Part shown: positions 1 to 12,091 of the stretch, piece by piece | Position numbering within the stretch: position 1 is the stretch's first letter | How the letters are laid out: the number at the start of each line of letters is the position of its first letter | Assembly: GCA_037443265.1 (NCBI GenBank) | Contig: JBBIOR010000013.1 | Coordinates: forward strand, 1 to 12,091 | Source: Candidatus Fraserbacteria bacterium | Lineage (GTDB): Bacteria > Bipolaricaulota > Bipolaricaulia > RBG-16-55-9 | Reading direction: 5' to 3' | Length of the DNA: 12,091 nucleotides | Program-made: the position numbers and the translations under genes | The notes under the pieces: generated by a model | What the model saw: the letters and a program-made list of their open reading frames with translations, nothing else | The model's database searches: none | Told to the model about the DNA's origin: nothing

Positions 1-30
1 ATGGGCGCACTCTCTTTTGGCGCAGACTAG

Positions 31-54
31 GTCTGTTACACGGGCATAACAGAC
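31..54. repeat. Perfect 8-bp inverted repeat (candidate operator, or hairpin after an upstream stop codon)
   Basis: GTCTGTTA (31-38) - N8 - TAACAGAC (47-54). It lies directly after a TAG at 28-30 and about 27 bp upstream of TTGACA at 82. Confidence 0.45.
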
Positions 55-81
55 GCGGCTAGGCTATTCCACCGAACCCTC

Positions 82-115
82 TTGACAGTCAGAAAAATTA
101 GGGAGAGAATATAAT
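82..115 (+). promoter_or_regulatory. Probable sigma70-type promoter for the PKD-domain gene
   Basis: TTGACA at 82-87. GAGAAT sits at 17-nt spacing (105-110) and a perfect TATAAT at 110-115 (22-nt spacing). Strong SD AAGGAGGG at 133-140 precedes ATG 147. Confidence 0.5.
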
Positions 116-146
116 CACAGTACCTTTACAAAAAGGAGGGAACGCA

Positions 147-1523
147 ATGCGCAGGCGAATAGGGAAGTTGCTCGGATTAGGCATTTTACTCGTGGTAATT
201 GGCGTGACTTCGGGATTGGCTTTCACACAGATATCGTCGATTACATGGAATACCACACCTATAGACCTCGTGATCGACAAGGAAGGAGATATAAACGCGG
301 ATGCCGCTGGAGACCTTTGTCGTCAGGTACTCATCCCACTAGCCACCGGCGCGGAAATAGAGGCAATAGCTGCAGTTAATCAGAGGCTAGGAGGATTATC
401 ATTCTGCCAGGTAGAGGTTATTTATCAAGGAACTTTCAGGGTGGGTCCAAGCGCGACGTGGGTCCTCTTAGGGGGGGCATTAGATGGAGTACTTGCTCTT
501 GAGGATACACCTGGTAAGGTCGATGTTAGTGCGGTCGCGGCGGTCCTACCTGTGGGAGCTCCGGCAGTTTTGTCTATTACGCACACTGCTAGCCTTACTT
601 CAGAGGGCACACAAACAATTAGTGTACCCCCTCCCCCTCTAGAGGCCAAGGCTTGCTTGCCCCCCGGTGACTATGAGGTGAGGGTAAGCCTTAAAGTAGG
701 CGCTCTCATATCTTGGGGGGCTTTTAATGACGAAGCTGTTAGCGATTTCGGGGCACGCCCTAGAGACTTTTTTATATTTTTGAATAACGAGGGTCCGTGC
801 ACACCTCCACCGGTAGTCAACCGTCCCCCAAAGGCTGCACCAGGCGGGCCCTACGCAGCAGTGTGCGCTGGGTTCGGATGCTCGGCACAAGTTACTCTGG
901 ACGGAAGCCTCAGTTCAGACCCTGACGGTGATTCCCTTACTTACGAGTGGGACTTTGGTGATGGCTCATCTACCGGGCCAGCCGTCACCGCGGTCGTCAC
1001 TCACGAATATGTGGCGCTCGCCCGGGAAGGAAACCCCCCTTTCCCTGCTTACCGTGCTTGTCTGCGTGTGAGCGACGGGCGTGGTGGCAGCGATACACAG
1101 TGCACGAACGTCGTAGTTCTCTATCGGTGGAATCCACGGCCACCAACAATCATCGGACCCGTGGGCTTTAAGCAAGAGCCGTCTGGAAACCAGGTCAGAA
1201 TCAAGTTCGAAATCGACTTTAGCGATCCTGACGAGGATGTGACCGAGGTGATCTTCAATTGTCAGGGACTATTTGGTTCTAATTGCGCGCCGGGCCAGCA
1301 AACTGCCCAGTTCACTGTGGCTGTAGCTGCCCAAGGCATCGGTCAGGGCACAATTTTTTGGGAGGGCGATTGCCAGAAGGCAGAAGCTGCACAATGGAGG
1401 TTCACTTTTTCCCTTAGAGATGGTGAAGGCTTGGTGAGCGACTTTTCTCCAACTGAGCCAGAAGTAGTAGGGGGGTTTACGAAGTGCGCCATGAAGGCCC
1501 CCGTTGTTGGGGGAAAAGCCTAG
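147..1523 (+). CDS. Secreted/surface PKD-domain protein (458 aa, 12 Cys)
   Basis: Signal peptide (MRRRIGKLLGLGILLVVIGVTSGLAF) and Pro-rich linkers. PKD domain at ~819-1118 (NRPPKA..GGPY..VTLDGSLSSDPDGDSLTYEWDFGDG..VTHEY..YRACLRVSDGRGG). Further beta-rich Ig-like C-terminal domain. Good SD. Confidence 0.85.
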   Translation: MRRRIGKLLGLGILLVVIGVTSGLAFTQISSITWNTTPIDLVIDKEGDINADAAGDLCRQVLIPLATGAEIEAIAAVNQRLGGLSFCQVEVIYQGTFRVGPSATWVLLGGALDGVLALEDTPGKVDVSAVAAVLPVGAPAVLSITHTASLTSEGTQTISVPPPPLEAKACLPPGDYEVRVSLKVGALISWGAFNDEAVSDFGARPRDFFIFLNNEGPCTPPPVVNRPPKAAPGGPYAAVCAGFGCSAQVTLDGSLSSDPDGDSLTYEWDFGDGSSTGPAVTAVVTHEYVALAREGNPPFPAYRACLRVSDGRGGSDTQCTNVVVLYRWNPRPPTIIGPVGFKQEPSGNQVRIKFEIDFSDPDEDVTEVIFNCQGLFGSNCAPGQQTAQFTVAVAAQGIGQGTIFWEGDCQKAEAAQWRFTFSLRDGEGLVSDFSPTEPEVVGGFTKCAMKAPVVGGKA

Positions 1524-1712
1524 TGCCCCTATCAGGCAGCATCGTACAAAATATACGCTAAGGAGATTTAGCGCTTCAGGAGCGGCATCTGAGGATCAAC
1601 GTACTATGTTTGGATTGAGGACGTATTCGCCGTAGAGGAGCACGTTATCCAGCTAACCGGCCTGACATGCGATAGATTGGAACTGGGGGGATCTCAAAAG
1701 TACCCTGATAGC

Positions 1713-1750
1713 AAAGGGCTAGACCAAGAGTCAGGCCCTTTTCTCTTGTT
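1713..1750 (+). terminator. Possible intrinsic terminator downstream of the PKD gene
   Basis: AAAGGGC(T)..GAC-caaga-GTC..(G)GCCCTTT hairpin at 1713-1741, running into T-rich TTTTCTCTTGTT. Confidence 0.4.
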
Positions 1751-1870
1751 CTTGCGTCCAGAAAGTCACAGCTTCTTGATATTGTATAGAGCTGGACACC
1801 TTTTGTCCAAGAAGATTTCGTCCAGTGACAGCTAATCTGAACCATGCTCGCGGACTCCCCTTCATGCGGC

Positions 1871-2329
1871 CTACAGCAAGAGCGCCAGATAGATCACTAT
1901 TAAGCCCAACAGCAGAGTGATCCGCCCGATCCAGCCGGAGATCACTCGCAGATTGGGATTTTGCGGGTCTTGCGTGGCCCGCGGGCCGATCAGCACATCA
2001 TGGATCAAGCTCAGCCCCAGCATCACAGCAAAGAGAATGAGCTTCCAGAGGAGCGGCTGCCCCGCAGGGCTCATGAGATAACTCCCCAACTGGGCCGTAA
2101 GCCCCATAAAGCCCAGATTGGCAAAGCCAGTGAGAATGAGAAGCCCAATCGCAATCCAGCTCACTGTACGAAACTTGCGCCCCACTCCAGAGATCAGCCG
2201 AGCCCTCGAGGGAGGATCGAGCGTGCGCGCATAGGGCACAAGAGCCAAAGAGAGAAATAGCATCCCGCCGATCCACACAATGGCCGACAACACGTGGAGC
2301 CACAAGACGATCTGGCGCAGGACGTTCAT
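1871..2329 (-). CDS. CopD/DUF4149-like four-helix membrane protein
   Basis: Four hydrophobic segments. N-terminal LHVLSAIVWIGGMLF motif typical of the CopD/DUF4149 superfamily; KLILF...LSLIHD in helix 3. ATG at 2329 is preferred over TTG at 2335. Confidence 0.8.
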   Translation of the reverse strand: MNVLRQIVLWLHVLSAIVWIGGMLFLSLALVPYARTLDPPSRARLISGVGRKFRTVSWIAIGLLILTGFANLGFMGLTAQLGSYLMSPAGQPLLWKLILFAVMLGLSLIHDVLIGPRATQDPQNPNLRVISGWIGRITLLLGLIVIYLALLL

Positions 2330-2381
2330 ACCCAAACCCTAGCACGAATCAGCTAAGAGATCCAACTCGCAAGCGAACGGG

Positions 2382-2406
2382 ATAAACTCATCGATGATGA
2401 GTCTAT
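2382..2406. promoter_or_regulatory. Palindrome upstream of the CopD-like gene (candidate operator)
   Basis: ATAaACTCATC-gat-GATGAGTcTAT: perfect 7-bp arms at 2386-2392 and 2396-2402, extendable with one mismatch. About 55 bp upstream of the start codon. Confidence 0.35.
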
Positions 2407-2563
2407 AGCCTTGATGACATGATGGCGTCATGGGAAGCACTCAGGGAATACGGGAATGCTCAAGAAGGCCTCGATGGGGCTTGAATTCACGCGAATCCTG
2501 CCCTCTATTGAGCTTGCGGGCGTCTCTGTCGAGCTGGCATGGGATCAGGCCGAGCTGGCCTTT

Positions 2564-3856
2564 TTATTGATCTAGGATGATCTGTCCGAGCTCCACGCGA
2601 ACATCACCCGAATTGATCAAGCTCCTCAGTCGATAGAAATAGCGCCCTGGGGGCAAGGGAGTTCCTTGGGCATCGACGCTCTTCCAGATGAGCTCCGGTC
2701 CTTCGGCAGCGGCCGTGGCTATGAGTTGCCCATCGGCGGTCAGGATCTCCCATTGGAGCTTTTGAGCAGCAGGCAGCGAGATCTTAAGCTCTTGGGCTGG
2801 CTGAATGCGGACGATGGGCTGGCCCCCTCCGTCTGTGAAGCGCGCGGCCCTCTGCTGGCCCAGGGTTCTCACCTCCGCGCCCACCTCGAAAAAGCGCTGC
2901 CCAATCTGGGTGACCAGAGCGAGCAGGTCTTGGGCGACGGCGTTTAGATCTATATTCGAGGCCCCGTTGACGGCCGCCTGGAGCTGTTGGGCCTTCGCCA
3001 GCCCTTGAGACATCCACTGGGCGGTCTCACTTAAGGCGGCCAGAGAGATCCCCTCGATCGCCAGAGCCGAAAGCTCCGTCAAATCCCGCTGGATCACCTC
3101 GAAGGCACTCAAAAGGGGAGGCAGATAGAGCGCCCGAACTCCTTCGAACGCCTTACGGAAAGCGGTAGCCATCGACTGATAGAGTTGCGCGATTTGTTCC
3201 CCAATCTGCATCTGAGTCTCCGCGGCCAGCGGGGCCGGCAAGATCTGACGGAGCGTGGAGATCCTCGTCGAGTTGAGCGAAAAAGCCTGAGACGCCTTAT
3301 CCAGCGCGCTTTGAAAGACGCCGAGCAATTGGAAGAGATCGCTGCTCGGCTCCATGTGAAGGGTCTGCCCTGCCTGCTGTAAGCCATGGGCGATTGATGA
3401 GAGCAAGGCCAGCGTGAGGGAACGAACTCCTTCCAGCTTGCGGACTTCCACATACGTCTCCAAGGTGTTGTTGGACTCGTTCGACTCGGCGATCTCATCG
3501 AAGATGTCGACGCGGACGCGCAGGAGGTGCTCCCCTTCGGCCGGCGTCCAGAGGAGGCGCACTTCGGCCTGGGCAGTGGGCCTTAGGCGGGCGAGAAGCG
3601 GCTGGGTCGCCAGGCGAACACCATCTGCCTCAAAGGCCACAAGGAAGCGCTCGGATACTTGTTCTTGCCCGCGATTGGCGATGATGGCTGTAAGTTCTAC
3701 GGGGATGCCGGGCTCGGGTTCAGGGGAGCTCAGCACGAGCCGCTCCACCACAAGGTCGGGAAGGCCCTCCGTCTGCGGAGTTGCTGGCCAACTGATGACC
3801 CACCCCATCCCCAAGATGACCAGAACGACCCGGGTGATCTCACGCGCGTTCATCAT
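2564..3856 (-). CDS. Secreted CARDB-domain protein with helical core and FlgD-type Ig C-terminal domain (430 aa)
   Basis: Signal peptide. CARDB motifs LPDLVV...IANRG...GEHLLRVRVDIFDEIAESNESNNT. Ala/Gln/Leu-rich amphipathic helical middle. C-terminal EILTADGQLI...LIWKSVDAQGTPLPPGRYFYRL (FlgD_ig-like). G-rich SD upstream. Confidence 0.85.
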   Translation of the reverse strand: MMNAREITRVVLVILGMGWVISWPATPQTEGLPDLVVERLVLSSPEPEPGIPVELTAIIANRGQEQVSERFLVAFEADGVRLATQPLLARLRPTAQAEVRLLWTPAEGEHLLRVRVDIFDEIAESNESNNTLETYVEVRKLEGVRSLTLALLSSIAHGLQQAGQTLHMEPSSDLFQLLGVFQSALDKASQAFSLNSTRISTLRQILPAPLAAETQMQIGEQIAQLYQSMATAFRKAFEGVRALYLPPLLSAFEVIQRDLTELSALAIEGISLAALSETAQWMSQGLAKAQQLQAAVNGASNIDLNAVAQDLLALVTQIGQRFFEVGAEVRTLGQQRAARFTDGGGQPIVRIQPAQELKISLPAAQKLQWEILTADGQLIATAAAEGPELIWKSVDAQGTPLPPGRYFYRLRSLINSGDVRVELGQIILDQ

Positions 3857-3885
3857 TTTCGTTTTTACCCCCCCTCGCGGGCATG

Positions 3886-3915
3886 ATCATAGACGATGGA
3901 GGTTCCCTGCGGCAA
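3886..3915 (-). promoter_or_regulatory. Promoter for the CARDB gene (leftward)
   Basis: Minus strand TTGCCG (3915-3910) - N18 - TATGAT (3891-3886), 30 bp upstream of the start codon. Confidence 0.55.
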
Positions 3916-3919
3916 GTCA

Positions 3920-3948
3920 TTGCCGGAAGTTCCCCTCTCTGTTATGAT
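3920..3948 (+). promoter_or_regulatory. Promoter for the hypothetical-pepA-lipoprotein unit (rightward)
   Basis: TTGCCG (3920-3925) - N17 - TATGAT (3943-3948) with extended -10 TG at 3940-3941. SD AGGAGG at 3961-3966. Confidence 0.65.
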
Positions 3949-3974
3949 CTGCTCATCACTAGGAGGTCGAGTAG

Positions 3975-4337
3975 ATGGCGTTCGAGCGGTTCACAGCCAG
4001 CGGCAAAAGCTTCAAGGCCCGAATCTCCATCCGGAAGAACGGCCAGATCAGCCTCTCCCAAGGAGCTGTGCAAAAGTTTAGGCTCACCGAGTACCCCTAT
4101 GCCGTGCTCTTCTACGACAAAGAGAAGCACCGCATCGGTCTAAAGCCCACCCAGGACCCTGAGGAGCCGGGCGCATACAAGCTCAACTTCAAAGGGACAG
4201 GGGCCTCTGTGGCGGGCCTGGCCTTTTTAGACTACTACGGCATCGATTACAGTCGCTCCCGGCGCTTCGAGGCTCAGTGGGACGAGGAGCACGAGATGAT
4301 CGTGATCGATCTGGCGTCCCCGATCTCGCCTAGGTGA
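3975..4337 (+). CDS. Hypothetical protein (120 aa), possibly AbrB/MraZ-like swapped-hairpin fold
   Basis: Perfect SD and host-like codon usage. ISIRKNGQISLSQGAVQKF resembles the AbrB-type beta-hairpin/helix signature. The fold call is inference. Confidence 0.75.
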   Translation: MAFERFTASGKSFKARISIRKNGQISLSQGAVQKFRLTEYPYAVLFYDKEKHRIGLKPTQDPEEPGAYKLNFKGTGASVAGLAFLDYYGIDYSRSRRFEAQWDEEHEMIVIDLASPISPR

Positions 4338-4354
4338 GGTGATGATGGCCCATC

Positions 4355-5869
4355 ATGGACGTGAATGTAAAGCATGGGGATATTTTAAATATCAAGACGG
4401 AAGCGATCTGTCTTGGGATCTTCCAAGGGGTGCGCGCGCCGGGTGGGGCAGCCGGCGCGGTGGATCGGGCTCTGGGTGGCGCGTTGAGCGCTCTTCTTAA
4501 AGAGGGAGACTTTGAAGGCAAGAAGGGCGAGCTTCTTTTCCTTCGCACAGAGGGCAAGATCCCGGCGAAGCGGGTCTTGCTCGTCGGCTTAGGAGAGCGC
4601 GAGCGATTCACCCTGGACGTCGCGCGCGAGGCCAGTGCGGCGGCGGCTCAAGCCGCGGGCCGATTTCGAGAGCTGACGACGATTGTGCACGGAGCGGGCA
4701 TCGGCGGACTCTCCCCCGAGAGTGCGGCTCAGGCCGTGGTCGAGGGGGCCATCTTAGGGACGTATCGCTTTGAGAGATACCGCCAGCAGCGGGAAGGGCC
4801 GCGGTTAGAGCGCCTGCAGCTCATAGAGTTCGACCGGAGCAAGCTTTCAGAGATGGAAGCCGGTGCAAAGCGGGGGCAGATCATCGCTGAAGCCGTCTGC
4901 TTGGCGCGGGATTTGGCCAACGAGCCCGCAGCCAGCCTCACCCCAAAAGAGCTGGCGGAACGAGCAGAAGCCCTGGCGAAAGAATTTAAGCTCCAGTGCC
5001 AAGTGCTAACGGAGAACGAGCTGAAGAGGGCAGAGATGAACGGCATTCTGGGCGTGGCCCGCGGAAGCGATGAGCCTCCTAGATTGATCGTGCTTGAGTA
5101 TTGGCCGCAGCGGGCGAAGTTCTCAGAGCCCATTGCACTTATTGGCAAGGGAGTGACATTCGACAGCGGGGGGATCTCCATTAAGCCGCGCGAGGGCCTG
5201 GAGGCGATGAAATACGACATGGCCGGAGCCGCGGCTGTGTTAGGAGCCATGCGGGCTCTCTCCGCGCTGGAGCTGCCCTTGCCTGTGGTGGGTCTGGTGC
5301 CCGCCGTCGAGAATCTTCCCAGCGGCAAAGCCCTCAGGCCCGGGGACATCCTGCGCTTCGTCAACGGCAAGACGGTCGAAGTGACGAACACGGATGCGGA
5401 GGGCCGGCTGATCTTGGCGGACGCCCTCATATATGCTCAGCGCTATCGGCCTCGGTTTGTGATCGATCTGGCCACTTTGACGGGGGCCTGTGTGATCGCG
5501 CTGGGGAAGGAGGCCGCCGGGCTCTTCAGCAATCATGCCCCGCTTGTGGAGAGGCTGAAGGCGGCCTCCCAGAAGACGGGCGAGCGCGTCTGGGAACTGC
5601 CGCTCTACGAAGAATATAGAGAACTGCTCAAGAGCGAGGTGGCGGATCTTAAGAACTCCGTGCTGGCCAAGAGCGGGATCCCCCAGGCGGGCGCGGCGGC
5701 CGGAGCCATCTTCTTGCAGGAGTTCGTCTCGTATCCCTGGGCGCATCTGGACATCGCGGGCACGGCCTACGATGTGGAGACGAGAGCCTACTGCCCCAAG
5801 GGAGCCACAGGCTACGGTGTGAGGCTCTTGACCCAGTTGCTCTTGGATGAGGCCCAAAACTCAAATTAA
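4355..5869 (+). CDS. pepA: Leucyl (cytosol) aminopeptidase, peptidase family M17
   Basis: GKGVTFDSGG, MKYDMAGAAAV, NTDAEGRLILAD, DLATLTGA and WAHLDIAG motifs. N-terminal M17_N domain; 504 aa. Confidence 0.97.
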   Translation: MDVNVKHGDILNIKTEAICLGIFQGVRAPGGAAGAVDRALGGALSALLKEGDFEGKKGELLFLRTEGKIPAKRVLLVGLGERERFTLDVAREASAAAAQAAGRFRELTTIVHGAGIGGLSPESAAQAVVEGAILGTYRFERYRQQREGPRLERLQLIEFDRSKLSEMEAGAKRGQIIAEAVCLARDLANEPAASLTPKELAERAEALAKEFKLQCQVLTENELKRAEMNGILGVARGSDEPPRLIVLEYWPQRAKFSEPIALIGKGVTFDSGGISIKPREGLEAMKYDMAGAAAVLGAMRALSALELPLPVVGLVPAVENLPSGKALRPGDILRFVNGKTVEVTNTDAEGRLILADALIYAQRYRPRFVIDLATLTGACVIALGKEAAGLFSNHAPLVERLKAASQKTGERVWELPLYEEYRELLKSEVADLKNSVLAKSGIPQAGAAAGAIFLQEFVSYPWAHLDIAGTAYDVETRAYCPKGATGYGVRLLTQLLLDEAQNSN

Positions 5870-5880
5870 AAGGGGGAATC

Positions 5881-6468
5881 ATGAAGGATCTGCACCCTTC
5901 GGCCTTGGTGCTCATTCTGGCGCTTGTGGTGAGCGGATGCTCGCTGTTTAGCCCGCCTTCCCCTCCGCCGCCGTCGAGCGATCCGATCGCCCTGCTCCTA
6001 TCTGCTGATTCAGACATGAAAGAGCAAGTCCGAAGGGCGATGGCCAGAGCAGCCGAACGGGCCGGGATCTCCATTCAGCTAAGTAATCTCGTCTATCTCT
6101 CGCGGGATGACCTCACGGTTGCCCATGCGCTCGTGGTGGACTTCGACTCCTTGAGGCTTTTAGAGCCCAATCGCGTGGGCGATGTGGGACTGGCGTTCCT
6201 CTCCCTGCCGGCTTCCGTGGGCGTCCCCACAGGCTTCTACAAGATCAGGATCTTCGTGCTGGAGGCAAAAGCCGAGCTGCTGGATGCCCAAGGCGGTGTG
6301 GTGGCCGTCTTTCCGTTGGAGCGGGCGCAGGAGACACCCGGCTCGCGGCCTTTGATCTCCGTCACCAACTGCCGCGTGACACTGATCTATCAGCAGGTGA
6401 GCCAAGGGGTTCCGCCCATCCAGGCAGCCGTGCCGCTCGATTGGTGCAAGCCCGTCGGGCCGCTTTAA
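5881..6468 (+). CDS. Lipoprotein of unknown function (195 aa)
   Basis: Hydrophobic h-region ending in lipobox VSG-C20, followed by a Pro/Ser tether (SPPSPPPPSS). SD AGGGGG; 11 nt after the pepA stop. Confidence 0.8.
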   Translation: MKDLHPSALVLILALVVSGCSLFSPPSPPPPSSDPIALLLSADSDMKEQVRRAMARAAERAGISIQLSNLVYLSRDDLTVAHALVVDFDSLRLLEPNRVGDVGLAFLSLPASVGVPTGFYKIRIFVLEAKAELLDAQGGVVAVFPLERAQETPGSRPLISVTNCRVTLIYQQVSQGVPPIQAAVPLDWCKPVGPL

Positions 6469-6473
6469 AAGGG

Positions 6474-6546
6474 AGCCGGCGGTCGGGATCGAACCGACGA
6501 CCTGCCGCTTACGAAGCGGCTGCTCTACCAGCTGAGCTACGCCGGC
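6474..6546 (-). tRNA. tRNA-Thr (anticodon CGT)
   Basis: GCCGGCG-TAGCTCAGCTGGTAGAGC-AGCCGC-TTCGTAA-GCGGC-AGGTC-GTCGG-TTCGATC-CCGAC-CGCCGGC-T. Full cloverleaf, 73 nt, followed by CCC rather than CCA. Confidence 0.97.
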
Positions 6547-6564
6547 GCAAAGCGCAGAGATCTT

Positions 6565-6593
6565 AGCTTAGCTGGGCCATCGCGGGAAGTCAA
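6565..6593 (-). promoter_or_regulatory. Promoter of tRNA-Thr
   Basis: Minus strand TTGACT (6593-6588) - N17 - TAAGCT (6570-6565), ending 18 nt before the tRNA 5' end. Confidence 0.7.
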
Positions 6594-6628
6594 GCCAAGG
6601 TGCTGATAAGAGGGAGCGGAGAGCCGGC

Positions 6629-6697
6629 CTCGGAGCGCTTCAAGTGGCAGGCCATCTCGTTGAAGCTGGGGGCCAGAGCCCCTAGCTCGTCTTCGGT
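6629..6697 (-). pseudogene. Relic of a HAMP domain (sensor kinase/receptor fragment)
   Basis: Translates as TEDELGALAPSFNEMACHLKRSE, matching the HAMP helix-2 signature DExGxLAxxFNxMxxxL. No intact gene surrounds it. Confidence 0.55.
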
Positions 6698-6719
6698 CTC
6701 ACCCCCTTCTCGTTCTGTC

Positions 6720-6748
6720 TTGACATGCCGGTCCTTGTGCAGTATACT
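6720..6748 (+). promoter_or_regulatory. Near-consensus sigma70 promoter of the B12 enzyme-asnB-odh operon
   Basis: TTGACA (6720-6725) - N17 - TATACT (6743-6748). Predicted transcription start ~6754-6756. Confidence 0.85.
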
Positions 6749-6753
6749 AAAAT

Positions 6754-6938
6754 TGTCGCCGAGTTCCTGTGGCATTCTCCTGCTCAGCGGCATCGATTTT
6801 CCCTACGCGACATCGGCTTCTACTCCAGAGGATATCCGCTCGGCGACATAAGCCCATAGATGAGAGTGGGTTTCGGCCTCCCAGCTCTCGCTGGGGTAGT
6901 TGATGCTGCCTCCGCGCCGGGACCCAAGGAGGGAAGCA
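6754..6938 (+). promoter_or_regulatory. Structured 5' leader, candidate riboswitch or translational attenuator of unrecognised class
   Basis: 10-bp stem 6754-6763/6839-6848. Hairpins 6850-6873 and 6879-6896. Alternative hairpin 6862-6889. Anti-SD CCTCC (6909-6913) is complementary to SD GGAGG (6928-6932). Confidence 0.55.
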
Positions 6939-8573
6939 ATGAGAAAGATCATGGCGGGCGCCTTGGGCGAAGACGCCCACGTGGCAGGCGTGGCGAATTT
7001 TTTGAGACTGGCTGAGGAAGTGGGCTGGCAGACGGTCTATCTCGGCGCGGCCGTCTCCGTAGATGAATTCATTCGAGCGATTCACCAGCACGACCCACAG
7101 CTGGTGGCCGTAAGCTACCGCCTGACGCCCGAGACGGGCGAGGCCCTTCTCAAACAATTCATCGAGGCCGTCCAGTGCGAAAACTTGCAAGACAGACGCT
7201 TCGTCTTCGGCGGGACGCCGCCCCTTGCGGAAGGAGCTCGCCGGCTAAAATTCTTTGAGCGTTGCTTCTCCGGAGAAGAGACTCTGGATGAAGTGATCGC
7301 CTATCTGCGGGGACAGCTGCGCGAGGGAGCTTCGGAAGAGGATTACCCGCAGACCTTCATGGAGCGGCTCAAATGGAAGGCCCCCTACCCGCTCATCCGC
7401 CATCACTTCGGCCGCCCCACCCTCGAAGAGACTGAAGAAGGCATAAAGAAGATTGCAGACGCCATGGTCATCGACGTGATCTCTTTAGGAATCGATCAGG
7501 ACGCCCAAGAGAACTTCTTCCATCCCGAGAGACAAGACCCGCGGCGCAAGGGGGCAGGTGGCGTGCCCGTGCGCTCCGCCGAAGACTATCGCCGGCTCTA
7601 TCAGGCCAGCCGCCGCGGAAATTTCCCGCTTATGCGCGTCTACTCCGGCACCGATGACCATCTGAAGCTCGCCCAGCTCTATGTCGAGACCATCAACAAT
7701 GCCTGGTGCGCGACTTCGATCTTCTGGTTCAACCAGCTGGATCGTCGCGGACCATTAGGGCTGGAAGAATCCATAAGAGTCCATCAAGAGCTGATGCGAT
7801 GGCACGGCGAGCGCCATATTCCCGTAGAAGTCAATGAGCCACATCACTGGGGGATGCGCGATGCCCCTGACGTGATCTACGTCGTCGCCAGTTTTCTGTC
7901 GGCCTACAACGCGAAAAAGATGGGCGTGAGAGATTATATCGCCCAGTATATGTTCAACAGCCCCAGCGGGCTCTCGGATCGCATGGATCTCGCCAAAATC
8001 TTAGCGTGCATTGAACTGGCCGAGGCCCTGGCCGATGAGAATTTTAGAGTCTATCGTCAGACACGCACGGGGCTGCTGAGCTACCCCGTCAATCCCGCGC
8101 TCGCCAAGGGGCATCTTGGAGCTTCCGTCTATTTGCAGATGGCTGTCAAGCCCCATATTGTGCACGTGGTCGGCTTCCCGGAGGCCCATCACGCCACCAC
8201 GGCCGAGGAATTGATCGAAAGCTGCAAGATCGCCCGCAGAGCAATCGAGAACGCCCTGCGAGGAGCCCCGGACATGACGGCCGATCCGGCCGTGCAGCAG
8301 CGCAAGCGTCAGCTCGTCTCGGAAGCGAAAGTGACGCTGGAAGCCATTAAGCGCATCTCCGAGCCCGGCGTGCGAGACCCTTGGATCGATCCGGCCACGC
8401 TTGCCCGAGCCGTGCAGCTGGGCATCCTCGATGCGCCTCATCTCAAGGGACATCCTCTGGCGAAGGGACAGATCGTCACGCGGATCATCGATGGCGCGTG
8501 TGTGGCCGTCGAGCCCCAAACCGGAAAGCCCGTCTCTGAGGAAGAGCGCCTCAAGGCCCTGGGGGTGTTCTGA
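6939..8573 (+). CDS. Cobalamin-dependent enzyme: B12-binding domain fused to a glutamate-mutase-E-like TIM barrel (544 aa)
   Basis: N-terminal Rossmann B12-binding domain with base-off/His-on motif DAHVAG (6972-6989)...SYRL...FGGT. The C-terminal ~400 aa are colinear with GlmE/MutE as recalled (e.g. NFPLMRVYSGTDDHLKLAQ; SYPVNPALAKG...HIVHVVGFPEAHHATTAEE). Start placed at ATG 6939 behind SD AAGGAGGG (6926-6933). Confidence 0.8.
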   Translation: MRKIMAGALGEDAHVAGVANFLRLAEEVGWQTVYLGAAVSVDEFIRAIHQHDPQLVAVSYRLTPETGEALLKQFIEAVQCENLQDRRFVFGGTPPLAEGARRLKFFERCFSGEETLDEVIAYLRGQLREGASEEDYPQTFMERLKWKAPYPLIRHHFGRPTLEETEEGIKKIADAMVIDVISLGIDQDAQENFFHPERQDPRRKGAGGVPVRSAEDYRRLYQASRRGNFPLMRVYSGTDDHLKLAQLYVETINNAWCATSIFWFNQLDRRGPLGLEESIRVHQELMRWHGERHIPVEVNEPHHWGMRDAPDVIYVVASFLSAYNAKKMGVRDYIAQYMFNSPSGLSDRMDLAKILACIELAEALADENFRVYRQTRTGLLSYPVNPALAKGHLGASVYLQMAVKPHIVHVVGFPEAHHATTAEELIESCKIARRAIENALRGAPDMTADPAVQQRKRQLVSEAKVTLEAIKRISEPGVRDPWIDPATLARAVQLGILDAPHLKGHPLAKGQIVTRIIDGACVAVEPQTGKPVSEEERLKALGVF

Positions 8574-10070
8574 ATGTGCGGCATCGTCGGCTGCTTTCAG
8601 CTTGAGAGAGGGAAGCCTTCGCCCCCCGTCCCCGCTGAGCTTTTGTTGGCAGAGATCCAGCATCGCGGGCCGGATGATGTGGGCTTTCATCGCAGCGGGC
8701 GAGGCGTGCTCGCCCAGACGCGCCTCGCCATCATCGATGTAGCCCATGGACACCAGCCCTTGAGCAACGAAGATGAGCGCCTATGGATTGCCTACAACGG
8801 GGAGATCTATAATTTTAAAGAGCTTCGCGAGACGCTGCGTGGATGCCATGAGCTGAAAACCCGCAGCGACACGGAAGTCGTCTTGCATCTCTTTGAAGGC
8901 GAAGGCCCAGATTGCCTCAAGCGTTTCGACGGCATGTTCACGCTGGCCATCCTCGACGGCGATGAGCTGTTTCTCGCGCGCGATCCCCTGGGGGTGAAGC
9001 CTCTCTATACGGCTGAGCGCGACGGCTGGCTTTACTTTGCCTCGGAGATGAAAGCCCTTTTGCCCCTAGCAGCTCACATCGAAGAATTTCCCCCAGGGCA
9101 CTGGTTCCACAGCCGTCATGGCTTTCGCCCGTACTTTGAGCTTAAGCGCTGGATTGCGGAGAGTGAGCCGCCAGCCGACCCGCTGCGCGCCTTACGAGAA
9201 ACCCTGGCCAGAGCCGTCGAGAAGCGCCTGGTGGCCGACGTGCCCGTGGGAGTCTTTCTAAGCGGTGGCTTAGATAGCAGTCTCGTAGCCGCACTCATGC
9301 GCCCTCATGGGGATGAGCTGCACTCGTTCTCCGTGGGGATGCCCGGCAGCCTCGATCTCGAATATGCGCGCCGGGTCGCTGAATTTTTAAATACAACACA
9401 TCACGAGCGCGTCTTTACCGAACAAGAGATGCTCGCCGTTCTACCACGGGTCATCTATCATCTGGAGTCGTGCGATTTTGCTCTCGTGCGCAGCGCGATT
9501 GCGAATTATTTCGTCGCCCAGCTGGCAAGCACTCTCTTAAAAGTCGTGCTGGTGGGTGAGGGCTCCGATGAGATCTTCGCCGGCTATCACTATCTGAAAG
9601 ACTTGAGCGAAGAAGAGCGCCTGAGAGAACTCTTCCGCATCACGCTGGCGCTTCACAACTCGAATCTTCAACGGGTGGATCGCATGACCATGGCCCATGG
9701 GCTGGAGGGCCGCGAACCCTATCTCGACCTCGAGCTGCTCAAAGTTGCCTTCAATATCCCGCTGGAGCTTAAGCAAAACGAAGGCGTGGAGAAATGGGCT
9801 TTACGCAAGGCCTTCGAGGGCTACCTGCCTGAGGAGGTGCTCTGGCGCACCAAGGAGAAATTCGCGCGCGGAGCAGGCTCGGCTCTGGTCTTTGAAGACA
9901 TAGCCGAGCGCGAGATCTCCGATGAAGAATTTGAACGCGCAAGAATGCTCTCTAACGGCACAAAGCTGCGCTCCAAGGAAGAGCTCTATTACTATCGCAT
10001 CTTCCGGCGGTTCTTCCCTGAATCTCTGGTGAGTTGTCTCGGCTGGACGGCCGCTCCGGAGAGGAGGTGA
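8574..10070 (+). CDS. asnB: Asparagine synthetase B family, glutamine-hydrolysing amidotransferase
   Basis: Ntn nucleophile MCGIVG; HRGPD, RLAIID, GHQPL and YNGEIYN motifs; PP-loop SGGLDSS; GEGSDEIFAGY; C-terminal SKEELYYYRIF. ATG abuts the upstream TGA. Confidence 0.92.
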   Translation: MCGIVGCFQLERGKPSPPVPAELLLAEIQHRGPDDVGFHRSGRGVLAQTRLAIIDVAHGHQPLSNEDERLWIAYNGEIYNFKELRETLRGCHELKTRSDTEVVLHLFEGEGPDCLKRFDGMFTLAILDGDELFLARDPLGVKPLYTAERDGWLYFASEMKALLPLAAHIEEFPPGHWFHSRHGFRPYFELKRWIAESEPPADPLRALRETLARAVEKRLVADVPVGVFLSGGLDSSLVAALMRPHGDELHSFSVGMPGSLDLEYARRVAEFLNTTHHERVFTEQEMLAVLPRVIYHLESCDFALVRSAIANYFVAQLASTLLKVVLVGEGSDEIFAGYHYLKDLSEEERLRELFRITLALHNSNLQRVDRMTMAHGLEGREPYLDLELLKVAFNIPLELKQNEGVEKWALRKAFEGYLPEEVLWRTKEKFARGAGSALVFEDIAEREISDEEFERARMLSNGTKLRSKEELYYYRIFRRFFPESLVSCLGWTAAPERR

Positions 10071-10079
10071 TCTTCAGGT

Positions 10080-11183
10080 ATGAAGAAGACTTGCTACACG
10101 GTGATCGGAGCCGGTCACGGCGGCAAGGCCATGGCGGCTCATCTGGCCTTGATGGGGTTCCCCGTCGTGCTTTACAACCGCACGGAATCCCACATTGAAG
10201 CGATCCGGGAGCGCGGGGGCATCGAGCTGGAGAGGTCCGACGGGCATCCGGGAGGCTTCGGCAGGCTTCAGTTGGCGACGGCCAACTTGGAAGAAGCTCT
10301 CGCCGAGGCTGAGATCGTCATGGTGGTGGTGCCCTCTTCCGCCCATCGCCAGCTGGCGGAGAAGTGCGCACCCTTCTTGAAAGACGGCCAGATCATAATC
10401 CTCCATCCCGGGCGGACATGCGGCGCGATCGAGTTCGCCAAGGTGCTCCGCGATCAGAAATGCCCAGCGGATGTGACCATTGCCGAAGCCGAGACGTTCA
10501 TCTACGCCAGTCGCTCCACGGGGCCAGCCCAAGCACGTATCTTCGGCATTAAACACACGGTTCCCCTGGCCGCGCTTCCGGCCAGTCGCACCCCTTCCGT
10601 GCTCAAGGCCATTGCCGACGCCTATCCCCAGTACATCGACGGCGGCAACGTCCTCAAGACAGGCTTAGATAACATGGGGGCGATCTTCCATCCGGCCCTC
10701 ACCATTCTCAATGCGGGCTGGATCGAGGCCACAGGGGGAGATTTTCAATTCTATATTGACGGTGTGACTCCTTCTGTGGCCCGAGTGCTGGAAGTGCTGG
10801 ATCGCGAGCGCGTCACGGTCGCCGCGGCCTTGGGCATCCAGGCCAAGACGGCTCTCGAATGGCTCCAGATGGCCTACGATGCGCGCGGCTCGGATCTCTA
10901 CGAGGCCGTCCAGAACAACCCCAATTACTATGGCATCAAGGCCCCCTCTACCCTGGAGCACCGCTACATTTTTGAAGATGTGCCCATGAGTCTGGTGCCC
11001 ATTGCGGCTTTGGGGGTGCGCTATGGGGTCTCCACGCGGGGGATGGAGGCGCTCATCAAGCTGGCCAGCATCATCCATCGCACGGACTATTGGCGTCGTG
11101 GGCGCACCCTCGATAAATTGGGCATCGAGAACTTAAGCGTTAGCGAACTCACCAGATACGTCATGGAGGGCCATCTGCCCTAG
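10080..11183 (+). CDS. NAD(P)-dependent opine (octopine/nopaline family) dehydrogenase
   Basis: Rossmann VIGAGHGG; AEAETFIYASR; LDNMGAIFHP (catalytic His) and RYIFEDVPMSLVP (catalytic Asp), as in Arthrobacter CENDH; YWRRGRTLDKLG tail. SD GAGGAGG immediately precedes the asnB stop. Confidence 0.9.
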   Translation: MKKTCYTVIGAGHGGKAMAAHLALMGFPVVLYNRTESHIEAIRERGGIELERSDGHPGGFGRLQLATANLEEALAEAEIVMVVVPSSAHRQLAEKCAPFLKDGQIIILHPGRTCGAIEFAKVLRDQKCPADVTIAEAETFIYASRSTGPAQARIFGIKHTVPLAALPASRTPSVLKAIADAYPQYIDGGNVLKTGLDNMGAIFHPALTILNAGWIEATGGDFQFYIDGVTPSVARVLEVLDRERVTVAAALGIQAKTALEWLQMAYDARGSDLYEAVQNNPNYYGIKAPSTLEHRYIFEDVPMSLVPIAALGVRYGVSTRGMEALIKLASIIHRTDYWRRGRTLDKLGIENLSVSELTRYVMEGHLP

Positions 11184-11224
11184 GATTCCATCCCCTCAGC
11201 TTCTCAACCTTGTTCTAGCGCCCT

Positions 11225-12091
11225 CTATCGCCCCCACAGCCAGTAGATATAGAGCGGCGTGAGGATGAACAGCAGCAGATTGAGGGGTGCCCCTACACGG
11301 GTGAAATCTAAAAATCTATAGCCGCCAGCTCCGTAGACCATCGTGTTCGTCTGGTAGCCCACAGGGGTCGAAAAGCTCGTCGAAGCCGCAAACATGATGG
11401 TCAGGATGACGGCTTTGGGGTCCAGCCCCAGCGTCTGGGCCGTGGCCGCCCCCACCGGCACCAAGAGCACCACCGTCGCGTTGTTCGAGATCAACTCCGT
11501 GAGCACCATGGAGAAGAGATAGAAGATCCAGAGCACGACGATGAGCGGAACATACTGGGCCGCCTGTGCGGCCAAATCGGCCAAGAGCTGCGCTCCGCCT
11601 GTCTTCTCCAGGGCGATCCCCAACGGGATCACCCCGGCCAACAGGAAGATCACATCCCAGCGGATCGACTCATGCAGCTCCGTGATCTTCAGACAACCCG
11701 TAAGCACCATGAGCACGCAGCCCTCAATGGCCGTCACCAAAATGGGCTGAATTCCCAAAGCCGCCACGAGGACCACTCCGGCGATAATGCCCACAGCCAG
11801 CGGGATCTTCTCCTTGCGAAAGACTTCCGCTTGGAGCTCCTCGGTGACGATGAAGTTAGGATCGAGCTTCAGGCGCGCGAGGGCCTCTTTGTGGCCTTGA
11901 AGCAGGAGCGCATCACCAAAGCCCAAGCGCACATTGTGCAGTCTTTCGCGAATGAGGGCCCCATGTTTTCTTATGGCCAGCACCGTGCAGCCGTAGCGGC
12001 TGCGAAAGTTCGTCTCAACCAGCGTGCCTCCGATGAGGCCAGGCTTCTGCCCACCAGCGGCGAATCTTCCAATACGACGACTTCGGTGAGG
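11225..12091 (-). pseudogene. SLC13/DASS-like permease with TrkA-C (RCK_C) domains, 3' part; apparent frameshift near 12037-12040; 5' end outside window
   Basis: C-terminal membrane domain with IRWDVIFLLAG, TELISNNAT and AASTSFSTPVGYQTN motifs. TrkA-C segment LIGGTLVETNFRSRYGCTVLAIRK..GDALLLQG. The upstream TrkA-C start LTEVVVLEDSPLVGRSLA is in a different frame that stops at TAA 11973-11971. Confidence 0.75.

Follow-up and report, generated by a model that had tools for sequence, protein, structure and literature searches.

The 12,091-nt window of Candidatus Fraserbacteria DNA analyzed here carries three adjacent genes that may well form one functional module, encoding a mutase-like protein with a B12-binding domain, an AsnB-type amidotransferase, and an opine dehydrogenase. 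The best reading of this module, to which as a whole we give a probability of roughly 0.45, is that it makes a rearranged and amidated solute of the opine type that serves osmotic or K+ homeostasis. At its center is a pair of genes, for the mutase and the opine dehydrogenase, that are almost never found apart in bacteria and in some archaeal bins.

The three genes lie on the forward strand in the order mut-asnB-odh. The mutase-like gene (6939..8573, 544 aa) most likely starts at the ATG at 6939, which stands 6 nt behind an AAGGAGG motif and at the residue where its homologs also begin, and ends with a TGA at 8571-8573. The asnB gene (8574..10070, 498 aa; ATG at 8574, TGA at 10068-10070) follows with a gap of 0 nt, and odh (10080..11183, 367 aa) after a further 9 nt, with GGAGAGGAGG just upstream of its ATG at 10080. 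These ORF coordinates agree with the first-pass annotation, which had described three same-strand genes with these gaps behind a single strong promoter under leader control. A sigma-70-like site (TTGACA-17 nt-TATACT, 11/12 matches) is present on the forward strand at 6720..6748 and is the sole such site in a scan of positions 6400-11400, but one site in a 5-kb region is at chance level (1.6 ± 1.3 in shuffles), so that only its placement is suggestive. Leader control was not borne out: the 190-nt 5' UTR (6749..6938, forward strand) folded no better than its shuffles (MFE -67.8 vs. -67.1 ± 4.8 kcal/mol, z = -0.15), had no Rfam family at E ≤ 1, did not match the model of the c-di-AMP riboswitch in an unfiltered search (6.2 bits at best), and showed no conservation in relatives, the closest of which has a short intergenic region at that place.

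The mutase-like protein is a B12-binding domain fused N-terminally to a TIM barrel of the glutamate mutase fold. PF02310 (B12-binding) scores 43.7 bits against a cut-off of 32.1, and the protein carries the His-on DxHxxG motif as D12-A-H14-V-A-G17; H14 is kept in 19 of 20 homologs, and position 12 is Cys in 16 of the 20. PF06368 spans the barrel at 22.8 bits, under its gathering cut-off of 26.6. When the barrel of an AF2 model (pLDDT 92.3) was compared with the PDB by Foldseek, the best match was the glutamate mutase E chain 6h9e_B (E 2.3e-17), the two top matches, 6h9e_B and 1cb7_B, having E-values of about 2-4e-17 and TM-scores of 0.57-0.65. Ornithine and lysine aminomutases and methylmalonyl-CoA mutase came next, and the fold matches listed were radical isomerases with no methyltransferase barrel among them. 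Paralogs of the protein carry a fused MutL reactivase, one homolog is fused to an ATP-grasp domain, and a PduO-type adenosyltransferase (206 bits) is encoded in the same genome, in which, at 88% completeness, a MutL reactivase had no match. The protein thus has the architecture of an adenosylcobalamin (AdoCbl)-dependent radical isomerase, with AdoCbl use and radical turnover predicted from the MutL-fused paralogs and the genomic PduO-type adenosyltransferase.

The resemblance to GlmES/MutES (6h9e, 1cb7) extends to the barrel fold, to the kind of B12-binding domain, and to the use of MutL-type reactivases by some members of both families. The window enzyme differs in sharing only 17-18% identity, in having its S and E parts fused with the B12 domain first, and in lacking an ammonia-lyase partner, with an opine dehydrogenase as its obligate neighbor instead. 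It is very improbable that the first gene encodes either a usual glutamate (methylaspartate) mutase, serving glutamate fermentation or the methylaspartate cycle, or a methyltransferase of the corrinoid type, despite the weak PF06368 match, GlmE as the best fold match, nearest Atlas clusters named methylaspartate mutase, and source names that include 'methionine synthase' and 'methylmalonyl-CoA mutase cobalamin-binding subunit'. The PF06368 score stays below threshold, and the arginine claw of GlmE is not kept at the aligned positions. Residues R66, R100, R149, E171, and Y181, which we take to be the glutamate-binding residues of GlmE, are conserved in 13 of 14 GlmE sequences; the window enzyme has H156, Q190, and Y235 opposite R66, R100, and R149, and E171 aligns to a gap or to D268 depending on the alignment, in low-probability profile alignments (54% and 32%) that disagree around E171 and Y181. 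The invariant R154 and R233 of the window family lie two residues off the GlmE arginine positions, on the same strands. Genuine GlmE clusters are moreover found alongside the mutase-like family: Tepidanaerobacter holds a separate mutL-glmE-mal cluster, with a true GlmE (PF06368, 778 bits), beside its window-type enzyme, and several genomes match both the GlmE search and the search for the mutase-like family. This coexistence indicates that the family acts on another substrate and, together with the replaced arginines, upholds the earlier argument against ordinary glutamate fermentation. That argument had started from the lack of MutL and methylaspartate ammonia-lyase genes; neither was detected in the window, and the genome search likewise gave no ammonia-lyase match over the family cut-off. 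As for a methyltransferase, the listed barrel matches are all radical isomerases, and the MutL fusions point to AdoCbl radical chemistry. As judged from its sequence, the mutase-like enzyme is not a glutamate mutase.

A CENDH-like opine dehydrogenase, its predicted catalytic residues intact, is encoded by the third gene. It matches PF02317 at 166.6 bits (cut-off 30; 5e-49) and, over residues 4-356, the N-(1-D-carboxyethyl)-L-norvaline dehydrogenase 1bg6 (E 4.5e-77). Among 18 homologs, H204 and R295 never vary and D300 is kept in at least 90%; these His, Arg, and Asp residues are presumably catalytic. The Arthrobacter CENDH (1bg6) has the same two-domain layout, and the match is nearly full length; it is, however, a stand-alone enzyme, while the window dehydrogenase is locked to a B12 enzyme. 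We know of no physiological role for the Arthrobacter enzyme.

The association of these genes is conserved in other genomes, as a gene-neighborhood check called for earlier has now established. All three are present in the loci of 9 of 9 relatives, with the gene order of the window in 8. Eight or more phylum-level groups contributed the 80 distant loci, in 71 of which odh is on the same strand as mut and no more than 400 nt away; where at least 1.3 kb was available on both sides (61 loci), odh is adjacent in 58 and the arrangement is mut-asnB-odh in 2 more. An asnB gene occurs within 3 kb of the pair in 13/80 loci and a gene for a Ddl-like ATP-grasp ligase directly upstream on the same strand in 6/80, with neither next to the pair in about 60. 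The proposal of the trio as a unit therefore holds for the mutase-dehydrogenase pair, whereas AsnB is a variable third member.

The second protein is a glutamine-dependent AsnB-type amidotransferase by sequence, whose acceptor may be aspartate or another compound. It scores 563 bits with NF006949 (asparagine synthase B equivalog; cut-off 499) and 442.6 bits with TIGR01536 (cut-off 267.1), matches E. coli AsnB (1ct9) at E 1.2e-94, and has an N-terminal MCG, with the Cys nucleophile, and an SGGLDS PP-loop; TIGR03104 (NAGGN amidotransferase) gave 282 bits, under its cut-off of 570. Profile and PDB matches thus bear out all three families first assigned: mutase, AsnB, and opine dehydrogenase. The equivalog score, the low frequency of asnB near the pair in distant loci, and the finding that this is the only AsnB above the family cut-off in the 88%-complete genome, so that it may have a housekeeping role, all suit a reading in which an ordinary asparagine synthetase sits between mutase and dehydrogenase while the pair alone is the functional unit. 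We regard this as unlikely, if the most serious of the alternatives, since 9/9 relatives retain asnB next to the pair or inside it, and the gene turns up there again in Chloroflexota, Bacillota, Ignavibacteria, and one unclassified bin. Of 5 genomes checked, 3 (Caldanaerobacter, Thermoanaerobacter, and G049) have the cluster-linked copy as an extra paralog beside a second, higher-scoring long AsnB elsewhere in the genome. The window AsnB also groups with 13 other cluster-linked AsnBs at 100/100, apart from 3 long AsnBs that were the only outgroup rows, and in Caldanaerobacter and Thermoanaerobacter asnB lies within a riboswitch-led operon. An ordinary AsnB would be compatible with the core of the solute reading, from which it would drop only the amidation step.

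The pairing of these genes is in part already in print. Zhang, Rodionov, Gelfand and Gladyshev (2009; BMC Genomics 10:78, PMC2667541) predicted a new family of B12-dependent proteins with an N-terminal distant B12-binding domain that always adjoins a pfam02317 octopine/nopaline dehydrogenase, with D-Ala:D-Ala ligase and asparagine synthase nearby in several organisms; their sample was 11 genomes from 4 phyla, and their account of the family gives no function. The gene association they describe is that of the window, which adds a new lineage with the order mut-asnB-odh; the glutamate mutase fold, the MutL-fused paralogs, and the riboswitch do not figure in that account and come from the present analysis. 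In Halothermothrix orenii, Mavromatis et al. (2009; PMC2626281) noted a putative operon of Hore_09740 and Hore_09750, encoding an octopine dehydrogenase together with a B12 (cobalamin)-binding protein that distantly resembles methionine synthase, and tied it to hot anaerobic habitats. This is the two-gene form, without AsnB, and in contrast to the proposed habitat the relatives considered here include many non-thermophile bins. Our literature search found no characterized pathway for the trio and no characterization of the B12 family, so that the idea of an undescribed pathway stands with respect to function, although the gene association itself was printed in 2009 (PMC2667541; PMC2626281).

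Homologous operons in other genomes point to a physiological context. RF00379, the riboswitch for the osmotic-stress signal c-di-AMP, was found in 4 of 7 homologous loci, and with our own model such a riboswitch lies directly upstream of the operon, on the same strand, in 25 of the 80 distant loci (23 of 33 in Bacillota, 1 of 36 in Chloroflexota, and 1 unclassified); in 4 of the 25 it precedes ATP-grasp-odh-mut. In the genomes of Tepidanaerobacter and Sporanaerobacter, the operon's riboswitch is the only RF00379 match. None was found anywhere in the 88%-complete window genome, so for the window's lineage the regulatory argument is borrowed from distant relatives. Genes for K+ and osmolyte uptake are known to be under c-di-AMP riboswitch control (PMC7266159), and the riboswitches ahead of homologous operons, a new observation here, lend independent support to the compatible solute that the first-pass annotation had offered as one guess.

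A further c-di-AMP riboswitch in Caldanaerobacter precedes a gene for a binding protein. Its best match is the binding protein of the clusters that hold MutL-fused paralogs (53-58% identity, the next at or below 35%), and the two are orthologous by sequence, a connection that is also new. In 3 of 3 cases, these MutL-fused paralogs cluster with a long opine dehydrogenase, a Peptidase_C26, a GntR/UTRA regulator, and an Opp/Dpp-type ABC transporter, and such clusters look catabolic, as a related uptake and breakdown set in other Bacillota genomes. The binding protein, C26 amidase, and MutL of these clusters were not found in the window genome.

Under the solute reading, the mutase would rearrange an amino-(di)carboxylate's carbon skeleton, and the dehydrogenase would use NAD(P)H to couple an amino group with a 2-oxo acid, for instance pyruvate, so that an N-(carboxyalkyl) amino acid results. 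Product and step order are put forward conditionally; in one version the mutase takes the N-substituted compound as its substrate, which would agree with its lacking the residues that bind free glutamate. Next, one carboxylate would be adenylated and turned into an amide by the AsnB-type enzyme, lowering the net charge, and in other lineages a Ddl-like ATP-grasp ligase may fill this third position. Most likely the product would be a small solute or K+ counter-ion, inert in metabolism, that cells produce when under osmotic or potassium stress, because the Bacillota operon lies directly behind a c-di-AMP riboswitch and because other Bacillota genomes carry a related set of genes for uptake and breakdown. 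Rather less likely, in our view, is the fuller proposal of a new AdoCbl rearrangement on an N-substituted, opine-type amino-dicarboxylate that, with the dehydrogenase and amidotransferase, yields a new class of compatible solute or K+ counter-ion, with Bacillota c-di-AMP riboswitches directly governing both synthesis and uptake and the MutL-fused set degrading the compound.

Two known pathways follow a comparable logic. The N-acetylglutaminylglutamine amide osmolyte pathway (AsnO-Ngg) ends with an AsnB-like amidation, in which an AsnB-type amidotransferase neutralizes a carboxylate of a small solute. Pyrrolysine synthesis by PylBCD combines a radical mutase, an amide-forming ATP-grasp ligase, and a dehydrogenase to build a modified amino acid. 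The window genes have no sequence-level membership in either, and the window mutase is of the B12 type, whereas PylB is a radical-SAM enzyme.

The same third enzymes also invite a role in the cell envelope, in which the module would make an unusual amino acid or pseudo-dipeptide for the peptidoglycan stem or cross-bridge. Enzymes of both kinds, Ddl-like ATP-grasp ligases and AsnB-type amidotransferases, act on peptidoglycan peptides elsewhere, examples being the D-Asp ligase and AsnH of Lactococcus and the mDAP-amidating AsnB of Bacillus, and murein peptides are among the cargo of Opp-type binding proteins. Of the three other c-di-AMP riboswitches in Caldanaerobacter, two stand ahead of genes for NlpC/P60 and LysM cell-wall hydrolases, with which a cell-wall role fits as well. 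We nevertheless consider it improbable: the pair is present in bins labelled Bathyarchaeia, Sifarchaeum, and Nitrosopumilales, which are expected to be without peptidoglycan (binning errors being possible), most loci are without a ligase, and the 40 commonest neighbor clusters of the pair include no recurrent mur genes or other genes of wall synthesis.

Slightly less probable again is that the module degrades an imported opine-like compound, with uptake by a transporter, oxidative cleavage by the dehydrogenase, and a mutase that straightens the branched product. Opine dehydrogenases are reversible, and the catabolic-looking clusters contain a paralogous pair of dehydrogenase and mutase::MutL. 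A gene for a DASS/CitMHS-type anion transporter with TrkA-C (RCK_C) lies convergent to odh (11225..12091, reverse strand; PF03600, PF00939, PF02080), where it is cut by the window end and enters a run of N just beyond. A 45-47% identical gene occupies the same convergent place in the loci of 6 of 9 relatives, with a fragment in a seventh, and the 80 distant loci showed none next to the pair; the transporter is a syntenic neighbor whose membership in the system is uncertain. Several observations speak for synthesis over breakdown. The window genome lacks the binding protein, C26 amidase, and MutL that mark the catabolic-looking clusters, no repressor gene adjoins the operon, and an amidotransferase consuming ATP and glutamine is a biosynthetic feature. 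Riboswitch control as in K+ and osmolyte uptake genes (PMC7266159) likewise suits supply, not breakdown.

A product resembling the opine metallophores is far less probable than either. The pathways for staphylopine and pseudopaline do have an opine dehydrogenase as their last enzyme and importers that use family-5 binding proteins, and the paralogous clusters have a linked binding protein of family 5. However, a nicotianamine-synthase-like gene (PF03059) was absent from the window and genome searches, the pair has no metal-regulator or exporter genes as neighbors, and the homologous operons are under c-di-AMP rather than metal-sensor control.

To our knowledge, B12-dependent carbon-skeleton mutases are few, and each has so far revealed new radical chemistry. 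If the new-solute reading is true, it would provide a function for a widespread B12 family that has had no assigned reaction since its prediction in 2009, and would add a biosynthetic arm to the c-di-AMP regulon. A new osmolyte would also be relevant to the way in which bacteria of the subsurface and of anaerobic digesters withstand salt and ammonium, and B12 would join the cofactors that limit stress tolerance. The physiological question is now testable in cultured thermophiles, as a search for a compound that accumulates on a salt or K+ shift. The family offers many subjects: at least 582 genome stretches encode a relative of the mutase-like protein, 58 of 301 sampled Bacillota genomes have one, and the closest named relative, at 83% identity, is from a Candidatus Fraserbacteria bin.

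The mutase-like gene (mut; 6939-8573), the AsnB-type amidotransferase gene (asnB; 8574-10070) and the opine dehydrogenase gene (odh; 10080-11183) are open reading frames on the + strand, in the three-gene arrangement described by the first-pass annotation; the mut stop abuts the asnB start (TGA directly followed by ATG), and 9 nt separate asnB from odh, with GGAGAGGAGG directly 5' of the latter. For mut, the start is assigned to the ATG at 6939 in preference to the TTG at 6900 because AAGGAGG stands before that ATG and homologues start at that residue. The module is real, conserved and composed of known enzyme families, and its gene association was already published in 2009. Zhang et al. predicted a new family of proteins dependent on B12, of untested function, that always adjoins pfam02317, the octopine/nopaline dehydrogenase family, with Ddl and AsnB close by (Zhang et al., 2009; PMC2667541), and another report describes a two-gene operon in H. 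orenii whose role was called unknown (Mavromatis et al., 2009; PMC2626281). According to a third study, the octopine dehydrogenase Teth514_2108 of Thermoanaerobacter X514, a candidate odh orthologue only, was up-regulated in an ethanol-adapted strain (PMC3751872). The literature search found no characterisation, in keeping with the earlier statement that no characterised pathway using this trio is known, and no c-di-AMP link; two primary riboswitch papers may already list the riboswitch association. Added here are a glutamate-mutase fold that appears to lack the glutamate site, an architecture of a gene pair with a variable amide-forming enzyme, a link to c-di-AMP riboswitches, and a paralogous, catabolic-looking cluster. 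The folds, motifs, gene and riboswitch linkage and the orthology of the binding proteins are shown, whereas we infer the substrates, order of steps, amidation target and physiological role. From common amino acids and 2-oxo acids, the mutase and dehydrogenase would make a rearranged N-(carboxyalkyl) amino acid, which AsnB would then amidate to give a stress solute or K+ counter-ion; this is the likeliest reading but a tentative one, with a probability of about 0.45.

The mut protein carries a DAHVAG motif and an N-terminal B12-binding domain (PF02310, 43.7 bits against a cut-off of 32.1), followed by a second region matching methylaspartate mutase E at 22.8 bits, under the threshold of 26.6. 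Its AlphaFold model, with 20 homologues as input, is confident (pLDDT 92.3); against the PDB, glutamate mutase E chains come out on top (6h9e_B, E 2.3e-17; 1cb7_B), followed by ornithine 4,5-aminomutase, methylmalonyl-CoA mutase and lysine 5,6-aminomutase, and the Atlas places it closest to clusters of methylaspartate mutases (score 0.95). The homologue alignment holds no invariant or near-invariant lysine, which argues against a PLP-dependent aminomutase; MutL-fused paralogues and a PduO-type adenosyltransferase encoded in the window genome lend support to adenosylcobalamin radical chemistry, as judged from sequence. A complex prediction for mutase and dehydrogenase from custom alignments scored 0.00 and carries no weight either way. 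At mutase position 12 (window 6972-6974), two residues ahead of the cobalt-ligand histidine, Asp is found in 3 of the 20 sequences of the homologue alignment (A1), in the window's clade only, and Cys in 16 of 20, giving CxHxxG rather than DxHxxG, and there the position immediately before is acidic. There is also a second, longer family (P0174, P0183, P0188, P0215 and similar proteins; 606-636 aa), 33-37% identical to the window protein's barrel, whose own barrel has no Pfam match; one possibility is a 2-methyleneglutarate mutase. A search of 301 Bacillota genomes with P0183 (~606 aa) did not recover that protein's own family; every match belonged either to the family of the window protein or to the form fused to MutL.

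That mut encodes a true glutamate mutase, or a methyltransferase, is very improbable. The fold favours the former, but Tepidanaerobacter has a separate mutL-glmE-mal cluster alongside the window-type family, and several Bacillota genomes score in searches for both the window family and true GlmE, the glutamate mutase E component. In profile alignments of low probability (54% and 32%), GlmE R66, R100 and R149, the glutamate-binding arginines, align to H156, Q190 and Y235, and GlmE E171 to a gap or to the invariant D268; the aligned GlmE residues are conserved in 13 of 14 GlmE sequences. A carboxylate-rich substrate is still likely, since the invariant R154 and R233 lie on the same strands, two residues from the aligned positions. 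On these alignments, mut is predicted to encode a glutamate-mutase fold without the glutamate site, and not a glutamate mutase. Canonical glutamate fermentation was given low weight because the GlmE arginines are replaced and true GlmE coexists elsewhere; the corrinoid methyltransferase reading was considered and also given low weight, as was a metallophore product, which is very improbable.

A full-length mut orthologue was found in 10 of 41 related genomes, with fragments at contig ends in 2 more; the remaining matches were to the B12 domain only. All three genes are present in 9/9 fetched relatives' loci, in the window's order in 8, and the convergent downstream gene, a DASS/CitMHS transporter that carries a TrkA-C domain, is syntenic in 6 of the 9, a seventh having a fragment of it. 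In a broader search, mut relatives turned up in at least 582 genome stretches, of which the best 80 were counted; these comprise 36 loci from Chloroflexota, 33 from Bacillota, 3 from archaeal bins, 2 from Ignavibacteria and one bin from each of five other groups. Among these best 80, odh lies less than 400 nt from mut on the same strand in 71, and where at least 1.3 kb was available on both sides (61 loci), odh is adjacent in 58, the order is mut-asnB-odh in 2, and the remaining one (L070) has mut-asnB without odh. A Ddl-like ATP-grasp gene, scoring under every Ddl cut-off, occurs in 10 of the 80; in 6 it is the same-strand gene immediately upstream, and one mut homologue carries a fused ATP-grasp domain. 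Thus the genes do co-occur elsewhere, as the first-pass annotation would have it, but the core is narrower than its trio: with odh adjacency near-universal and AsnB found within 3 kb in 13 of the best 80 loci, the invariant unit is the mut-odh pair, joined in some loci only by an enzyme that forms amides. Three archaeal-labelled bins have the pair, L041 (Nitrosopumilales), L072 (Sifarchaeum) and L097 (Bathyarchaeia); the L041 protein is 65% identical to the window's, high across domains, and mis-binning or recent transfer is possible.

The asnB product scores above the NCBIfam equivalog cut-off for asparagine synthase B (563 vs 499), matches E. coli AsnB (1ct9, E 1.2e-94) and retains the MCG nucleophile and SGGLDS loop. 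The odh product resembles N-(1-D-carboxyethyl)-L-norvaline dehydrogenase (1bg6, E 4.5e-77), with H204, R295 and D300 conserved. It is doubtful that AsnB is a mere housekeeping neighbour, a reading that would leave the core of the proposed pathway intact. The window's asnB is the sole AsnB over the cut-off in its genome, so it may serve both pathway and housekeeping roles; in Caldanaerobacter, Thermoanaerobacter and a further genome (G049), the AsnB linked to the cluster is an additional copy, with a long AsnB scoring higher, and in a 17-row tree with those 3 long AsnBs as a small outgroup, the 14 copies linked to the cluster, that of the window among them, split from them at 100/100. In one unclassified bin (L108), two AsnB paralogues lie no more than 5 kb from the pair, at 11663-13111 (+) and 14995-16419 (-), and are sisters in the tree (97/95).

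Of 7 loci from Bacillota or Ignavibacteria, 4 have a c-di-AMP riboswitch, identified by Rfam, directly 5' of odh-mut. A model built from those riboswitches and run on 89 sources gave 26 matches, 25 of them directly upstream on the operon strand and the other 6 kb off, in L054; among the best 80 loci, those led by the riboswitch are 23/33 from Bacillota, 1/36 from Chloroflexota and 1 unclassified. The order riboswitch, ATP-grasp, odh, mut is seen in four loci. The operon riboswitch is the sole RF00379 (c-di-AMP riboswitch) match in the Tepidanaerobacter and Sporanaerobacter genomes, and of the four Caldanaerobacter matches, one precedes odh-mut-asnB, another the gene for a family-5 binding protein and the remaining two genes for cell-wall hydrolases. 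According to a review, such riboswitches usually control genes for K+ transporters, for amino-acid transporters, for remodelling of the cell wall and for osmotic shock (PMC7266159). That the module makes a cell-envelope building block is unlikely.

Each of the three MutL-fused paralogues examined adjoins a long opine dehydrogenase, which shares 26% identity with that of the window, as well as a Peptidase_C26 amidase, regulators of the GntR/UTRA type and an Opp/Dpp-type ABC transporter, and the best genomic match of the riboswitch-controlled Caldanaerobacter binding protein is the binding protein of the MutL-fused cluster's transporter (53-58% identity; runner-up at most 35%). Together, the riboswitch-led operon, the orthologous binding proteins and the catabolic-looking MutL-fused clusters suggest that one class of compound is made, taken up and degraded, a pattern known from compatible solutes. 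The window genome, 88% complete, encodes a diadenylate cyclase; no RF00379 match was found in it, nor an orthologue of the riboswitch-linked binding protein or Peptidase_C26 amidase. That the module works in catabolism in the window organism is quite improbable. In Tissierellia/Clostridia (L060, L063, L065-L067, L071, L078, L089, L114), riboswitch-odh-mut is flanked on one side by phosphate butyryltransferase, a butyrate-kinase-like gene and 2-oxoacid:ferredoxin oxidoreductase genes, and on the other by a fatty-acid synthesis block (FabH, FabK, FabD, FabG, FabF, FabZ), probably lineage synteny.

The window's putative operon had also been called leader-controlled, which the data do not bear out. 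The 190-nt leader folds with no greater stability than shuffled versions of it (z = -0.15), matches nothing in Rfam at E <= 1, reaches at best 6.2 bits, no match, with the c-di-AMP riboswitch model with filters off, and is missing from the nearest relative. The promoter-like site TTGACA-17-TATACT (6720-6748, +) is the sole such site within 6400-11400, against 1.6 +/- 1.3 in shuffles, and so at chance level. Between it and the upstream genes, a tRNA-Thr (CGT; 6472-6546, -; 69.4 bits) forms the 5' boundary of the operon region. The upstream genes, unrelated to the module, encode PKD-domain (147-1523, +), CARDB-domain (2564-3856, -) and M17 leucyl aminopeptidase (4355-5869, +) proteins, along with reading frames at 3975-4337 (+) and 5881-6468 (+) that have no Pfam or NCBIfam match. 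Downstream, the transporter gene is broken by an N run of ~100 bases right past 12091 (about 1093-1200 in DNA stretch L131), and its N-terminal half is unreadable in frame. In seven relatives (L032-L037, L039), a tRNA gene stands directly 5' of mut on the same strand (in L033, tRNA-Pro, GGG, by ARAGORN; example region L033:10563-10782, -), followed by a conserved 96-152-nt leader that matches no Rfam family. Its GGCGGCCCUCC would, by prediction, base-pair with the Shine-Dalgarno region, and a CCGCC lying upstream might compete with it for those bases. This leader, not present in the window, may be a translational control element.
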